A stretch of 64,000 nucleotides of DNA, taken from the IMG/VR virus record IMGVR_UViG_3300033562_000245, positions 32,001 through 96,000 of that record; one strand, written 5' to 3'. Made by a program: the position numbers and the translations under genes. Positions 1 through 64,000 of the stretch are shown here, one piece after another. Below the pieces are notes generated by a model that saw only the letters and a list, made by a program, of their open reading frames with translations, had not been told where the DNA came from and made no database searches. Position 1 is the first letter of the stretch, and each line of letters starts with the position of its first letter. The stretch is from a virus.

Positions 1-1923
1 ATTCAGAGCATTCGAACCTAATACTGTTGAGTCAATTAATGTGACAAATGTTCCTGTGAACGACAACGGAATTTCACATCCTTGTTGGTTCCCGTCGGTC
101 ACCAGATTCGTTAAATAAATTGTATTATCTTTGAACAGAGAATAATTAGTGTCTACATGTACATTGTAAATATGTTTACCGTCATAATCGGCATCAAAAG
201 TTGCTACTGCGCCGACCTTAATTCCTTTTACATCTTGAGTATAGAAATATACGGTAACATCATCGGGAGTAAAAGTACCTATAAAGTTAACCATCAATCT
301 AATATCGTAACCGTTTAAACCGTCATGGGTAATAGCTACAGCGTCTATGGTAACTTGAACATCAGCGTCTAAGTTTTCACCTAAAGACATTAAACTTGTA
401 GCTGTCGGTTGATTTAAATCATACGTATACGAGATAGGGTATCTGTTACTTCTTTCTAATCGAACATGGTAAGGTTGTTTAGTATAAATGTTACTGTTAT
501 AATCATTTATTTTATTAAAACTATTCTTAGCATTTAAGGCGATATATTCAACGTCGGTTAACGGAGTACATACGTCATTAATCGAATCGTACTTAAATAT
601 AGCATTAGGCATTATAGTAATACTACCATCTATATTTTCTTTTATCGTTAATGCACTAGCAGTTACAATATCATTATTAATAAAAGTAGATACGAAACCT
701 GCTGCTATTACATTACCAAATGAATTAGTAAGCTGTTTATGACATAAGAATATAAGATCGGTTATATTACATTCCAACCTTGACGACGTAAAACCAAAAT
801 CATTAAAGTAAGCTTCTATTTCCGATGGAGAAGTAAGAACTTGTTTATAGAAAGAGTTATTAATAACCTTAGTTCTTAACTCTGTAGAATCGAGACCGTT
901 AGTCCCTCCTATAATTACTTTATCCGTAGGTGCTAGAATCAAAGACTCCATCCTATCCAAAATCGACGAATAAGGATCGGCGGTGGTGATTTTAAAATCA
1001 ACCGTTAACTCACTCGCATTGATTGCTGATACTTCTACGTTTAGTTCGCCCTTGGTCGTATATATTTCAATCTTCATCTTTGTCTTTAAAAGACCGTTGG
1101 TAAAATATATAGGAGGTATACTAATTTGTAACTGAGAAGTATTAGGGTCTACAACGAATTGCACTGTCGGTGTATCTATGTCATAAATTGTTTCTGACAA
1201 AGTTACATTTAGAGAATCCCATTTAGCAGTGGTACTATTGTAATTGAATACTCTAAGAGCATAAAACTCATCGATATAGTTATAAACTTTAACAAACCCT
1301 GCATCCGGGGTAACTGCTTCTGTTGTTATAGCTTTTACAAATTGATACACGGGTATATCTATCTGTAAAAAGGTTAGACCTGAGATTTTGACTTCTCTCA
1401 TATTAAAAGAGTTTTCATCTATGGTCTGAAGGGGGTTAGGAGACGAGGTATCATAATAAGCAATAATAGCACTAGTACTTTTGTTTATCTTTATTATGAT
1501 AGGGTAATAAATACCAAACTGATAACTACCTAAAGTAAAAGATGTATTTTCAGGTATAATTATTTGTTGATAATTATCATCGAGACTCTTTGCGTTATGT
1601 ACTAGATATTGTTTCTCCATCAGCATTGTTATCGTAAAAGCTGCCGGTGTTGAATACACTCCAATAAAATCATAACTTGACATATGTTTGTATAAATCTT
1701 CAGGCGTCGTAGCTCTTAGTTTATATAAAACATCTATGTTTTGTTTACAGGCTAACATACTGTCGGCTATAGTAGCAGCAAACTTTTCCATTAGAAACAT
1801 AGGAACATTATTTGCATCTACTATAGGGACGCCTCCAGTGATCCTTGCTGCCAGATCATCAAGAGCATTCGCTTTTATTGTACATGGATCTAAGAACATA
1901 TCCATCATGTTTGAAGTGGACAT
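1..1923 (-). CDS. Virion structural protein, phiKZ gp87-like (baseplate wedge-type); 3' end runs off the window
   Basis: Translated by hand: ATG at 1923-1921, open to base 1 (MSTSNMMDMFLDPCTIKANALDDLAARITGGVPIVDANNVPMFLMEKFA...RATTPEDLYKHMSSYDFIGVYSTPA...). The 'TPEDLYxHMS' segment and position downstream of a gp88-like gene match recalled phiKZ-like structural genes. Not in the ORF track because it is truncated. Confidence 0.7.
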   Translation of the reverse strand, partial: MSTSNMMDMFLDPCTIKANALDDLAARITGGVPIVDANNVPMFLMEKFAATIADSMLACKQNIDVLYKLRATTPEDLYKHMSSYDFIGVYSTPAAFTITMLMEKQYLVHNAKSLDDNYQQIIIPENTSFTLGSYQFGIYYPIIIKINKSTSAIIAYYDTSSPNPLQTIDENSFNMREVKISGLTFLQIDIPVYQFVKAITTEAVTPDAGFVKVYNYIDEFYALRVFNYNSTTAKWDSLNVTLSETIYDIDTPTVQFVVDPNTSQLQISIPPIYFTNGLLKTKMKIEIYTTKGELNVEVSAINASELTVDFKITTADPYSSILDRMESLILAPTDKVIIGGTNGLDSTELRTKVINNSFYKQVLTSPSEIEAYFNDFGFTSSRLECNITDLIFLCHKQLTNSFGNVIAAGFVSTFINNDIVTASALTIKENIDGSITIMPNAIFKYDSINDVCTPLTDVEYIALNAKNSFNKINDYNSNIYTKQPYHVRLERSNRYPISYTYDLNQPTATSLMSLGENLDADVQVTIDAVAITHDGLNGYDIRLMVNFIGTFTPDDVTVYFYTQDVKGIKVGAVATFDADYDGKHIYNVHVDTNYSLFKDNTIYLTNLVTDGNQQGCEIPLSFTGTFVTLIDSTVLGSNALN

Positions 1924-1974
1924 TAAATCCTCCAGTGTTATCTATCTCGGGAACTAAATCCCTATGAGTGTTAT

Positions 1975-4347
1975 TTATTTCTTAAGAACAGCGGGAGCGG
2001 CAGCCGGTTTCGCCGACGCGGCCTTGGTCGCTTTGATCGCGGCAACCCGATCGTCCCAGATGTCGACCCCAGGTATCTTTTTATGCACGTACATTAAACC
2101 ATTGGGAGAGTCTACGATATACGGTAATCCCGACATGTTATGCCTTGTTAAATTGGGTATATTTTCACACCCGCCTATACCGGGACAATACCGATGGGCT
2201 AATTTATTAAAATCGTATATGATAGAAGGTCTATTGTACTCTACTACATTACCTACAAATGGTATAGAATACCTTCCCGATGAAGATATAAATCTTTCAT
2301 TTTCAGATGTATTCATAATAGCACCAATAGGAACTGATTTTGGGAAACAACCTGTAACTTTACAGAAGTTTGTAATAAATGTTTTAGAAGGATCTAAGTT
2401 AAACCTATATATACTTACAGTATAAGGAAGCATTTGAGCATCTACAAATTCTTTATACGCCATAATTTGACCGCTTCTCAACATTTGTATACAAGTAACC
2501 CATAATTGAAACAACAACATCAACGGCCCGCCTTGCGGGTCTTTAAATGTCAAGTTTAAATCGACCGATCTAAACAAGCCTAGACCGCCTTTGGCATACG
2601 TCTGATCTTCTTGATGAAAACCACCTTCTGTTGTTTCTGTTTCTAGATAAGGATCGGGAAACCCGCTTATACTAGTTATACCGTTACAGACAGGAATTAA
2701 CCATGGGGAATATCGATTAAATGATGGGCATGCCGCAATAGCGTCGGTGGCTTTCTGGGTCGCAGCGTATTTACTAAAAAATGTGTCCATGTAACATCGA
2801 ATAATAAATGCAATAGAGTTACAGTCGTATGTATCGAACAAGCTTAAAAAGTCATCCTGACGAAGAGAGGAATCTTGCATAGGCAAACAAGGTCTGGTCA
2901 TAAGAGTGATGTCGGCGCATTCATGATTAGGTAGCATCGTATTCAACTGATTTCTATCTAGATTGTATAGAAAACTATTGAGCGGGTTTACTCTACTTCC
3001 TCTTCCGCTTGATGCATGTATACTGTCAGTCCATGTTTTTAATTTCCCTCTGATATCAGTCTTTAAATTTTTGAGATTGCTGTTCTTTCCGTCGCGTTCT
3101 GTTAAATCATTAACGCGTTTGTCTTTCGCCGTACTTGCGGGTATGATGTCACCAAAACCCATAGACATTTCGGCCGACATTGACGCAGCTGCGTCTATCC
3201 CTGCACTAAGAGGCACCAAACTAGAACTTGTTTTAGCAGCTAGTGTTTCTACTTCCCAATGTTTAAATTGCGTAGCAACTACTTCTTTTATTTCTTTTAA
3301 TTGGTACGTAGGTATTTGTATATTAGAGGGGGGTGTTAAGTTATCAGAATCACTGACACGTAAAGAAGACGAAAAAGCTTTAGTAAAAGCAGCATCGCTT
3401 GCCGTCTGTGCATTGGCCTCTGCTTCTATTGTGTCGGAGTCAAATTCTGAGTATGGTTTAGGTTTGGAAAGCCCAAGGGATTCTTCAGCGGCAGTGATAC
3501 CGAGCGCATCGTCTTGAGCTCTTTCGGCTTCAGCTTTTAATTCTCTTTCTCTGCGTTCTAAATTGTCGACCGTGGCCCAGGCAGCTTCGTCGTAGTTGTT
3601 GTCAGGAGAAGAATTTGCAATATCGATGGCATCTTGTTTACGCTGGGCTATTTCCATCTGAGCATCGGCAATAAGAGTGACATGTTCTTGCTGTCTATCT
3701 AATTTATCTATTTGGTTGAATTGTTCATTAGATAACTCGTCACCGGATGATAAATCTCGAAGTAAACTCTCTTTCTGATCTTGTAATGCGGATACGGTAC
3801 TGTACTCAACATCGGCTATGTTGCGTTGCTCTTCTACTACTCTAGCTATGCCGGCTTCTTCTTGTTCGAGATCGTTTATTGCTGTTGCATTGTGTGTAAA
3901 ATCACTACGTGCGGTAGTATTCGAATAAATCTCATTTTTTTGATTATCGATGTCGGTTAATTTATTTGCATTTTCATTTATAATTTCAGATTGGCGATCT
4001 AAACTATCAAGAACAGCAGAAGCCCCCTCGTCTCCTCTATTATAAACAGGTTCCCTGAATTCTTCTCTTCTTTCTGCTATCGCATCCATCCCATCTTCTA
4101 TACGTTCTAAATCGTCGACAGAAGTTGAAGCAGAGGTACTATCTTCATATTCAGACTCTTTAAACATTTCTCTAACGCTTTTGGCGTGCATCAATTCCAT
4201 TGTCGCAGCGCGGTCAGTTTTAGCGTCGGGCCAATCATCCTCGTTATCAGAATTCTTTCTTTTCGCCAATTCCGCGCATCTTTGTTCTGCGGCTTTTATA
4301 TCGGCTTCTAATTTAGCCAGTCTATCTTGTGTCTGTTGATTCGCCAT
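1975..4347 (-). CDS. Virion structural protein, phiKZ gp88-like C-terminal domain with ~400-aa acidic N-terminal extension
   Basis: C-half motifs ITLMTRPCLPM, LIPVCNGITSISGFPDP, FKDPQGGPL, YTVSIYRFNLD, GCFPKSVPIG resemble recalled gp88 homologs; divergently oriented from a gp89-like gene as in phiKZ. Confidence 0.65.
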   Translation of the reverse strand: MANQQTQDRLAKLEADIKAAEQRCAELAKRKNSDNEDDWPDAKTDRAATMELMHAKSVREMFKESEYEDSTSASTSVDDLERIEDGMDAIAERREEFREPVYNRGDEGASAVLDSLDRQSEIINENANKLTDIDNQKNEIYSNTTARSDFTHNATAINDLEQEEAGIARVVEEQRNIADVEYSTVSALQDQKESLLRDLSSGDELSNEQFNQIDKLDRQQEHVTLIADAQMEIAQRKQDAIDIANSSPDNNYDEAAWATVDNLERRERELKAEAERAQDDALGITAAEESLGLSKPKPYSEFDSDTIEAEANAQTASDAAFTKAFSSSLRVSDSDNLTPPSNIQIPTYQLKEIKEVVATQFKHWEVETLAAKTSSSLVPLSAGIDAAASMSAEMSMGFGDIIPASTAKDKRVNDLTERDGKNSNLKNLKTDIRGKLKTWTDSIHASSGRGSRVNPLNSFLYNLDRNQLNTMLPNHECADITLMTRPCLPMQDSSLRQDDFLSLFDTYDCNSIAFIIRCYMDTFFSKYAATQKATDAIAACPSFNRYSPWLIPVCNGITSISGFPDPYLETETTEGGFHQEDQTYAKGGLGLFRSVDLNLTFKDPQGGPLMLLFQLWVTCIQMLRSGQIMAYKEFVDAQMLPYTVSIYRFNLDPSKTFITNFCKVTGCFPKSVPIGAIMNTSENERFISSSGRYSIPFVGNVVEYNRPSIIYDFNKLAHRYCPGIGGCENIPNLTRHNMSGLPYIVDSPNGLMYVHKKIPGVDIWDDRVAAIKATKAASAKPAAAPAVLKK

Positions 4348-4589
4348 GTTGTTACCTTTTTTAACACACTTGTATGTCGTATACGAATACTATCATATAG
4401 TTCAGAATGGTTATATACTAGAGGAATCTTATCCCTCTTTGTAATTTATTATGTAAGTTAACAAAATTTAATGACCTTATATTAGATCCTAAGGATCTAG
4501 CTAAGGTTTGATCATACTATCTTGATGAATAAAAAACAATTTGGTTATTTATTTATCGCTACCCAATGCATGTTCAGAAGGAGTTTTCC

Positions 4590-5678
4590 ATGAGTATAGT
4601 CGGTGAAATTTATACAGGTGTTTCCAACGTCGTAAAGACTCTTATTGACGCTATTCCAATCGGAACAGTAGAACATAGCGTTACTCAAATGGCTCAGCCG
4701 GCTATGTTGAATCATAGAGTAATTATAGAAGAGAGTCTAGCTAACTCTTCTATCATGCCAGCCGTTATGTCATTCCTTAATCAGCAAGTTGTAGGTTATG
4801 TTCTTACGGCCGTTCAACTTGGAAACTATGTATCTGACGGTAGAACAGTTAAAGATGTTATTTCTAGAATTTCAACCGAGTCCTTTGTAAATTCGGTAGA
4901 CTTGATTTCATTCGACGGTATTCCTAAAGAAAAACTACATCCAGAAACATTAAAAGCTATCGAAGATAAAACAATAATGGGTTTGGAGGCAAGCCAGACT
5001 GTTATTGATCTAGAAACCAAAAGTACAAGATTACTATCCTCTAGAGTTATTGAAGTAGATCTATCTATAGACAAAGAAGGTAAATCGATTAAAGTAAAAC
5101 TAGGCGTGTACCTTCTACCTTATTTTGTTAATACACAAATTATGGGTATACTTCTAGATACCCACAATCAATCCGGATTCTTTATTAGATGGAAGAAAGT
5201 AACGGCAGGTGAAATCAGTTTCTTCAAAGATTTTATTTTCTGTTTCGATCTAATTGAAAAATACAATAAAACTTTGAAAGCTGACCCTAAGAATAAGATT
5301 GGTGATGTTCTTAGAGAAAATCATATGAAAGAATTTCAGTCATATGTTCAGAGATTGAAGAAAGTAGAAAATAAGAATATGAATATAGCTTCTACTATAA
5401 TCATTGCAGACCATAAAACTATTCAAAGAAATGCGTCCGATTCGGGGTCTAATTTGGACGATTATAATACCAGACAAGAATTCTTTAATAAATCTCTAGT
5501 TATGATTCTGGTTGTTGTTGATGATATGTTCAATACCGTTAAGGTATATTACAATGGTATGAAAATGTATGCTACATGTACATTCGATACTCTAAATCGC
5601 ATCGGACAAAAATCAGATTCTTACGATCTTAAGGATATTATTACTGCTTTCGGTGGCAATCAAAATATTAGATACTAA
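4590..5678 (+). CDS. Head protein, phiKZ gp89-like
   Basis: Start better placed at ATG 4590 (RBS AAGGAG); synteny with gp88-/gp90-like neighbours; S-T-E and G-L-E candidate cleavage motifs. Confidence 0.55.
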   Translation: MSIVGEIYTGVSNVVKTLIDAIPIGTVEHSVTQMAQPAMLNHRVIIEESLANSSIMPAVMSFLNQQVVGYVLTAVQLGNYVSDGRTVKDVISRISTESFVNSVDLISFDGIPKEKLHPETLKAIEDKTIMGLEASQTVIDLETKSTRLLSSRVIEVDLSIDKEGKSIKVKLGVYLLPYFVNTQIMGILLDTHNQSGFFIRWKKVTAGEISFFKDFIFCFDLIEKYNKTLKADPKNKIGDVLRENHMKEFQSYVQRLKKVENKNMNIASTIIIADHKTIQRNASDSGSNLDDYNTRQEFFNKSLVMILVVVDDMFNTVKVYYNGMKMYATCTFDTLNRIGQKSDSYDLKDIITAFGGNQNIRY

Positions 5679-5695
5679 AACAGAGGGAACTAGCA

Positions 5696-6673
5696 ATGGG
5701 CGATACAATTCAGGACCTGTACGGAACAATTAAAAATATGTTCGAGAAACAAAAAGACGCCTCTGTTAAGAAACAGGATCTTCTAAAAGAGATGCGTGAT
5801 ATTCTTACACGAGCTAGGACTATTAGTTCTATTTTATCTTCCGACGATGTTCAGACTTTCAAACTTGAAAAATATTACAATGAAGTAATGAAAGATAGAA
5901 GTAAAGGATATGCACAGGCTTATCTAAACTTCTATGCTAAACTATCAACTAAAGCAAAAAGAACAGAAGATGTGTTAATGATGTCGTCTCTTACTTTTGC
6001 TGTTACTCAGAGTATTAGTATTCTATCCGATCTAGTAGATAACCTTGATAAATATATCGGTGTTACTGAAATTAATGAACATAACATGAAGATATCTCAT
6101 GCCGGCGTATTGAACTTCGTGTATGCGGTAAGGCATATCTGTAATTTCACTGTATTTATGTTCTGCGGTATAATGTCTGACATCAGTCCGAGTAAAATCA
6201 TTACTCCCAAATATAGGATACTTTATCTAGAACACCTAAACGACAATATGGCAGTTCTAGTTAATAATATTGTTAACTACAATATTTTTAAAGATACGGT
6301 ATCTTCTATCGACGAATTACAGAAGATGGGTAAAGATCTATTTATTATTAATACCGATACAAAATCGGACAATGGGGATCTAGCCAAACTTCTTCAGAGT
6401 AATCTAACGATTACATTCCCTTTCCATCTAACGATTCCTAATATTTTTCTTATGCTAGGTAGGACTTACCATGATATTGTTCATTGGTGGAATACTCGAA
6501 ATTTGAAAGAGAAAGAGTGGATGGAAACTAGGGTTGCTCTTCTGAGACTTCAGTTGGATAACGTAGATCCTAGTAGTCCGGAGTATGCTAAACTGTCCGA
6601 TGTTGTTCTTAAGTATGACAACATTATTACAGAATACGACGCTAAGCTTAAGAAATACTTTACAGAACTTTAA
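5696..6673 (+). CDS. Head protein, phiKZ gp90-like
   Basis: 325-aa ORF with RBS; C-terminal WMETRVALLRLQL...DNIITEYDAKL coiled segment; synteny. Confidence 0.5.
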   Translation: MGDTIQDLYGTIKNMFEKQKDASVKKQDLLKEMRDILTRARTISSILSSDDVQTFKLEKYYNEVMKDRSKGYAQAYLNFYAKLSTKAKRTEDVLMMSSLTFAVTQSISILSDLVDNLDKYIGVTEINEHNMKISHAGVLNFVYAVRHICNFTVFMFCGIMSDISPSKIITPKYRILYLEHLNDNMAVLVNNIVNYNIFKDTVSSIDELQKMGKDLFIINTDTKSDNGDLAKLLQSNLTITFPFHLTIPNIFLMLGRTYHDIVHWWNTRNLKEKEWMETRVALLRLQLDNVDPSSPEYAKLSDVVLKYDNIITEYDAKLKKYFTEL

Positions 6674-6689
6674 ACGAAAGGAGGTTAGC

Positions 6690-7748
6690 GTGCAATTACC
6701 AGGACCGAACGTTTCTAGTTCTAATAGGCCTTCTTTCGAAATTATTAAAGATGCCATAGAGAAAAAAGAATTTGTAAGTTTCTACGATAGTACCGGCATA
6801 GTTGCTATCCATATTTTAGAGAATATGAAAGCATTGTCGTACGAGAAGATCTCTATTTCTAATAGTTTAGCTGAAATATTTTTTATCAATACCTGCGTAG
6901 TTAAAAACGGTTATGCTGATAACTACAACGATCAAAACGATATAGAAGCTATGATTAGAGTTTATGAACGAGAGATTATAGATTACTATCAAAATAGTTA
7001 TAACAATCTCTTGGACTCAATAGTTACTAAATTCTTTATGAAAATATGTAGAGGATCAAGGCAGTTAAGTATTCATAAAAGTATATTTAATGTTTATAAA
7101 GAGATTATTTCTCTATGTAAAAGTAAGAGGAATATAACTCCCCATATATCTGATTTTGAACAGATTCAGAACAAGATAACTGCTATGTACAGCATATCCA
7201 AAAATGAATTATTCTACTCAGAAAAAGAATTAGCAAATATCAACGTTGATACAAATTACGATAATTCATTTATTAAAATTCATAAAGATGAGATAGAAGA
7301 ATGTCAGTTTGTATTCGATGAATTAGATCGATACAAGAGACTTAAGTTGATAAGTTATGATACCCATAAAAAATGTATCATTAATTTATACTTGTTCATG
7401 CTTTATAGTTATATGAATGTTAGCGATAATTTATATTTCTATCAGTACGATTTCTTTGGTCGTAAACCTTCGGGAAAGTCTATCGATACTGAATCTATTT
7501 CTGAATATGTCAAATTTAATTCGATTTACTATTCTAAAGATATTAATATCAATAACTTACCGAATATATCCAAAGAAACAGCTATTATGTACGACACTAA
7601 GATAAACTATAATCTTAATAAGATTAATAACATCGACAGTGAAGGAAAAGACTTATTACTTGCAATTAGATTTTTTCAAAGAACAGGGATGGAAGATTCA
7701 TACGGTGAATGCTACCCTTCTGTTCCTGATAGCGATTACAATTGTTAG
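6690..7748 (+). CDS. Hypothetical protein (probable GTG start at 6690, 352 aa)
   Basis: GGAGG RBS precedes an in-frame GTG at 6690; the track start at 6585 overlaps the previous gene. Confidence 0.6.
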   Translation: MQLPGPNVSSSNRPSFEIIKDAIEKKEFVSFYDSTGIVAIHILENMKALSYEKISISNSLAEIFFINTCVVKNGYADNYNDQNDIEAMIRVYEREIIDYYQNSYNNLLDSIVTKFFMKICRGSRQLSIHKSIFNVYKEIISLCKSKRNITPHISDFEQIQNKITAMYSISKNELFYSEKELANINVDTNYDNSFIKIHKDEIEECQFVFDELDRYKRLKLISYDTHKKCIINLYLFMLYSYMNVSDNLYFYQYDFFGRKPSGKSIDTESISEYVKFNSIYYSKDININNLPNISKETAIMYDTKINYNLNKINNIDSEGKDLLLAIRFFQRTGMEDSYGECYPSVPDSDYNC

Positions 7749-7848
7749 TATAGATAATATAGGAAAAATAGTTGTTTGGTAGCAACTATATGTATTAGCG
7801 TGAAATCAAAACGATCTTAAATTGTATCATTCCATGGAGGAAATATAA

Positions 7849-8916
7849 ATGAGTATTTTTGCAACACTTAATAGCGAACTGGCTACAAAGAAACAAGGCA
7901 CTGGCCTGATGAGCGTAAAGATGACAAATACTTTTGTTGAGCTGATTGAGAAAAAAGAAAACTTTGATAACGCCACTGACAATCTTCTTGACATGACAGA
8001 TCGTCTCGGTTCTCTGATCGATAGTACTATCAGCATGGGCAATTACATGGCTGTTATTAAAAAGAACGGCCTTCAGCCTTCTGTATGTTCTATCCTCGCA
8101 TACGAAGTTGGTTTCGAATCTATCGCGGGTATTTCTCTTAAAGATGTTACCACAGCAACTAGAGAACAGCTTTCCACTGAAGCTTTGGGAAACATGAAAG
8201 AAACGCTAGGAAAAGCTTTTGAAGCGGTAAAGAAGTTCTTTCAGAACCTTATTATTGCTGTAAAGAAATTCTTTGCTGCTCTATTCGACAGAACAAAATC
8301 AAACATGGCTGCTCTTCAGAAACTTAACGTTGGTGTTCTATCTAAAGTAGATAAAGCCGATCTTGAGTCTTTTAATAAGGCGGAAGTTAATGTTCTTTCT
8401 AAAGCTAATTATGACAAAGCATGTACTGCCGCATCATCACTCAAAGCTTGGATCAAAACAGCCGGATCTCTTGTAGATGGCGAAGTAAAACCTTTTTCTG
8501 TTCCTGGTCTTCCTTATGGTTTTGATGGTGAAAGCTGGAAAAAACTAAGCGGCAATGTTATTGAGAAGAAAAAAGAAGAACTAAGTAAACTCGGATGGTC
8601 TCCCGCTGAGTGCAAAGCTATGGCTGAAAAAGTAAATGCGAAACTAGCAGAAGTTCTGACCCTTAAAGCTGAAGTTGCCGCTATTGAAAAACTTTCAAAC
8701 AATGCAATTAAAACTTGCGATTTTCTTATTGAAGGTAAAGAAGGCGACAACGCAGCTAAAAAAGAGCAGCTTAAACAACAGCAGGCCAACATGAAACATG
8801 TTGTTAAAGGCCTTTCTATTTACGGCGGATTCGTAAATAGTATCTGCGGTGATTTTATCACTGTATGTTCAAAGATCAAGATTAAAGGCGAGAAAAAAGA
8901 AGAAGAGAAAAAATAG
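7849..8916 (+). CDS. Inner head protein, phiKZ gp93-97-type paralog
   Basis: RBS GGAGG; leader ending LSTE|ALG followed by the amphipathic helix 'LGKAFEAVKKFFQNLIIAVKKFF'. Confidence 0.65.
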   Translation: MSIFATLNSELATKKQGTGLMSVKMTNTFVELIEKKENFDNATDNLLDMTDRLGSLIDSTISMGNYMAVIKKNGLQPSVCSILAYEVGFESIAGISLKDVTTATREQLSTEALGNMKETLGKAFEAVKKFFQNLIIAVKKFFAALFDRTKSNMAALQKLNVGVLSKVDKADLESFNKAEVNVLSKANYDKACTAASSLKAWIKTAGSLVDGEVKPFSVPGLPYGFDGESWKKLSGNVIEKKKEELSKLGWSPAECKAMAEKVNAKLAEVLTLKAEVAAIEKLSNNAIKTCDFLIEGKEGDNAAKKEQLKQQQANMKHVVKGLSIYGGFVNSICGDFITVCSKIKIKGEKKEEEKK

Positions 8917-8950
8917 TTACTTAGAATACCAGGTAATACAAGTTATATAA

Positions 8951-8984
8951 AAACTACACCAGCCCTCTCGGGCTGGTGTAGTTT
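8951..8984. terminator. Intrinsic terminator-like hairpin
   Basis: 15-bp stem aaactacaccagccc/gggctggtgtagttt, 4-nt loop, then T-rich sequence. Confidence 0.75.
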
Positions 8985-9092
8985 GTTTGTATTTTAATAT
9001 TTTATGCTCTCATCGTTTTTTAGGTATGCATTACTCCTGTAGACTAATATTAATATATTTCTTTTATTATAACCCACCAAAGGAGACTACAC

Positions 9093-9641
9093 ATGACTAC
9101 AAAACAATTTTTCAAATCGTTACTCAGCAAAATAGTAAACGCTCTGTTTGTATTTCATTCAATCAAACGTAACATCCGAAATATAAAACGTTTACAAGTG
9201 CTGAATAAGTTGAATGTTTATTTTCCTGATAACGAGTTCGTGGCGTTGTCGAGATCTGACTTCGAGAACCTTTGGGCCGGTATTAATAACCTGCAGCATT
9301 GGATTGAGAACAGTTGGGATGTTCGATTCCCATACTCTTTCTTGGCCAAAGGAATCAAATGTCAATTCGATGGGACTCGGTGGAGTATTGTCAAAGACGG
9401 TACGTTTAAAAGAAATATCGGTAGTGCTATCGAACTTGGCTGGAGATCGAGTCAGATGGTCGATCTAAAGGGTCGCATTCTAACATTATTAGAAGAATGT
9501 TTAATGCTGGAACAATTGATGTATTCTGGTAAGTTTCCTGGTAACGTCAATAGAGCTTTTGTTATATATGAGAACACAGTTAACTCCCTGGCCAACGAAT
9601 ACATTTCTATATGTTCTAGGCTACGATCTGATCGTAAATAA
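9093..9641 (+). CDS. Leaderless paralog of the 7849..8916 head protein
   Basis: Aligns by eye to its mature part (FDGTRWSIV vs FDGESWKKL; IELGWRSSQ vs SKLGWSPAE); RBS AAAGGAG. Confidence 0.6.
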   Translation: MTTKQFFKSLLSKIVNALFVFHSIKRNIRNIKRLQVLNKLNVYFPDNEFVALSRSDFENLWAGINNLQHWIENSWDVRFPYSFLAKGIKCQFDGTRWSIVKDGTFKRNIGSAIELGWRSSQMVDLKGRILTLLEECLMLEQLMYSGKFPGNVNRAFVIYENTVNSLANEYISICSRLRSDRK

Positions 9642-9648
9642 GTAGGTC

Positions 9649-9656
9649 TATATTAC
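9649..9656 (+). promoter_or_regulatory. TATATTAC motif (phiKZ-type early promoter element)
   Basis: Exact match to the known phiKZ early consensus; the 14-mer taggtctatattac recurs at 57189-57202. Confidence 0.45.
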
Positions 9657-9782
9657 TTTAATGACTGGATAATAGAATTTCTCTATTCTTGACAAATTTG
9701 CCGATCCCAAAGTTATTGAAGAGGCCGGAGAAAACTTGAAGGCTTCGATTAAGATTACTTATGTAACCAAATAGTCCACCGT

Positions 9783-9814
9783 GTACAGAGCGGGTGTTCG
9801 CACCCGCTCTGTAC
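9783..9814. terminator. Terminator-like hairpin
   Basis: 14-bp stem gtacagagcgggtg/cacccgctctgtac with TTCG loop. Confidence 0.7.
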
Positions 9815-10001
9815 TGTTGTATTTAATTTTTTAAAAGAAAGGAGACTACCATGCATATATTCGTACTTGTTATAATCCTTATGTAGATCGATCTAGCCCT
9901 CATCAAAAAAATAAACGATGAGAGGGCTAGAGCAAGAAAAGAATCGGCTGCTTTTCGAAATACAAAAGCAGTTCGATACTCTCAAAGAAAGTTAACCCAG
10001 T

Positions 10002-10024
10002 AAGGCCCCCTTTTAGGGGGCCTT
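10002..10024. terminator. Terminator-like hairpin
   Basis: aaggccccct-ttt-agggggcctt. Confidence 0.55.
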
Positions 10025-10106
10025 TACACCTAACGAGTTTTATTTTTTCTGTTTCTATCTTATAGGATCTCATTAATACCGAACCACTATAAAAAAGGAA
10101 TGGCCG

Positions 10107-11624
10107 ATGACATTTAAAGGACTAGAAACCTTATTAAATACAACCGATACTAAACTTGGCTTTGCAATGGAAAAAGCTATACAGCCCTTATGCGACGTCA
10201 GGGATGCTGAACCGGACGGCAACAAACGTTCTGATCTCATGAGAGATATTCTTCCTGGTGTTATAAAGAATTTAACATCGGTTATGGCCGATTATTATAA
10301 GGTTCCATTTGCTATAAAAGATTATCCTAACTCACAGGATGCTTACTTCTTGCCTAGATTCAAGTACGGAAGTAGATTAGAAAAAACATTAACCGATAGA
10401 TGGTATCAAAAAACATCTATAAAAACAAATACAGCAGATGGGCTTTCTAAGTTAAATGATTCTCTGCTTCATGATATATATTTAGATAACCCTGATTTAG
10501 ATGATAAAGATGTTTTAGCAGGATTCTCATTCGATGTAGTAATAGACTTCGTTGGATTTTTGAACTCATCCGAAGAGATTACTGTAGGTATAGAGGATTT
10601 TACAGCAGCAGAAGTGGTTGCTTTTATACTACACGAATTTGGTCATTTTATCAGTATGTGTAAAAGATTTTCTCAGACCAAACTGTCATTACGAGTCGCT
10701 AAGGAGCATTATAGTTATTTCCTAAAATACGCAGAGCCTGAAGAGAAAAAGAAATTTATAGATCATCAAATTAAAATGTTCGGTGAGGATAAGTATATTC
10801 CAAAAGAACACTTAGAATTAGCACAAAAAATTGCTATAGTAGAAAAAGAAGTTAAAAGTTCTATTCTTGATATACCTGGTGACGTTCTAAGAAATATTCT
10901 TTACACAATAGGTGTATTGGTTATAGTAGGAAATAATATCTTAGACTCTATTCTCGAGATGGTCATTACAAAAGGGTTTACAAATAGTCTGTTGGAAATA
11001 GCCAGTATTAGGTACCAAAAAGACGACGATTACTTATCTAACAATCGACAAATGAGTTTAAAAGAAACGGAAGCCGATTCGTATGCTGCACACCACGGGT
11101 ACGGCGGGGCTTTATCTTCAGGTTTGTCTAAACTACAACAAGCAGGTCGGCTGACAATGTTCTTTACGAAAGGTGCTAGACAATCGAAATATCTATATTA
11201 CCTTAGTACTTTTGTAGACGCTACGGTTACGACTATCACGAACGAAGAAGATATGACCGGTCTATATACATACGAACCGTTGGTTGCTCGTTTAACTACC
11301 ATTAGATCAGAAACAGTTAAATGTCTTAAGGATGCCAAATTACCAAGAGAAATATCAAATAAATATTTATCTCAGCTTGACGAGATAGAAAGAAATATTA
11401 AAGCCGCGAAAACTAAGCATATGCTTCCTGGTATTATTAATAGTTTGATTTCTGTAATTGCATATATTAACCCTATATATTTTGTCACAGCAGCAGGGTT
11501 TCTACTGTTTACAAATAAGACTCCTGGTATGGGCAAGCTTTTAAAACAAATAGAACTACTAAAAAATAATGATATATATGTAGCATCAGCTAAATTTAGT
11601 TCGATGTTAGAAAGGAAACAATAA
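10107..11624 (+). CDS. Virion-associated zinc metallopeptidase-like protein (HExxH)
   Basis: FTAAEVVAFILHEFGH plus downstream ETEADSYAAHHGYG, an M48-like arrangement; lies in the head gene cluster. Confidence 0.65.
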   Translation: MTFKGLETLLNTTDTKLGFAMEKAIQPLCDVRDAEPDGNKRSDLMRDILPGVIKNLTSVMADYYKVPFAIKDYPNSQDAYFLPRFKYGSRLEKTLTDRWYQKTSIKTNTADGLSKLNDSLLHDIYLDNPDLDDKDVLAGFSFDVVIDFVGFLNSSEEITVGIEDFTAAEVVAFILHEFGHFISMCKRFSQTKLSLRVAKEHYSYFLKYAEPEEKKKFIDHQIKMFGEDKYIPKEHLELAQKIAIVEKEVKSSILDIPGDVLRNILYTIGVLVIVGNNILDSILEMVITKGFTNSLLEIASIRYQKDDDYLSNNRQMSLKETEADSYAAHHGYGGALSSGLSKLQQAGRLTMFFTKGARQSKYLYYLSTFVDATVTTITNEEDMTGLYTYEPLVARLTTIRSETVKCLKDAKLPREISNKYLSQLDEIERNIKAAKTKHMLPGIINSLISVIAYINPIYFVTAAGFLLFTNKTPGMGKLLKQIELLKNNDIYVASAKFSSMLERKQ

Positions 11625-12715
11625 TGTCTTCTCATAATACCTTTAAAGTAATCGATTCTATTCTAGTAAAAAATAAAATAGAGCAAAGTAGTACCTTATA
11701 TGAAAACATAGTTGCGTCATATGAAAATTTAATGACCTGCGATATATACCCGGACGCAATGGAGATTAACCGAATAAATAGTAGCATAGAAAACCTAAAC
11801 TCTTTATTTTTTGAGTTAGAGAGATTTAAATCAACCGACATCGATATTCGAGTATTGAACGACTTAAATCTCTTAGACAATTTAACTGTGAATGATTTTA
11901 AAGGTCTATCTCAATCCGGATGTCAAGAACTTGCAATTGAAAGTTTTGGGTCCGCCATTAGAGACGGACTTATTCGTCTGTTTCAGTACATAATTAAAAA
12001 ATTTAGCGAGTTAATTGATTTTATTAAGAAGTGGTTTATTTCGGCATGGAAAGGTGAGCACCTAAAAAAATCAGCAAACGATCTAAACGATAAAATAAGA
12101 ACAGCCCCAAAAGAAAAACTACTTCTTGTTAGAGTAGAAAATGTAATGAATTTGACAGAAGGTTCTTTAAGATGTAATTTGTACGGTGAACTAATTACAG
12201 CTATATTTCATACATTGGAATCGAATAAGTATTTAATAGATGTTGATAACTATACCTTAGATCTTGATACTCTAAGAATACCTATGGCAGCGGCTATAGC
12301 TGTGGCCGACCCTAATGGTCGACTTGGTGTTACTTTAGATGTATTCGATAAAAAGGTTGTATTTAGTGCCCCTCCTATGAAAGAGGATAGTGTGATAACC
12401 TGCGCGGCTTCTGATGATAATAACCATCAGGCATTACTATTGTTAATTTCTAATTTAGAAAAAACAATGGCAATATTTATTAAGTCTTTAGAACCTATCA
12501 AACAGTCCCATGCTGAGGTAGAGGATAAAATACGAAAGATTAGAAAAGCAGATCCTAACGGGGTCAGCCAAGCGATGGTAGATCGTGCCCAAATTTATTT
12601 TAATTTTCTACTTGTAGCTGAGAAAATATGTAAACTTTGTGCTATGGATTATAATAAAATACGCGCTACTTTCGGAAAACTTCAATCTGAGATAGATAAA
12701 CAACTAAAAGAATAG
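11624..12715 (+). CDS. Inner head protein paralog
   Basis: LAIE|SFG candidate cleavage site followed by 'LIRLFQYIIKKFSELIDFIKKWF'. Confidence 0.6.
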   Translation: MSSHNTFKVIDSILVKNKIEQSSTLYENIVASYENLMTCDIYPDAMEINRINSSIENLNSLFFELERFKSTDIDIRVLNDLNLLDNLTVNDFKGLSQSGCQELAIESFGSAIRDGLIRLFQYIIKKFSELIDFIKKWFISAWKGEHLKKSANDLNDKIRTAPKEKLLLVRVENVMNLTEGSLRCNLYGELITAIFHTLESNKYLIDVDNYTLDLDTLRIPMAAAIAVADPNGRLGVTLDVFDKKVVFSAPPMKEDSVITCAASDDNNHQALLLLISNLEKTMAIFIKSLEPIKQSHAEVEDKIRKIRKADPNGVSQAMVDRAQIYFNFLLVAEKICKLCAMDYNKIRATFGKLQSEIDKQLKE

Positions 12716-12960
12716 AAGATGAAAAACTATTGTTGTTTTAAAGACGAGTATTACAGAAAACGCTAAAGAATTGGTTAGCAATATAGATATAGTTCTACCT
12801 GTAATAATGAACGATTACAAAGGTACAATTTCCTCTATAGCGAATATAAATAGTGAGTTTTTGCACTTCTCTATAAAAGATTAAATAATGGCTATTGGAC
12901 TTAATACGAAAATTAAAAGATTAATAGTTAAAAATAAATACAGTAACATAAGAGGCCAAT

Positions 12961-13953
12961 ATGGAATCGTTAGACAGACGAAGCGAATTAGAAGATATAA
13001 AAGACGGGTTACTACTTGTAAATAACCTATGCACTATCCATGACATATGTAAGTCAGAAGGTACCAACCAAAGAACTTTAGATACGATCGAACTAATGTA
13101 TCCCGGATACGTTAAGCTTCTTCGTGGATGTAAATCTACAGAAAGTATCCTTGTTGGCACTGCTAATGTAATTCGAAAAATCTTCGAACTTATATTCGAA
13201 ACAATTAAAAGAATCACTCGACTTATTCTTTCTTTGATTTCAGATAGACATAGTAAATTAATGAAAGTAAAGAATGACGTAGATAGAATCAAAAATATCA
13301 AAGGCGATATTGAGATTAAATCTGACAACCCTCTCGCCAGAGGCCAGCTAGAATCTATGTTTAAAACGGTAATTCCCTATGAACTATTTATGTCAAGATT
13401 CAAAGCGGCCCAAGCACTAGAAAAGAAAGTTCGGGATATAAACCTAGAAGACTTTTATTCTGCTGCTAATTCAGTAAAAGAAACGGCTAAAGATCACGCT
13501 TTGCATTTGGTGTTTCCTGAGAAGGATCTTTATGCTAGTATCGGTATTAAGTATGATAGCGATTTTAGTAAAATGACCTTTGAGCCCATCATGGAAACCG
13601 AATCATACAAGAAAGAAAATATCTATACATTAGATAAAGTTAAAGAAATTATTATCGACTACTCTAAATTTACAGACTTGTGTGATAATATTTATAATTT
13701 GAATAAAGATATCATCTCTACCATGGAGAAGTGTAAAAACTTCGGACAAAAAGTAGAAGATGAAATTCAACATATAGATAAAGCAGATACTAATAAAATA
13801 AACAAAATTAAAGGCGCTGCAAATTCGATCCAGGAAATAATCTTTATATGCGATTATATCTCTAGTTTTACTTTAAAAGATCTCGCTAAAATTGAAATGT
13901 TATGCGGCACCGTTGCCACATTTGTAGAAACTAACAGAAGAAAAATTAAATAA
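12961..13953 (+). CDS. Inner head protein paralog
   Basis: MESLD N-terminus; KSTE|SIL site followed by an amphipathic helix. Confidence 0.6.
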   Translation: MESLDRRSELEDIKDGLLLVNNLCTIHDICKSEGTNQRTLDTIELMYPGYVKLLRGCKSTESILVGTANVIRKIFELIFETIKRITRLILSLISDRHSKLMKVKNDVDRIKNIKGDIEIKSDNPLARGQLESMFKTVIPYELFMSRFKAAQALEKKVRDINLEDFYSAANSVKETAKDHALHLVFPEKDLYASIGIKYDSDFSKMTFEPIMETESYKKENIYTLDKVKEIIIDYSKFTDLCDNIYNLNKDIISTMEKCKNFGQKVEDEIQHIDKADTNKINKIKGAANSIQEIIFICDYISSFTLKDLAKIEMLCGTVATFVETNRRKIK

Positions 13954-13971
13954 ATTACGAAAGGGTAACCA

Positions 13972-15021
13972 ATGAATTCTTTAGATTATAATCTCAAAAT
14001 GGAAAAATTTAATAAAACTGTTATTTGTTGTGAAACGTTATTAAACATGCACGACATGAAACAGAACAAAGTATCTGACAAAGCTATACTCACTTATGCC
14101 AAAATTAACGACATAGGTATTGCCGAATACTTTGCTCATGAAATTTCGACCGAAGGTATCATAAGTAAGGTATGGGAATTCCTTGTGAATCTATTCAAAA
14201 CTATCATGGAATTTTTAAGTGTAATTAAAACCGTTGTGGTTGCACAGAGAAAGAAACAAAAGATTAAAGAATTGTCGGAAATAATCACCAAAAAAGCTAA
14301 TCAATTAATTAAGGTGCCTTACATAAACCATACAGTTCAAACGACAGCAGATAAAGAAAAAGAGGAATCTTGGCAAAAACTTGTTAACTTCCAATTCGTT
14401 AAAGACAGAGCCAATGGCTGTGTAAAGTTTCTCACTGAGTTCGAAAGCCGAACACAAATACTTGCTCTAAGTGCATCCCCTATAGATTATTTGATAGCCA
14501 ATCCGGATAAAACAGAAGAGAGTAAATTTGAATTCGAAATCCAGATGAAACATATAGGTTTTTCATACGAAAATAAAACATTAAAATTAGATGCGTTCCA
14601 CGAATGCCCGACGGCTGAAGGTTATGTTCCGAATGGTAGACTAGAGCATATAAATGATTTTCCGAAACTAATGACAGCGTCGAACGCACTGGCCGAAGAG
14701 ATCGTAAAATGGGATGTCAATTTAAAAGCTCAAGCATTCATAATCGAACGCGGAAAAACAATGTCTGATTTGAAAAAACGAATTGCTTCGGGCCAAAAAG
14801 AATCCGCCGATGTTTGTATAAAAATATTAAAAGCGTTTAAACATGTTATTGTTATAATAAACAGCCTCCAACAAGATCTTGTTAAAATGTCTGACAACAT
14901 ATATAGTTTTCTAGTACTTACAGACAGCCTGCTTAATAAAATTAAAAAAGCTGTTGCTATCGAAACTAAAACTTATTCTAAAACCAAATACAAGGGCGAG
15001 TACGCCGTAGCTACCGCTTAA
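13972..15021 (+). CDS. Inner head protein paralog
   Basis: MNSLD...CCETL leader; ISTE|GII site. Confidence 0.6.
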   Translation: MNSLDYNLKMEKFNKTVICCETLLNMHDMKQNKVSDKAILTYAKINDIGIAEYFAHEISTEGIISKVWEFLVNLFKTIMEFLSVIKTVVVAQRKKQKIKELSEIITKKANQLIKVPYINHTVQTTADKEKEESWQKLVNFQFVKDRANGCVKFLTEFESRTQILALSASPIDYLIANPDKTEESKFEFEIQMKHIGFSYENKTLKLDAFHECPTAEGYVPNGRLEHINDFPKLMTASNALAEEIVKWDVNLKAQAFIIERGKTMSDLKKRIASGQKESADVCIKILKAFKHVIVIINSLQQDLVKMSDNIYSFLVLTDSLLNKIKKAVAIETKTYSKTKYKGEYAVATA

Positions 15022-15049
15022 CTTCAAACGATGAAAAGGATTTAACTAA

Positions 15050-16153
15050 ATGGAATCATTAGATTATAAACTTTACGATGAAAGAACAGAAAAACTTATA
15101 AACATGGCTGATAGTTTAATTATCTGCTGCGAAACCCTTTCTCCTAAAAATAAAATATCTCTGCAGTTACTCGAACTCAATGACAGTCAAGCCTTTGATT
15201 ATATTAAAGATTGCACTTCTGTAGAAGGTATTGTAGATAAAACAACAGACCTCCTTAAAACGATTTATACACGAATCAAAAAAGTAATCGATAAAGTTAC
15301 TTCTTTTGTTGCGGATACAACTACTGCCTTTACCAAATTCAGAGGACGCCTTTCTGCGAGTAAAAATGTAATATCCGCCGTCAGAAACACCCAATATTTT
15401 AAAGACACTAAAGTAAAATTTGACAACGAGGTCGAAAAACATTATAATAAATCATACTCCGAAGTTGCCCCGTTGAATTATCTTAAAGACAGATTCAGTA
15501 GTATCAGCGAACTAAGAAATGTTCTGATGAGATACGATATCACTAAATTTAAGAAAATGAGAGAGTCTGATCTTATTAAATTGAACAATATTACCGACCT
15601 AAAAAATGATATCCTTTCTTCTTTTATTAGGAGTAATTCTTCATCTAAAAAGAAAAACGGAATCGAACTTACTAGTGGCGGAAATATTCAATTTACATCG
15701 TACGATAAAGTAGTTGAAAATTATAAGCCGACGATGGATGAATTTAAAAAGATGTATGATGATATCTCAGTTATCGAGATGTTTACTGGGAAATTAACAG
15801 AATCTCTTAATATCATCAAAGAAGATCTTAATCATTTGCAAAAACTCGGAAAAACAATTACTAATAATGTTGAAAATAAATTAGTATCTAGTGTAATGCT
15901 GAAAGCTTTGAAAATTATAATCGCAGTGCAAAAAGAATTAGTATACCAAATTAGCGCTCTGGGTGACAATTTAAAGAAATCTGTCATTTCGGTTATGAAA
16001 TTATACGATTATATCAGTAGAATGAATTATACAGGGCAAGGCGCAGGGCAAACTGTATCAGAAAAAGAAGCAGCTGCCAATAGAGCTTTAATCGGAGCAC
16101 TTATATTGCAAATAGTATCGGTTGTTATGCGCATCTCAGTCATTTCTCATTAA
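15050..16153 (+). CDS. Inner head protein paralog
   Basis: MESLD...CCETL leader; TSVE|GIV site. Confidence 0.6.
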   Translation: MESLDYKLYDERTEKLINMADSLIICCETLSPKNKISLQLLELNDSQAFDYIKDCTSVEGIVDKTTDLLKTIYTRIKKVIDKVTSFVADTTTAFTKFRGRLSASKNVISAVRNTQYFKDTKVKFDNEVEKHYNKSYSEVAPLNYLKDRFSSISELRNVLMRYDITKFKKMRESDLIKLNNITDLKNDILSSFIRSNSSSKKKNGIELTSGGNIQFTSYDKVVENYKPTMDEFKKMYDDISVIEMFTGKLTESLNIIKEDLNHLQKLGKTITNNVENKLVSSVMLKALKIIIAVQKELVYQISALGDNLKKSVISVMKLYDYISRMNYTGQGAGQTVSEKEAAANRALIGALILQIVSVVMRISVISH

Positions 16154-16172
16154 TATTCAAATATCAACGTAA

Positions 16173-16201
16173 GTTGCAGGCTCGGTCACCGAGCCTGCAA
16201 C
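16173..16201. terminator. Terminator-like hairpin
   Basis: 13-bp stem gttgcaggctcgg/ccgagcctgcaac. Confidence 0.65.
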
Positions 16202-16228
16202 GCCGTATCGGAGAATTAAAGGATTCAT

Positions 16229-17185
16229 ATGGACAATTTAGATTTAACATTCGAAATGAAATATCTAAAGGATTCTCTAGTGTGTTGCGAAACCCTTTGT
16301 AATGTCTATGAGATGAGAAAAAATAAAGTTTCTGACAAAACAATCCACGTGTACGCGTATTGTAATGACGTAGGAATTGCCGAATACCTAGAAGGATCGC
16401 CTTCTACTGAAAGTCTCTGGGAAACAGTTAAAAATACATGTATTAAAGTTTATGAATTCTTTAGAGATCTTCTTAAAAAAGTTTTAACTTTTTTTGGTGT
16501 AGGTGCTTCTAAAGATAAGGCGGAAGCCAATAAGAAAAAAGAAAAAGAATTGCATGAATTTGAAGAAGAAATCAAAAAAGATCCGGACATCGATGATGAT
16601 TTAGATGAGGACGAGATACGAAGGAGACATAAACACGCATGGGCCGCGGCAAATGCAAAAAAAGAATTACAAACGATCCAAGAATTATTAGCTAAGATTC
16701 GACCAGATGAGAGCTTAGCCGCCAAAATGACAGAAGAAACAAAAGCTTACGGTTATCGGGTCAGTGATGGAAAATTGTCGTTTATAAAAGACGACCCTGA
16801 CGACGACGATGACGACCCTAGATGGAATGAAATGACGCACATGAAAACTATTATAGAGAACTGCGCTGAAGTCTATAAAAAAATAGAAGCTACAAAGAAA
16901 GAAGCAAATAAAATTATATCCGATTTTAAAGCTGCCGACAATAAATTCAAACAAGAAGTCGGTAAAATAAACTCAGAAAAAGAGGGCGATACTTCGGCAG
17001 TAAAAGAAGTTATAGGTGAAATTAGATTCGGAATCGATGCTCTAGGTAATATGCACGTAATCAACAAAGAAATTGATAAGATTAATAACCAAAACGATCA
17101 AGTTTTCAACGGCGTTAAAATTGTTTATGCAAAAGCGTCTAGGCCGGAAAGACGCAGATTGAAAAAACAAGTTACTAAGAAATAA
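16229..17185 (+). CDS. Inner head protein paralog
   Basis: MDNLD...CCETL...NKVSDK...NDVGIAEY leader close to that of 13972; PSTE|SLW site; acidic D-runs. Confidence 0.6.
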   Translation: MDNLDLTFEMKYLKDSLVCCETLCNVYEMRKNKVSDKTIHVYAYCNDVGIAEYLEGSPSTESLWETVKNTCIKVYEFFRDLLKKVLTFFGVGASKDKAEANKKKEKELHEFEEEIKKDPDIDDDLDEDEIRRRHKHAWAAANAKKELQTIQELLAKIRPDESLAAKMTEETKAYGYRVSDGKLSFIKDDPDDDDDDPRWNEMTHMKTIIENCAEVYKKIEATKKEANKIISDFKAADNKFKQEVGKINSEKEGDTSAVKEVIGEIRFGIDALGNMHVINKEIDKINNQNDQVFNGVKIVYAKASRPERRRLKKQVTKK

Positions 17186-17195
17186 AATATAAACC

Positions 17196-17225
17196 TATAC
17201 CACCCGGCATGTGCCGGATGGTATA
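17196..17225. terminator. Bidirectional terminator-like hairpin between convergent genes
   Basis: tatacca-c-ccggca/tgccgg-a-tggtata at the +/- strand junction. Confidence 0.65.
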
Positions 17226-17242
17226 AATAACTATTACATTTT

Positions 17243-17638
17243 TTAAATCAAAGTATTTCTGTAACCAGCATCTGTTAGTACTTGTCTCATCTGAGCGATA
17301 GCAACACTATTTACTTCAATGTCATGGATTCTAATATCCACAGTAGTAGCTGCCGACACAAGTTGAATAGTTGCAACATCAACCCAATCGACTGCTATGT
17401 ACACACGACCTTCTGTCTCTGTTTCTAAAGCAATGAAGAGCATGTCGCCAACCAACCCTAGAGTCGGAACAGTCTTGGCTACGTTAGCATGGTACGATGC
17501 AACGTCAGCTTCATTGGCCGCATTCTTATACTTACAGATAGCAGAAACTTCGCCGGAATAAACATTCTGATCATATATGTTTTGGGTTCTTAGTTTAATA
17601 ACACTACCTACATCGAATACTACGTTACCTATTTGCAT
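17243..17638 (-). CDS. Hypothetical protein
   Basis: 131-aa ORF with RBS (GAGGTAG), last gene of the minus-strand block. Confidence 0.6.
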   Translation of the reverse strand: MQIGNVVFDVGSVIKLRTQNIYDQNVYSGEVSAICKYKNAANEADVASYHANVAKTVPTLGLVGDMLFIALETETEGRVYIAVDWVDVATIQLVSAATTVDIRIHDIEVNSVAIAQMRQVLTDAGYRNTLI

Positions 17639-17650
17639 GTCTACCTCTCA

Positions 17651-18016
17651 CTATTCTATTCCGTCATCCTTGAAGAAATGAACAGTACAACGAAATAGAT
17701 AGTCTTTAAATTTTTGATTCTCACTTAGTTCTTTGTATGGAACTAAACTAGGATGAGTCTTCTTATCTTCATCTTTCTTCTCCCCATAAACCCAACCGTT
17801 AGCTATCTTATCATTCGTCCATTTCTCATGCATTTCTCTACACGTAAGTCCTGGATTCTCTAGATAGTTCTTAACACCGTCGGCTGTAATTCTTTTCATA
17901 TGACCAGGAAGGTCAGCCCAATTATCTTGCTTGGGCTCACCCACGGTGACAGAGAAACAAGAGTTCAGATTATGGCAAAGTTTAGCAATCTTTCTTATCT
18001 CCGGATACGTCAGCAT
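17651..18016 (-). CDS. RyR-domain (ryanodine receptor repeat) protein
   Basis: [43 protein letters not shown] matches the RyR repeat signature (HxxW...GWxYG..D..K.HP.LVPY..L). Confidence 0.85.
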
Positions 18017-19928
18017 CTTTTTCCTCTTTGGGCATCGCTCCGCCCACCGATATAATCTTAGAAGAAGTTAGAAGATATAAATGTAGATCTCCGAACCTCT
18101 TTACCAAAGACTCGTTAATAGTTCTTGGTTGCATAACCATTGGGATCTTTAATTCAAATTCATTTTCAATATTCCAGTCCCAACTTTCAGTACCTAGAAT
18201 ATCTTTTATATTTGCAGCCCTCTTATCCAAAATTATACTAGAAACTATTTGCCAGGGGTGCTGCAATACAAAATCAAAGCTACGTTCATTATCAGAAATG
18301 GATTGTCTTAAAATCTTTATTCCGTCGATATAAGCATTGGAAAAATTAGACATACTAACAGCATTGCTAACTCCATGTTTATCTGTATTATCGGAACAAA
18401 ATCTTAGCAGAGTTTCAGCAGCACCAAATTCAAAACCATCTTTAAGAGCGCTTCTTGATGCATAGATAGAATCCTTTACTACAGCTACAGCGGTAGTAGA
18501 ATTATGTACCATACCACCAACCGTAATAACCAATCTCTTAGTATATTTAAGTTTGTGATAAAGTTCGGCCAGATTCATAACATCATCTCTACGAGTATAA
18601 GTCGGGCTACTTAAATGATGTTTCTCGATAGAATCGTTTATAACGTCAGCGAAGTCCTTCATTAGAGGGAATTCTGTGTTGTTAAAGAAAGGGTGTACGA
18701 TATCGTTTTCAGGATTTTCGTACAAACCGTTAATCGTGATCGTAGACTGATCAAAATCAATGTCAACGCCCTTGCCGTCGATACCGGTAATAACAGGAAA
18801 CATTTCCAAAGGATGCGTTGGTTCTTTACCTGATACTAGATTTAGAACGTGCATGTCATTTAGTCTACTATCCAAAGGTGTGTGTCGAATAATAGCGACG
18901 GTATTGTTCTGATAATTATCATCTTTAAGGAACTCGAAACAAGAATTAATACCTTTGGTTGTTTCATCGTCCATAGCATCACAATGGATAATAACAAGAG
19001 GTTTGTTCTCAATAACATGTTCTTTAATCATATCAATCAAAGCATCATAGAAAACCCTATGTCCAAGCATAATAGGATGAGTTAAAGCAACAAGAGTCGC
19101 TCCTTTATAAGAGAGTTCATTACCTCCCTTAATATTAAGCATACTTCGGTTCATAATTCTACCGTGAGTAGTGAACTGATCTTCCGTATATGAAATAACA
19201 AACCTATTACTCTCTTTCTCATAAACATTCTTTCTGAAGAAGAGATAGTCCCAGGATTCTTCTGGTGATTCTGCATACAACTTAGCAACGGCTTTAGATA
19301 ATTCAACATCGCCATGGGAAGAAGTAAATGCTTGACTATACGCAATATAGTAAACTATGTTTCTTCTTACTTTAGCGACAACTTCAGGAGTAACATCAAC
19401 TCCTCCGTTAGTAAGGAACTCAATGGCCGATGCAAGTTCTTTTTCCACTGACATACAGTGATAGTTACTATACTCAATATATTCGGCAAGAAACATGTCA
19501 TAGGTTCTTTTAAGAGTGTGGTAATTTATTCTATTGCCATCTGCTTTAATTTTAGCTATAACTTTATTTAAACTCTGCATTGTTCCGATGCTGATAATAA
19601 TAGCCGAAGTTGTGCCATCACCTGCTACATTATCAGAACTAGTTGCCACATAAGCAATAAGTCTTCTAAGAACATCGTAGATAGGATTGGTAAGTCTGAG
19701 GCTATTGATAATATCAGAACCATCTTTAGAAAAGGTAGGTCTATCCGGACACGAAATCCTATCGTCAATAATAACGAACGACGATTCGGGACCTGAATGA
19801 TCTTTCATTGTATCGAGGATAATAGCACAAACATCATCAAAGTATTGTCTGAATGTTTTTTCATCGACGATATTGGTCATACCTTTAAAAGCTGAAAGAT
19901 TAGATAGAGCTAAAGAACTTGATTCCAT
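17982..19928 (-). CDS. Phage-encoded GroEL-like chaperonin
   Basis: [24 protein letters not shown] equatorial ATP-binding motifs; [24 protein letters not shown] near the C-terminus; phage chaperonins are known in phiEL, OBP and AR9. Confidence 0.8.
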
Positions 19929-19956
19929 TTATAATTTTTCCTTGGGTTAGTTTTTA

Positions 19957-20268
19957 TTATTTATTAGATGATAAATTTTTCATTATCTCTGATTTTTCTA
20001 TATCGATTTTAATTATCTTCTCTTTTATTCTTTGGAAAGAAGCGTAATCTAAATCTAATATATCGAATAGAGACAATTTAAGTTGGTCACACATATTAGT
20101 TGCAGTAACAACTTCAAATACTTTATCAAAATAGTAACTGGGATTGTTATTTGCATCGTCATAAAAAGATATGTATTTATGACTATTCGTTACTTTTACT
20201 AATTGATCTCTATTGAAACATTCGTCATTCATAATCTGGAAGGCATAGTCTTTATTATGCCCGTCCAA
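19957..20268 (-). CDS. Small ORF, probably the C-terminal extension of 20319..21827 via -1 frameshift
   Basis: TTG start with AAGGAGG ~20 nt away (too far for a typical RBS); the frame stays open upstream through the slippery site at 20361-20367. Confidence 0.6.
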   Translation of the reverse strand: MDGHNKDYAFQIMNDECFNRDQLVKVTNSHKYISFYDDANNNPSYYFDKVFEVVTATNMCDQLKLSLFDILDLDYASFQRIKEKIIKIDIEKSEIMKNLSSNK

Positions 20269-20318
20269 AGTATCTAAGAAGGCTCTCCCCTCCTTATCGT
20301 AATTCTGTATATACCCTA

Positions 20319-21827
20319 TTAATTTCTCCCTACCGACGAGAGTATTCGGTAGGACAGGAAGAAAAAAAGTTGTTGCATGTCCGCCGGATAGATATCTGAT
20401 TTGATATCGTTAGGTGTTCCGCCGCACTTAGGACATTTGACTCCCGGGTATGCCATAAAGGATACTTTCGTTTTCTTGATAAACTCATCCTCAATTCGAG
20501 TCATAATATCTTTTTCTTGAATAACGAAAATATCTAAAGCATGAAGAATAATATCTCTATCTGCAGATATTGACCAATTAGGTCCTTGGACATCAGTTTC
20601 TATTTCAAAGACCCAAGGAAGATAAGAGTAAGAAGCAAGAGACAATAGTTTCTGTACAAAATTCTTAGCTTCCACAGATTCACCATGAAGACCTGAGAAT
20701 AATTTAGCGGCAAGCGTATGTCCAATCTGAAGATATTTCCACATAGAAGGGGTTTCACAGTGAATGGTTACCCCATCAGAAACAATCTTTCTTTCGAAGA
20801 CCAGCTTTTCTTTATAAGCTTTAATCATTTCTAAATTAATAGAATCGCTTTCTGCTTGAAGAACAGTTTTGATATTATCATCGGTCAGAAGTTTATAATC
20901 ATTATATCTGATCTTATTAAGATCTATCTTAACAGTTTCTACGTGGCCACAATCTTTGTGAATACAAGGAATGTTATATTCCAGACCGTCTTTAAATAGG
21001 AGTTGGCACACTGCTCCTATGAGTATATCGTAATCCTGAATATCTAGAGCCTTCTCAAACTCTTTCGACGTTTCCCAATTCTTTAAAGATGAGTCGATAA
21101 TACTACCAACAATAAGATCCATGAACTGCTGTTTGATTCTAAAATCTTGGAATAGGTAGTAATGGCCGCCGTACAACCGACCATAGATTTTATCTTCGAT
21201 ATCAACAGATTCAAAGAATGAATTTAATTCTGCGATTGAGAATGGTTTAATAACCACCCAAATACCTGAATTGAATAAAGGTGTTTTAGCATACCCGTGA
21301 ATATTTCTAATCAAAGATACTTTGCCTTGTTTACCTGATAGTCTTTTGGGTCCTGCTGGTATAGATCCTTGGAGAGGTTCCGGCATGCTTATTTGCGAAC
21401 CAAACATACCCTCAGCAGCAGCAACTCCTCCATGTTTTTTAGCATCTGTCAGCATTTCTGCTATGAGGTTTACATTAGTTTCCATACGGTTCATATGGTT
21501 ATAAACTTCTCTAATTTTAGACTCATAAGAATCGTCATCTTTAAGATTCTTAGTAAGAAGATCTTTTTCTTCTTTGGTTCCTTTATCGAGAATATTAATA
21601 AAAGCTTCAACAATTTCATTGACTTCAGGTCTTGATTTATTGAATAGTACAAGTTCATCGATAAGAGCCGAAGCAGTCCCTATTTTCTTAGGCTCAAGGA
21701 TCTCTTTATCAGAGGAAATAGACGGGGTCTGTGTAGGTATAGTAGGCACTTCAATTACTCGCACAGGTTCCTGCGAAACAGGCGTCGAACTTTCTTCGTT
21801 CGATTTGACATTGTCATCGATTGTCAT
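20319..21827 (-). CDS. phiKZ gp101-like virion/tail assembly protein (T4 gp26/gp51-like Cys pairs)
   Basis: WVVIKPFSIAEL motif; CIHKDCGH and CPKCG Cys pairs; P/S/E-rich N-terminus. Confidence 0.55.
   Translation of the reverse strand: MTIDDNVKSNEESSTPVSQEPVRVIEVPTIPTQTPSISSDKEILEPKKIGTASALIDELVLFNKSRPEVNEIVEAFINILDKGTKEEKDLLTKNLKDDDSYESKIREVYNHMNRMETNVNLIAEMLTDAKKHGGVAAAEGMFGSQISMPEPLQGSIPAGPKRLSGKQGKVSLIRNIHGYAKTPLFNSGIWVVIKPFSIAELNSFFESVDIEDKIYGRLYGGHYYLFQDFRIKQQFMDLIVGSIIDSSLKNWETSKEFEKALDIQDYDILIGAVCQLLFKDGLEYNIPCIHKDCGHVETVKIDLNKIRYNDYKLLTDDNIKTVLQAESDSINLEMIKAYKEKLVFERKIVSDGVTIHCETPSMWKYLQIGHTLAAKLFSGLHGESVEAKNFVQKLLSLASYSYLPWVFEIETDVQGPNWSISADRDIILHALDIFVIQEKDIMTRIEDEFIKKTKVSFMAYPGVKCPKCGGTPNDIKSDIYPADMQQLFFFLSYRILSSVGRN
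20329..20367 (-). promoter_or_regulatory. Putative -1 programmed ribosomal frameshift signal
   Basis: Minus strand: in-frame T_TTT_TTC heptamer (20367-20361), 7-nt spacer, 8-bp stem cctaccga/tcggtagg with a 9-nt loop; the -1 frame continues into 19957..20268. Confidence 0.6.
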
Positions 21828-21858
21828 TTATATTGTTCCTTTTATTGTTGACGTTAAT

Positions 21859-22398
21859 CTACATTAACATTAATTTATTGTAACACGCTTTAATAACAAC
21901 AGCGTCCCACAAAGCATTGTGTTTACAGGGCTCGACTTTTAAAATATCTTTCACAAAGTCTTCTCTGCTTGTGTCGGGATCTACTCCTTTTATTTTAAAC
22001 AGCGTCGATAGATCTAGTGGGATGTAAGATATGTTCTTAGGTATATCAAAAGCAGTCCCAAAAAGATTATTAAATAGAACCCAGTCGTACGCATAACAAT
22101 CAGACCACATTTCTATTTTATCATACGCTGATAACCACTCTAAAAGATATTCTCTTATTTTGTCTTTACCGTGACGGATATAAGTATCTCCAGACTTAGC
22201 TACACGAATTGAATTAGGTTTTAATATTAGTTTGTTTATAATATTAGTTTGTAACCATAGATCAATCTGAGTCTTATCATAATCAGTAAATTCAGCATAA
22301 AACATTTTACTATCGTCGGCTACGATACCTAAGGATATTAAAGTAGTTCCCTGATGAAGACCTGTGAATTCGGTATCAAAAAATAAATTGGTAGCCAT
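21859..22398 (-). CDS. DEDDh 3'-5' exoribonuclease (Rv2179c/RNase AS-like)
   Basis: FFDTEFTG, LISLGIV, FYAE, WSDCYAYDW, HNALWDA motifs. Confidence 0.85.
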   Translation of the reverse strand: MATNLFFDTEFTGLHQGTTLISLGIVADDSKMFYAEFTDYDKTQIDLWLQTNIINKLILKPNSIRVAKSGDTYIRHGKDKIREYLLEWLSAYDKIEMWSDCYAYDWVLFNNLFGTAFDIPKNISYIPLDLSTLFKIKGVDPDTSREDFVKDILKVEPCKHNALWDAVVIKACYNKLMLM

Positions 22399-22404
22399 GT
22401 GAAC

Positions 22405-22878
22405 TTACCTTTCCGGCAATAAAAAGAAATCGGACAAGTGGTCTCCGAATGACATTACTATTTTAATACAACCTTCTTGGTTTTCGCATTCTTTAATCCA
22501 AAGGTCCCAGTTCTCATCTAGTAGCTTAATGAAGCCTTCATTATTACCTCTTTCTTTATACCTTTGGATATACTCATTTTTTAAAGTTATATGCGGATAT
22601 AAAAGAATAAATGGAAGATTCTCTTTAACCAAAGCTTCTCTAACGAGCTTATGACTTGAGACGCAAATATAGTCAACCTTTCCGATTTTTTCTTTAATAT
22701 GGGAAATATAATTCCCAGGAAAAAATTTCTTATCAAATTTACTAGAATCGGAATCTAAAACCGTATCAGGTATCCCATCAGCACTATCAAAAAAGTGACT
22801 CTTTCCTGTACCAGGAAAAGCTGATATTATTATTGTATCTTTAATTATAGATTCAAGCGGCTCTATTTTTATACCCAT
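22405..22878 (-). CDS. Small P-loop NTPase/kinase-like protein
   Basis: Walker A IISAFPGTGKS near the N-terminus; LDSDSS. Confidence 0.75.
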   Translation of the reverse strand: MGIKIEPLESIIKDTIIISAFPGTGKSHFFDSADGIPDTVLDSDSSKFDKKFFPGNYISHIKEKIGKVDYICVSSHKLVREALVKENLPFILLYPHITLKNEYIQRYKERGNNEGFIKLLDENWDLWIKECENQEGCIKIVMSFGDHLSDFFLLPER

Positions 22879-22965
22879 TATACCCCCTACCTAGACTGAA
22901 AAATTGAATGTGCAGAATTATTAACATATGATTGGTTAGAACATTAAAAAAATAATTTATCTATG

Positions 22966-22990
22966 TAGTTGGGGGCAATGCCCCCAACTA
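22966..22990. terminator. Terminator-like hairpin
   Basis: tagttgggggc-aat-gcccccaacta. Confidence 0.65.
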
Positions 22991-22994
22991 TCAG

Positions 22995-23819
22995 TCAAAT
23001 CAATAGGAAATATAAAGGCTGAACACTTCTAACTATAACGGCAGCATCTTCATAAAAGAATTCATAATAAAGAATTGACCCTGATAATACGATTACAGCT
23101 ACACACACAGCGTCTTTTTGTGTCTTTTCATAAGCTATAGCTACTGTATTTAAACCCTCTATAAATGGTAAATGAGTTTCTGAATAGGTAAACCCCGGAC
23201 AGCTTTCCGAATTGATATGAAGAAAATTAACCTCGCTTTTAATAGCGCAATTCAATTTTAATTGTATCTTTTCTTTTTTAACTGTACTATCTTTTTCTAC
23301 CAATAAAGAATCTATTATAGAGTCCAGAGAATGTGTATATATAACCATGCTCTTTTCTATTTCATAGTTCCATTCGATCTCTGCTTCTGTTTTTTTATTT
23401 TTAAATAATTTCTCAACTGTATTAATATAATGATTAAAGTCAGGTATTATTATTAAATGATCCTTTTTAATCAGTTCAGGAAAACATTCAAACATTAAAT
23501 TAGTAAAAGTTTCTTCTTTAAACGTAACAGAATGCAGGATTGTTTTATTTATGTTTAATACTAATAACCCATCGTTAATGTTATTATCTTTCTTATTTGA
23601 ATTTACCAGAAAATTCCACTTATTATCTTTGTAATATAGAAATTTAGATCGTTTACTAAACATAGAACTTGTATATGTCTTTATAAGTTTAATCGCATCT
23701 TTCCTTAGAACTTTAACATTCTTTTTAGGCGATACTATTTTCACCTTATTGCTTTCTAATTTATCTAAATCTATAAATCCATCTAAAGATAATAAATCTA
23801 CACTTTCTTCGTCCGACAT
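22995..23819 (-). CDS. Hypothetical protein
   Basis: 274-aa ORF with RBS AAGGA. Confidence 0.6.
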   Translation of the reverse strand: MSDEESVDLLSLDGFIDLDKLESNKVKIVSPKKNVKVLRKDAIKLIKTYTSSMFSKRSKFLYYKDNKWNFLVNSNKKDNNINDGLLVLNINKTILHSVTFKEETFTNLMFECFPELIKKDHLIIIPDFNHYINTVEKLFKNKKTEAEIEWNYEIEKSMVIYTHSLDSIIDSLLVEKDSTVKKEKIQLKLNCAIKSEVNFLHINSESCPGFTYSETHLPFIEGLNTVAIAYEKTQKDAVCVAVIVLSGSILYYEFFYEDAAVIVRSVQPLYFLLI

Positions 23820-23846
23820 ACCATAAATCCTTTTAGAATTGTCTAT

Positions 23847-24044
23847 TTATCTTTTTCCGATAGCCCATATTCTATTAAAGAAACTTATCTTTTTAATCGG
23901 CTTTCTTGTTGTTATAGGTTTTCGCATGCAATCGTACAGCATAACATCTAATTTTCTACTTTTCTTCTCTAGCTGAGTCAAGGCTAAATGTAATTCTGGC
24001 GTTAGATAGTTTGTTACTGAGTGACATGGCACACATTCTTTCAT
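23847..24044 (-). CDS. Hypothetical protein
   Basis: 65-aa ORF in the same minus-strand run. Confidence 0.5.
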   Translation of the reverse strand: MKECVPCHSVTNYLTPELHLALTQLEKKSRKLDVMLYDCMRKPITTRKPIKKISFFNRIWAIGKR

Positions 24045-24087
24045 TTTTATTCAACGTCCTGTTTGTTTGAAATACCTCGATTAAAGT

Positions 24088-24663
24088 TTAGATACTTCTT
24101 TCCACGTATCGAATAAAATTCACAGGGAATAATTTGTTATACTTGCCTATTACTTCTGTTGAAGTCTGCTTGATCTGAGTTTTGTGTCCGGCTAGACTAA
24201 TATTCGCACGATCTATTAACTTTGCAGCAGTCTCTACTAAAAGCATAGCGCTCAAGAATTCGTTGTCCAAAGCAATATTAAGATTACTAATATCTTCAGT
24301 GCTCAATTCTGCAACGGTAGAAACAGAATTTCCACCAAAAGTATTAAAGGAGTTAATAGTCTCTACAAGATCTAAAGTGTAATTCTTTTCTCTCTTAAAT
24401 TTAATATCTTTCGTACGCAAATACGTCGCCGAAGTAAGTTTCTTGTTTACTATTTCCCATGAAGAAATAGATACATCTCCGTTATTAAGCATAGCATCGA
24501 AAGTCATTTTAACTGCTTTTTCTATCGCAGACTTATCGGCATTCTCTCTTGTTTCCGGGCTAAGTTGAAACTGGATATATTCTACCAATAAATTAATACA
24601 AACACCTTCTTTTATTAGATGTTTCGTCTTGTCCATTACAATCTCATTCGCGTCTATTCCCAC
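24088..24663 (-). CDS. Hypothetical protein
   Basis: 191-aa ORF, GTG start with AAGGGGA RBS. Confidence 0.6.
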   Translation of the reverse strand: MGIDANEIVMDKTKHLIKEGVCINLLVEYIQFQLSPETRENADKSAIEKAVKMTFDAMLNNGDVSISSWEIVNKKLTSATYLRTKDIKFKREKNYTLDLVETINSFNTFGGNSVSTVAELSTEDISNLNIALDNEFLSAMLLVETAAKLIDRANISLAGHKTQIKQTSTEVIGKYNKLFPVNFIRYVERSI

Positions 24664-24688
24664 AATTAGATCCCCTTATGTTTTTATT

Positions 24689-24696
24689 TATATTAC
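24689..24696 (+). promoter_or_regulatory. TATATTAC motif upstream of the DNA polymerase
   Basis: Exact motif ~73 nt before the ATG, in a divergent intergenic gap. Confidence 0.45.
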
Positions 24697-24768
24697 AGTC
24701 GAAAGTATATTTTTAAGAACTTTTACTATAGAATAGCTAAAATTATCGATAACTAATGGAGCTCTATC

Positions 24769-26895
24769 ATGAATAAAAATATAGATTTAACTTCACAAAA
24801 TTCTAATAAAAAGAATTCAAGGGAAGATGTTTTAAGAGAGTATTTTACAAACGTTTCTACTTTTGTTTCAACAATGACCGAGGACGATATAAAAGATGTC
24901 GAATCTTTTATGCGGGGTCATTTAAAAGAAAAGATACAGTACCCAACAATAAGAAACGTACAACGAAAAGGTGGGCAGTTAAAGACGGTAGATGAAAATC
25001 TATATAGTTTTACTAAACGTACTAATGATGCGTTCCATATAGTTTCACCTAGCGGCAGTAGTTATAAAAGAATAAGTAAAATGTATGGGCTTATAGCTAA
25101 ATTTATAAGAAGCTTAGTTGATAAAAGAGACCAGGCTAAAAACAGAATGAAGGTATACGAAAAAGAAGGAAAGAAAGTACTTGCTGAAAACGAGAATTAT
25201 AACCAAGCTAACGCTAAGATAAATAACAATGCGTTATCTGGCGCTACTCTATCAGAATTTAATCTGTTTTATGATGCGGGTAATTATAATAGTATTACAT
25301 CTTCTGCTCGAACTGTTGTCACCGCATCTTTTACGAATATAGAACAGCTTCTCGGTGGTAACTTTGCTTTCTTTGATATCGATCAAGTAATCAACCACGT
25401 AGTTCTATGTCAAAGAATAAAGCCCTCTGATGAAGTTATCCAACAAACTATAAATAAATATAGATTGTACACACCTACCGTGGTTGACGTTATAAATTTC
25501 TTATTCGAATGTATTGAAATGTACATACTTCCTACGGATTTTATTCCCGTTAAAGAAACTATAACTGAGTTGTGCAATAAATTAAATCAACATACTTTAA
25601 TTTTTATTTATTATTATAATAATTTAAGTCATATTTTCTTTAAGAACTCGGCTATATTTAAACCTTGGGTTAAAAGATTTATGGATATTAACTCAGCAGA
25701 CAAGATCACAACCAATCCGTCTGATCTATTAGAAATAGATGAGGATATATTAGCTATAGCTACTGTCTGCAACGCATCTTTATTTGAAGGAAAGAAAACA
25801 AAAGATCTAATTGATAACTTCCCAGAAACTGCATGTAAAATAGCAGATATAAATAAACATAGGCAAAAACAAATAGATGCTATTGGTTTGCTGTTAGACA
25901 CCTTTATTTACTCTAGTCATGTTTCTCCTAATTTACATGTACAAAAGAAAATGATGAGAAAGACAGTTGTTATAGCAGATACCGATTCTAATTTTTTCAG
26001 TACCATCAATTGGGTTAGATGGTACAGTAACAATGAATTTGAAGACATACCTGAGAATGATGAAATAACTATGCTTGTTATTTATTTGGTCACTAAAATA
26101 ACAGCAGCAATGCTGTATAAATTAGCTATGTCTTTAGGTGCGGAAAAGGATAAGGCTAAACTTCTTATAATGAAGAATGAATTCTTTTATAAAGTTCTTC
26201 TTACTATTTTGGATATGAAGAAGCATTATGTTGGTCTCCAATCTATTAAAGAGGGATTTATACTACCTAAACCTAAATTAGATTTAAAAGGTGTAGGATT
26301 AAGAGGTAGTTCGATATGTAAAGAATCTACCGATACGTTTAAAGATATTCTAATTAACGATATCCTACATAAAGGTATAACAGGGAAAATAAGCGGTCAA
26401 GATATAATCAACAAAGTTGTTAATTTTGAATATGCCGTATACGATTCTCTGTATAGAGGAGAAACAACCTATTTAAAAAATACAAGTATTAGATTACCGG
26501 AGGATTATAAAAATCCTGGCGCAGCTGCCTATAAATATGCCGAAGCATGGAATGTTATTTTCGATGGTATATATGATAAAATTATGTTACCTACAAAATC
26601 AACTATAGTCCCTCTTAACAAACCTTCTAAGCAGTTTATGGACAACTTGGAGGCTACCAGCCCTATCGTATTTAAGAACTTTAGCGCTTCAATCAGAGAT
26701 AATGGATATCCTTCTTTTATAGCAATCCATCCTCTATCAGAAACAGTGCCTAAAGAATTACTACCTTTAGTTGACGCAAGACCTATCGTTTATCACAATT
26801 TATCCGGCGTATACAACGTACTTAGAAATATAGGTATATGCATAGGGTACTCAGATAAAGAACTTTTATTTTCAGATATTTATGGGAGCAGATAA
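24769..26895 (+). CDS. Family B DNA polymerase subunit, phiKZ gp50-like
   Basis: KINNNALSG (motif B-like), IADTDSNFF (motif C), IMKNEFFY, KKHYVG, LDLKGVGLRGS; length typical of gp50. Confidence 0.85.
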   Translation: MNKNIDLTSQNSNKKNSREDVLREYFTNVSTFVSTMTEDDIKDVESFMRGHLKEKIQYPTIRNVQRKGGQLKTVDENLYSFTKRTNDAFHIVSPSGSSYKRISKMYGLIAKFIRSLVDKRDQAKNRMKVYEKEGKKVLAENENYNQANAKINNNALSGATLSEFNLFYDAGNYNSITSSARTVVTASFTNIEQLLGGNFAFFDIDQVINHVVLCQRIKPSDEVIQQTINKYRLYTPTVVDVINFLFECIEMYILPTDFIPVKETITELCNKLNQHTLIFIYYYNNLSHIFFKNSAIFKPWVKRFMDINSADKITTNPSDLLEIDEDILAIATVCNASLFEGKKTKDLIDNFPETACKIADINKHRQKQIDAIGLLLDTFIYSSHVSPNLHVQKKMMRKTVVIADTDSNFFSTINWVRWYSNNEFEDIPENDEITMLVIYLVTKITAAMLYKLAMSLGAEKDKAKLLIMKNEFFYKVLLTILDMKKHYVGLQSIKEGFILPKPKLDLKGVGLRGSSICKESTDTFKDILINDILHKGITGKISGQDIINKVVNFEYAVYDSLYRGETTYLKNTSIRLPEDYKNPGAAAYKYAEAWNVIFDGIYDKIMLPTKSTIVPLNKPSKQFMDNLEATSPIVFKNFSASIRDNGYPSFIAIHPLSETVPKELLPLVDARPIVYHNLSGVYNVLRNIGICIGYSDKELLFSDIYGSR

Positions 26896-26897
26896 CA

Positions 26898-27488
26898 ATG
26901 ACACCGACTAAACCAAATAGTTTGATAGACGAAGAAAATTTAGAATCATTATTGAGCTTTGAGCTTGAGTCTAAAAAAGAATACGAATTTTATAAAAACA
27001 CAGACAGACCGCCAAGTAAATATGAAATCGAGATATACGACACACTACAAGAATATACAAAAAGTAGAGACTCTATCGTTCTAGTCGATGTACTAAATAT
27101 CCTAGAAATAAAACCTCCACTAGATATCGAGGTATGGTATCATGTCACTATAGAAGAAATATATAAGAGGGTAGAAAAATATAAACTCGGCGATAATAAA
27201 ATGGAAGAAATGGTAGCTCTAAAAAGAAAACAAAGACAAGAGCAATGCAATGAAGTCTCCGATTTAGTATACGAACAGGCGGTCGCTAAAGTTCCTTTTA
27301 AACAAATAGTACTTAATTTAAAAGAAAAAGGATACTTAAGAACAGATCTAACTACCGATTGGTGTAATGCCGACGTAGTCAGTATTTTGGCTGTCAGAAA
27401 AAGAAAAGGTCTACCCTCTACTACATTCTCAAGAATCCATGCTGGTAGCAACTACGGTATTAATTTTCAAAAAGGCTGGGCTCAATGA
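26898..27488 (+). CDS. Hypothetical protein
   Basis: 196-aa ORF abutting the polymerase. Confidence 0.55.
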   Translation: MTPTKPNSLIDEENLESLLSFELESKKEYEFYKNTDRPPSKYEIEIYDTLQEYTKSRDSIVLVDVLNILEIKPPLDIEVWYHVTIEEIYKRVEKYKLGDNKMEEMVALKRKQRQEQCNEVSDLVYEQAVAKVPFKQIVLNLKEKGYLRTDLTTDWCNADVVSILAVRKRKGLPSTTFSRIHAGSNYGINFQKGWAQ

Positions 27489-27940
27489 TGGTATTGGTGT
27501 TGTTATTTTGTTTTGCTTTATCTGTTTACCTTCTACCTGTAGCAAAAAGATTGCGGACAGAACGAGAAAAAAGAATTAAAGAAGACATAGGAAATGCAGT
27601 CCCGATCTTTTTTAATGTGATCGGCGCACATCCGATAGACGCAGATGGAATCTTAATAGTTATAAAAACTACTAAGACAATTCTAACGTATTATATCGGA
27701 ACAACAAGTATTAATAAAATTCAACTTATCTGTACATCAGATAACGCACCCGAGCGATACGTTTTAGTTCTCAATAAAGATGTAAAATATCTAACTCTTT
27801 ATTTTCAGAACAATAAGCAATTAGAATTTTATTTCGATCTTGAAAGTAAAAATTGGATACATATTGAAGATGATTATTCTGACGAATCTAATAAATCTCG
27901 CGATTTAATGGTAGATTCGGCAATATGTTCTATCCATTGA
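27485..27940 (+). CDS. N-terminally membrane-anchored protein, paralog family A
   Basis: Hydrophobic N-terminus; C-terminal YLTLYFQNNKQLEFYFDLESKNWIH. Confidence 0.6.
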   Translation: MMVLVLLFCFALSVYLLPVAKRLRTEREKRIKEDIGNAVPIFFNVIGAHPIDADGILIVIKTTKTILTYYIGTTSINKIQLICTSDNAPERYVLVLNKDVKYLTLYFQNNKQLEFYFDLESKNWIHIEDDYSDESNKSRDLMVDSAICSIH

Positions 27941-27964
27941 AAATGAATAATAAAAGGAGTTAAA

Positions 27965-28372
27965 ATGAACATCTATGCTGCTATTACTTATTTCTCTATA
28001 GTAGGCGTCTTATTTTTGATATGTATTTCCTATTACCGAAAAATGTTCGTAGAAGTAACTATATACCCTATTAAGTATATAATCGGCGAATGTGAACAAA
28101 TAGACAATATGACAATTATTAGGACAATAGGTGTTACACATGTTTATATAACAAATAACACAGGAGAACTAATAACAACTAAGGTTCCCATACATAAACA
28201 AATTATGAGATACATCGGAGTTTATTATAACGGTTATAAATATTTAGTTATATATTTGATGGATAACACTACTGTATATTTTAAATGGGACTCTTCTATC
28301 AAAAGTTGGGTAGAAGTGTCAACCGTATTTTTAGAAATTACAACGTATAAAAACAAAAAGGAGTTCACTTAA
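27965..28372 (+). CDS. N-terminally membrane-anchored protein, paralog family A
   Basis: TM helix; YLVIYLMDNTTVYFKWDSSIKSWVE. Confidence 0.6.
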   Translation: MNIYAAITYFSIVGVLFLICISYYRKMFVEVTIYPIKYIIGECEQIDNMTIIRTIGVTHVYITNNTGELITTKVPIHKQIMRYIGVYYNGYKYLVIYLMDNTTVYFKWDSSIKSWVEVSTVFLEITTYKNKKEFT

Positions 28373-28374
28373 AA

Positions 28375-28794
28375 ATGTTAAAAGAATATCGTTATTATAT
28401 TTTCTCAACCTTAGCAGTACTCACCCAAAGTTATTTATTGTTATCAAATACAATGCCCCAGAAACTGCATATGATGCTCACAATAAATGCGTTGTTTATT
28501 TGTTTTTATATTTTAGTATTAAAGAATATTTTTATTAAAGTTAGTATCATCGACGACGGTGACGTTGGTATTAATTTAATAAAGATAAAAATATTAGACT
28601 CTTACTACGTATTCTTTAATACACAATCAAACACTCCTAAATTCGTCTGTAAGACGAATCGAGAGATCAAAGAATTCCATTATAATAAGATCAGATGTGG
28701 CCGGCCTCACCTCGCTCTTTATTATAGTAATGGTGTACGGATATCCTATAAGTACGAAAATGACAAATGGAAGAAACAGCTTACAAACAACTAA
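28375..28794 (+). CDS. Membrane protein, paralog family A
   Basis: Two hydrophobic segments; HLALYYSNGVRISYKYENDKWKK. Confidence 0.55.
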   Translation: MLKEYRYYIFSTLAVLTQSYLLLSNTMPQKLHMMLTINALFICFYILVLKNIFIKVSIIDDGDVGINLIKIKILDSYYVFFNTQSNTPKFVCKTNREIKEFHYNKIRCGRPHLALYYSNGVRISYKYENDKWKKQLTNN

Positions 28795-28815
28795 CAATAT
28801 ACACTGAGGCCAATT

Positions 28816-29319
28816 ATGTTTTCCGTCGACGTCCCCACCGCGAAATATAAAAAACTAAGAATAAAAATGAGCTACTCTAAGCCGGGCCATTCTAAACCAT
28901 ACATTAGTACATCTTTTATAACCTATCCTAGCGAATACCAAATAGGGGATGAAGGAGATATAGCGGTCTGCGAGTATAAAGTAGGTATAAGTTTCATAGC
29001 TTTTATACCTGCGATATATCTTCCAGATAATAAAAAGGTCATAATGGTATTAGTAAAAAATAGAAAAGCTCATAAATTTTTACCGTACGCTGAAGGTATA
29101 GACGACATCGACGATTCGTTCATCAATGAAAATGCCACTACTATTATTCTATCTAGAAATTATAAAGACTCGTTGAGACGATTGATATTTTCTAAGGATC
29201 TAAATAATAATTGGAACTTTAACCATTGTCAAGTTATTAGACTAAATCCAGATCTAATATTAGCAGGGGCTTATATAGAGCAAATAGAAGAAAAAGTAAC
29301 TTTTAGATTTCCTAACTAG
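28816..29319 (+). CDS. Hypothetical protein
   Basis: 167-aa ORF, RBS GAGG. Confidence 0.55.
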   Translation: MFSVDVPTAKYKKLRIKMSYSKPGHSKPYISTSFITYPSEYQIGDEGDIAVCEYKVGISFIAFIPAIYLPDNKKVIMVLVKNRKAHKFLPYAEGIDDIDDSFINENATTIILSRNYKDSLRRLIFSKDLNNNWNFNHCQVIRLNPDLILAGAYIEQIEEKVTFRFPN

Positions 29320-29360
29320 AACAATTAAACATTTTAACCGAGATAAAAAGGAACTGTAAG

Positions 29361-29786
29361 ATGAAAACAATCATAGGGATTGGTGGTGGACTAATATATG
29401 ACCCGAACGAGTGTATCTTTATACATACGAATAAACATCAAGAAACCACAGCATTTAATAAGAAGCTAGTAGGAAAACTAGTTACCTCTATTAAATACCA
29501 CAAATCAAAACCTAAAGAAAAAGTTAAAAAGGTTAAGAATTATTTAATCGTACTTTTGGATAGTGATCATAAAACATTACTTCAAGTAAGTTTCACAAAG
29601 AAGAATGAATGGTTATCGGCCACAGAGACACTTATGTCTAGTGATTTACGATTATTCGCTAGTGAAGGATACATACCAAGACCTTGGACCGAACCTCCAT
29701 TCGGATTCCCGACGGTACCCCAGGACACGCTAAACTCTAAAACAAATTTCGACCATCAGATCCGTCCGGAACTAGTAAAATACTAA
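29361..29786 (+). CDS. Hypothetical protein
   Basis: 141-aa ORF, RBS AAGGA. Confidence 0.55.
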   Translation: MKTIIGIGGGLIYDPNECIFIHTNKHQETTAFNKKLVGKLVTSIKYHKSKPKEKVKKVKNYLIVLLDSDHKTLLQVSFTKKNEWLSATETLMSSDLRLFASEGYIPRPWTEPPFGFPTVPQDTLNSKTNFDHQIRPELVKY

Positions 29787-29812
29787 TAACACTTCTCACC
29801 AAAGGAACTAAA

Positions 29813-30286
29813 ATGCAAGAAATGCCTATTATAGAAAATGCTATCGTTACTGTAGAAGATAGCGTAGGAATAGAAATTCCTACCCAAGAAGTAGAGGAAA
29901 CTCTCGACGTAGAAACAATGGGAAAGAAACTAAATAATATTAAAAAATTAGCTAAGATCCTTCGTTCTGCCACCGGCAAAACATCGCAAACAAAGAAACC
30001 GAAATTTCTAGTTCTTGAACTGGATGAACCAACTTCAGGGTCATTCTATGACGTGTTCCGTGTTGGAAAGGATATGACTTTCCCTCAAGACCCCGGATCA
30101 GCTTTCAACATAAATAAAATTTCTCTTCGTGGCCTAGTTCTTTATAAATCCAGAGGTAACACCCCTCTAAAAAGAAATGATACTGTTTTGATTGAAACTG
30201 TGTGCGGGGGAAATAGTGTCGATATTTTTGCTTTCAAAGTTATAGAATCTATAGGCCGGAAAGTTCGTCTTGTGATTATGTCATAA
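29813..30286 (+). CDS. Hypothetical protein
   Basis: 157-aa ORF, acidic N-terminus, RBS AAGGA. Confidence 0.55.
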   Translation: MQEMPIIENAIVTVEDSVGIEIPTQEVEETLDVETMGKKLNNIKKLAKILRSATGKTSQTKKPKFLVLELDEPTSGSFYDVFRVGKDMTFPQDPGSAFNINKISLRGLVLYKSRGNTPLKRNDTVLIETVCGGNSVDIFAFKVIESIGRKVRLVIMS

Positions 30287-30293
30287 ACTTACC

Positions 30294-30325
30294 TATAGAC
30301 GAGGTCCGAATGGACCTCGTCTATA
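30294..30325. terminator. Terminator-like hairpin
   Basis: 14-bp stem tatagacgaggtcc/ggacctcgtctata. Confidence 0.7.
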
Positions 30326-30353
30326 ATTTCATTTTATCATAAAGGAGATTATT

Positions 30354-30731
30354 ATGGGGAGAGAAATAAATAAATGGATCGTTGGTGTTGTTTGTCTTAT
30401 ATGTCTTATTTTATTCGTGTGTGAAGTATCTAAAATTGAACATAAAGAAGATGTGGACGCATCAAAAATAGAATTCCATACGTTCAATGAAATCGGCACT
30501 CCTATCACTATAGGATTCGATGGTGACGAGATTGTCTCTATTAGACTGAATGTAGAAACAGAACCAGTTGGCAATAAAGTATCCACTGAAGAAACTAGTG
30601 TACATTTTATGCAAATAAAATCCGTTATTAAAGGGATCATAGTAACTAAAAACAACATTACTCATTATATCCTTGTAGGTAGTACTATGAAAAAAGAAGA
30701 GATAAGTAAAACATTAAATTTAGATTACTAA
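30354..30731 (+). CDS. Signal/TM-anchored hypothetical protein
   Basis: WIVGVVCLICLILFVC hydrophobic N-terminus; RBS AAGGAG. Confidence 0.6.
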   Translation: MGREINKWIVGVVCLICLILFVCEVSKIEHKEDVDASKIEFHTFNEIGTPITIGFDGDEIVSIRLNVETEPVGNKVSTEETSVHFMQIKSVIKGIIVTKNNITHYILVGSTMKKEEISKTLNLDY

Positions 30732-30815
30732 TATATCGTTACATTTTTAGATATATATTATTATATTGATTATTAGAGGAAATTAAAACATTATAATTTT
30801 TAAAAGGAGTCTATT

Positions 30816-31229
30816 ATGTATACCGGTGTCACTAAACGAGCTAAAAGGGATTTATTAATTGCGTTTCTTAGTTCATTTACGCTTATAATTTATGTTGCTT
30901 ATATGATGAGAAGTCAAAATACACAAGCTGATAGATACGACATTTATGTATATAGTTATAAAACAAAATTAACTGTTATAACTACTTTTGACAGCTATAT
31001 ATCCACAATGGATGTATACGAAACTGACGGAACGATAACAGAATATCCTATTACCGGAAAAGTATTTGTCTTTATTCCTAATGAATCTGGAGTAGGTTCT
31101 ATCTCCATACAGAATAAAGATAAAACTGGGGATGTAATCAGGATAGGTGATAGGATCAATAAAGAACGGCTTTCAAAACTAATGTATCCGTATATACTTA
31201 TAAACAATCAACCAATTAAAGGAAATTAA
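30816..31229 (+). CDS. TM-anchored protein, paralog family B
   Basis: Shares YVYSY..TVITT..D and DRI.K....KLMYPY.LIN with 31742. Confidence 0.6.
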   Translation: MYTGVTKRAKRDLLIAFLSSFTLIIYVAYMMRSQNTQADRYDIYVYSYKTKLTVITTFDSYISTMDVYETDGTITEYPITGKVFVFIPNESGVGSISIQNKDKTGDVIRIGDRINKERLSKLMYPYILINNQPIKGN

Positions 31230-31234
31230 AAAAA

Positions 31235-31729
31235 ATGAAATCTTTATTCGTAAGTTACACATTAATATGTCTATTTTGTTTTAGTTCTATTGCCTCAGCC
31301 TTGGATTTCCCGCCTCCAAGTTCGCACGGAAAATTCAACAACGGGATTAAGAAACAAGTCGTTCGTGTCTCAAAAAGTCCTAATATAAAAGTTTTGAAAT
31401 ACAGCACTAAAAAAGGGACGGTGTATTTCACGCTGTACAAAGAAAATACTGTTGTAAATATGAACCTAGTACTAAAAAATAAGAAAGTTCCTTTGGATGA
31501 GCATATGACTTTTAATAAAAGCAACCCCAAATCAATTTCTGTAGAGTATTGCATCTGCTGGAACTGCGGCGGATGGCCCCATCCGGACGGTACGTGGGAG
31601 GTAACCGTAGGGGACGATAACAACGAAAATGATTTAGATTGGATGATGCAGTCTTTGTATTTAAACAAGTATAATTCACAACAGCAATATTTAAACAAAT
31701 CATCAAAACAATACATAGATAATAAATAA
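31235..31729 (+). CDS. Secreted protein (signal peptide ending ASA)
   Basis: MKSLFVSYTLICLFCFSSIASA; Cys cluster CICWNCGGW. Confidence 0.6.
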   Translation: MKSLFVSYTLICLFCFSSIASALDFPPPSSHGKFNNGIKKQVVRVSKSPNIKVLKYSTKKGTVYFTLYKENTVVNMNLVLKNKKVPLDEHMTFNKSNPKSISVEYCICWNCGGWPHPDGTWEVTVGDDNNENDLDWMMQSLYLNKYNSQQQYLNKSSKQYIDNK

Positions 31730-31741
31730 GGAATTAAATCA

Positions 31742-32137
31742 ATGAATAAAATAATCGCATGTTTGGTCCTCGTACTACTGACAGTCTCGTGCGCGAGTTT
31801 GCAGAAAAAAGAAGCAAGCAATATACCTACGGTCAGCTATGTATTTGCTTATCAAGACAACTACACAGTAATCACAACTACCGACGATATAGTTATCCAT
31901 ATAACTAACACACAAGGAAAACATCTTATACCTCCGGTCTTTGAACCGACAGGTAATAAATTTTTATATGAAGATACGACTTCTGATAAAAAAAGTAGCC
32001 GCTTCGTAATTAGTGCTATACGGATCGTACATAAAGATCTATCTCAAGATATTATTAAAGTAAATGACCGTATCGATAAAACATGGGTAGTTAAACTTAT
32101 GTATCCGTATGTGCTTATCAATGAAGGCAGTAAATAA
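31742..32137 (+). CDS. Lipoprotein, paralog family B
   Basis: Lipobox LTVSC; KLMYPYVLIN shared with 30816. Confidence 0.65.
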   Translation: MNKIIACLVLVLLTVSCASLQKKEASNIPTVSYVFAYQDNYTVITTTDDIVIHITNTQGKHLIPPVFEPTGNKFLYEDTTSDKKSSRFVISAIRIVHKDLSQDIIKVNDRIDKTWVVKLMYPYVLINEGSK

Positions 32138-32170
32138 CAATTTAAATAAACAATCAAAGGAAATTAAAAA

Positions 32171-33019
32171 ATGGAAACTGTTGCACTTATTGTTATTATC
32201 ATTGCATGTGCATTAACTATAATAGTCTTACTACCGAAAACTATTACAACACTAATAGATCATTTTTGTTCAGAAGATGATGCTGAAGAAACTAAGTATG
32301 TTAAAGTTAACCATCAAATGGCTTACGAAAGAGAAGAGAATACTATAACGTTTTATTTTGATACCTCTCTTGAAGACAGCACTATTAAAAAGATGAAATC
32401 CATAAGAGAAATTCTTTCTATAGTTGAAGTATTCGACTCCAAGAAAATGGCTATTAAGATTTATAAAAATAAATTATATTCTTGGGATGAGTGTGAGTCT
32501 ATAATCGTCGCTCATATCGGTAGTATATTTCATAAACAATTATTGAAAAATGATTTTGACGGCGATGAACTTAATAGCGTTCCGCAAGGCTTCCGATTTC
32601 GTAACCCTGATATCAAATTTTGCCCGCTCGACCTTCAAAAAGAAGTTACGGAAAGAACTAAAACTTGGGCATCGGAAGGGTTCCCGAATAAGTTTGCAGG
32701 TTTATTGTCCGCAGTACCTGAAGATTTAATCACCGAACTAGCAAAAGATATGCCTGCTCTAAGCGATGAAGAGGTTACTGAGTTTGTGAACAACATACCT
32801 AGTATGACCGTTGAATCCGACCCGGAAAACCAACAATCGGTTGAAGATGATGATAAAACATGTGACGAAGTCTATGAAGACGGACCGGACATATATACAT
32901 GCGACTGTGAACGAATGATTAACACAGATCCTGATCCAGGCCTATACTGCTCTAAATGTGGAGGAGCTTTAACAGTAAAAAGAGTTCGTGCTAGAAACGA
33001 TATTATGACATCGTGTTAA
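32171..33019 (+). CDS. Membrane-anchored protein with C-terminal Cys-rich (zinc-finger-like) tail
   Basis: N-terminal TM; CDCE...CSKCGG. Confidence 0.55.
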   Translation: METVALIVIIIACALTIIVLLPKTITTLIDHFCSEDDAEETKYVKVNHQMAYEREENTITFYFDTSLEDSTIKKMKSIREILSIVEVFDSKKMAIKIYKNKLYSWDECESIIVAHIGSIFHKQLLKNDFDGDELNSVPQGFRFRNPDIKFCPLDLQKEVTERTKTWASEGFPNKFAGLLSAVPEDLITELAKDMPALSDEEVTEFVNNIPSMTVESDPENQQSVEDDDKTCDEVYEDGPDIYTCDCERMINTDPDPGLYCSKCGGALTVKRVRARNDIMTSC

Positions 33020-33055
33020 TTTAAAGTAAAATAACTAATAATATCGAGGTAATCT

Positions 33056-33448
33056 ATGGGAGTAAAATTTGAAACTCAGTTGCAGGTTGTAGTATTTGCT
33101 TGTGAGTTTATAGTAAAAAATTCTAATTACAAGAAAAAGAAGTCTAAACAATTTGCTCAGCCAATGTTTGCTCTTGGGGCTTTGCTAGAGGCATGTGAAG
33201 TTTTACATAAAGATCTTTGGTTGTGGAAATCACAGACCGGCGAACAGTCAGCCAACTATCCTGGCTTTCATTATCTGGAACATGCCCTTGAGCATCAGAA
33301 AATGAAAGTTCCGTTTAAAGACTTTATTATGATTTACAATTCGGCTTTTAATTGGCTGTATCATAAAAAGAAACACGATTACAATGCCGAAGAACATGCC
33401 GATAAGAAAAAAGGTATGGCTATGAAAATAGCAAAGATGTTAAAGTAA
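33056..33448 (+). CDS. Hypothetical protein
   Basis: 130-aa ORF, RBS GAGG. Confidence 0.55.
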   Translation: MGVKFETQLQVVVFACEFIVKNSNYKKKKSKQFAQPMFALGALLEACEVLHKDLWLWKSQTGEQSANYPGFHYLEHALEHQKMKVPFKDFIMIYNSAFNWLYHKKKHDYNAEEHADKKKGMAMKIAKMLK

Positions 33449-33453
33449 TTTAG

Positions 33454-33475
33454 AGGTTGGGGTAAAACCCAACCT
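33454..33475. terminator. Terminator-like hairpin
   Basis: aggttggg/cccaacct stem followed by T-rich sequence. Confidence 0.55.
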
Positions 33476-33517
33476 TTATAATCTGTTAATTTTTTAAAGG
33501 AATTTGGAAATATTTAG

Positions 33518-33895
33518 ATGTCGGAAATTATACCAATCAAAGATAATACTTACAAAGTAATAATTAGGGTAGGAGCTCTTATAAACCACAGTACTCTTTT
33601 TTATTATTGGCCTGATTGTAATAAATCGCCACACCCAACAGAAAACTTAAGGCCTGCTAGAGAGAATAATTTAAAATACCCTCATCAGATATTCGATGGT
33701 AAATTCAATGGTATCGGCTGGGATTGTATACGGATAGGTTACGGTAAACTAAGAGAAGAATGTCTTACGATTCCGTTGGTCGTTGATGTGTTCGGTAATG
33801 GTTCGATACACGTATTTGAAACTGACGGCGTTATGATTGTAGATGAAAAAGATATATGTCCTCATTGTGGAGAATATACAAAATTACCGGATTAA
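33518..33895 (+). CDS. Hypothetical protein with C-terminal CPHCG
   Basis: 125-aa ORF. Confidence 0.55.
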   Translation: MSEIIPIKDNTYKVIIRVGALINHSTLFYYWPDCNKSPHPTENLRPARENNLKYPHQIFDGKFNGIGWDCIRIGYGKLREECLTIPLVVDVFGNGSIHVFETDGVMIVDEKDICPHCGEYTKLPD

Positions 33896-33908
33896 TTACG
33901 GAGATAAA

Positions 33909-34313
33909 ATGTACCCCATTTATGTGCGTAAAATAAATTCTATAAAACCTAATAAAATAGATAATACTAATTTTATCTATATAGGTAGAGGGAACAAATA
34001 TTTAGAAGAATCTTTATTACATAACCCAGCTCCTATAACTAAGTTTACATCTAGAAATAGAAGTCTTCAAATTTATAGGGTATGGATATGGGAGGCTATA
34101 AAAGCTAGACATAACGAATATAGAGAACTGCTTAGATTAGTAGAATTAGCCAACCAACATCCTATCACACTCGTATGCTTTTGTATCGATTCCGACGAAG
34201 CAACCGAAAACGAGTTTATTGAATGTCACGGACAATTAATAAGAAAAGCTATGATTTACTTAGACAATTTAAACAAAGGAAACAATAATGCAGACCAATT
34301 CGTATTGGCGTAA
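33909..34313 (+). CDS. DUF4326-family protein
   Basis: IYIGRG...LHNP...YRVWIWE...LVCFC...ECHGQLI signature; start better at ATG 33909 (RBS GGAG). Confidence 0.75.
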   Translation: MYPIYVRKINSIKPNKIDNTNFIYIGRGNKYLEESLLHNPAPITKFTSRNRSLQIYRVWIWEAIKARHNEYRELLRLVELANQHPITLVCFCIDSDEATENEFIECHGQLIRKAMIYLDNLNKGNNNADQFVLA

Positions 34314-34767
34314 AATACATATCCAAATTACACCAGACTCCGAACAGATGAATAAATTCGTAGAAGATATGGTCATGATATCGAACGGCCATATGGAACA
34401 GACAATAGATGACATCTTTGATATTTTTGATATGTATAGATATGAAAAGAAAGGTACGCTGGCTTTTCAACTCAAGAGAGGATTACAGCTAATAACAAAA
34501 ATCAAATATATGGAAAATAATAACAAATCTGTTTTTCATCCAGAAAACAGTACGATCGATATTGAGAGAGATATGGTAAGTCTTTTAGCAACAATATCTG
34601 AAGTAGAAGAGTTACCTCACGGTAATAAACTTCTGTTTGGATTAACTATCAGTCACGACGATATTACATTAACATTTGCTGATGATATAATTAAAGATGG
34701 TAAAAGTATCTCTAATCTATACCTCGGAGAAACTTTTAAAGAAGCTTTTAAAGCAGTTATGTTCTAA
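34288..34767 (+). CDS. Hypothetical protein
   Basis: 159-aa ORF, RBS AAAGGA. Confidence 0.55.
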   Translation: MQTNSYWRKIHIQITPDSEQMNKFVEDMVMISNGHMEQTIDDIFDIFDMYRYEKKGTLAFQLKRGLQLITKIKYMENNNKSVFHPENSTIDIERDMVSLLATISEVEELPHGNKLLFGLTISHDDITLTFADDIIKDGKSISNLYLGETFKEAFKAVMF

Positions 34768-34841
34768 AATTCTTTTTGGTTGTTTAAATACCACCGCTAC
34801 AGTATAAATGATAAACTTCACTAATACTAATACGCGAGGTA

Positions 34842-35213
34842 TTGAAAATGCCAATTAATAAAATCGACTGTCAAGAGAAACACAGTTTCTTAAAGATTAA
34901 CGACCAAAGAACAGATATTATTATTTATCTTAGAAATAAATCTTTATTAACACAAACTAGGGATCACGACTTAAGATATTTTATATTTAGTTTGATGACC
35001 GATATAACCAAAGGTTCTTTCTTAGATGTGCCGTCTACTGAACAGCGATTAAAGATCTTAGGGTGTATAGACGAATACAAAAAATCAGAAGATTTGGTTG
35101 TTTCGTATTCTGGACAGCCTGCATCGAATAAGTTAAAATCTTTAGATAGACTAATTCAACTTATAAATGATTTTTATACGTTAGACAAAAAAGATTTATA
35201 CAACAAAAATTAG
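34842..35213 (+). CDS. Hypothetical protein
   Basis: 123-aa ORF; TTG or the adjacent ATG start after GAGG. Confidence 0.55.
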   Translation: MKMPINKIDCQEKHSFLKINDQRTDIIIYLRNKSLLTQTRDHDLRYFIFSLMTDITKGSFLDVPSTEQRLKILGCIDEYKKSEDLVVSYSGQPASNKLKSLDRLIQLINDFYTLDKKDLYNKN

Positions 35214-35221
35214 AAGTAAGT

Positions 35222-35268
35222 TACAGGCGACATACACCGGGGCTTGCGCCCCGGTGTATACGCCTGTA
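35222..35268. terminator. Long terminator-like hairpin
   Basis: atacaccggggc/gccccggtgtat inner stem plus tacaggcg/cgcctgta outer stem. Confidence 0.65.
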
Positions 35269-35280
35269 GGAGATAAATAA

Positions 35281-35484
35281 CACTTGTTTAGAGATCCTAA
35301 AGGAACGAAATAGATCTCAACAGTGTCGGGGTCCTGTCTTACTGAAGCACACGACAGATACCCCCATGAATGACAGTAGTAAATAAGACTTTAATAAGAA
35401 AAACCGAGGAAAACTTATAAAAGTAGGAAAACCTATTTATGTCCTGCCCATATCTTAGACTCAAAGTATCGGAGGCGATGAGTC
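35281..35484. ncRNA. Candidate small structured RNA
   Basis: ORF-free 200 nt with three stems (35281-35325, 35328-35364, 35458-35484). Confidence 0.3.
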
Positions 35485-35506
35485 GAAGCAAACAGTTTTA
35501 TTTTAT

Positions 35507-35983
35507 TTAAGCTAATTTATTGGCTTCTTCTTTAGCCAATATATCCGCTAATTGATTTTGTATAGGTGAATCTTCTTGATGTGCTCTTGTCCAACTAAAT
35601 TTAATATCCAATCTAGCTTTTTGTTTGTCGATCTCCAACCACAATTCTTTATTCTTAACCGGTTGGCTTGTCCTATGTCCGGTCCAATTATTCTTTTTCC
35701 AGTTATGTATCCAAACGTTACTTCCCTTTACAGTATATTCACTATCACTAACCACGGCTACAGCTGCGTTATCTGGTAAATTCTGTAAGGCTTTAATAAC
35801 CCCAGTCATTTCCATTTTATTATTAGTTGTATCTTTTACTCCGCCTGACATTACTTCTTTTCTTCCATCAGGGTATTCAGTAAGAGCACTCCATCCACCT
35901 CTGTTTCCAGATAATAGAGATCCGTCAGTGTGTATAACAATTCTATCAGAATCTTCTATTGTATTTTTTTTCTTTTTTGCCAT
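35507..35983 (-). CDS. rnhA: Ribonuclease HI
   Basis: IHTDGS, TTNNKMEM, VVSDSEY, VKNKELW, WTRAH, NQLADILAK: all catalytic acidic residues present. Confidence 0.93.
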   Translation of the reverse strand: MAKKKKNTIEDSDRIVIHTDGSLLSGNRGGWSALTEYPDGRKEVMSGGVKDTTNNKMEMTGVIKALQNLPDNAAVAVVSDSEYTVKGSNVWIHNWKKNNWTGHRTSQPVKNKELWLEIDKQKARLDIKFSWTRAHQEDSPIQNQLADILAKEEANKLA

Positions 35984-36006
35984 GATTAGTTATACCCTTA
36001 ATTCTC

Positions 36007-36735
36007 TTATGCCGCCATTTGATTCTGTTGTATTTGTGGCGGAGCATATTGACCTAAACCGACGTTAAAATGTTTAAGATCGAATATATTTTCAAAAGGA
36101 ATATTAATTAAAGTATTAGTAAAAGCTCCGTGTAGTGTTTTTTCCAGATCGGAAGGTGACCCCGACTCGATATACTGCTTAACAATATTTAACCATCCTG
36201 TCCTATAATATTTCCTATAGAACTTAAATATTAGTCTGTCGTACTCAGAAGGATTAACTTCAAATTCCATTGTTGTTTTTATATCCTGAACTGCATTACT
36301 AAAAATTACGCAAAGGATACTATTAAGAACAATTAGAAATAATGTTTCAAGATAATCGACATTACGAATTGAGGTCTTGGATATCACGAAGGTTGCTATT
36401 TTTTCTCTTAGATTAGTACTATGAATAAAGGATTGAATATAATTAGGAACATCTATATCCTCCTGTCTTGTTATCGCATTTAGTTTTCCTGCTTCATTCT
36501 TTCCACGAGTATCGTAATAAATATATTCAACAAGTAGCATACGTACAACACTTGTAAGCATAGTTGAATTATTTATTAGATTCAATACCTCGGTTGAGTC
36601 AAACGACTCCTTAATAAAACTGTTTAAATTTTGTACCGTTTGTTGTGTTATTGAATTCTGAAACGTGTACGGACTGTGAAACCTTAGAATTTTGGATGAA
36701 CTACTTTCTGCATTCGCATTATTGAATACTATCAT
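36007..36735 (-). CDS. Hypothetical protein
   Basis: 242-aa ORF with GAGGAG RBS. Confidence 0.6.
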   Translation of the reverse strand: MIVFNNANAESSSSKILRFHSPYTFQNSITQQTVQNLNSFIKESFDSTEVLNLINNSTMLTSVVRMLLVEYIYYDTRGKNEAGKLNAITRQEDIDVPNYIQSFIHSTNLREKIATFVISKTSIRNVDYLETLFLIVLNSILCVIFSNAVQDIKTTMEFEVNPSEYDRLIFKFYRKYYRTGWLNIVKQYIESGSPSDLEKTLHGAFTNTLINIPFENIFDLKHFNVGLGQYAPPQIQQNQMAA

Positions 36736-38162
36736 GGTAAACTCCTCTGTTAATGATTATACACATTATTGTGTACATAAATAACGATCACTTAAGAATG
36801 CCTAGCTTAGCACAGAGGATAGTTACTGTCCTAAGTGATCTCGTTTTGGTGTAAAATCCTTTATTCTACACCTGAATGTGTGACGGTTAATAAAAGTAAG
36901 GCGATTAACTCTCTAAAGACATTTTAACAATAGACTTATGCGGTTACTTAGAACCTGTTATTTTTGAATCTCACATGTAAAGTAATTTACATTCTGGATT
37001 CCTTTAATTGTCATTGTTAAAATTCTCGGTATAAACCCGTTCGTTTAACTTCAAGCAATAATTATAATATCACCCTCTTCTTTCTTATAAGTATATACAC
37101 TTCGACTGGACGTCGAGGTATAATTATGTCTCCTGTAACATAAACATATACTTACAATGACTGGGCGAGAGTTAATCTATTACCTTACATTCCTCACTAA
37201 AATATAAAACTACAACTTGGCACTCTGTAGTATATAAAAACTATAACATCATAGATGTATCTAATTTCTGAATCTCGATTATCGGCATAAACCTTGTTGG
37301 ATTCTCTTAATTAGTTTCGTATACACTGACCAGAGGTCGTTACCGCTAAGTACGTTTGTATTCCCTAAATTCCAAATCATCGCTGATTATAGAAAAACTT
37401 TATTCATAAGTATCTGTAAAATAATTAACAATCAATTTATTAAATTAATAAACCAAGGTAAAACAGTAGACACTTATAATTACTTTTGTGAGTACCAAGC
37501 TGTAGTTAAATTCATTATAACCCTTTCTAAATAATCGTAACTTAACTTTATTTTTTATATTAGTAATATTACTTAGTTACGGCAAATTCTTTACTTTCTC
37601 CAACACTTAACTATAATAAACTTAACTATATCCCTACATATCATACCAAACAATAATTATTATTTTACATTTGTTTTAAAAATCATCAATACGACAATGA
37701 AGCGACCACAAAGTGGTCGCATCAGTTTTGATTAAGAGATAATAGCCGGTTAGTGTTCCTACAGAACACTAATCCGGCGATAGTTTAACCCAAATGAGAT
37801 ATTTTATTATACCATATCAGTCGTACGCCTACGGCTTCCTCCTTAGTTGGTATAATAAAAATATATATATATTTGTCAGTTTAATTTTAATTGTTTTACT
37901 TAGTCAGTATTGTTTTATTCGTGTGAGGGTTTTAGTTTCTTTTTGAAACTAAAGTAACCCGAATTAGAATAAAATCAGATGATTCTTTTTCCTTCGCTTT
38001 TGCTACGGAAAAGAATTTAAGCTAAAGCTTTTTCTAAACGGTTTACCTTCTGGTACTCAACCGAGCTTCTACGAACCTCTCTGAGTACTTATATACAATG
38101 ATATTGCCATTATTCTCTGACCATCCGGAGCCGGGTCTATGACCCTCTGATGGTATACTCTA

Positions 38163-38192
38163 CTACTCTACTACTACGTAGTAGTAGAGTAG
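38163..38192. repeat. 30-bp perfect palindrome ctactctactactac|gtagtagtagagtag
   Basis: Checked base by base; no loop. Confidence 0.9.
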
Positions 38193-38199
38193 ATAGGGA

Positions 38200-38230
38200 A
38201 CGTGTGTGCGCATGCGCGCGTATATATATA
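38200..38230. repeat. 31-bp alternating purine/pyrimidine tract (Z-DNA-prone)
   Basis: acgtgtgtgcgcatgcgcgcgtatatatata alternates R/Y throughout. Confidence 0.85.
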
Positions 38231-38421
38231 GAACGATGCGTTTATTATATAATTCGTACTCGGCATTACAACTATGAATAGTATAAATTTAAACAATTTA
38301 AAAATCAAACGATAATATTCTGAATTAGTTGCAAAGTATTTACTGTAAAAAAATAATTATCAATGAAGATAATATGCATAAAAAATATACAATAAATTAA
38401 ACTTAAAGGGTGTAGTGAATA

Positions 38422-39438
38422 ATGCCTCTCGAAAACACATATCAAATTCAAATAGATGCGCTATGCCGGATGTTTCCTGACATAGATAATTTTGTAGTCA
38501 ACTATAACTCAGGTATCGAAGATGACGATGAACCGGAATATAATCAAGATATGTTTTTCAAATGTCTTGGTGTACTAGTTACTAAACTCTCTGAAGTTGG
38601 TATTTTATTCCACGATTCAAGTGAGGTTATTTCTTCCGGTGGTATGCGAGATTTTATCCCTTTGTTTGCCTTTACTTTTAATGATGATATAGTAAATAAT
38701 ATACTTCGTCATGCTAGTGTTGAATTTGTAGAAGAACTGTCGGATATAATTCATTCTGATGATATCACAGATTCCGATACTATTCATTCGGTTATTGGTA
38801 TGTTTAAAAATAACTTCACCTTGACAAACAGATGGGAAAATGCTGCCTACTACCACGATCTCTACTACAGCACTGAAGATTTTGTACTGTGGTTCAGAAG
38901 AATGTTCGAAAGGCTACATCAATTAGCTAGTCAGAGTACTACTGTCGACATCGAACTTAGTAATTTTTTTGCTTTAGTTTCTGGACATTTGTTCGATGTT
39001 TATAGTCTAATATGTGTTATTAACAGTAGACTAAATCTCTTGTTTACTCACGAAGAAATTGAATCGGTTATTCGAATCCACGATAGAGATTTACTCGCAT
39101 CTTCTACGGTAGATGCCCTTTCATTCGATAAAAGTTTGAATGTTTGTAACGGATACCATAACTATTCAACAGAAGGCGCTAAAGAAATATTTTCTACTCA
39201 TCAATGTAATAACCCACATCACATCGAGTATTTTATAGAGAAAGGATTACAGCCTACAAAATTACAATTGGTTGTTACTATCTGCGATATTTATGAGAAG
39301 GGTATGGATTTAGAAGTATTTGAGAATAAATGCGCTGAGCTTATAGCTCTGGAGTTTCTCAATGAAGAATCTGTAAATTTAATTAAAAGTATCCTAAGTA
39401 TCGTAAGAGGTATAGACTTCTCTAACTTGGTAGTTTAA
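38422..39438 (+). CDS. Hypothetical protein upstream of the vRNAP beta' subunit
   Basis: 338-aa acidic ORF. Confidence 0.6.
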   Translation: MPLENTYQIQIDALCRMFPDIDNFVVNYNSGIEDDDEPEYNQDMFFKCLGVLVTKLSEVGILFHDSSEVISSGGMRDFIPLFAFTFNDDIVNNILRHASVEFVEELSDIIHSDDITDSDTIHSVIGMFKNNFTLTNRWENAAYYHDLYYSTEDFVLWFRRMFERLHQLASQSTTVDIELSNFFALVSGHLFDVYSLICVINSRLNLLFTHEEIESVIRIHDRDLLASSTVDALSFDKSLNVCNGYHNYSTEGAKEIFSTHQCNNPHHIEYFIEKGLQPTKLQLVVTICDIYEKGMDLEVFENKCAELIALEFLNEESVNLIKSILSIVRGIDFSNLVV

Positions 39439-39468
39439 TAATAAACCAATTAAAAAAGAGAATACTCA

Positions 39469-40878
39469 ATGTTTGATAAACGAGATTTTTTTATACAATC
39501 AAGATCTAAATTTACGGATAAGTCTTTTTATATTACTTTATTTTCCGTCGTTCTAAATTTACCTGAATTTGAAGTTAAGGAATCAACTATAGTTAACGAT
39601 AGTGTTATGACTGAGGTGAATTCACATCTCGATGAGTTCGATATAGTAAAAATAAAAACCGAGAAGAAGTCGTACCTTGCATATGTCAATTTTTTAAGTT
39701 ACCCTAGAGATGAGGAGGGTGGGGCGCCTCACGCAGATTTGATAATTCTATCCGATACACCGAACGAGCCTCTGTTTAAATTCTCAGAAGAAATGTATAT
39801 CAAGGGTAACGATATTGAGAATTATCAAGGTATCGATAAAATAAGAACATCTTACGGAAGATATTTTTCTAATTATGTATTTCTAGTTAATCCCTTCGGG
39901 AATAAAATTCCGTACATCAATGGCATTTTTAAAGCAGCAGACATCGAAAAGGTTATTGTTGCTAAACTACTCGATGGAACTTTAGCCAAAGGACCTGAGG
40001 TCAGAGATGTTATTAGAAAATATACTTCAGCTATGTATCTGTTTGGTCACTTCTCTGAGATATGTGTGCCAACAAGTACTCTCAAAAGCATCGTAGTAGC
40101 TGATAACATAAAGAAAGAAAGGGAACGGTTGATTAATGTACATAAGCACGAATTAACCGATCCCGTTGTTGCTGCTAGTATCAATGCCCAATTGACTAAA
40201 CTAGATAAAGAGAATCTTAAAGGTGACCCTTCAGAAAGATTTCACAATGCTCTTGGTGGTTCTTCTTGGGATATTAAAAGATCTAAGATGTATAATAATA
40301 TCGGCGGTATTCCTGCTTTTACAGATGAAGTTGGTAAAATTACTTTTATTCCTAAATCTCTAGCGGAAGAATGGGACAAGAATCATTTCGACGATACTGT
40401 AAATGAAATCTTTAAGGGATCATATAGTCGAGGGACGGAAACTGCGCTAGCCGGAGAACAAACTAAAATAGTAATGAGAATGTTCCAAGGCTCTGCCATC
40501 ATAGAAGATGATTGTGGCTCTAAAGATGGTTTAACTTTTCTTATTACTACCGACAATGCTAATTCATTCGAAGGTATGTACGAAGCAGGTACCGATAAAA
40601 TAATAGATACTAAAAATATTAAAGCCTACATAGGTAAGTATCTAAAAGTAAGGTCTCCGATGTACTGTAAAACAGGATTCGGTAAGGGTGGCGGCGGTTT
40701 TTGTTTGAAATGTTTCGGTGAATTTTACAAACAAAGAGAAGTTAAAGCTCTGGGTCTTGATGGTGTTGTTTGGACATCTACATTTATGTTATTGAAGATG
40801 AAAAACATGCACGGTGTTAAATTGACGAGTATGAATGTTATTGATAGTTTTTCGGACTATTTTGTTTCTAATTGGTAA
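39469..40878 (+). CDS. rpoC: Virion RNA polymerase beta' C-terminal subunit (phiKZ gp80-like)
   Basis: GSYSRGTETALAGE bridge-helix-like segment; EDDCGS...VRSPMYC...FCLKCFG zinc site of beta'; length near gp80. Confidence 0.85.
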   Translation: MFDKRDFFIQSRSKFTDKSFYITLFSVVLNLPEFEVKESTIVNDSVMTEVNSHLDEFDIVKIKTEKKSYLAYVNFLSYPRDEEGGAPHADLIILSDTPNEPLFKFSEEMYIKGNDIENYQGIDKIRTSYGRYFSNYVFLVNPFGNKIPYINGIFKAADIEKVIVAKLLDGTLAKGPEVRDVIRKYTSAMYLFGHFSEICVPTSTLKSIVVADNIKKERERLINVHKHELTDPVVAASINAQLTKLDKENLKGDPSERFHNALGGSSWDIKRSKMYNNIGGIPAFTDEVGKITFIPKSLAEEWDKNHFDDTVNEIFKGSYSRGTETALAGEQTKIVMRMFQGSAIIEDDCGSKDGLTFLITTDNANSFEGMYEAGTDKIIDTKNIKAYIGKYLKVRSPMYCKTGFGKGGGGFCLKCFGEFYKQREVKALGLDGVVWTSTFMLLKMKNMHGVKLTSMNVIDSFSDYFVSNW

Positions 40879-40897
40879 ATAGGGGTTTTTTGTAATT

Positions 40898-41203
40898 ATG
40901 GAGAACGTTAAGTATAGTCCCGATGCTTTAGTATTTATAGACGAAGAAAACATAGGTTGGCATGTTAGTATATATATCAAACTTATAAAACAATCGTTCG
41001 TCGGTATTAAAACAATCCGAATAGAGAAGCTAACGGACCCAGAAACAAACGATGAAAAATTAATAATAACACCGGAAATCGTAGATACAAATACTATCGA
41101 AAGTAGTTATAGTAAATACGTAGAACTCTTGGATCTAAGAATAGAAGATGACTCCATACCTGTGGAAATTTCATCTTTGATCTCTTTAGTTTGTAATACA
41201 TAA
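40898..41203 (+). CDS. Hypothetical protein
   Basis: 101-aa ORF. Confidence 0.5.
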   Translation: MENVKYSPDALVFIDEENIGWHVSIYIKLIKQSFVGIKTIRIEKLTDPETNDEKLIITPEIVDTNTIESSYSKYVELLDLRIEDDSIPVEISSLISLVCNT

Positions 41204-41234
41204 CAAAATAAATAAAATAAGGATAAATACTACC

Positions 41235-41915
41235 ATGGGCAACAAAGATTACAAGAAAAAAATGACCAGTGCCGAATCTACCGTTGGAACGGAGACTGTG
41301 ACAGAAACAATGGAAGTAGAGACTGTTGAAGTAGAGCCTGTCGTTGAAACAAAAGAGGCAATCGAACCGGTAGTCGAGGAAGTACCAGAAGAAATCAAAG
41401 TTCCGGTTAAAGCTACAAAGGTAGAAGTAGAACTTAATGGTTTTGCAAAAATTGTTAAACCAAAGTCACCCGCAGAAAACACTCTATGTACTTTGATTGA
41501 TATGTACATCGAACTTGTTGACAAAGAATCAGGCAAAGAGTCGGATAGGAAAGCTAAAGTACTTGCTATGAAAGATGTTCTTCTTTATCCCAGCAATGCT
41601 AATGTAACAAATAGTCTACCTCTTTACGATATGCTTCTTACCTTCATCGCCGAATATAGGAAAACCTTAGTTGTTGAACACAAAGCTCTTCAGAATCTTC
41701 AGTACATCAACAACAAACAAGAACTAATTCGCTTTACTACTATCTATACAGCTCTAACAAGTGTTGTAGATTGTAACGTAGGTAAAAAGAAATTTCCTCT
41801 GGACATATCCAAAATCAAAAGAGATCTTGGTGACGGCATTAGTAAAACCAAGTTCGAGTCTCTTATTGCGTGGTTGACGATCAAAGAAGAAAAACTAAAT
41901 AAACAATACGCATAG
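41235..41915 (+). CDS. Hypothetical protein with E/V/P-rich N-terminus
   Basis: 226-aa ORF, RBS AAGGA. Confidence 0.6.
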   Translation: MGNKDYKKKMTSAESTVGTETVTETMEVETVEVEPVVETKEAIEPVVEEVPEEIKVPVKATKVEVELNGFAKIVKPKSPAENTLCTLIDMYIELVDKESGKESDRKAKVLAMKDVLLYPSNANVTNSLPLYDMLLTFIAEYRKTLVVEHKALQNLQYINNKQELIRFTTIYTALTSVVDCNVGKKKFPLDISKIKRDLGDGISKTKFESLIAWLTIKEEKLNKQYA

Positions 41916-41929
41916 AAAATACTGCCGTC

Positions 41930-41957
41930 CCACAGACCCCCTACAGGGGGTCTGTGG
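41930..41957. terminator. Bidirectional terminator-like hairpin
   Basis: ccacagaccccc/gggggtctgtgg between convergent genes. Confidence 0.7.
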
Positions 41958-41978
41958 TATGGTTGAAACCATTTATGT

Positions 41979-42440
41979 TTAATTATTTATTTTTAATTCT
42001 TCAGGTGAGATTTCTGTAAGCTCTATATTTTCCAAGAACTCGTCAGCTTCTTCTACATTGGAATCTTCTAGAGGAGCGCCTGATGCTTTAATCATCTCTA
42101 TACCACGAAGTTCCTTTAAGATACTAATAGATTGTTTTGACATCTCATCAAAGTTATCACTATTTTTCTTAGATAGATTCAATTTAGTCTGATTAACGAT
42201 ATCTCCAACATCTGACTTTAGAAGAGAATCTAGAGTGCTTACCATAGCTATCTGCGCTTCTAATAACTTCCCATTCTTACTGTCGTTAGGAGATATACAC
42301 AATTCATCCAAAGCGCCCATAAGTTTATCTATAATTTTCCTTCTTCTTGAAGCATTTTCTAAAACTTTGTCGTTAACTTTTATAAATAATGTATCTATAT
42401 CTGGTGAGTTTGTATTGTTTATAATAATAGGTTCGCTCAT
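41979..42440 (-). CDS. Hypothetical protein
   Basis: 153-aa helical ORF, RBS AAGGTG. Confidence 0.55.
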   Translation of the reverse strand: MSEPIIINNTNSPDIDTLFIKVNDKVLENASRRRKIIDKLMGALDELCISPNDSKNGKLLEAQIAMVSTLDSLLKSDVGDIVNQTKLNLSKKNSDNFDEMSKQSISILKELRGIEMIKASGAPLEDSNVEEADEFLENIELTEISPEELKINN

Positions 42441-42624
42441 GAATCACCTTCTTTATAATTAATTTAAATGTAATCGTATTACAATACCTGATTGTTTTTC
42501 TATAAAATAGTCTTCGGTGTGCAGGTTATTAATATTTTAATTTTGATATATATTTTATATATACGTACCGTAACAATACTACGTATACGATGCTCACGCA
42601 TCAGCTCCCATTGGGGGTTGAGGC

Positions 42625-42645
42625 ATATATTACCTAAGTAGAACT
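42625..42645 (+). promoter_or_regulatory. Promoter-like element containing TATATTAC
   Basis: 21-bp atatattacctaagtagaact is identical to 52257-52277. Confidence 0.6.
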
Positions 42646-42773
42646 AACTGTCAATTGTCTATCGTAAGTAACAATTTTAAATTCCCCGAGGAGTGCTGTT
42701 AAAGTTCACCGTGGCAAAGTGAACACAAATCATTCGAAAGCAAAAAGCTTTCGGTATAAATCTAGGAGGTTTT

Positions 42774-43466
42774 ATGTTAAATACTATTAATTCAAAAGAG
42801 AAAAACAATAAGACGTTTAGAATTTTTCTCATGTTAACCGCATTAAGTTATATAGTTGTTGGGTGCGCGTCATTCAAAAGTTTAGAGAACTATAACAACA
42901 ATGCTCTATTACAAAAGCCACTAGCACAGTTAGTGGAAAATCCTGATTATAAAGAATCTCAACCAGCTGTAATCTCACCTGCGATACCTGATCGCATATA
43001 TCGAAGCTCCGATAGTTCCTTTGTTATCGACGAATCATGTAAAATTATTAAGAAGTTCGAGAAGTTTGCACCGAAATCCTACAGGTGTCCTGGAGGGGCA
43101 CTAACTGTCGGGTATGGCTTTGACATCAAACGTGTTAAACAAAGAAAGATGTCCAAGAGTGAAGCCGATCGGCATTTGAAAAGATTGGTAAGAGATACTA
43201 AATCTTTTATTGAATCTCAATTAAAATACAGTAAATTAACAAACAATCAGATGATAGCTCTGGTATCATTTGTGTATAATGTAGGGGAACCTAATTTTGT
43301 AAAAAGTGATATGTTGCGATTAATAAATAAAAATAAGATTAGCAAAGCTGCTAAAGAATTTAATCGTTGGGTATATGCAGGATCAAAATATAAAAAGAAA
43401 TTAAACGGTCTAGTTAATAGGCGACAAATTGAAAAATCGCTATTCACTAGTTATAAGTATACATAA
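42774..43466 (+). CDS. GH24 lysozyme with lipoprotein signal peptide
   Basis: E-x8-C-x5-T triad (FEKFAPKSYRCPGGALTVGYG), ALVSFVYNVG, FNRWVYAG, GLVNRRQIE; lipobox VVGC. Confidence 0.9.
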   Translation: MLNTINSKEKNNKTFRIFLMLTALSYIVVGCASFKSLENYNNNALLQKPLAQLVENPDYKESQPAVISPAIPDRIYRSSDSSFVIDESCKIIKKFEKFAPKSYRCPGGALTVGYGFDIKRVKQRKMSKSEADRHLKRLVRDTKSFIESQLKYSKLTNNQMIALVSFVYNVGEPNFVKSDMLRLINKNKISKAAKEFNRWVYAGSKYKKKLNGLVNRRQIEKSLFTSYKYT

Positions 43467-43478
43467 CAAATTAATACA

Positions 43479-43509
43479 GGTATCGGGTCCCAAAAAGGGA
43501 TCCGGTGCC
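43479..43509 (+). terminator. RNA hairpin between the two lysozymes
   Basis: 13-bp stem with three G-U pairs that form only on the + strand. Confidence 0.55.
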
Positions 43510-43531
43510 GAATTCTCATTGGGGTGTTTAA

Positions 43532-44119
43532 ATGTCATATAAAAAATATTACATTGTTGAAGAGTATGATGTATTTGATGGTAATTATATTTTAGGTATG
43601 GCTTATTTTCTCATACAGTGTTTTGAAGGATTTAAATCGACTTTATCTATAAATCCGGCGGATGGTGGTTATGATATTGGGTACGGATTTACTTGGATAA
43701 ACCACGGAAAGCACTTACAAAATATCTATGTCTTCGATGGGAAAATATCAATAGAAAGTGCCAATAACTATTTATATAAACTTGTAGCAGCCGAGTATAA
43801 CCATCTACAAAAATTAATGTCAATCCATAAATTTTCTTTGTCGGCAGGTGAACAGATAGCATGTATTTCATTAATTTATGCGGTAGGTGAGAACGGGTTT
43901 GAAAAAGGCAGCGGAAGTTGTTTCATCTCTAAAAATAAAGCAGCCCTTAGTGATTCCTTTGTGCGAGTTAGAAGGTATCAAACAGCTAAAGGTATCGTAC
44001 AAAAAGGTATGGTAAGAAGGAGAGGTTTAGAGAAACAAATATTCGATGCTCCTGATAATATTTTAGATTCTGTAGTTAGAAGGATAATTATAGCAAACAC
44101 ACCAAAAAGACGAAAGTAG
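43532..44119 (+). CDS. Divergent GH24 lysozyme-like protein
   Basis: FEGF...YDIGYG, ACISLIYAVG, GMVRRRGLE; triad altered (T->D, D/C->N). Confidence 0.75.
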   Translation: MSYKKYYIVEEYDVFDGNYILGMAYFLIQCFEGFKSTLSINPADGGYDIGYGFTWINHGKHLQNIYVFDGKISIESANNYLYKLVAAEYNHLQKLMSIHKFSLSAGEQIACISLIYAVGENGFEKGSGSCFISKNKAALSDSFVRVRRYQTAKGIVQKGMVRRRGLEKQIFDAPDNILDSVVRRIIIANTPKRRK

Positions 44120-44186
44120 AAATTTAATTTTTATTAACATTATATGTAATTCAACTAAATCATAACCTGTACGTCAAGGAGAAAGC

Positions 44187-46622
44187 ATGTCAAAAACCAG
44201 GCAATATGATGATAGTAGTATAGTCACCCTACAGGGTCTCGAAAAGATAACCCAGATGCCTTATGTTTATGTTGGAGATCTTGGAAGTCACACTTCATTA
44301 TTAAAAGCTATAGGGGAAATAGTTGATAATAGTTTAGATGAAGCAGACCACGGGGATGAGAACTTTATCATCGATATTATTTTTTGGACAAAGGATGGCA
44401 AGTATCAAGTAGCCGTGATAGATACAGGGGCGGGTATCCCCGCTCCGAGACTCCACGACTCTTTTACAGAGATAGCAACGTCAGGCAAATATGTTAGGAA
44501 GGGACAAGATAACCAAGCGTATAGACGATCAGCAGGTACTTATGGTATCGGAGCTAAAGCTACAGCAGGACTGTCAAATATCTTTTGTGCTATTACTCAT
44601 AATTCAGATAAGAAAGGATTGCTTGTAATAGAACACGCAAGAGTGACGAAATCTGAAGTTAAAGATTCTAAAACTCCAGATACAGGTTTGATTGTTTTTC
44701 ACGAACCCTCTGAAACTTATTTCCAGACGATACCTGAGTTTATGTCCGGTGACGGGTTTAAAGCCTTCCTAGAATACGTTGAAGACTTATCGGTTTTTGA
44801 AGAGAAGGCTAACATACGTGTTCGGGTTGTTGAGAATGAGCTGCTAGATCCTGATACAATTAAAGAATCAAAAATAGATGTATTATGGAAATTCTTTAAA
44901 GAATATACAGGAGGAGAAGTTGTCTTTCAAACAAATAAAGCTACAACAATCGTAGAGTATATGAGAAAGAAACTCAATATGCCTAATGAATTGTTTAGTA
45001 TGTATGTTGAAGAAGACAAAAGTATACCAGAAAGAGATAAGAAGCTTTGGTTCAAAATAACAGCCGTGCTGGCAGAAGACTACGATACAAGTTATCAGAC
45101 TAAATTCCTATCTTCTGTTAATAATGTTGCCATCAAAACAGCCGATAGCCATCAGGTACTGTCCCTGATGAATGTTATCAAAGAGAAGTTAGTTGTATAC
45201 GAAGAAAACCCTAAAATTCAGAGATTTATAAAGGAAGGATATAAACTTCCTATGTATTTCTGTATCAATGTTTATTTTAAAGGGGCGGTATACTTGGATC
45301 TAGTTAAGACTCGATTTAGGGATCAAGAATTTGCTTCTCAGTACTATTCCGCTCTCAGTAAAATTCTCAAAGGGCATGACCACTCGAACCGGTTAGCGGA
45401 GCTATACGTCCTTCTAAAGAATAATATCGTGATGCAGTATGAAAGATTTCTTACTTCTTCTTTAACCACCAATGCTGGGGGTATCAAGAATCTAGGAGCG
45501 AAATTAAAGAACTTTGATAAGTTTGCTCCTTGTAGAAGTAAAGATCCGAACATTGCCGAATTATTTATAACAGAGGGCGACTCTGCATTCGGTAACCTAA
45601 AGAATATAAGGAATAGCGAGTATCAGGCAGTTGTTGCATCCAAAGGTAAACCTATAAATAGTTTTAAACATGAAGCAGAGGATACTTTTAGCAACGATGT
45701 ATTCCATGATTTATCTTTAATCCTTGGTATTAAACCCGGGGATCCGATCGAAAAGATAAATTTTAAGAATATTAACATTGTTGCGGATCCCGATGCGCAT
45801 GGCGGGCATATAGAAACATTAATTATAGGAAATCTATATGCTCTCAATCCTCTTATTATAGATAACGGCTGGGTGAATATTATTACATCACCTGAGTATC
45901 ACGTTAGTTATAAAAAGAAAGAACTATTTATTAAGGATGCTGTTGCTTTATTTGAATTTAAGGTTAAAGCTTTTTGGCAATTCTATTTTAGATTGTTCAT
46001 TCAAAGTACAAAGACAAAAGCTATCACGGAAGTTGTTGATGATGAAGAATTTAAAATTACTTGTTCTGTTATAGACTATCTTGGTTCTACTATAGAAGAA
46101 GTTGCTAAAGATCTTGTGCTTGAAGCTAGTTTACTTGAAATGTTTATTAATGTACATGCGCATATTAAACCTAATCAAATAAACACAGAAAAGATAAAAG
46201 AGATTCTAAAATATGATAGGGTTGTCTACACAAAAGATACGAACAGTCTTATTCTTATTCGTGAAGAAATGGAGATACCGGTTATCTTAGACGGGCTCTA
46301 TGAAAACATAGAAACTAAAATCTTACCTGTGTTTAACGATTATAGTAAAAAATATTGGAATATATTAGTATCCTTGAAAAGTAATCCCGCGGTAACTAAA
46401 GTCCCTATAACTATTGTAGATATGTGTAACTTAATGAGAGATACATCTAAAGATATAGATGTGTTTAAATTTAAAGGTGTTGGTACTATGAGTGCTAAGA
46501 ATTTAGAACCTACGGTAATTGATCCTTTAACTAGATCTTACATTAAGATTAAGTCTATAGGGAGTGTACAAGAAATTGAAGACATGCTCGGAAGAGATGC
46601 GTCTAAACGTAAACATCTATAA
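44187..46622 (+). CDS. gyrB: Type IIA topoisomerase (gyrase-like) subunit B
   Basis: GHKL motifs EIVDNSLDE, DTGAGIP, AGTYGIGAKAT; TOPRIM FITEGDSA, KGKPIN, DPDAHGGHI, KFKGVGTM. Confidence 0.9.
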   Translation: MSKTRQYDDSSIVTLQGLEKITQMPYVYVGDLGSHTSLLKAIGEIVDNSLDEADHGDENFIIDIIFWTKDGKYQVAVIDTGAGIPAPRLHDSFTEIATSGKYVRKGQDNQAYRRSAGTYGIGAKATAGLSNIFCAITHNSDKKGLLVIEHARVTKSEVKDSKTPDTGLIVFHEPSETYFQTIPEFMSGDGFKAFLEYVEDLSVFEEKANIRVRVVENELLDPDTIKESKIDVLWKFFKEYTGGEVVFQTNKATTIVEYMRKKLNMPNELFSMYVEEDKSIPERDKKLWFKITAVLAEDYDTSYQTKFLSSVNNVAIKTADSHQVLSLMNVIKEKLVVYEENPKIQRFIKEGYKLPMYFCINVYFKGAVYLDLVKTRFRDQEFASQYYSALSKILKGHDHSNRLAELYVLLKNNIVMQYERFLTSSLTTNAGGIKNLGAKLKNFDKFAPCRSKDPNIAELFITEGDSAFGNLKNIRNSEYQAVVASKGKPINSFKHEAEDTFSNDVFHDLSLILGIKPGDPIEKINFKNINIVADPDAHGGHIETLIIGNLYALNPLIIDNGWVNIITSPEYHVSYKKKELFIKDAVALFEFKVKAFWQFYFRLFIQSTKTKAITEVVDDEEFKITCSVIDYLGSTIEEVAKDLVLEASLLEMFINVHAHIKPNQINTEKIKEILKYDRVVYTKDTNSLILIREEMEIPVILDGLYENIETKILPVFNDYSKKYWNILVSLKSNPAVTKVPITIVDMCNLMRDTSKDIDVFKFKGVGTMSAKNLEPTVIDPLTRSYIKIKSIGSVQEIEDMLGRDASKRKHL

Positions 46623-46633
46623 AAGGAATTGAT

Positions 46634-47500
46634 ATGGTACATATAGACAGCAACGGTATTATGAGAAACGACTGCCTTAAGGATATAGGGTATGGTTTGG
46701 ATACTTCTGAATCGAACATTAAACTTATTAATGCATTAACTGAGATGGCTTCTGCTTCTAAATTACGTAATTTCGAATTTAATGCTCGCGAAAGAATAGA
46801 TAATTATTGTAAACCGGGGTGGGAGAACCATGTAGCATCGTGTTGTGATGATTCAAGTACGTTTCTTGTAGCTTCTACATTTATTATGGGATCGATAGTT
46901 GGTTCTAAGACAATCAACATTGAGGATATAACGTTTAAGTTTGTCCTCGTCGGTCTATTGGACAATCTCATAAATACAGAAACAAGAGCCCAAAAAAATT
47001 TTAGATACCTCGAACTTCTTTGTGAGTATAAGGACAATTACATATCGATAATCGAAGAATCTAGCGATATCGATATGGAATTCCTTACCGACACAATGAA
47101 ACACTTATCTAAAATAATGTATGAGACAGGATTGTATTGGGATTTCTTGATTCTGTACGTTGGTTTGTTTAACAGCATTCTATTGAGAGGTATATACGCG
47201 CAACGGTTTATTGGTGATATATACGATTCAATCAAGGAAGGCGTATATATTACATCTAAGAATGTTATTATTGAAGATGTTATTTGTATTGACAAATCGA
47301 ATTTAAAAATTAGATGCTATCAACTTTTAAATCAAAACCTAAATCTCCTTTCCGATGGAAACGGAAAAGATTTAGAGAAACATGGGTATGATTTATTGGT
47401 AAGCACGCCAATGATATTTACAGCCGCAATAATCATGGCCTTTCTAAAATCAGAGACTCAGTATGAGCCAATTAGTACGTATCTTTACGATTTAGTTTGA
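46634..47500 (+). CDS. Hypothetical protein
   Basis: 288-aa ORF, RBS AAGGA. Confidence 0.6.
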   Translation: MVHIDSNGIMRNDCLKDIGYGLDTSESNIKLINALTEMASASKLRNFEFNARERIDNYCKPGWENHVASCCDDSSTFLVASTFIMGSIVGSKTINIEDITFKFVLVGLLDNLINTETRAQKNFRYLELLCEYKDNYISIIEESSDIDMEFLTDTMKHLSKIMYETGLYWDFLILYVGLFNSILLRGIYAQRFIGDIYDSIKEGVYITSKNVIIEDVICIDKSNLKIRCYQLLNQNLNLLSDGNGKDLEKHGYDLLVSTPMIFTAAIIMAFLKSETQYEPISTYLYDLV

Positions 47501-47545
47501 TGTTTTTAACGGAGATAAAAACAATTTAACAAAGGAACCTGACTT

Positions 47546-48076
47546 ATGGCAAAAATATTGTCTGAGGAAGACATTACAAAGATGCAGGAACAATTCGGAA
47601 CGGAGGGAGACTATTATGCACAAATAATGTTGGCCTCTGATATTGGTGCTCCTGTATATACAAAAGGAGATATTTCTAAAGTTAGAGGTATCCTCGATAA
47701 ACTTCTTAGATACTTCTTTATAAAAAAGAAAATATCTGTTAACAAGTTTAAAATGGCAGTGTTTAGTTATTGTCAGTATCTAGGCATCGGACACCCTGCT
47801 TATGTTGGGTCTTCAGAGAATACCGAATACACTAATATAAAAAGGACTATAACTTCTGATAATTCCAAATATGGTTTAACCTTTTCTACTTTCAGAAAAG
47901 TAACTAATAACATACTTGGATATCAAATAGAAGATATGACCGTTAAATTAAGAAATGTCGGGACAGGAGAATCCGTGACTGTTTCTTTATCAGAAATTAA
48001 CGAGTATCTTAAATCAAACGATTACAATTTTCCTGATATCAAACTGAAAGAAGAGAATAATAATGAGCCTACTTAA
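47546..48076 (+). CDS. Hypothetical protein
   Basis: 176-aa ORF overlapping the A-subunit start by 14 nt. Confidence 0.6.
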   Translation: MAKILSEEDITKMQEQFGTEGDYYAQIMLASDIGAPVYTKGDISKVRGILDKLLRYFFIKKKISVNKFKMAVFSYCQYLGIGHPAYVGSSENTEYTNIKRTITSDNSKYGLTFSTFRKVTNNILGYQIEDMTVKLRNVGTGESVTVSLSEINEYLKSNDYNFPDIKLKEENNNEPT

Positions 48077-50381
48077 ACCGGAAGCAGAAAACATTATACA
48101 GCTTGAAGATGCCATTGAGCAAGAAGAGATCGATGCTGGCAGCTTCGTGTCAATGAGGATGGCCGAGTTTACTAAAGACCAGCAAAAACACATTCTCCCT
48201 GATTCTAGAGACGGGCTGATGTCTGTGACAAGAAGATTTCTTTGGCAATGTTACGCCTACAGTAATAAATTGACAGGATTTCTGAATATAATCCCAGACA
48301 CAGCTAAGCTCCACAACCATGGTGACACTTCTATACGAAATTCTATAGATGTTCATATGCAACCGTGGAAAACCCCTATAACCCTATTATTCACCGATGG
48401 TAATAAAGGCACTTATTCGGGAGATAATGCTGCAGCCTCTAGATACTTAAGAGGATACGTATCCGACATTGCAATGGATATTTACTTTAACAGAATAAAC
48501 AAAAAAGTAATTCCAATGGAGGATGCTGAGGTTGGTGAGGGTGTAGAGCCTATACACCTAATACCAATAATTCCAGCAGGATTAGTGAATAACGACAAGA
48601 CTATAACACCCGGTCATAAGTTCGTAAACATACCTATCAATATAAATGATATGTGTGAACTTACTCGTGATTATATCGGGTACAAGTCTAAAGGTCATGA
48701 GTATCCGTTAAAAAGAAGATCGGTAACCGATAAATTAGTAAAGTATCTTTTACCTGATATTCCGGCTGCAGGCTTATTGAGAAATTTTAAATTGCTAATG
48801 AAAGAATATAAAGACGGTAATTTTAATTATCCTGTAGTAATAGATGGGGTATTAGAAATAAGTCCAAACAGTATTGTAATAAATACGATACATTCATATT
48901 CTTTAGCAAACAGAAGAAAACTTATAGAATTAAAGGAAATGGTAGACAATAATTCTTTCTTCTCAAAGAATTTTTCTGAGTTCGCCGACATGGCTGATAA
49001 AAATAGTATTTATGGTAAACATACATTTAGTATGAAGAGAGGAGTTGAACCGTTTGTTGTTCTCGATCAACTAAAAGCTTTTTATGGTTTCACTACATCT
49101 ATTCGACCATTTAGAAACTTCCTTAATAGGTACCGTCAACGTCAGGATATGAGCCAATTTGACATCCTCGAAGCCTGGTACGAAGTACGCTATAAGAGTG
49201 TAATTCATCAACTTAAGTTAGAACAGATTGCGGCGATTAACAATGTAAGAAGGTTAAAGGCCCTTATAGTAGCACTTCGTCACTCTAAACAGATATTTGA
49301 GATATTTGATACTTCTGAATCTTTGGACTCTGCCTTAAGATCTATCGTAATGGCTTTTCCAGAACTAACAATGTATCAAGCTCAATATCTTGGGGATATC
49401 AAACATAAAGAATTAACGAAACACAGTAGACAAAGTTTAATGGAAGAAATAGAGAAAGCAGAGAAAGACTTACTCGATATCAACAATAAGTTGAGTAATA
49501 TAGATTCTCTGATATTAGACGAAGTAAATTTCTTTCAAAAAAAATATTGTAAGCAGAATAAAACTAAGACTTTCTTTAAAGGAGTAGATTTAGGCAAGTC
49601 AGAACGGTTTATCAAAGTACCGAACTTTATTTGTGTATGTCAAATAAGAGATATAGGTTACCAACAATGTTTTGATTGGGAAGAAGTTAATGACTGTATC
49701 GTCATAAATCAAAGTAAAGTTGAAGTTCTTATGTATCCCAATAAAGACGTATACAAATATATGATTGATTTAAATCGGGAACGTGTAATAGATGACGTCG
49801 ATCTTGATTTGCCTCAAATATTTGCAGCAAGCAAATTCGAATACGCTGATAAACCTCTGCTTAATACTGTAGTATTAACCGCAAATAAGAAAGTATTTCT
49901 TAAGAAAGGTCTCATACGTAATACTGAATTAGACAGTAAGTATTATTACATCGGAAATAAGTACAGAGCTTTTTATCGGGACGGGTCTATATCTGTTGAA
50001 AACTTCGAAGTTTCAGATAGAAGATTGATAACAGATATAATACATATATCCAATCATACGGACGAACATTGTATAGTAGTATATATATCACCAGTTAAAG
50101 CTGGCTATGTATGTATGGAAAAACTCACCTCAGATAAATTGAACTATTTCGATGTTAAAACTACAGAGATCTTGTATGCCGGATATGACGATGATGTGTT
50201 TTTATCTATACCCAAACACTGTATTAGTAAACTTAAAGATAAGTATTTACTGATAAAGAATATTAAGGGTTTATTTAAAGATAGATCTAAAATAGATTTT
50301 ACATTAGGGAAATATGATTTCAAGAATGTAGAATATAAGAAGTCAAATATCAGGCACATTAACGTATTAGAAATAGTTTAA
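48063..50381 (+). CDS. gyrA: Type IIA topoisomerase (gyrase-like) subunit A
   Basis: LPDSRDGLMSVTRR, HNHGDTSI, GNKGTYSGDNAAASRY (catalytic Tyr), IPAGLVN; divergent C-terminal domain. Confidence 0.88.
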   Translation: MSLLKPEAENIIQLEDAIEQEEIDAGSFVSMRMAEFTKDQQKHILPDSRDGLMSVTRRFLWQCYAYSNKLTGFLNIIPDTAKLHNHGDTSIRNSIDVHMQPWKTPITLLFTDGNKGTYSGDNAAASRYLRGYVSDIAMDIYFNRINKKVIPMEDAEVGEGVEPIHLIPIIPAGLVNNDKTITPGHKFVNIPININDMCELTRDYIGYKSKGHEYPLKRRSVTDKLVKYLLPDIPAAGLLRNFKLLMKEYKDGNFNYPVVIDGVLEISPNSIVINTIHSYSLANRRKLIELKEMVDNNSFFSKNFSEFADMADKNSIYGKHTFSMKRGVEPFVVLDQLKAFYGFTTSIRPFRNFLNRYRQRQDMSQFDILEAWYEVRYKSVIHQLKLEQIAAINNVRRLKALIVALRHSKQIFEIFDTSESLDSALRSIVMAFPELTMYQAQYLGDIKHKELTKHSRQSLMEEIEKAEKDLLDINNKLSNIDSLILDEVNFFQKKYCKQNKTKTFFKGVDLGKSERFIKVPNFICVCQIRDIGYQQCFDWEEVNDCIVINQSKVEVLMYPNKDVYKYMIDLNRERVIDDVDLDLPQIFAASKFEYADKPLLNTVVLTANKKVFLKKGLIRNTELDSKYYYIGNKYRAFYRDGSISVENFEVSDRRLITDIIHISNHTDEHCIVVYISPVKAGYVCMEKLTSDKLNYFDVKTTEILYAGYDDDVFLSIPKHCISKLKDKYLLIKNIKGLFKDRSKIDFTLGKYDFKNVEYKKSNIRHINVLEIV

Positions 50382-50383
50382 CC

Positions 50384-50407
50384 GAGAGGGGCCATCAGGC
50401 CCCTCTC
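50384..50407. terminator. Terminator-like hairpin
   Basis: gagaggggcc/ggcccctctc. Confidence 0.65.
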
Positions 50408-50438
50408 TATACTATTAATATATTTTTTGTAAGGTATC

Positions 50439-51125
50439 TTGACAATGGCAAAATTAACAGCGTCGGAAAAGAGAAAAAAGATAGAGAACCGAGTTTTAAC
50501 GGCCATGTCTATAGCCGACAAAACAAAGAAAAACTATAATAGATATAAAGCTATGTTTGAAGCTATGAACGATAAAGATTTTAGCGGATTTATGGATGAC
50601 ATAGTTAAAGGAGATTATCAATTATATTATCAATCGCCCAATATGAATAACAATCCAATGGTAATGAGCGATCTCATAGCAGCTGCTGAATATTTAAATT
50701 TAAAACTAATGCACCATTTGATCATACATGATAAAGCAACAGATAAAGAATTTATAACCCCAGAAGAATACTTAGTAATTAAAGCTCCTGTAAGAAGAGC
50801 CCAGCAGTATTTTAATAAGAAAATTAGCGTACCTAAATCAGATACTAAAGTTGACTTTATGTCGGGCCAGGTTACCGGGGAATCAAGAGCAGCAAATATG
50901 TCAACACCAGAAATATTGATTCTCAATCAGCGAGGGTTAAAAGAAACAGCCAAAGAACTTGTAAAAGTTAGAGGTGGTGACTTAACAGCTTATAACGAAT
51001 TTGAAAGAACTTGTGTCGAAACAGGATCTGTATCATTGGATGCGTTAGACCCTAATTCGAAATCTGTTTCGGCAGATACATTAAAGATATTACTTAAAGG
51101 AATTATGATTGACTCAAATATTTGA
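50439..51125 (+). CDS. rpoB: Virion RNA polymerase beta C-terminal subunit (phiKZ gp149-like)
   Basis: RRAQQ...KISVP...VDFMSGQVTGESRAANMSTPEILIL...ELVKVRGGD corresponds to the beta C-terminal conserved region; length near gp149. Confidence 0.8.
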   Translation: MTMAKLTASEKRKKIENRVLTAMSIADKTKKNYNRYKAMFEAMNDKDFSGFMDDIVKGDYQLYYQSPNMNNNPMVMSDLIAAAEYLNLKLMHHLIIHDKATDKEFITPEEYLVIKAPVRRAQQYFNKKISVPKSDTKVDFMSGQVTGESRAANMSTPEILILNQRGLKETAKELVKVRGGDLTAYNEFERTCVETGSVSLDALDPNSKSVSADTLKILLKGIMIDSNI

Positions 51126-51180
51126 GCCGGCATATAAGATCGATAGTAATATATAATCGATTAACATAGGAGAATTTATT

Positions 51181-52122
51181 ATGGTGGCAGATTTAGTACC
51201 TAGTAGAATGAAAGGATGTGCTGTTTACGAATCTAATTCAGCTCCAGTCCCTGTAGAAGCGTATAAAAAACCGGCATGGGGGAAAAGTGCAGAAACGTAT
51301 CTGAAGGATGCATCTAATAAAGTAGGCGAGTCAGTAAAGGCGATAACCAGGACAGCCAAAGTAGCGACGGCTACAGTTATAAGTAAACTAACTAATAATA
51401 AATTTGTTAGTTTTATAAAAAATTTAGCAGGTAAATTAAAATCTGCCTTTATGATGGTAGCTAATGCAGTTTCTTGGATTGTAGGTGTTGCCAAGTCCGT
51501 TGTGAAAATGATAAGTGATACTGTTAAGGCGGTTCACGATTTGTCGGCAACACTGGTTGCTTTGATAAAGCAAAGCGGAATATGGCAACTAGCTAACTCA
51601 TTATGCGGAGGTCTGGATCTTTCTGGTATTGCAGCTAGTATTGCTAGTATTCAGACTCAAATGGATTTTGATAAAGTATTAGATTTTGCTCTTGAGGGTC
51701 TAGATAGTTCTCTTCTGGGCAATATAAAAAATTGTCAGTTGTTTACTCCCGGCAGTGTAGATAAATTAAAAGCGGCTCTTAAAAATGTTTTCTCAGAGTC
51801 TAATTTTATAATGCTTGATTGTATGAAAGATGTTGCCGGCTTCAGCGACGACCCTAGTATAAATAGAAAACTAAGAGGTGCTGCTAAATTCATGTCTGAC
51901 GATTCTTTAAATGCCGACGCATTAAACAATATCGCAGAGTGGATGGATACTACAAATGATTTTATGTTTCTTGTTGAAAATAATGATAGATTCCCTACAA
52001 AGAAAGTTTATGATCTAGCAGGCACTGAAGATTTAGTTACTTCTGTTCCAAAATACTGTGAGGCGGTACTCGGTACCATTGATGCTCGTATGTTAAAGGC
52101 CACAGCCGCATATATAGGATAA
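51181..52122 (+). CDS. Hypothetical (possibly structural) protein
   Basis: 313-aa Ala/Val-rich helical ORF, RBS AGGAG. Confidence 0.6.
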   Translation: MVADLVPSRMKGCAVYESNSAPVPVEAYKKPAWGKSAETYLKDASNKVGESVKAITRTAKVATATVISKLTNNKFVSFIKNLAGKLKSAFMMVANAVSWIVGVAKSVVKMISDTVKAVHDLSATLVALIKQSGIWQLANSLCGGLDLSGIAASIASIQTQMDFDKVLDFALEGLDSSLLGNIKNCQLFTPGSVDKLKAALKNVFSESNFIMLDCMKDVAGFSDDPSINRKLRGAAKFMSDDSLNADALNNIAEWMDTTNDFMFLVENNDRFPTKKVYDLAGTEDLVTSVPKYCEAVLGTIDARMLKATAAYIG

Positions 52123-52134
52123 TATAGAACAACA

Positions 52135-52159
52135 GACCTGCGGCTAAACGCCGCAGGTC
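52135..52159. terminator. Terminator-like hairpin
   Basis: gacctgcggc/gccgcaggtc. Confidence 0.65.
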
Positions 52160-52256
52160 ACCTACATAAAATTTTAAGTATTATCACAATTATTTAATAT
52201 AGTTGTTTTGTTGTATCGAGTAACACGCAGCCACAATTACCATACCGAGTTTATGT

Positions 52257-52277
52257 ATATATTACCTAAGTAGAACT
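52257..52277 (+). promoter_or_regulatory. Promoter-like element containing TATATTAC upstream of the gp67/gp68-like operon
   Basis: Identical 21-mer at 42625; early expression of nvRNAP genes fits phiKZ biology. Confidence 0.6.
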
Positions 52278-52352
52278 TAGGCAAAAAATCAAGGTAATTT
52301 CTAATTACCTAGCACAAATTATAATTAAAATATACACATAAAGAGGTGGGTA

Positions 52353-53510
52353 ATGGGATATAGAAAATCAGACTGTGAAAAATATTTTATATCGGATGCT
52401 CATCATTCAGGTCCGATATCTACAACAACGAATGGTTTTTATTTTGAAATGCTTGTTTATAATAATACCGGTTTTCCGATAGGTATCGTAGATAAGCATA
52501 ACGGTAAACATAAAGTAGCAAATATTAAAGGTGTGGGTCGAAATGATGTTGTAACAGTAATATATCGCCGGGCTATAAATGTAAGCCGAAAACAACATTC
52601 ACAGGATATCCCTATTCCGACCGTAACAATCGAGATTCCTTATTCGATTCTATTAAACGAACCCGTCTACGTTAAAGAGGTTGATCTTTTATTTTGTAAC
52701 GAAGGATCTCTTGACGGTTTCAATCATCCGCACAAAGCAGCAGGGCTGGATGAGATATTAGACGAATATTTTAAGAAGATCCAGAACGGTCTAAAGGTCC
52801 CTACTATAAAGGTATACGGTAACGATACAACAGGGAAAATAAAGAATGCTAGTATGTATATCTTCAATTCTTTTTGTAACGTATCGTTTACTAAATGGGA
52901 AAATAGTGAGGATTGTGTAACCATCGTATTTCCTGACCAAAAAGGTAATCATTCTCATTATAAAATACCTCTTGACACTGTTATTAAATCAGATGGGAAA
53001 TTAACAGTACAAACAAAAGACGGCAATTTCGATTTATATCTTGCCCTAGAAAGAAATACCATTAAAACTTATCTAGAAAAAGAAGAACGGGAAAAGAGTT
53101 CTTTAGAAGAAATTCTTAAGGAAGAAAAGTTTAAGTTGGTAGAAGAAAATAAAAAGTATAAGAAAAAGATTGAGGATTCTGTAAGAGAAGAGTTTAGAAC
53201 AAAAACTGTTGAACTAGAAAAAGAAATTCAAGATCTTAAAGAAGCAAACGAGAAAAAGATAAAGGACTTACAAACTATTATTGAGCTTCAAAACATTACT
53301 ATAGAAGCGAAACGAATCCAAGCCAAAGAAGAGAAAGAAGAATTTGATAGAGACGAGGCCAAAAAAGATAGAAAATCTTCAGAGAAAACTAGAAAAAAGA
53401 AAGAGTATAGCTCATCTTTGGACAAATGGTTCACGATCCTAAAAATAGTAGCATCTGTTACTTTAGCCGTAATAGGATACTTCGCCGGAAAGAAAACAAA
53501 GTTTGCATGA
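52353..53510 (+). CDS. Coiled-coil protein with C-terminal TM helix (phiKZ gp67-like by synteny)
   Basis: K/E-rich heptads in the C-terminal third; WFTILKIVASVTLAVIGYFAG. Confidence 0.55.
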   Translation: MGYRKSDCEKYFISDAHHSGPISTTTNGFYFEMLVYNNTGFPIGIVDKHNGKHKVANIKGVGRNDVVTVIYRRAINVSRKQHSQDIPIPTVTIEIPYSILLNEPVYVKEVDLLFCNEGSLDGFNHPHKAAGLDEILDEYFKKIQNGLKVPTIKVYGNDTTGKIKNASMYIFNSFCNVSFTKWENSEDCVTIVFPDQKGNHSHYKIPLDTVIKSDGKLTVQTKDGNFDLYLALERNTIKTYLEKEEREKSSLEEILKEEKFKLVEENKKYKKKIEDSVREEFRTKTVELEKEIQDLKEANEKKIKDLQTIIELQNITIEAKRIQAKEEKEEFDRDEAKKDRKSSEKTRKKKEYSSSLDKWFTILKIVASVTLAVIGYFAGKKTKFA

Positions 53511-53528
53511 TAGAACAAGGGGGATGTT

Positions 53529-53753
53529 ATGTTATTTTCCAAGGCTTATTTAAAAGAAAAAGAAGAATTAACGGAAGATATGAATAGGTGTAAATCCGGA
53601 TTGGAGAGGGCGAAAATACTCAACGAAATAGATATCGCTGTGGACTATCAAAGGATGATTTGTTCTTATGAAGCAATATTAGAAAATCTTGAAAGAATGA
53701 ATAAAAACATGGTCGGTCGACTCATTTACACTTTCGTTACTCGGGGAGAATAA
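53529..53753 (+). CDS. Hypothetical protein
   Basis: 74-aa ORF with RBS. Confidence 0.5.
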   Translation: MLFSKAYLKEKEELTEDMNRCKSGLERAKILNEIDIAVDYQRMICSYEAILENLERMNKNMVGRLIYTFVTRGE

Positions 53754-53754
53754 C

Positions 53755-55329
53755 ATGTCGTTAATGACGCAAATGCTAAACAGTTGTTCCGATGATTTAA
53801 AGGATCTGAACTATGATTTTCTATTAAAATATAGAAAGGAGAAGTTTGAGTACATTAAATTAAACATCGAAAATATCTTTAAAGAAGCTCTCCAGCTACT
53901 AGAGCCTTACGGATTTAAGTATCGTCGATGCGTAGACCTAACGCCGGACGAAACTTTAGATTTTATTATCGGCAAGTTTAATAAGTACAACAAGAATAAG
54001 GACAAGTATTTTGAAGTACATGTTAATACCCTGAGGTTAGTCAAGTACGAATTTATATTTCAAAATACTGTGGTAGAAACTTACATAAGTGTGCCGTATC
54101 TTAAGGATCATAAAATAAGTTACGGTGGCGTTAGCTACTATCCAGATCTCCCAATACTGGAAAAATGTACACATGTAAATAAAGGCGCAGGACTTGTACT
54201 TGTAAAAGTATCTAGAGCTCCGTTGATGTTTTGGAAAACCATGGAAAGATCTTTTGTTGACATACATAAGAATATCTTCCATGAAATAATTATAACTACC
54301 AAAATTCACACAGGTATGCCGAAAAATAAAGCTAAGCTACTTCCTTTGCTGGTTTACCATTTGGTTGAAGGATGGGAAAAAGCGACCAGTAGGTACGGAT
54401 TCAAACAAGACGAAATCGACTTCGTACTTGCCGATAAGGTATCTATGGACGATCTTTATTACTTATACTTTAGAATAAATGACAGCATATTCATGAAGAT
54501 AAGTAAAGAGTCTTTTCTTAAAGATATCAACAAGAAGAGATTTGTTTTCAGTGTTTTGGTTTTGCTTGAGAAATTTAATATTAACTACAGCATTGAAACA
54601 TTGAAAGATCCGAACGCAATAATTTGGTTTCTTATCCTTGGGAAGTATACCTACGCCAATGAGGACATGAAAGACAATAACCACGTAGTTGTAGACTCGG
54701 CTAAAGATCATGTTCTTACAAATAGAACCATGATGGACGGCGTTACTCGTAAAGCCTTTAAGAAAATAAACATAGAGTTTGGGGACTTTCCTGACTTTCT
54801 GTATAAGGTGTTTACTAACATTGACGAATGGTTTAGTTCGTACGACCCGGCCGATCTTTATGATAAACGAATAGTGTATGCGTCTATATTTTCAGTTATA
54901 GATAGGAAAATCTATACGAAGGTGTATCAAACACTAAAGGCTATTAAAAAGAACAATGGAGCCATGGACATTAAGATGGCTGAAAAGTTTAGATACAATG
55001 GTGTGTCTGGGGACACTTGGTATGTGGCATCGTCTATATTCCAATCGAATCCTATGAGATACAACAGTAATGACGGACTAGGAGTCTTGAATCATAGATT
55101 TTTATCTATTAATTCAGACGAAGCTGGGGGGACGAAGAAAACTAGACATACACCTATGGACGTTCAGTTAGCCCACCCTAGTAGATTGGCCGTTGTTGCC
55201 GCAACAACAGTACCGGCATCAAGCCCCATAGTTTCAGGGTCTATAAACGCTTTTCTAAATGTAGATAGCGATGGAAATTTGATCATTCCCGACGACATTA
55301 AAGAGTATTTGAAGAACGTTTACCAATAA
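53755..55329 (+). CDS. Non-virion RNAP specificity (sigma-like fifth) subunit, phiKZ gp68-like
   Basis: 524 aa; LVKYEFIF...YISVPYL, DLYDKRI and HPSRLAV...SPIVSGSINAFLNVDSDG segments resemble recalled gp68 homologs. Confidence 0.65.
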   Translation: MSLMTQMLNSCSDDLKDLNYDFLLKYRKEKFEYIKLNIENIFKEALQLLEPYGFKYRRCVDLTPDETLDFIIGKFNKYNKNKDKYFEVHVNTLRLVKYEFIFQNTVVETYISVPYLKDHKISYGGVSYYPDLPILEKCTHVNKGAGLVLVKVSRAPLMFWKTMERSFVDIHKNIFHEIIITTKIHTGMPKNKAKLLPLLVYHLVEGWEKATSRYGFKQDEIDFVLADKVSMDDLYYLYFRINDSIFMKISKESFLKDINKKRFVFSVLVLLEKFNINYSIETLKDPNAIIWFLILGKYTYANEDMKDNNHVVVDSAKDHVLTNRTMMDGVTRKAFKKINIEFGDFPDFLYKVFTNIDEWFSSYDPADLYDKRIVYASIFSVIDRKIYTKVYQTLKAIKKNNGAMDIKMAEKFRYNGVSGDTWYVASSIFQSNPMRYNSNDGLGVLNHRFLSINSDEAGGTKKTRHTPMDVQLAHPSRLAVVAATTVPASSPIVSGSINAFLNVDSDGNLIIPDDIKEYLKNVYQ

Positions 55330-55420
55330 CTTGCTTTATAGTTTATCGGAAAAATTATAACGCGTTGAGTAACAATATAACCAGGCTTTTAACTTGTTAA
55401 AAGCTAACTAGGAGATAAAA

Positions 55421-56935
55421 ATGCATAACGTTATTAAAGCGAAAATGATGCAGGCGATGAATATCGCTTTGTTTCAATCACCTCAGTTCGGGCATTTAGA
55501 TGCCAATCTAAAGTCACGAGTCTATCAAGCATTTATGGCAGATGCTGATACGCTGATTCAACAGACTATTATCCCTAAACATATACAACAAGGTTTAGAC
55601 GATAACATGATCAACAACTATGCTATCATGTATATCAATGAAGCGGTAAAGATTCTGACTCAACAGAACCAATTCAATATCGGCAATATGTATCAGCAAC
55701 AGGGTATGTTTAATTCGGCACAGCAGATCCCTGGCGGACAGTACCAGGTAGCCCAATTTCAAAACATGTTCAACTCACCGATACCGCAGTCTGTACAGTG
55801 CGCGAATCAAATGATGCCAGCGCCTCAGCAAACATTTCAAAATCCGTCAAACAAAGGAGCAGAAAAAATGGTCGTAGTAGAAGATGTCAGCTCATGGGAA
55901 CTTGGTGATTCTGAATCAGTAGTAGTCGACAATCAGATTGTTAGAATTACACGAGTTCCTGCCGAAGTTAACGGAGAGAAAGTGTTTGTTGGCGACGCCA
56001 TTGTAAAATGTTGTGTGTCGGGATACAACGAAGCAATTAAAATCGTTGCCCCTTATATCAAAACTAAGAAGCGTCTGTTGAATATCGATTACATTCAATC
56101 GATCCCTGTTGCAATTGACAATACAATATTTTCTGCCTTGAGAAACGAATATAACTCAAGACTGGAAATACTGGGAGGTCTTCCGACCGTGTCGTCCATG
56201 AAGAAGTTGTTCGATGTTCTATTCGATTTCATGGGAGGCATGTCAGCCAAACAAGCCGAAGAACTAGAACGATATTTTATGTCTATTCTTAGGCCCCTTA
56301 TCAGAAGTACAATTATCCATCCTGATAAACTGCGACAATCAATTATCACCGAAAATCTCAAAGATGTATATGAACTTCTTGATGACATTGAGACTAGAGG
56401 ATATTTTTCGGATTGTGATTTTTATGATAATGTATTGATCATAGTTCTTATGAAAGGACTGATCGATTCTATCGATGCCAACAATTCGTTACTAACGGTC
56501 GACCACCTTGGCTCCAGGTTGGATATGATCAGATCAATGTACCATCATAAAGTAATCAATACAAATCTAGATAGCCAGTATTTCTTTGTATCGGAAGAGG
56601 ACGCGGTGAAAGATCTTACTCTCAAGAATAAGTATATTGAAGTATGGGATGCTCTCAATAAACTTGTTGTTTGTTACACAACATCGGGCGTCATTTACTC
56701 AAATATCGTTCCGAGTGATATGCAGTATAAATGCGGCGAACCTGGGTTTGAACCGTACGCTTTCACAGAACCGAAGAATATCATAGAAGGACTAATTTCA
56801 CGTACACATCCAAATACATATTATCGGAAAAATAATATCGTATTGGAATTTTCCAAATTTAAGAAGATCGATTGCGTTTACGGTAGAATTTTGGATAAAT
56901 CTGTTAGAATTGCCGCAAATGAAATCGAGTACTAG
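55421..56935 (+). CDS. Hypothetical protein with Q/N/P-rich segment (in the phiKZ gp69/PicA position)
   Basis: 504 aa, directly after the gp68-like gene; identity inferred from synteny only. Confidence 0.35.
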   Translation: MHNVIKAKMMQAMNIALFQSPQFGHLDANLKSRVYQAFMADADTLIQQTIIPKHIQQGLDDNMINNYAIMYINEAVKILTQQNQFNIGNMYQQQGMFNSAQQIPGGQYQVAQFQNMFNSPIPQSVQCANQMMPAPQQTFQNPSNKGAEKMVVVEDVSSWELGDSESVVVDNQIVRITRVPAEVNGEKVFVGDAIVKCCVSGYNEAIKIVAPYIKTKKRLLNIDYIQSIPVAIDNTIFSALRNEYNSRLEILGGLPTVSSMKKLFDVLFDFMGGMSAKQAEELERYFMSILRPLIRSTIIHPDKLRQSIITENLKDVYELLDDIETRGYFSDCDFYDNVLIIVLMKGLIDSIDANNSLLTVDHLGSRLDMIRSMYHHKVINTNLDSQYFFVSEEDAVKDLTLKNKYIEVWDALNKLVVCYTTSGVIYSNIVPSDMQYKCGEPGFEPYAFTEPKNIIEGLISRTHPNTYYRKNNIVLEFSKFKKIDCVYGRILDKSVRIAANEIEY

Positions 56936-56962
56936 ATTTAAATAATTAATACGTATTAGTTA

Positions 56963-56988
56963 ACCCACCGGATGCGCATCCGGTGGGT
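56963..56988. terminator. 26-bp perfect palindrome, terminator-like
   Basis: acccaccggatgc|gcatccggtgggt. Confidence 0.65.
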
Positions 56989-57194
56989 ATTATAAATTAT
57001 TAATAAAAGGATTTTAAAATGGATATTAAAGATATTTTCAAAGGATTTTGCATTTTTATGCACAAAAAGAACATATAAAAAAATAAGTTATCTTTAAATA
57101 GTTTAAAAGTAATAAGACCAACACACTTAATTTTGCACATTGATTAAAGTAACGATAGAAGCTCGTTATTTGAGGATCATTGTATTGATAGGTC

Positions 57195-57202
57195 TATATT
57201 AC
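57195..57202 (+). promoter_or_regulatory. TATATTAC motif upstream of the candidate ncRNA
   Basis: Exact motif; the 14-mer is shared with 9643-9656. Confidence 0.5.
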
Positions 57203-57204
57203 CT

Positions 57205-57909
57205 TTTTGGGATTTGGGGAATAATCGGATAACCCTGATATCGACATGAGTACTGCAGTACTAAGGTGTTGATAGCTCCACATAGACGGCCTCGCCAACT
57301 ACCGATTAAAAGTTAGGAGAGAGCTAAATGCCGAGGAAGTCTTCTTACGAAGGCGGGTATGTATGTGCACGTATATACTTTAATAACTGTTACTGAGCAC
57401 TCAAGTTACCCTGATGCATTAGGCAATGGACGGGTTTATAAAGTGTTCCACATTCGTAAGTTTCGTCGATGCTCCGAATGTGAACAGGGGTGTTGGTAAA
57501 AACAACATCGCCTATCGACTTCTAAAAGCTCACTGGACGGGGATGAGAATGTCGAGCGGGTTAATTGGGCTACCATTAACCTCCCCAAACAAAGCGACGG
57601 CCGCAGGGGTGAGAACGCCAGTCGCGTTTCGACGCATAAGCTTTAGTAGCATTAAATTGTGAAAAGCCCGTTGGAATGCCCTTGTATACATCGGTATAGA
57701 TAAAGAGCACGCGAGTTACTTTGTCTATTCCACACCGAAAGGTCAAAACATAGAGTTCGCGGATCTCCTGTATTCTTAGAATAGAAGCTTGAACATTTGT
57801 TCTTGCTAATTACCTCTTGTTACACGAGAGGTAGGTTCGACAAAGTCGGAAAATCGTTTTAAGGTATAGGAAAGTATGTAGCTAGCCCACGGCGTTCGCC
57901 GTGGGCTAG
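57205..57909 (+). ncRNA. Candidate large (~700 nt) structured non-coding RNA
   Basis: Visibly GC-richer, no credible ORF, many stems with G-U pairs favouring the + strand, UUCG/GAAA loops, bounded by a promoter motif and a hairpin. Confidence 0.55.
57882..57909 (+). terminator. Terminator-like hairpin closing the ncRNA candidate
   Basis: ctagcccacggc/gccgtgggctag 12-bp stem. Confidence 0.65.
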
Positions 57910-57945
57910 TCTATAATTAATTAACGTTAATCATCGGAGGTTACC

Positions 57946-58587
57946 ATGCAAAAAGAATATTGTGCTGACTTAATCCAGCTGTTAGGTACTCTCCCTAACG
58001 ATATGATTTGGATTACAGACGAACATCTTAAAACAAAGTACATAAGTCCTAATGTATTGCTTATAAGAGGCATCTCTCAAGAAGAGGCGCTGGAAGAAAG
58101 ATTCGAAGATAAATTCACACCAAATTCACAAGAGATTATTTCTAAAATCATGGAAAGTGTGAAGTTCAGTTTAGAAAATAACACTCCTCACAAATTAAAT
58201 ACAATAGCCAGCGAAATGTACAGAAGTGATGGAACGATAATGGGCGTCGAAATATCGTTTCAAATTAAAATGCAGGACGGAAAGGTTAAGTATATTGCTG
58301 GGGTCACGAGAGATGTTAGTGATAGAATATTGACGGATAAACTTAATGTTACTATAGAATTATCCAAAATGTTTTCTGATAAACTAAGCCAACCTATACA
58401 TGTTCTCAACGGAATTTCTACATTGATAGGAGATATGGTTCCAGCAAAATATGTGGAGTTAATGCAAAAACAACTAGATACTCTAACAGAAGTTGTTAGA
58501 GCTGTACAGCGTGTTAACTATGAAGATCCATTAACGGATCCTTTGTACTTGGCGAGGTTAAATAAGTTAAACGATATTAATTTATAA
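57946..58587 (+). CDS. PAS-domain protein with degenerate HisKA-like helix pair
   Basis: IWITDEHLKTKYISPNVLLIRG...E..RSDGTIMGVEIS...YIAGVTRDVSDR is a typical PAS/PAC; followed by ELSKMFSDKLSQPIHVLNG; no HATPase domain. Confidence 0.85.
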   Translation: MQKEYCADLIQLLGTLPNDMIWITDEHLKTKYISPNVLLIRGISQEEALEERFEDKFTPNSQEIISKIMESVKFSLENNTPHKLNTIASEMYRSDGTIMGVEISFQIKMQDGKVKYIAGVTRDVSDRILTDKLNVTIELSKMFSDKLSQPIHVLNGISTLIGDMVPAKYVELMQKQLDTLTEVVRAVQRVNYEDPLTDPLYLARLNKLNDINL

Positions 58588-58600
58588 AGGAGAGAAAATT

Positions 58601-60769
58601 ATGCTTTATTTTACTGACCAACCAGAAAAACTTTTTGACACGAAAACAAACTGGGGGCGACCGATTGAAAACTTAAAGCTGACGATCGTTCGCATATCGA
58701 ACCGAGATGTCAATGAGCTTCTCGAATTCAATGAAGACGGTATCGTTTATATAGAATCCGCAAAGAGATATTTAAATGCGATTCTTTCGGATATGTTTGG
58801 TTTAGGTAATGGATCCGAGGATAGGGACGATATCGATAAGGTTGAAATAAAAGAAGATACTGTTATTATCCTTGTCGATGAAGACGATGATTCCACCGAT
58901 CTAGAGTTTATTTTCTACGTAGCTAAGGTAGAAAGCGGGTATGTAAAAGACGCCGTCGATGACTTCGAAGAAGAAGAGTGTGAGGAGTCAAGAAAACCCG
59001 GAGCCACGTTCTCGAAACTTTGGAAAGAGTTTCTACACAGCACCGCAAAAGAAGCAAAAACAACTAAAGCCGATGACGTGAATGAAATCATACGAGTTCC
59101 GATCGGATTTACCAATCATTATAATGTCACTCTTGACAAAGCCAACGCTGATTGTGAGATTTATTTTACAGAAGCCGGGCATGTGTCAGTAAATCCAAAA
59201 CCTGGAGATGTTATACCTTATCAGAGTAATTCGCCTTATATGCAAATACAGAATGGGTATTTAAAGGGTCCTTTAAATGCGCCTTATGGTTTCTTGCCAC
59301 AGTTACCAATGACTGGATACATCTTCTTTGATAACGACAATACGTGGAAAAGTTTCGATGAAAGAGTTACAGGTCGATCCTTGGATCACGTAACCAAAGA
59401 AACTGTACGGCTTTGGGTTAGCCTCTATGTCAGCGGTACTTGGGATAAGGTATTGCAGCGCGATGAACAAGAAACATCATGTCACACATCTCCAGATTAT
59501 TTGGCCGGCGATCGTACTATCGAGACGGCGATACTTAGCGCAAAACATGTAGGTTACGACACCGAAGATTCGTCACGTAATGCACTACATAGCCAATTAA
59601 AAACGGCAGTCATATGTGCGATAAGAGAAATAAAAAATCCGGCACCGCCTCTTCGTTTTATAACCCAGAGATTAGGGAACACTTACTCTTACCAAAATGT
59701 ATTGAAGGCTGTTTCTGATTTGTGCGTACAAGGGGATCTAGAAAGAGTTATAATAAGTCCGTATGAGGTAGGGTATAAACTCGTCAAAAACGAAGACAAG
59801 CGTAGCGGTGCAGAACAACCAATTCAAGAAATTGATCCGAGTGATATGGGTGTTATCGTGAAGATGTTTTCTTCTGATAAAAGAGAAACGTGTAGCGATG
59901 AGGAAAAGTTACTATCTACAGCCGATTATATAACTACACCTTCTAGTGTTAAGACGGTCGGAAGTCACGTAAAACAAACAATGTTTGGCGAATGCCCGGC
60001 ATCATCACCCACCTCTATTTCGTATAGGAAAAAAGTAGGCTCGGATGAAGGCCCAGAAGAACCGGTTTTTGATAAAGAACTGTTGTATGAAATGATCATG
60101 GATATGGTAACATACTCAAGAGATCAGGTCATACTTCATTACGAAGTTCTTCACAAAACAAGGAAAAGATACAATCATCTGGTAGTGGCTGCGGCTCTTG
60201 ATGGACTATGCAAAAGAGGTGAATTGGTACGTGAGCGCACATCACCTTACGAAATTAGATATAAACTCGCGAAAAAAGATAAAAAGGAGAGTGACCTAAT
60301 AAAGGAGAATATAGAAGTTAAGGGATTTATAACCAGAGTAATCCAAGCCATAAATATCCCAGTTATAAACGAACAGGAACTTTTTCTTTTTCTAGGACAG
60401 AAGTATGACGCGGGTGTTATCAGGCAAAATCTCGGCCAGCTTTGCCAAGAAGGTATGTTGGAAAGAGTTCCTGTAGACGGCGATTGTTTTGGTTATAGGT
60501 TTAAAGAAGTTTTGGACGAAAAACAAAAAATTTCTACCGGATTGAGATCTTTGATTATGAACACAATCAAGGAGTCTCCACACCAGACAGCATCAGCGGA
60601 TGACGTCATCTATAAAGCAAAAGATACATACAGCCCTTCGATTGTAACCGAAATACTTACTGATTTATTCCTAACTGGTTATTTGAACCGTAAGGAAGAT
60701 GGGCCGCAAGGAACAACGCGTTACGAATTCACAAAAAAGGGACTACAGTCCTTTGTTTTTCGAGGTTAG
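58601..60769 (+). CDS. Large protein with four C-terminal winged-helix-like repeats
   Basis: Four ~65-aa units each with ..L..L...G.L.R......Y.(L/F). Confidence 0.6.
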   Translation: MLYFTDQPEKLFDTKTNWGRPIENLKLTIVRISNRDVNELLEFNEDGIVYIESAKRYLNAILSDMFGLGNGSEDRDDIDKVEIKEDTVIILVDEDDDSTDLEFIFYVAKVESGYVKDAVDDFEEEECEESRKPGATFSKLWKEFLHSTAKEAKTTKADDVNEIIRVPIGFTNHYNVTLDKANADCEIYFTEAGHVSVNPKPGDVIPYQSNSPYMQIQNGYLKGPLNAPYGFLPQLPMTGYIFFDNDNTWKSFDERVTGRSLDHVTKETVRLWVSLYVSGTWDKVLQRDEQETSCHTSPDYLAGDRTIETAILSAKHVGYDTEDSSRNALHSQLKTAVICAIREIKNPAPPLRFITQRLGNTYSYQNVLKAVSDLCVQGDLERVIISPYEVGYKLVKNEDKRSGAEQPIQEIDPSDMGVIVKMFSSDKRETCSDEEKLLSTADYITTPSSVKTVGSHVKQTMFGECPASSPTSISYRKKVGSDEGPEEPVFDKELLYEMIMDMVTYSRDQVILHYEVLHKTRKRYNHLVVAAALDGLCKRGELVRERTSPYEIRYKLAKKDKKESDLIKENIEVKGFITRVIQAINIPVINEQELFLFLGQKYDAGVIRQNLGQLCQEGMLERVPVDGDCFGYRFKEVLDEKQKISTGLRSLIMNTIKESPHQTASADDVIYKAKDTYSPSIVTEILTDLFLTGYLNRKEDGPQGTTRYEFTKKGLQSFVFRG

Positions 60770-60784
60770 AGAGAGTAAGTAACG

Positions 60785-60816
60785 TTAACTAGACGGGTAT
60801 GCTCCCGTCTAGTTAA
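60785..60816. terminator. Terminator-like hairpin
   Basis: ttaactagacggg/cccgtctagttaa. Confidence 0.65.
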
Positions 60817-60869
60817 TACAAATTCTTTACATCTATCTAAAAGGAACATAACAACAGGAGAAAAAGTAT

Positions 60870-61091
60870 ATGCTAACTAAAGAAGAACACCTAGATCGGT
60901 GTAAAAAACGAGCTTTGGAATATGTGGATAAAGGGGATCTCCAACGAGCGTTTGCTTCAATGATTTCTGATCTGAGTGCGCACCCTGAAATATCCGACCA
61001 TATAGCGATTGGATTTGGGGTGGCGATAATGCGCTCAGGAGGGTTATTCGACGCCAATTCTATGAGAAAATTCATAGAAGATTTTAGATAG
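60870..61091 (+). CDS. Small hypothetical protein
   Basis: 73 aa, RBS AGGAG; EHLDRCKKRALEYVDKGD. Confidence 0.6.
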   Translation: MLTKEEHLDRCKKRALEYVDKGDLQRAFASMISDLSAHPEISDHIAIGFGVAIMRSGGLFDANSMRKFIEDFR

Positions 61092-61125
61092 TACTTATAT
61101 ATTGGGGAAAGGGTGGGGGATTAAA

Positions 61126-61725
61126 ATGGCATCTATTGTTAAAGAAGAGGATACCAGAGAAACACTTAAATATAGACTGATTAAATTAACACAACAGTCA
61201 ATTCTAACCCAAAAAGAAAATGCGGAGTTAAAAGTAAAAGTAAAAGTTCTCCAAGAACTATTAGCAGCTAATGAAAAAAGAACATTTGATTTTTTAACTA
61301 ATATTTTTAAAGAACAATTAGAAAAGGGGGTGTTGGGGAGTAGTCCTTTAAATGGTACAATAGGTAAAAAGCAAATTGAATCGCAGGAACTTGAGCCGAA
61401 TAACTGTAGTCCGTCAGAGGCGGGCTATGAAAAGAAATACGCTGATATAGAGAAAGAGAAAAAATTCAAAGTTGCTTATTCACTTGTGACAAATAAGATC
61501 CTTAATTTCGAGTCGGATTCTTTTAAACACGTCGATCTGACCAAGGCCCTAAACAAGAACCATTGTAGGTCAGAACAAATATTGAAAGTACTAAAGGATT
61601 TACACAGAAATGGATTTATTACCAGTGTAAAGATGGATAAGGTGAGTAGATCTGGAAGACCGTCGTCACCTTCTTATCGCATCACTGATAAATTCTCTAA
61701 AGAGTTTAAAAAAGAATTTTATTGA
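61126..61725 (+). CDS. Coiled-coil plus C-terminal winged-helix protein
   Basis: VLKDLHRNGFITSVK...SGRPSSPSYRIT wing; ATG 61126 after GGGGGA is a likelier start than TTG 61102. Confidence 0.55.
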   Translation: MASIVKEEDTRETLKYRLIKLTQQSILTQKENAELKVKVKVLQELLAANEKRTFDFLTNIFKEQLEKGVLGSSPLNGTIGKKQIESQELEPNNCSPSEAGYEKKYADIEKEKKFKVAYSLVTNKILNFESDSFKHVDLTKALNKNHCRSEQILKVLKDLHRNGFITSVKMDKVSRSGRPSSPSYRITDKFSKEFKKEFY

Positions 61726-61727
61726 AC

Positions 61728-61754
61728 TATACCTGGGCCCGATGCCCAGGTATA
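61728..61754. terminator. Bidirectional terminator-like hairpin
   Basis: tatacctgggc/gcccaggtata between convergent genes. Confidence 0.7.
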
Positions 61755-61776
61755 ATACATATTTATTTTTTTTAAC

Positions 61777-63672
61777 TTAATCGGGAATCTCTACTACGTC
61801 ATCAAAAAATTGCTTACTGTCTGCTATTATTTCTGCCATACGTGTAGAAAGATTTGGTTCTTCACCTGTATCCAATTCAAACGTTATAATAAAACAGTCA
61901 GTATCGGCACCTATTCTGTGGATACGATCACTAGTCTGTAAATATTCATGATACCTAAAAGGTCTGTTCAAGAATATTAATGTATTGGCCGCTGTTAATG
62001 TCACACCGGTTGATAACATATTAATACTAGCAATGAGAGGATTGATTTTAGGATTAGTTTGAAATTCATGAATATGGGCCGCTACGTCAGATGCCGTTTT
62101 ACCGTATACAGGAATAGAATGGTATCCCTTACTTATAAAGTATTCATTAGCTGTTTCGATAGTGTCTGTGTATGATGTAAATAATACTGTCTTTTTTATA
62201 GCTTCATCAACATAAGAAGTTATATCAGAATGTTTAAGTATATCACTTGTCATTTGCATACGTTTGCGAGTAAACAATTGACCTATAACTTCACCTTGAA
62301 CTTTTAAATTTACGTATTTAACAGCAGCCTTACAATTATTAAAAAGTTTCTTCAGATCATTGGGAAGGATAGGAATGATAACTTCTTTCTCATACTTATT
62401 AATAGTTTGTATAAGCATTCTATCGTTACTATTTAGTACCGATACAACCCTACTATTAAAATCTTCAACGGTACTTATATAAAATTGAAATTCTCTATCG
62501 TTTTTAAATTTTGAGATACTTTTCAAATACCCCATAACGATATAGAAATCTTTTTTATAAGAAGCCATCTTATCGGCATGGAATTTCATACGTGTTTTTA
62601 TAAATTCGGCAACTTCTTTTTTGATCGTAGTAGCCGTATAATCAGATCCGTTTGGAAGTTTAATTTTAACCGTTGACTCATATTTTTCAGGTAAAGCTAA
62701 TACTTCACTCTTAAGTTTCCTATGCATCATAGATTGAAGTCTAGCCCTAAGAATATCAGTACCTATATTCGTATTGAGACCAAATGCTTTCTTAAAAATA
62801 ATAACAGCTTCTTTATCAAAGAAATTATCAATAGCAAGTAGTAGAGGTATGATTTCTACACCAGCATTCTTCAGAGGAGTTCCGCTCATCAATAGCATAT
62901 CGACAGTTCCGGTTCGCTCCCGAAGCTCAATAAGTTTATTAGTTCTCCCTGACGCCATACGTAAAAAGTTGTGACTCTCGTCTACTATAACTCCAACGCT
63001 ATCGCCTAATTTATTTAAGATGGGATCAAGTTTATCAATAGCTTCGTAGTTTACGATAAAAAAATCATAACTTGTATTTAGGGTACTTTGTCCCGAAACA
63101 AATATCTTTTTGGTTTTATTAAAATACTTTTCAATATGATGAACCCAAACAGTTTCGAGAATCGATTTTGGGGCTAGAATAATAACCTTCTTTTTACCGA
63201 GCCCGACCATTAGTATTAAAGAGGTCAGTGTTTTTCCAAGCCCCTGATCAAAAGAAAGTAGAGCCCCATTTAAACAAGCCCTTTGTCTAATTATATCGTA
63301 ATTTTCAACGAACTCAGTCTGATAAGGAAGAGGTGTACAACTCATCTCTGCATGGACCAACTTAATATCAAATCTATTTGTATACGAACTGCTAGCCGCA
63401 ATCCCTACCCAAGTATTATTAAATATTTCACCGCTTAGACTCATAGGGTAGTTAAACTTATCTAATAAATATAATAACTCAGGAATAAAAAACTTATGGA
63501 CTTTTACAGTTCTGTTGTCCCAGGATATAAAACCTAGCGCTTCATATAAATTAGCAAGTCTACTAGTACCATAGAATCTTCTTAGTTTGGCAGTAAATGT
63601 CTTCATAGGGAACCCGCTAATAATGTATGAATTACCAGTTTCTTTTATTTGTTTAAAAAAATTAGCAAACAT
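61777..63672 (-). CDS. SNF2-family (SF2) helicase/ATPase, phiKZ gp203-like
   Basis: LLSFDQGLGKT (I), IVDESHN (II), LLMSGTPLKN (III), LSTGVTLTAA (V), QTSDRIHRIG (VI). Confidence 0.88.
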   Translation of the reverse strand: MFANFFKQIKETGNSYIISGFPMKTFTAKLRRFYGTSRLANLYEALGFISWDNRTVKVHKFFIPELLYLLDKFNYPMSLSGEIFNNTWVGIAASSSYTNRFDIKLVHAEMSCTPLPYQTEFVENYDIIRQRACLNGALLSFDQGLGKTLTSLILMVGLGKKKVIILAPKSILETVWVHHIEKYFNKTKKIFVSGQSTLNTSYDFFIVNYEAIDKLDPILNKLGDSVGVIVDESHNFLRMASGRTNKLIELRERTGTVDMLLMSGTPLKNAGVEIIPLLLAIDNFFDKEAVIIFKKAFGLNTNIGTDILRARLQSMMHRKLKSEVLALPEKYESTVKIKLPNGSDYTATTIKKEVAEFIKTRMKFHADKMASYKKDFYIVMGYLKSISKFKNDREFQFYISTVEDFNSRVVSVLNSNDRMLIQTINKYEKEVIIPILPNDLKKLFNNCKAAVKYVNLKVQGEVIGQLFTRKRMQMTSDILKHSDITSYVDEAIKKTVLFTSYTDTIETANEYFISKGYHSIPVYGKTASDVAAHIHEFQTNPKINPLIASINMLSTGVTLTAANTLIFLNRPFRYHEYLQTSDRIHRIGADTDCFIITFELDTGEEPNLSTRMAEIIADSKQFFDDVVEIPD

Positions 63673-63676
63673 GTAT

Positions 63677-63922
63677 TTAACCTATATCCGATAAAAATAA
63701 GACCAGTTCGGCAGGGGAGCAAAACTCTTTGAGTTCGGCAATTTCATCGTCGAAATTTAATTCGTTAGTGAATCTTTCAAAGGCAGACTCATTGTGTTCG
63801 GCTACCTGTAGATCGATACCGTCAACTATATTAGCACAAATATCATTTAAATTATAAAATTTATCATTATTTACAGGAGAATCTTTTAGTGCTTTATTTA
63901 TAATATCAAAAACATTAGACAT
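63677..63922 (-). CDS. Hypothetical protein
   Basis: 81-aa acidic ORF with GAGG RBS. Confidence 0.55.
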   Translation of the reverse strand: MSNVFDIINKALKDSPVNNDKFYNLNDICANIVDGIDLQVAEHNESAFERFTNELNFDDEIAELKEFCSPAELVLFLSDIG

Positions 63923-64000
63923 AGTTATACCTCGTTATAAAATAATTGTGATTGTAAATAGTTCTTATATTATAAACCGAAACACGTAGAATAATTGTAA

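What the first reader, a model, noticed from the sequence alone, without database searches (positions are those of the whole stretch)
19957..20367. -1 frameshift signal fusing the gp101-like gene to the next ORF (G/GT-like tail-chaperone architecture)
Seen: near the end of 20319..21827 the minus strand reads CTT TTT TTC, an in-frame X_XXY_YYZ heptamer (T_TTT_TTC, 20367-20361). A 7-nt spacer and an 8-bp hairpin (cctaccga/tcggtagg, 9-nt loop) follow, and the loop's ctctc could pair with a gagag ~40 nt downstream to form a pseudoknot. The -1 frame is open from the slip site through the whole 103-aa ORF (...FLPVLPNTLVGREKLIGYIQNYDKEGRAFLDTLDGHNK...). That ORF has only a TTG start with a badly spaced SD. 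Predicted products are 502 aa and ~623 aa. Established: lambda G/GT-type -1 frameshifts are widespread in tail assembly chaperones. Inference: this pair is the jumbo-phage equivalent. I do not know whether this has been reported for phiKZ-like phages.
Basis: partly seen in the sequence, partly recalled or inferred. Interest (0 to 1): 0.8.

Follow-up and report, generated by a model that had tools for sequence, protein, structure and literature searches.

The report
Conserved frameshift in jumbo-phage hub gene
A run of seven T's near the end of a giant-phage gene, distantly related to the phage T4 baseplate-hub assembly proteins, very probably makes some ribosomes slip back one base, so one locus yields a 502- and a 623-residue protein. 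The same unannotated signal is present in all 38 related phage loci examined, phiKZ included.

Summary
On the minus strand, CTT TTT TTC (heptamer 20367-20361) lies in phase, 13 codons before the stop of the 502-aa gene 20319..21827. The -1 frame stays open from there for 134 codons to 19957, predicting a 623-aa fusion.

It is not chance. All 38 distinct related loci (window, 23 named jumbo phages, 14 IMG/VR contigs) carry an in-phase T run at the same conserved Phe-Phe, followed by a homologous 134-174-aa -1-frame domain. That domain's conserved blocks lie upstream of any start codon. Synonymous positions are fixed as T (P 8e-13 and 4e-21). None of 153 diverged protein representatives is fused in frame. 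No record annotates the shift, and I found no paper reporting it.

Corrections:
- The gene is the phiKZ gp77 family, not gp101.
- It is a probable remote relative of T4 gp26/gp51, not a lambda-type tail chaperone.
- The hairpin exists but is no better than chance (z -1.4) and is not conserved.

Ribosomal -1 slippage is the likelier mechanism. Transcriptional slippage is not excluded.

T4 makes a short form (gp26) and a long form (gp51) from two paralogous genes. Here one gene plus a frameshift would do the same.

This scan has reached the same conclusion before on other DNA (notes e1-5902782, e1-5711055, e1-5642523).

The parts
20319..21827 (-). Zero-frame gene, 502 aa (P0001). It belongs to the phiKZ gp77 family (phrog_4585) and is a probable remote relative of T4 gp26/gp51. 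It has four conserved Cys (C288, C293, C465, C468) and a conserved C-terminal Phe-Phe (F488, F489).
20361..20367 (-). Slippery heptamer T_TTT_TTC, in phase (codons L487 CTT, F488 TTT, F489 TTC). The T7 run spans 20368-20362.
   Evidence: The same in-phase site is present in all 38 loci.
20319..20360 (-). Zero-frame tail after the slip site: 13 codons (FLSYRILSSVGRN) plus TAA. This is the dual-coding overlap with the -1 frame and forms the end of the predicted C-terminal helix 484-501.
   Evidence: (tails of 5-30 aa in 153 relatives)
19957..20361 (-). The -1-frame extension: 134 codons (LPVLPNTLVGR...) plus stop. It is a helical domain homologous to the -1 domains of relatives. With residues 1-489 it gives the 623-aa long form.
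19957..20409 (-). Full stop-to-stop extent of the -1 frame. It opens only 43 nt upstream of the TTT TTC codons.
20329..20353 (-). 8-bp hairpin (9-nt loop), 7 nt after the heptamer. It is present but not statistically notable and not conserved in relatives.
20266..20268 (-). TTG, the only candidate start of the 103-aa ORF as the ORF list calls it. It lies 31 codons after the slip, downstream of the conserved block YIQNYDKEG.

Best explanation
The locus makes two proteins from one start.

Most ribosomes read the zero frame and end 13 codons after the conserved Phe-Phe, giving a 502-aa protein. A minority slip back one base on U_UUU_UUC, with the two tRNA-Phe re-pairing on UUU UUU. They then continue in the -1 frame for 134 codons. 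This gives a 623-aa form in which the last half of the C-terminal helix is replaced by a proline-containing linker and a ~130-aa helical domain.

The protein is the jumbo-phage (phiKZ gp77) counterpart of the T4 gp26/gp51 'baseplate hub assembly' proteins. T4 encodes a short form (gp26, ending just after the same Phe-Phe) and a long form (gp51, about 46 aa longer at that point) as two paralogous genes. Here a fixed short:long ratio would be set by frameshift efficiency, as in lambda G/GT.

Shown: the signal, the open frame, and their conservation and homology.
Inferred: that the shift happens, that it is ribosomal, and what the two forms do.
For: 1. Thirty-eight distinct loci were examined: the window, 23 named phages on 12 host genera, and 14 IMG/VR contigs.
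- 33 have in-phase T_TTT_TTN, 2 have G_TTT_TTY, and 3 keep only the in-phase T_TTT tetramer.
- All have a -1 extension of 134-174 aa.
- In 23 of 23 named records the next annotated gene is in the -1 frame.

2. The -1 peptides align from the slip site onward. The first possible start codon lies 21-87 aa after the slip, and the first ATG 34-139 aa after it. Both are downstream of conserved blocks.

3. RAY versus AH06, over the 68 codons before any start: differences by codon position are 6/8/19, with 17 synonymous and 9 non-synonymous changed codons.

4. There is selection at the nucleotide level.
- The base before TTT is T in 33 of 38 loci, against 12 expected, although the preceding residue varies over 9 amino acids (P 8e-13).
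- The first Phe codon is TTT in 35 of 35, against 11.8 expected (P 4e-21).
- T4 gp26 has the same Phe-Phe as TTC TTT and no shift.

None is fused in frame.

6. In E. coli, H_HH.U_UU.Y heptamers are among the most efficient, and U_UU.[U,C] is among the three most shift-prone tetramers. UUUUUUU is otherwise avoided in genes (PMC4066793).

7. Within the window, this is the only one of 10 in-phase T_TTT_TTN sites with a long -1 frame.

8. Relation to T4.
- The AF2 model (pLDDT 87.6) matches predicted gp26-like hub proteins in BFVD at E 2e-5 to 1e-3.
- gp26 and gp51 are paralogs (hhalign probability 97.6%; both PF12322).
- gp51 is extended exactly after the Phe-Phe position.
Against: - There is no direct evidence of the long product: no RNA or proteome data could be laid on it.
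- No conserved downstream stimulatory structure was found (z from -2.3 to +2.2 across 18 loci), so efficiency may be low.
- A T run also permits transcriptional slippage, which predicts the same two proteins.
- The Phe-Phe is conserved at protein level even in T4, so the phase of the run is not independent evidence for the ribosomal route.
- The link to gp26/gp51 is weak by sequence. Pfam PF12322 gives no hit, and hhalign probabilities are 41% and 4.7%.
- Similarity of the -1 domain to the gp51 C-terminal extension is not significant (E 0.02).
Confidence: 0.8

Rival explanations
1. Transcriptional slippage: the RNA polymerase (in these phages a phage-encoded multisubunit enzyme) adds one U on the T run. 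A fraction of mRNAs then carry the two frames fused, and ribosomes read them normally. The proteins are the same; only the step differs.
For: - The signal is a homopolymer (T7 in 24 loci, T8 in 7).
- UUUUUUU is thought to be avoided in genes partly because of such slippage (PMC4066793).
- No RNA stimulator is conserved.
- The slippage behaviour of the jumbo-phage polymerases is unknown.
Against: - Seven of 38 lineages have only T5 or T6, and none has T9 or more. Well-studied slippage sites use longer runs (my own knowledge).
- The window encodes Phe-Phe-Phe as TTT TTC TTC, which caps the run at 7 although a longer run was available in an AT-rich genome.
- Every locus keeps at least the in-phase U_UUU tetramer needed for ribosomal re-pairing.
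Confidence: 0.14
2. Two ordinary genes: the downstream ORF is translated on its own from an internal or non-canonical start (TTG at 20268 here). The T run is merely the codons of a conserved Phe-Phe.
For: - All 23 GenBank records annotate a separate downstream gene.
- The Phe-Phe is conserved at protein level even in T4 gp26.
- An AAGGAGG lies upstream of the TTG, though about 20 nt away.
Against: - Conserved -1 peptide blocks lie upstream of every possible start in many lineages. In phiKZ the first start is 85 aa after the slip, in AgentSmith 87 and in AH06 85.
- The -1 frame opens only 7-16 nt before the run in many loci, yet is never closed after it.
- The downstream gene is in the -1 frame in 38 of 38 loci.
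- Synonymous T's are fixed.
- Annotated starts are scattered, so one domain is split over four PHROG families of 86-182 positions.
Confidence: 0.05
3. An assembly or sequencing error in a homopolymer, or a recent frameshift mutation (pseudogene): the true gene is one 623-aa frame.
For: The window comes from a metagenome assembly. The only run that covers the site is its probable source (depth about 13, T7, no indel).
Against: - The same two-frame layout is found in 38 independently sequenced loci, and no fused form exists among 153 diverged representatives.
- The zero-frame tail is predicted as part of a confident terminal helix.
Confidence: 0.01

Closest known systems
Phage T4 gp26 (208 aa) and gp51 (249 aa), baseplate hub assembly proteins (Pfam PF12322 T4_baseplate; NCBI 'gp26 family baseplate hub assembly chaperone')
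   Same: - The fold of the P0001 model matches predicted gp26-like hub proteins (BFVD, E 2e-5 to 1e-3, TM 0.5-0.58 on the target).
- Landmarks are co-linear: a CxxxxC / CxC pair, a CPxCG pair and a C-terminal Phe-Phe.
- T4 has a short form ending right after the Phe-Phe (gp26) and a paralog that continues for about 46 aa from that very point (gp51). This is the same short/long pair that the frameshift would give here.
   Different: - The jumbo protein is 2-3 times longer, with N-terminal additions.
- PF12322 and phrog_150 do not hit it.
- T4 uses two genes and non-slippery codons (TTC TTT).
- The -1 domain is about 135-175 aa against about 46 aa in gp51, and its likeness to the gp51 extension is not significant (E 0.02).
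Lambda gpG/gpGT and the conserved -1 frameshift of tail assembly chaperone genes of long-tailed phages (Levin 1993 and Xu 2004, 2013, 2014, as cited in PMC5009743)
   Same: - A -1 slip on a heptamer near the 3' end of an assembly gene, without need of a strong stimulator.
- It gives an abundant short form and a rare C-terminally extended form that share the N-terminal part.
- It is conserved across very diverged phages, and the downstream frame has no start of its own.
   Different: - The protein family is unrelated, with no chaperone-family Pfam hit.
- The gene is not placed between tube and tape-measure genes. Here it sits between an RNase H-like exonuclease and a GroEL-like chaperonin. In phiKZ it is next to the virion RNA polymerase genes and a helicase.
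- The upstream part is about 500 aa rather than about 140.
- The heptamer is U_UUU_UUY rather than G_GGA_AAG.
phiKZ gp77 / 201phi2-1 gp136 / PhiPA3 gp074 / EL gp47 with their small downstream ORFs (phiKZ gp76.4, 201phi2-1 gp135, RAY gp266)
   Same: Same family (phrog_4585; P0001 E 8e-41, phiKZ gp77 E 8.7e-196), with the same slip site and the same -1 domain.
   Different: - These records annotate two separate hypothetical genes, and none carries a joined CDS.
- The window's member is about 23% identical to them, and its -1 domain is the shortest seen (134 aa).

Membership tests
Programmed -1 ribosomal frameshift site (X_XXY_YYZ class) | Slippery heptamer in phase with the upstream frame | tested here: met
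   T_TTT_TTC at 20367-20361 is in phase. Across the loci, 33 of 38 are canonical, 2 are G_TTT_TTY, and 3 keep only the tetramer T_TTT.
Programmed -1 ribosomal frameshift site (X_XXY_YYZ class) | -1 frame open from the site into a conserved coding region that lacks its own start | tested here: met
   There are 134 codons here and 134-174 in relatives. Conserved blocks lie upstream of the first start codon.
Programmed -1 ribosomal frameshift site (X_XXY_YYZ class) | Site conserved in diverged relatives beyond what the protein needs | tested here: met
   Synonymous T's are fixed (P 8e-13 and 4e-21). T4 gp26 encodes the same Phe-Phe as TTC TTT.
Programmed -1 ribosomal frameshift site (X_XXY_YYZ class) | Downstream stimulatory hairpin or pseudoknot (common, not obligatory) | tested here: not met
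   In the window, z is -1.41 and 15 of 200 shuffles fold as well. Across 18 loci, z ranges from -2.3 to +2.2 with no common structure.
Programmed -1 ribosomal frameshift site (X_XXY_YYZ class) | Trans-frame protein detected | not testable with these tools
   No RNA holder is listed for the window. No proteome data are on hand.
Lambda G/GT-type tail assembly chaperone | Sequence or fold membership in a tail assembly chaperone family | tested here: not met
   Neither part has a Pfam hit. Foldseek and VIA searches of the PDB gave no match, and that absence is inconclusive by itself.
Lambda G/GT-type tail assembly chaperone | Gene pair lies between the tail tube gene and the tape measure gene | tested here: not met
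   The neighbours are an Rv2179c-like exonuclease (21859..22398) and a GroEL-like chaperonin (17982..19928). In phiKZ-like records the neighbours are virion RNA polymerase subunits and a helicase.
Lambda G/GT-type tail assembly chaperone | Short form plus a frameshift-extended long form sharing the N-terminal part | tested here: met
   502 and 623 aa are predicted. The shift itself is inferred.
T4 gp26/gp51 family (PF12322 T4_baseplate) | Match to the family profile | tested here: not met
   PF12322 is not found in P0001 or in nine other members at E up to 1, and phrog_150 is not hit. hhalign of A2 against gp26 gives probability 41% (CPxCG block), and against the gp26 alignment 4.7%.
T4 gp26/gp51 family (PF12322 T4_baseplate) | Shared fold | tested here: met
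   In BFVD, a run of 'baseplate hub (assembly) protein' models of 245-285 aa matches at E 2e-5 to 1e-3, probability 1.00 and TM on target 0.45-0.58. These are predicted models on both sides. No solved gp26 structure was found.
T4 gp26/gp51 family (PF12322 T4_baseplate) | Two Cys pairs and a C-terminal Phe-Phe in the same order | tested here: met
   The jumbo family has C288, C293, C465, C468, F488 and F489 invariant or nearly so. The gp26 family has C82, C84, C187, C190, F204 and F205.
T4 gp26/gp51 family (PF12322 T4_baseplate) | -1 domain corresponds to the C-terminal extension of gp51 | tested here: inconclusive
   The only hhalign hit of A5 on the gp51 alignment falls in the gp51 extension (207-232), but at E 0.02 and probability 2.4%. 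Against the single gp51 sequence there was nothing.
phiKZ gp77 family (phrog_4585) | Profile match over the conserved core | tested here: met
   P0001 matches at E 8e-41 over residues 63-493. phiKZ gp77 matches at E 8.7e-196. tblastn hits PHIKZ077.
Transcriptional slippage site | Long homopolymer (about 9 or more in well-studied cases, from my own knowledge) | tested here: not met
   Run lengths are 5 (3 loci), 6 (4), 7 (24) and 8 (7). None is longer.

The most novel reading that the evidence does not exclude
Contractile-tailed phages of the T4 and phiKZ kinds have their own counterpart of the lambda G/GT principle. A baseplate-hub assembly factor must exist in a short and a long form in a set ratio. 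T4 achieves this with two paralogous genes (26 and 51). The jumbo phages achieve it with one gene and a universally conserved, unannotated -1 frameshift. The frameshift-added helical domain is the part that recruits a second hub or tube component.
Probability: 0.4. Interest if true: 0.8.

Novelty: new variant of a known kind. Interest (0 to 1): 0.72.

Why it matters
- It would add a conserved recoding event to one of the most-studied groups of giant phages: phiKZ, 201phi2-1, PhiPA3, Goslar, RAY and PCH45.
- It would correct the annotation of two 'hypothetical' genes in every such genome. It would also merge four PHROG families of truncated ORFs into one domain.
- It gives a concrete handle on baseplate-hub assembly, whose T4 factors gp26 and gp51 are still poorly understood.
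- It suggests that the 'short plus long chaperone in a fixed ratio' rule of long-tailed phages extends to these myoviruses through an unrelated protein.
- It is directly testable with existing proteomics of phiKZ-infected cells.

Tried and rejected
DNA of the closest relatives (P0003 at 74% identity, P0004 at 44%) could therefore not be read.

**Searches that found nothing**
- Megablast of the region against phages gave no match.
- tblastn of the window's -1 domain against phages gave no match.
- The search for related loci in viral contigs with P0001 and with A1 found no relative. A2 was too diverse to seed.

**Sequencing runs**
- No RNA holder is listed for the window.
- Contigs laid on the window: the probable source run shows T7 without an indel. 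The second run does not cover the site. Neither is independent evidence.

**Structure and family searches**
- Foldseek and VIA-align against solved structures gave no convincing match for P0001.
- A sequence search of the PDB with phiKZ gp77 and with the -1 domain profile gave nothing.
- The -1 domain has no Pfam family.
- It has no BFVD match beyond the neighbours of gp77-like genes.
- It is not like T4 gp25 or gp28.

**The 686-aa protein in phiEaH2-like phages**
- I considered it as a natural in-frame fusion.
- The related Machina gp55 (676 aa) is long at the N-terminus and has the same slip site and -1 ORF, so I rejected this.

**Literature**
- Searches were: jumbo phage + frameshift + baseplate; phiKZ + gp77; phiKZ + ribosomal frameshift; 201phi2-1 + frameshift; Chimalliviridae + frameshift; gp26 + baseplate hub + frameshift; slippery + jumbo phage.
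- None found a report of this site.
- The 2016 recoding review does not mention phiKZ, jumbo phages, gp26 or baseplates in the 300,000 characters held.
- Subscription journals were not searched.
Full report
**1. The observation**

Read on the minus strand, the region shows ...ATG CAA CAA CTT TTT TTC TTC CTG... in the frame of ORF 20319..21827.

- The heptamer T_TTT_TTC occupies 20367-20361. The T7 run spans 20368-20362.
- The zero frame ends 13 codons later (FLSYRILSSVGRN, TAA at 20321-20319).
- After a one-base backward slip, the next codon starts at 20361. The -1 frame then runs 134 codons to the stop at 19959-19957.
- The -1 frame opens only 43 nt before the site.
- The ORF list calls the downstream ORF from a TTG 31 codons after the slip. 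The first ATG is 43 codons after it.

In this AT-rich window, ORFs of at least 100 aa hold 18,674 codons and only ten in-phase T_TTT_TTN sites. In nine of them the -1 frame closes within 12 codons. Only this one is long.

**2. The proposed stimulators**

- The 8-bp hairpin sits 7 nt after the heptamer and is real.
- The 91 nt downstream fold no better than chance (z -1.41; 15 of 200 shuffles fold as well).
- 13% of equal-length windows in the same gene are as stable.
- The 'gagag' proposed as a pseudoknot partner pairs locally in the best fold.
- In 18 related loci the downstream z-scores scatter from -2.3 to +2.2, with no shared structure.

**3. What the gene is**

P0001 matches phrog_4585 (E 8e-41) and no Pfam family.

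tblastn finds about 23%-identical genes in 126 jumbo-phage records. Among them are PHIKZ077, PhiPA3 gp074 and, through a second query, 201phi2-1 gp136 and Goslar gp081. The gene is therefore the gp77 family, not gp101.

A phmmer search of 1.84 billion representatives gives 887 hits. In an alignment of 115 of them, four cysteines and the C-terminal Phe-Phe are invariant or nearly so.

With that alignment, AlphaFold gives a confident model (pLDDT 87.6, pTM 0.84). In it, residues 484-501 form the terminal helix. These include the Phe-Phe and the zero-frame tail.

No solved structure matches.

Among predicted viral structures, the family members come first. They are followed by a consistent series of T4-type 'baseplate hub (assembly) proteins' of 245-285 aa (E 2e-5 to 1e-3). 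One GenBank record (DT01) had already named its member after T4 gp26.

**4. The comparative test**

I read 23 named-phage loci and 17 IMG/VR loci, 14 of them distinct.

- *Frame:* in all 23 named records the next annotated gene is in the -1 frame.
- *Slip site:* across the 38 distinct loci, 33 have in-phase T_TTT_TTN and 2 have G_TTT_TTY (PhiPA3, Noxifer). Three keep only an in-phase T_TTT (pVa-21, L023, L028).
- *Run length:* 5 (3 loci), 6 (4), 7 (24) or 8 (7), and never longer.
- *Lengths:* the zero-frame tail is 5-44 codons and the -1 extension 134-174 codons.
- *Opening of the -1 frame:* in many loci a -1-frame stop lies 7-16 nt before the run, so the frame opens just there.
- *Annotation:* none of the records annotates a joined CDS. 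They call downstream ORFs from scattered internal starts, and RAY gp266 is drawn with a 136-nt overlap. As a result one domain is spread over four PHROG families of 86-182 positions, all of unknown function.

**5. The -1 frame is coding from the slip site on**

The -1 peptides align from their first residues, mostly Tyr-Pro, through several conserved blocks. They end at a C-terminal motif of the type G-L-S-F-x-E-F-M.

The window's peptide aligns with L020 and L021 from LPNTLVGR / LSEVGADR through YIQNYDKEG / YLEEYWEKG. Both blocks lie upstream of its TTG.

In phiKZ, AgentSmith and AH06 the first possible start lies 85-87 residues after the slip, beyond conserved blocks.

Between RAY and AH06, the 68 codons before any start differ at codon positions 1/2/3 by 6/8/19. 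Seventeen changed codons are synonymous and 9 non-synonymous.

**6. Selection on the nucleotides**

- The residue before the Phe-Phe varies (V, L, G, S, T, A, I, N, E). Its codon nevertheless ends in T in 33 of 38 loci, against 12 expected from third-position T use in the same genes (P 8e-13).
- The first Phe codon is TTT in 35 of 35, against 11.8 expected (P 4e-21).
- Relatedness inflates such figures. At 20-30% protein identity, however, synonymous sites are saturated.
- T4 gp26 carries the same Phe-Phe as TTC TTT, stops four codons later, and is followed by gene 25 with its own ATG.

None continues in frame. This persistent avoidance of fusion is what is expected if both forms are needed.

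**7. Mechanism**

Sharma et al. (PMC4066793) place H_HH.U_UU.Y among the most efficient heptamers in E. coli. They place U_UU.[U,C] among the three most shift-prone tetramers. They also note that UUUUUUU is under-represented in genes in all frames.

This fits a ribosomal slip of two tRNA-Phe. It also fits the three loci that keep only the tetramer.

A homopolymer can also make the polymerase stutter, which would give the same proteins. Three points argue against that:
- seven lineages have only T5-T6;
- no run exceeds 8;
- the window caps a possible T10 (Phe-Phe-Phe) at T7 by using TTC TTC.

The slippage behaviour of the jumbo-phage polymerases is unknown, so I keep this rival at about one in seven. 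No RNA data could be brought to bear.

**8. Comparison with what is known**

*Mechanism.* This is the lambda G/GT design: a 3'-proximal -1 shift, a rare long form that shares the N-terminal part, and no need for a stimulator (review PMC5009743).

*Family.* It is not a member of that family. There is no chaperone profile, no likeness of fold, and the genomic position is different.

*T4 gp26/gp51.* The nearest family is T4 gp26/gp51, joined to it only by fold and by co-linear landmarks.

A lead from earlier notes of this scan is that T4 makes the matching pair from genes 26 and 51. I tested it in part.
- gp26 and gp51 are indeed paralogs (both PF12322; hhalign probability 97.6%).
- gp51 aligns to the whole of gp26 and then continues for about 46 residues from exactly the point after ...F-K-L-L, which corresponds to the slip site.
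- Whether the -1 domain is homologous to that extension stays open. The only hhalign hit of the -1 profile on a gp51 alignment falls in the extension, but at E 0.02.
- The -1 domain itself is predicted to be helical (pLDDT 73.8) and has no known relatives.

**9. Novelty and limits**

I found no paper and no record that describes this shift. Subscription journals were not searched.

This scan has reached the same reading before on other windows. That includes phiKZ-like loci (e1-5902782, e1-5711055, e1-5642523) and T4-like jumbo phages. My result is an independent re-derivation on a new and very diverged member. It is not independent biological evidence.

Nothing here shows the long protein directly. 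The function of either form is inferred from remote likeness to T4 factors that are themselves poorly understood.

Noticed in passing
window 17982-19928 (-): The gene just downstream is a 648-aa GroEL-like chaperonin (phrog_5725 E 9e-25; PF00118 at 31 bits, below the cut-off). Only its first ~330 residues match the profile. Phage-encoded chaperonins are known from phage EL and a few others (my own knowledge).
   Followed up: no
window 21859-22398 (-) and 22405-22878 (-): The upstream neighbours are an Rv2179c-like 3'-5' exoribonuclease / RNase H-fold protein (PF16473 E 6e-10; phrog_2259 E 1e-52) and a phrog_4182 protein of unknown function. The synteny differs from phiKZ-like phages, where a small gp78-like gene and the virion RNA polymerase genes lie upstream.
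   Followed up: no
L037 (T4) 5803-7229: T4 gp26 and gp51, which are divergently transcribed neighbours, are clear paralogs (hhalign probability 97.6%; both PF12322). gp51 has lost the second Cys pair pattern (CC instead of CPxCG) and carries a ~46-aa C-terminal extension. A newer Pfam release lists that extension as PF28602.
   Followed up: partly
L004 (phiKZ) about 4646-4700; also phiKZ 126769-126821 and 265434-265488: A ~55-nt element lies directly after the stop of the phiKZ -1 ORF. It recurs at two other places in the phiKZ genome (86-91% identity) and also matches itself in inverted orientation. It is probably a repeated terminator-like hairpin.
   Followed up: no
PHROG families 12109, 13274, 7580, 34704: These four 'unknown function' families (86-182 positions) all match the same -1-frame domain. 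They appear to be one domain split by differently truncated gene calls.
   Followed up: partly
window, whole: The window's DNA is held in a microbial-mat metagenome run, its probable source. A 2025 freshwater metagenome holds about a fifth of the sampled words of the gene, but only in short low-depth contigs that do not cover the slip site.
   Followed up: partly
L043 (RisingSun) 868-2682: The RisingSun member of the family is annotated 'putative ZipA-like cell division protein'. It has the same slip site and -1 domain as the rest, so that name is probably a misannotation.
   Followed up: no

What the first reader, a model, noticed from the sequence alone, without database searches (positions are those of the whole stretch)
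57189..57909. Candidate ~700-nt ornate ncRNA with its own phage promoter motif and terminator
Seen: a TATATTAC motif (57195) is followed by ~680 nt that are GC-richer than the flanks, lack a credible ORF and end in a 12-bp hairpin (57882-57909). Stems: 57444-57456/57475-57486 (12 bp, one bulge); ggtgttg/caacatc (57489-57509); gcgac/gtcgc enclosing ggUGAGAAc (57594-57625) with a second UGAGAA at ~57544; gcgt-UUCG-acgc (57624-57635); acc-GAAA-ggt (57734-57743); a 10-bp stem at 57811-57833; ttcgac/gtcgga (57836-57850); and a long-range helix gacgggttt/aagcccgtt (57429-57437 with 57664-57672). The G-U pairs in these stems form only on the + strand. Established: phages carry large structured RNAs of this size (GOLLD, ROOL). 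Inference: an early-expressed large RNA, possibly of a new class, with two T-loop-like motifs. I could not match it to tmRNA, RNase P or intron consensus.
Basis: partly seen in the sequence, partly recalled or inferred. Interest (0 to 1): 0.85.

Follow-up and report, generated by a model that had tools for sequence, protein, structure and literature searches.

The report
Candidate large noncoding RNA, jumbo phage
A 1-kb gap in a phiKZ-like giant phage holds a gene-like unit (phage promoter motif, about 700 non-coding bases, gene-end hairpin) that probably makes a folded RNA of no known family, but no relative's DNA could be fetched, so it stays an unproven candidate.

Summary
The sequence features are real. 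A TATATTAC promoter-type motif sits at 57195. About 680 GC-richer bases follow, with no coding signal in any frame or genetic code. The unit ends in a 12-bp GC hairpin (57882-57909) of the class that closes this phage's genes. The window comes from a 118-kb IMG/VR fragment of a deep-branching phiKZ-like jumbo phage. The unit lies just after the operon holding the PHIKZ123 (nvRNAP subunit) ortholog.

Folding is better than chance on the + strand only. Without the hairpin, z is -4.2 on + and -1.6 on -. The excess is concentrated in a 113-nt four-way junction (57763-57875, z -5.2). The first 560 nt (z -2.9) are only about 1 sd beyond this phage's mRNAs (mean -1.4, sd 1.5).

No Rfam family matches. 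An RNase P model that rings in 11 of 14 control genomes finds nothing here.

No homologous DNA could be obtained. Covariation is therefore untested.

Best reading: an independently transcribed structured ncRNA of a new class (about 0.45). Rivals are a long cis-acting leader of the PAS gene, and decayed or spacer DNA. Earlier first-stage notes of this scan flagged this same stretch; none concerned other DNA.

The parts
56963..56988 (+). GC hairpin (11-bp stem) 28 nt after the stop of the 504-aa gene. It is the end of the upstream operon (385-aa gene, PHIKZ123-type nvRNAP subunit gene, 504-aa gene).
   Evidence: (I2)
56989..57189 (.). AT-rich spacer (GC 0.23-0.26). It contains a 19-codon sORF (57019-57078) with an AAGGA Shine-Dalgarno-like motif.
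57190..57202 (+). Promoter-type motif AGGTCTATATTAC. The core TATATTAC is at 57195-57202. If the motif is centred near -10, as in phiKZ-like early promoters, the start site falls near 57209.
   Evidence: PMC7598289 for the -10 placement
57209..57762 (+). Non-coding body, 5' and central part: a chain of hairpins. Pairs with probability 0.89 or more: 57240-57273, 57355-57380, 57395-57448, 57449-57482, 57489-57509, 57559-57581, 57624-57679, 57696-57728. A possible closing helix joins 57213-57220 to 57582-57589.
   Evidence: z -2.93 on +, -1.32 on -
57328..57396 (+). 22-codon sORF with GGAG 8 nt upstream. It is the only sORF with a Shine-Dalgarno motif inside the unit. Possibly chance.
57544..57615 (+). 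Two UGAGAA motifs (57544-57549 and 57610-57615) flanking hairpin 57559-57581. Each lies in GGGG(A)UGAGAAYG, and each can sit in the loop of an NCGAC/GUCGN hairpin (57515-57555 and 57594-57625).
   Evidence: The motif count is not clearly above chance (7 against 3.0 expected in the window at up to 2 mismatches).
57577..57584 (+). UAACCUCC, perfectly complementary to the PAS gene's Shine-Dalgarno region GGAGGUUA (57936-57943).
57763..57875 (+). 3' domain: a four-way junction. A 16-bp closing stem encloses three hairpins (57786-57807, 57810-57834, 57836-57850).
   Evidence: z -5.22, 0 of 200 shuffles as good; rank 22 of 11,840 strand-windows genome-wide, most of the others being gene-end hairpins
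57882..57909 (+). 12-bp GC hairpin with a UUCG loop and an A/U-rich tail. It belongs to the phage's gene-end hairpin class and is the presumed 3' end or terminator.
   Evidence: (I4)
57946..58587 (+). Downstream 213-aa PAS-domain gene, starting 37 nt after the hairpin. No TATATTAC motif lies between them.
   Evidence: PAS_9, E 4.6e-7

Best explanation
The unit is most likely a stand-alone RNA gene of a deep-branching phiKZ-like jumbo phage.

Proposed steps:
1. A phage RNA polymerase starts near 57209 from the AGGTCTATATTAC promoter. By analogy with phiKZ this is probably the injected virion enzyme acting early in infection.
2. It transcribes about 700 nt of the + strand.
3. It stops at, or the RNA is trimmed back to, the GC hairpin 57882-57909.
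4. The product has no reading frame. It folds into a chain of hairpins and a compact 3' four-way junction next to the terminal hairpin.
5. I infer that it acts in trans as a protein-binding scaffold or decoy rather than by antisense pairing.

Shown here: the unit is non-coding; its two boundary motifs belong to recurrent classes of this genome; folding excess is specific to the + strand; no known family matches.

Inferred: transcription itself, its timing, the RNA ends and the function.
For: - Non-coding. There is no ORF over 78 aa and no alternative-code ORF. The codon score is negative in all frames. ORFs and six-frame read-through translations hit nothing credible in Pfam or PHROGs (best E 0.05). 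The 118-aa TGA-read-through frame has no relative among 1.84 billion protein representatives.
- Promoter. TATATTAC is about 4-fold enriched in intergenic DNA and co-oriented with downstream genes. The same 8-mer is about 3-fold enriched on phiKZ's forward strand. It precedes the operon with the PHIKZ123 ortholog both here (52258) and in phiKZ (120657).
- The extended variant AGGTCTATATTAC occurs three times in the record. Each copy is followed by non-coding, hairpin-ended sequence.
- The 3' hairpin is one of 26 gene-end hairpins.
- Folding. The body gives z -4.19 on + and -1.62 on -. After regression on GC, the + strand window is the 2nd most negative of 590 strand-windows in the genome, while the - strand is ordinary. 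The 3' domain gives z -5.22.
- GC is raised to 0.42-0.49.
- BLAST of the RNA against the 118-kb record finds no antisense partner.
Against: - No homolog DNA was obtained, so there is no covariation test.
- No RNA-seq could be examined.
- Most of the body (57205-57762, z -2.9) is only about 1 sd beyond this phage's coding controls, and one coding control reached z -5.2.
- Few canonical tetraloops appear in the predicted ensemble.
- Five cultured relatives and phiKZ have no large gap after the PHIKZ123 ortholog. They give no BLAST or covariance-model match. The element may therefore be young or lineage-specific.
- The PAS gene, 37 nt downstream, has no recognisable promoter of its own. That fits a leader as well as a separate gene.
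Confidence: 0.45

Rival explanations
1. A very long, structured cis-acting 5' leader of the PAS / multi-wHTH operon. Transcription from 57195 would run into the PAS gene. The GC hairpin would act as an attenuator or 3'-stabiliser. The anti-SD 8-mer at 57577 could mask the PAS ribosome-binding site.
For: - No TATATTAC-type promoter lies in the 37 nt between the hairpin and the PAS start.
- UAACCUCC (57577-57584) is a perfect 8-nt complement of the PAS Shine-Dalgarno region.
- The other two AGGTCTATATTAC promoters are also followed by hairpin-containing non-coding stretches before the next gene.
- Many genes here start 20-120 nt after a gene-end hairpin with no promoter motif, so read-through of such hairpins seems common.
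Against: - phiKZ 5' UTRs are typically 31-40 nt (PMC8244752). A leader of about 740 nt would be extraordinary.
- phiKZ middle and late promoters have almost no recognisable consensus (PMC7598289). The lack of a visible PAS promoter is therefore weak evidence.
- I found no antiterminator alternative to the 12-bp hairpin.
- One 8-mer complement in 700 nt is expected by chance at the few-percent level.
Confidence: 0.25
2. Non-functional DNA: a decayed gene or mobile-element remnant (for example a dead homing-endonuclease cassette), or simple spacer. It would retain a promoter and a terminator, and its folding signal would be largely fortuitous.
For: - The element is absent from the syntenic position in phiKZ and three cultured relatives.
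- Homing-endonuclease genes sit next to RNAP genes in relatives.
- Folding of the first 560 nt is not clearly beyond the coding controls.
- GC differs from the surroundings, as expected for foreign DNA.
Against: - No protein remnant was detectable: six-frame Pfam and PHROGs, ORFs, and phmmer of the longest read-through frame against 1.84 billion proteins.
- The folding excess is strand-specific and the 3' domain is strongly structured. Decay does not predict either.
- Phage genomes usually purge 1 kb of junk (general knowledge, not tested here).
Confidence: 0.2
3. An RNase P-like or tRNA-elbow-binding RNA. GAGGAAGUC (57333) and GAAGCUU (57784) would form a P4-like pseudoknot. The two UGAGAA motifs flanking hairpin 57559-57581 would act as the J11/12-P12-J12/13 T-loop pair.
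For: The order 'UGAGAA, hairpin, UGAGAA' and a CR-I-like GAGGAAGUC exist in the sequence. An earlier first-stage note raised the same idea.
Against: - RF00010 finds nothing at E<=10 in the whole record, yet rings in 11 of 14 control genomes, including type B and archaeal RNase P.
- cmscan of all Rfam families at E<=10 on 551 and 1101 nt gives no RNase P hit.
- The proposed P4 3' strand is buried in the best-supported domain of the RNA (pair probabilities 0.5-1.0).
- There is no P3 hairpin between the putative P2 and CR-I.
- CR-I has two As instead of three.
- No tRNA gene occurs in the 118 kb.
Confidence: 0.03
4. A DNA-level element, such as a protein-binding or replication/packaging site, rather than an RNA.
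For: Several perfect DNA palindromes lie in the region, for example the hairpins at 57244-57267 and 57357-57378.
Against: - The region has no iterons or tandem repeats.
- It is GC-rich rather than AT-rich.
- The strand asymmetry of folding argues for an RNA.
- A better candidate for a DNA-level hub is the 1.7-kb gap at 36736-38421.
Confidence: 0.07

Closest known systems
GOLLD, ROOL and OLE large ornate RNAs (Rfam; cryo-EM in PMC12286853)
   Same: They are 580-800-nt non-coding RNAs of unknown function. From my own knowledge, GOLLD and ROOL are often carried by phages or prophages. They are GC-richer than their surroundings and have their own transcription signals.
   Different: There is no covariance-model match at Rfam gathering scores or at E<=10. 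Those families are defined by hundreds of covarying homologs and many tertiary motifs. Here there is one sequence, few canonical tetraloops, and strong folding only in the 3' 113 nt.
Bacterial RNase P RNA (RF00010, RF00011)
   Same: Comparable size range. It has a CR-I-like GAGGAAGUC, a possible 7-bp long-range pairing, and two UGAGAA motifs around a hairpin that recall the S-domain T-loops.
   Different: The model test failed while the controls passed. The P4 partner is occupied in the best-supported domain. There is no P3. No tRNA genes are present in the fragment.
phiKZ early transcription units and phiKZ non-coding RNAs (PMC7598289, PMC8244752, PMC13282480)
   Same: It has the same TATATTAC core motif. 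It has the same neighbourhood, directly after the operon with the PHIKZ123 nvRNAP subunit ortholog. Units end in hairpin terminators.
   Different: phiKZ has an 80-nt gap at this position and 5' UTRs of 31-40 nt. In the papers read here, its non-coding RNAs are mentioned only in general terms. No element of about 700 nt turned up in phiKZ or in the five relatives examined.

Membership tests
RNase P RNA (bacterial type A/B, archaeal) | Match to the family covariance model (conserved regions CR-I to CR-V in the P1-P18 scaffold) | tested here: not met
   RF00010 gives no match at E<=10 in the whole 118-kb record, while 11 of 14 control genomes ring, including B. subtilis and Sulfolobus. All-Rfam cmscan at E<=10 on the region gives no RNase P hit.
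RNase P RNA (bacterial type A/B, archaeal) | P4 long-range helix between CR-I and CR-V, free to form | tested here: inconclusive
   AAG(U)CUUC at 57337-57344 can pair with GAAGCUU at 57784-57790. The latter lies inside the four-way junction, which has z -5.2 and pair probabilities of 0.5-1.0. There is no covariation to decide.
RNase P RNA (bacterial type A/B, archaeal) | Substrates at hand (phage tRNA genes) | tested here: not met
   ARAGORN finds 0 tRNA or tmRNA genes in the window and in the whole 118 kb. The record is only about 46% of the genome.
GOLLD / ROOL / OLE / HEARO / raiA and other large Rfam RNAs | Match to the family covariance model | tested here: not met
   No hit at gathering scores over 64 kb. 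No hit at E<=10 over the region.
Group I / group II introns | Covariance-model match, and insertion within a host gene with flanking exons | tested here: not met
   No Intron_gpI, group-II or D1-D4 hit at E<=10. The upstream 504-aa protein is full length against its 515-aa homolog. The PAS domain downstream is complete from profile position 1.
tmRNA | tRNA-like domain plus tag reading frame | tested here: not met
   ARAGORN finds none. No Rfam tmRNA hit.
phiKZ-type early transcription unit | Conserved AT-rich motif of about 10 nt centred near -10, recurring upstream of co-oriented operons, including nvRNAP subunit genes | tested here: met
   TATATTAC has 9 of its 20 copies in the 11.5% intergenic DNA. 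Six copies lie 56-451 nt before co-oriented genes, one of them before the PHIKZ123-ortholog operon. In phiKZ it occurs 33 times on the forward strand against 10 for the control pattern, and it precedes PHIKZ121-125. The definition of the motif class is from PMC7598289. Use by the virion RNAP is not testable here.
Structured ncRNA in general | Compensatory base changes across homologs | not testable with these tools
Interdigitated T-loop module (RNase P S-domain, T-box stem I) | Two U-N-N-R-A pentaloops that interlock in three dimensions | not testable with these tools
   UGAGA fits the pentanucleotide pattern at 57544 and 57610. Sequence alone cannot show the fold. The T-box model does not match.

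The most novel reading that the evidence does not exclude
A new class of large (about 700 nt) structured RNA made early in infection by a deep-branching, probably nucleus-forming phiKZ-like jumbo phage. It would be encoded next to the nvRNAP operon and would work as an RNP scaffold or decoy, possibly together with the adjacent PAS and four-fold winged-helix proteins. No comparable large RNA turned up in phiKZ or the five cultured relatives examined here.
Probability: 0.3. Interest if true: 0.7.

Novelty: new variant of a known kind. Interest (0 to 1): 0.45.

Why it matters
Jumbo phages that build their own transcription machinery, and in many cases a nucleus-like compartment, are described almost entirely through their proteins. 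In the papers read here, phiKZ non-coding RNAs are mentioned only in general terms.

A dedicated RNA gene of about 700 nt, probably expressed early and placed beside the RNA polymerase genes, would add an RNA component to that biology. Possible roles include decoy, scaffold, or control of polymerase or translation. It would also add another large structured RNA to a short list.

If it is instead a 740-nt leader, it would be an unusually elaborate cis-regulator for a phage sensor-domain gene.

At present it is a single sequence with moderate statistical support. Its main value is as a well-delimited target for RNA-seq and for comparison with one known relative.

Tried and rejected
Homolog hunts that all came back empty:
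- blastn of the RNA and tblastn of both upstream proteins against 50,697 GenBank phages.
- The search for related loci with the 504-aa protein, the RNAP subunit, their alignments A1 and A2, the second RNAP subunit, the PAS protein and the 722-aa protein, in viral, metagenome and genome collections.
- Exact-pattern scans with the double UGAGAA motif, a 3'-domain 20-mer and a central 23-mer.
- A covariance model (R1) of the 3' domain, and BLAST of the RNA. In the phage's own record each found only the RNA itself; in five cultured relatives they gave only chance-level hits (E>0.5).

Protein searches found only one close relative. P0002 (52% identical) and P0004 (84% identical) both lie on one 50,046-bp Logan contig.

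Readings rejected:
- A recoded gene.
- A pseudogene remnant.
- An internal duplication (best self-alignment score 29 against a shuffled maximum of 35).
- RNase P.
- An intron, tmRNA or riboswitch.

BLASTP could not establish positional orthology of the 504-aa or 722-aa proteins with PHIKZ124.

Full report
CONTEXT

The window is bases 32001-96000 of a 118,498-bp IMG/VR virus record that CheckV rates 46% complete. That implies a jumbo phage of roughly 250 kb.

The phage carries split multisubunit RNA polymerase genes of the phiKZ type:
- 39469-40878 matches phrog_2962.
- 50439-51125 matches phrog_3233.
- 53755-55329 matches phrog_2943.

In phiKZ itself, phrog_2943 is PHIKZ123. From my own knowledge this is a subunit of the non-virion polymerase.

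The phage is very distant from cultured relatives. The best tblastn identity to any GenBank phage is about 35% for the most conserved subunit. The PHIKZ123 ortholog gives no tblastn hit at 1e-5.

The finding lies in the 1010-nt gap 56936-57945. Upstream is a 504-aa gene of unknown function. Downstream is a 213-aa PAS-domain gene. All are on the + strand.

THE OBSERVATION

- TATATTAC is at 57195.
- Each listed stem can pair as stated.
- UGAGAA occurs at 57544 and 57610.
- The 12-bp hairpin with a UUCG loop is at 57882-57909.
- GC rises to 0.42-0.49 between 57200 and 57800. It is 0.23-0.26 in the 200 nt before the motif.

IS IT NON-CODING?

Yes, as far as sequence can show.
- The longest ORF is 78 aa. 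No reassignment of TGA, TAG or TAA opens the region.
- I trained a codon-usage log-odds score on this genome's long genes. Taken as the best of six frames, it is negative in every 240-nt window from 56840 to 57800. The 5th percentile of genic windows is +0.106.
- The ORFs, and six-frame translations read through stops with X, match nothing credible in Pfam or PHROGs (best E 0.05).
- The 78-aa ORF shares no words with any of 5.8 billion proteins.
- The longest read-through frame (118 aa under table 4) has no relative among 1.84 billion cluster representatives.
- Only one sORF with a Shine-Dalgarno motif lies inside the unit: 22 codons at 57328-57396.

ARE THE BOUNDARIES MEANINGFUL?

The promoter motif:
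- TATATTAC occurs 20 times in the record.
- Nine copies fall in the 11.5% of the sequence that I scored as intergenic, against about 2.3 expected.
- Six copies lie 56-451 nt upstream of a co-oriented gene. One of these (52258) heads the operon that contains the PHIKZ123 ortholog.
- In phiKZ the same 8-mer occurs 33 times on the forward strand, against 10 and 12 for the control pattern. One copy (120657) precedes PHIKZ121-125.
- A review states that each RNAP-encoding jumbo phage has a conserved AT-rich motif of about 10 nt. The motif is centred near -10 of early, virion-RNAP-dependent promoters (PMC7598289).
- Together these make 57195 a credible early promoter, with a start site near 57209.

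The extended form AGGTCTATATTAC occurs three times in the record. Each time it is followed by non-coding, hairpin-ended sequence.

The terminal hairpin is one of 26 long GC hairpins in the record. 25 are intergenic and most sit 3-50 nt after a stop codon. The unit therefore ends in the same way as this phage's genes.

IS IT STRUCTURED BEYOND CHANCE?

The full stretch folds at -240.6 kcal/mol with z -6.2. That figure includes the terminator hairpin.

Without the hairpin:
- 57205-57875 gives z -4.19 on the + strand (0 of 60 dinucleotide shuffles as good) and z -1.62 on the - strand.
- Without the 3' domain as well, the values are -2.93 and -1.32.

By pieces:
- 57205-57394: z -1.6
- 57395-57592: z -2.3
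- 57590-57765: z -1.6
- 57763-57875: z -5.2 (0 of 200 shuffles as good)

Controls and genome-wide scans:
- Twelve 671-nt sense-strand coding controls from the same genome gave mean z -1.37, sd 1.46. One reached -5.2.
- In a 721-nt scan regressed on GC, the + strand window here is the second most negative of 590 strand-windows. Its - strand is ordinary.
- In a 113-nt scan the 3' domain ranks 22nd of 11,840. Most windows ahead of it contain gene-end hairpins.

My reading is that there is a real, + strand-specific structural signal. It is carried mainly by a compact four-way junction at the 3' end. The remaining 560 nt are hairpin-rich but not clearly different from this phage's mRNAs.

The apparent internal repeats are not above a shuffled null.

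WHAT IT IS NOT

- No Rfam family reaches its gathering score anywhere in the window.
- At E<=10 the region gives only hairpin-type chance hits. GOLLD, ROOL, OLE, introns, ribozymes, T-box and 6S are all absent.
- ARAGORN finds no tRNA or tmRNA gene in the whole record.

An earlier first-stage note proposed an RNase P-like P4 signature, so I tested it.
- The RF00010 model finds nothing at E<=10 in the whole record. It rings in 11 of 14 control genomes, including type B and archaeal enzymes.
- The proposed 3' strand of P4 (57784-57790) is engaged in the best-supported domain of the RNA.
- No P3 hairpin precedes the CR-I-like GAGGAAGUC.
- I therefore reject RNase P membership. Only a few percent remain for a functional resemblance.

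COMPARATIVE EVIDENCE: NONE OBTAINABLE

Every route to homologous DNA failed (see 'tried and rejected').

Only one close relative exists in 5.8 billion proteins. It is a 50,046-bp Logan contig carrying an 84%-identical PHIKZ123 ortholog and a 52%-identical 504-aa protein.

In phiKZ and in the Xanthomonas and Serratia relatives, the PHIKZ123 ortholog is followed by a 690-730-aa gene, with gaps of 33-80 nt. There is no large non-coding unit. Neither BLAST nor a covariance model of the 3' domain gives more than chance-level hits (E>0.5) in five such genomes. The element is therefore lineage-specific as far as can be seen.

INTERPRETATION

The best-supported reading is a stand-alone RNA gene of a new class (confidence 0.45).
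- It has its own promoter, about 700 nt of non-coding + strand RNA, and a gene-end hairpin.
- I infer a trans-acting, protein-binding role (scaffold or decoy). The reasons are that no antisense partner exists in the 118 kb and that the best-defined part is a compact junction rather than an accessible single strand. This functional step is inference only.

The main rival is a very long cis-acting leader of the PAS gene (0.25).
- It is supported by the lack of a visible promoter in the 37 nt before that gene.
- It is also supported by an 8-nt anti-Shine-Dalgarno match at 57577-57584.
- It is weakened because phiKZ 5' UTRs are typically 31-40 nt (PMC8244752).
- It is also weakened because middle and late promoters of these phages have almost no recognisable consensus (PMC7598289).

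Decayed or spacer DNA remains possible (0.2). A DNA-level element (0.07) and an RNase P-like RNA (0.03) are unlikely.

VERDICT

This is a real, well-delimited, non-coding, gene-like unit with moderate evidence for RNA structure and no known family. It is more modest than the 'ornate' RNA first proposed, and it is unproven without covariation or transcript data. Earlier first-stage notes of this scan flagged the same stretch of the same genome; none concerned other DNA.

Noticed in passing
window 9642-10106: A second promoter-to-hairpin non-coding unit. AGGTCTATATTAC is at 9644-9656. About 125 nt later comes a 14-bp GC hairpin (9783-9814) with a T-rich tail. An 11-codon sORF with a strong Shine-Dalgarno motif follows, and a second GC hairpin (10002-10024) precedes the gene at 10107. 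This is a candidate small RNA or leader.
   Followed up: partly
genome 19319-19475 (window coordinate about -12681, outside the window): The third copy of AGGTCTATATTAC. It is followed by about 120 nt with two hairpins and a T-run before the next gene. The same pattern of a structured leader or small RNA appears after this promoter variant.
   Followed up: partly
window 36736-38421: A 1686-nt gene-free gap (GC 0.31) between genes on opposite strands. It has many near-TATATTAC motifs on both strands and is the strongest folding outlier of the genome. It holds a 40-nt perfect palindrome (38156-38195) and an alternating purine-pyrimidine tract (about 38203-38230). It may be a replication origin or a regulatory hub.
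   Followed up: partly
window 57577-57584 and 57936-57943: UAACCUCC inside the RNA is a perfect complement of the PAS gene's ribosome-binding region GGAGGUUA.
   Followed up: no
window 42626-42645 and 52258-52277: Two promoters share a longer identical block, TATATTACCTAAGTAGAAC. One lies before the endolysin-like gene at 42774. The other lies before the operon with the PHIKZ123 ortholog. They may form a promoter subclass with a conserved initial transcribed hairpin.
   Followed up: no
window 55421-56935: The 504-aa protein has a Q/N/M/G-rich low-complexity N-terminal third. So do the genes that follow the PHIKZ123 ortholog in phiKZ (PHIKZ124) and in Xanthomonas phage RTH11. BLASTP shows no detectable similarity, so positional analogy is possible but unproven.
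   Followed up: partly
genome 107337-109928 (window 75337-77928, beyond the window): A 671-nt coding control window in this gene folds with z -5.2. That is as extreme as the 3' domain of the candidate RNA. The cause was not examined.
   Followed up: no
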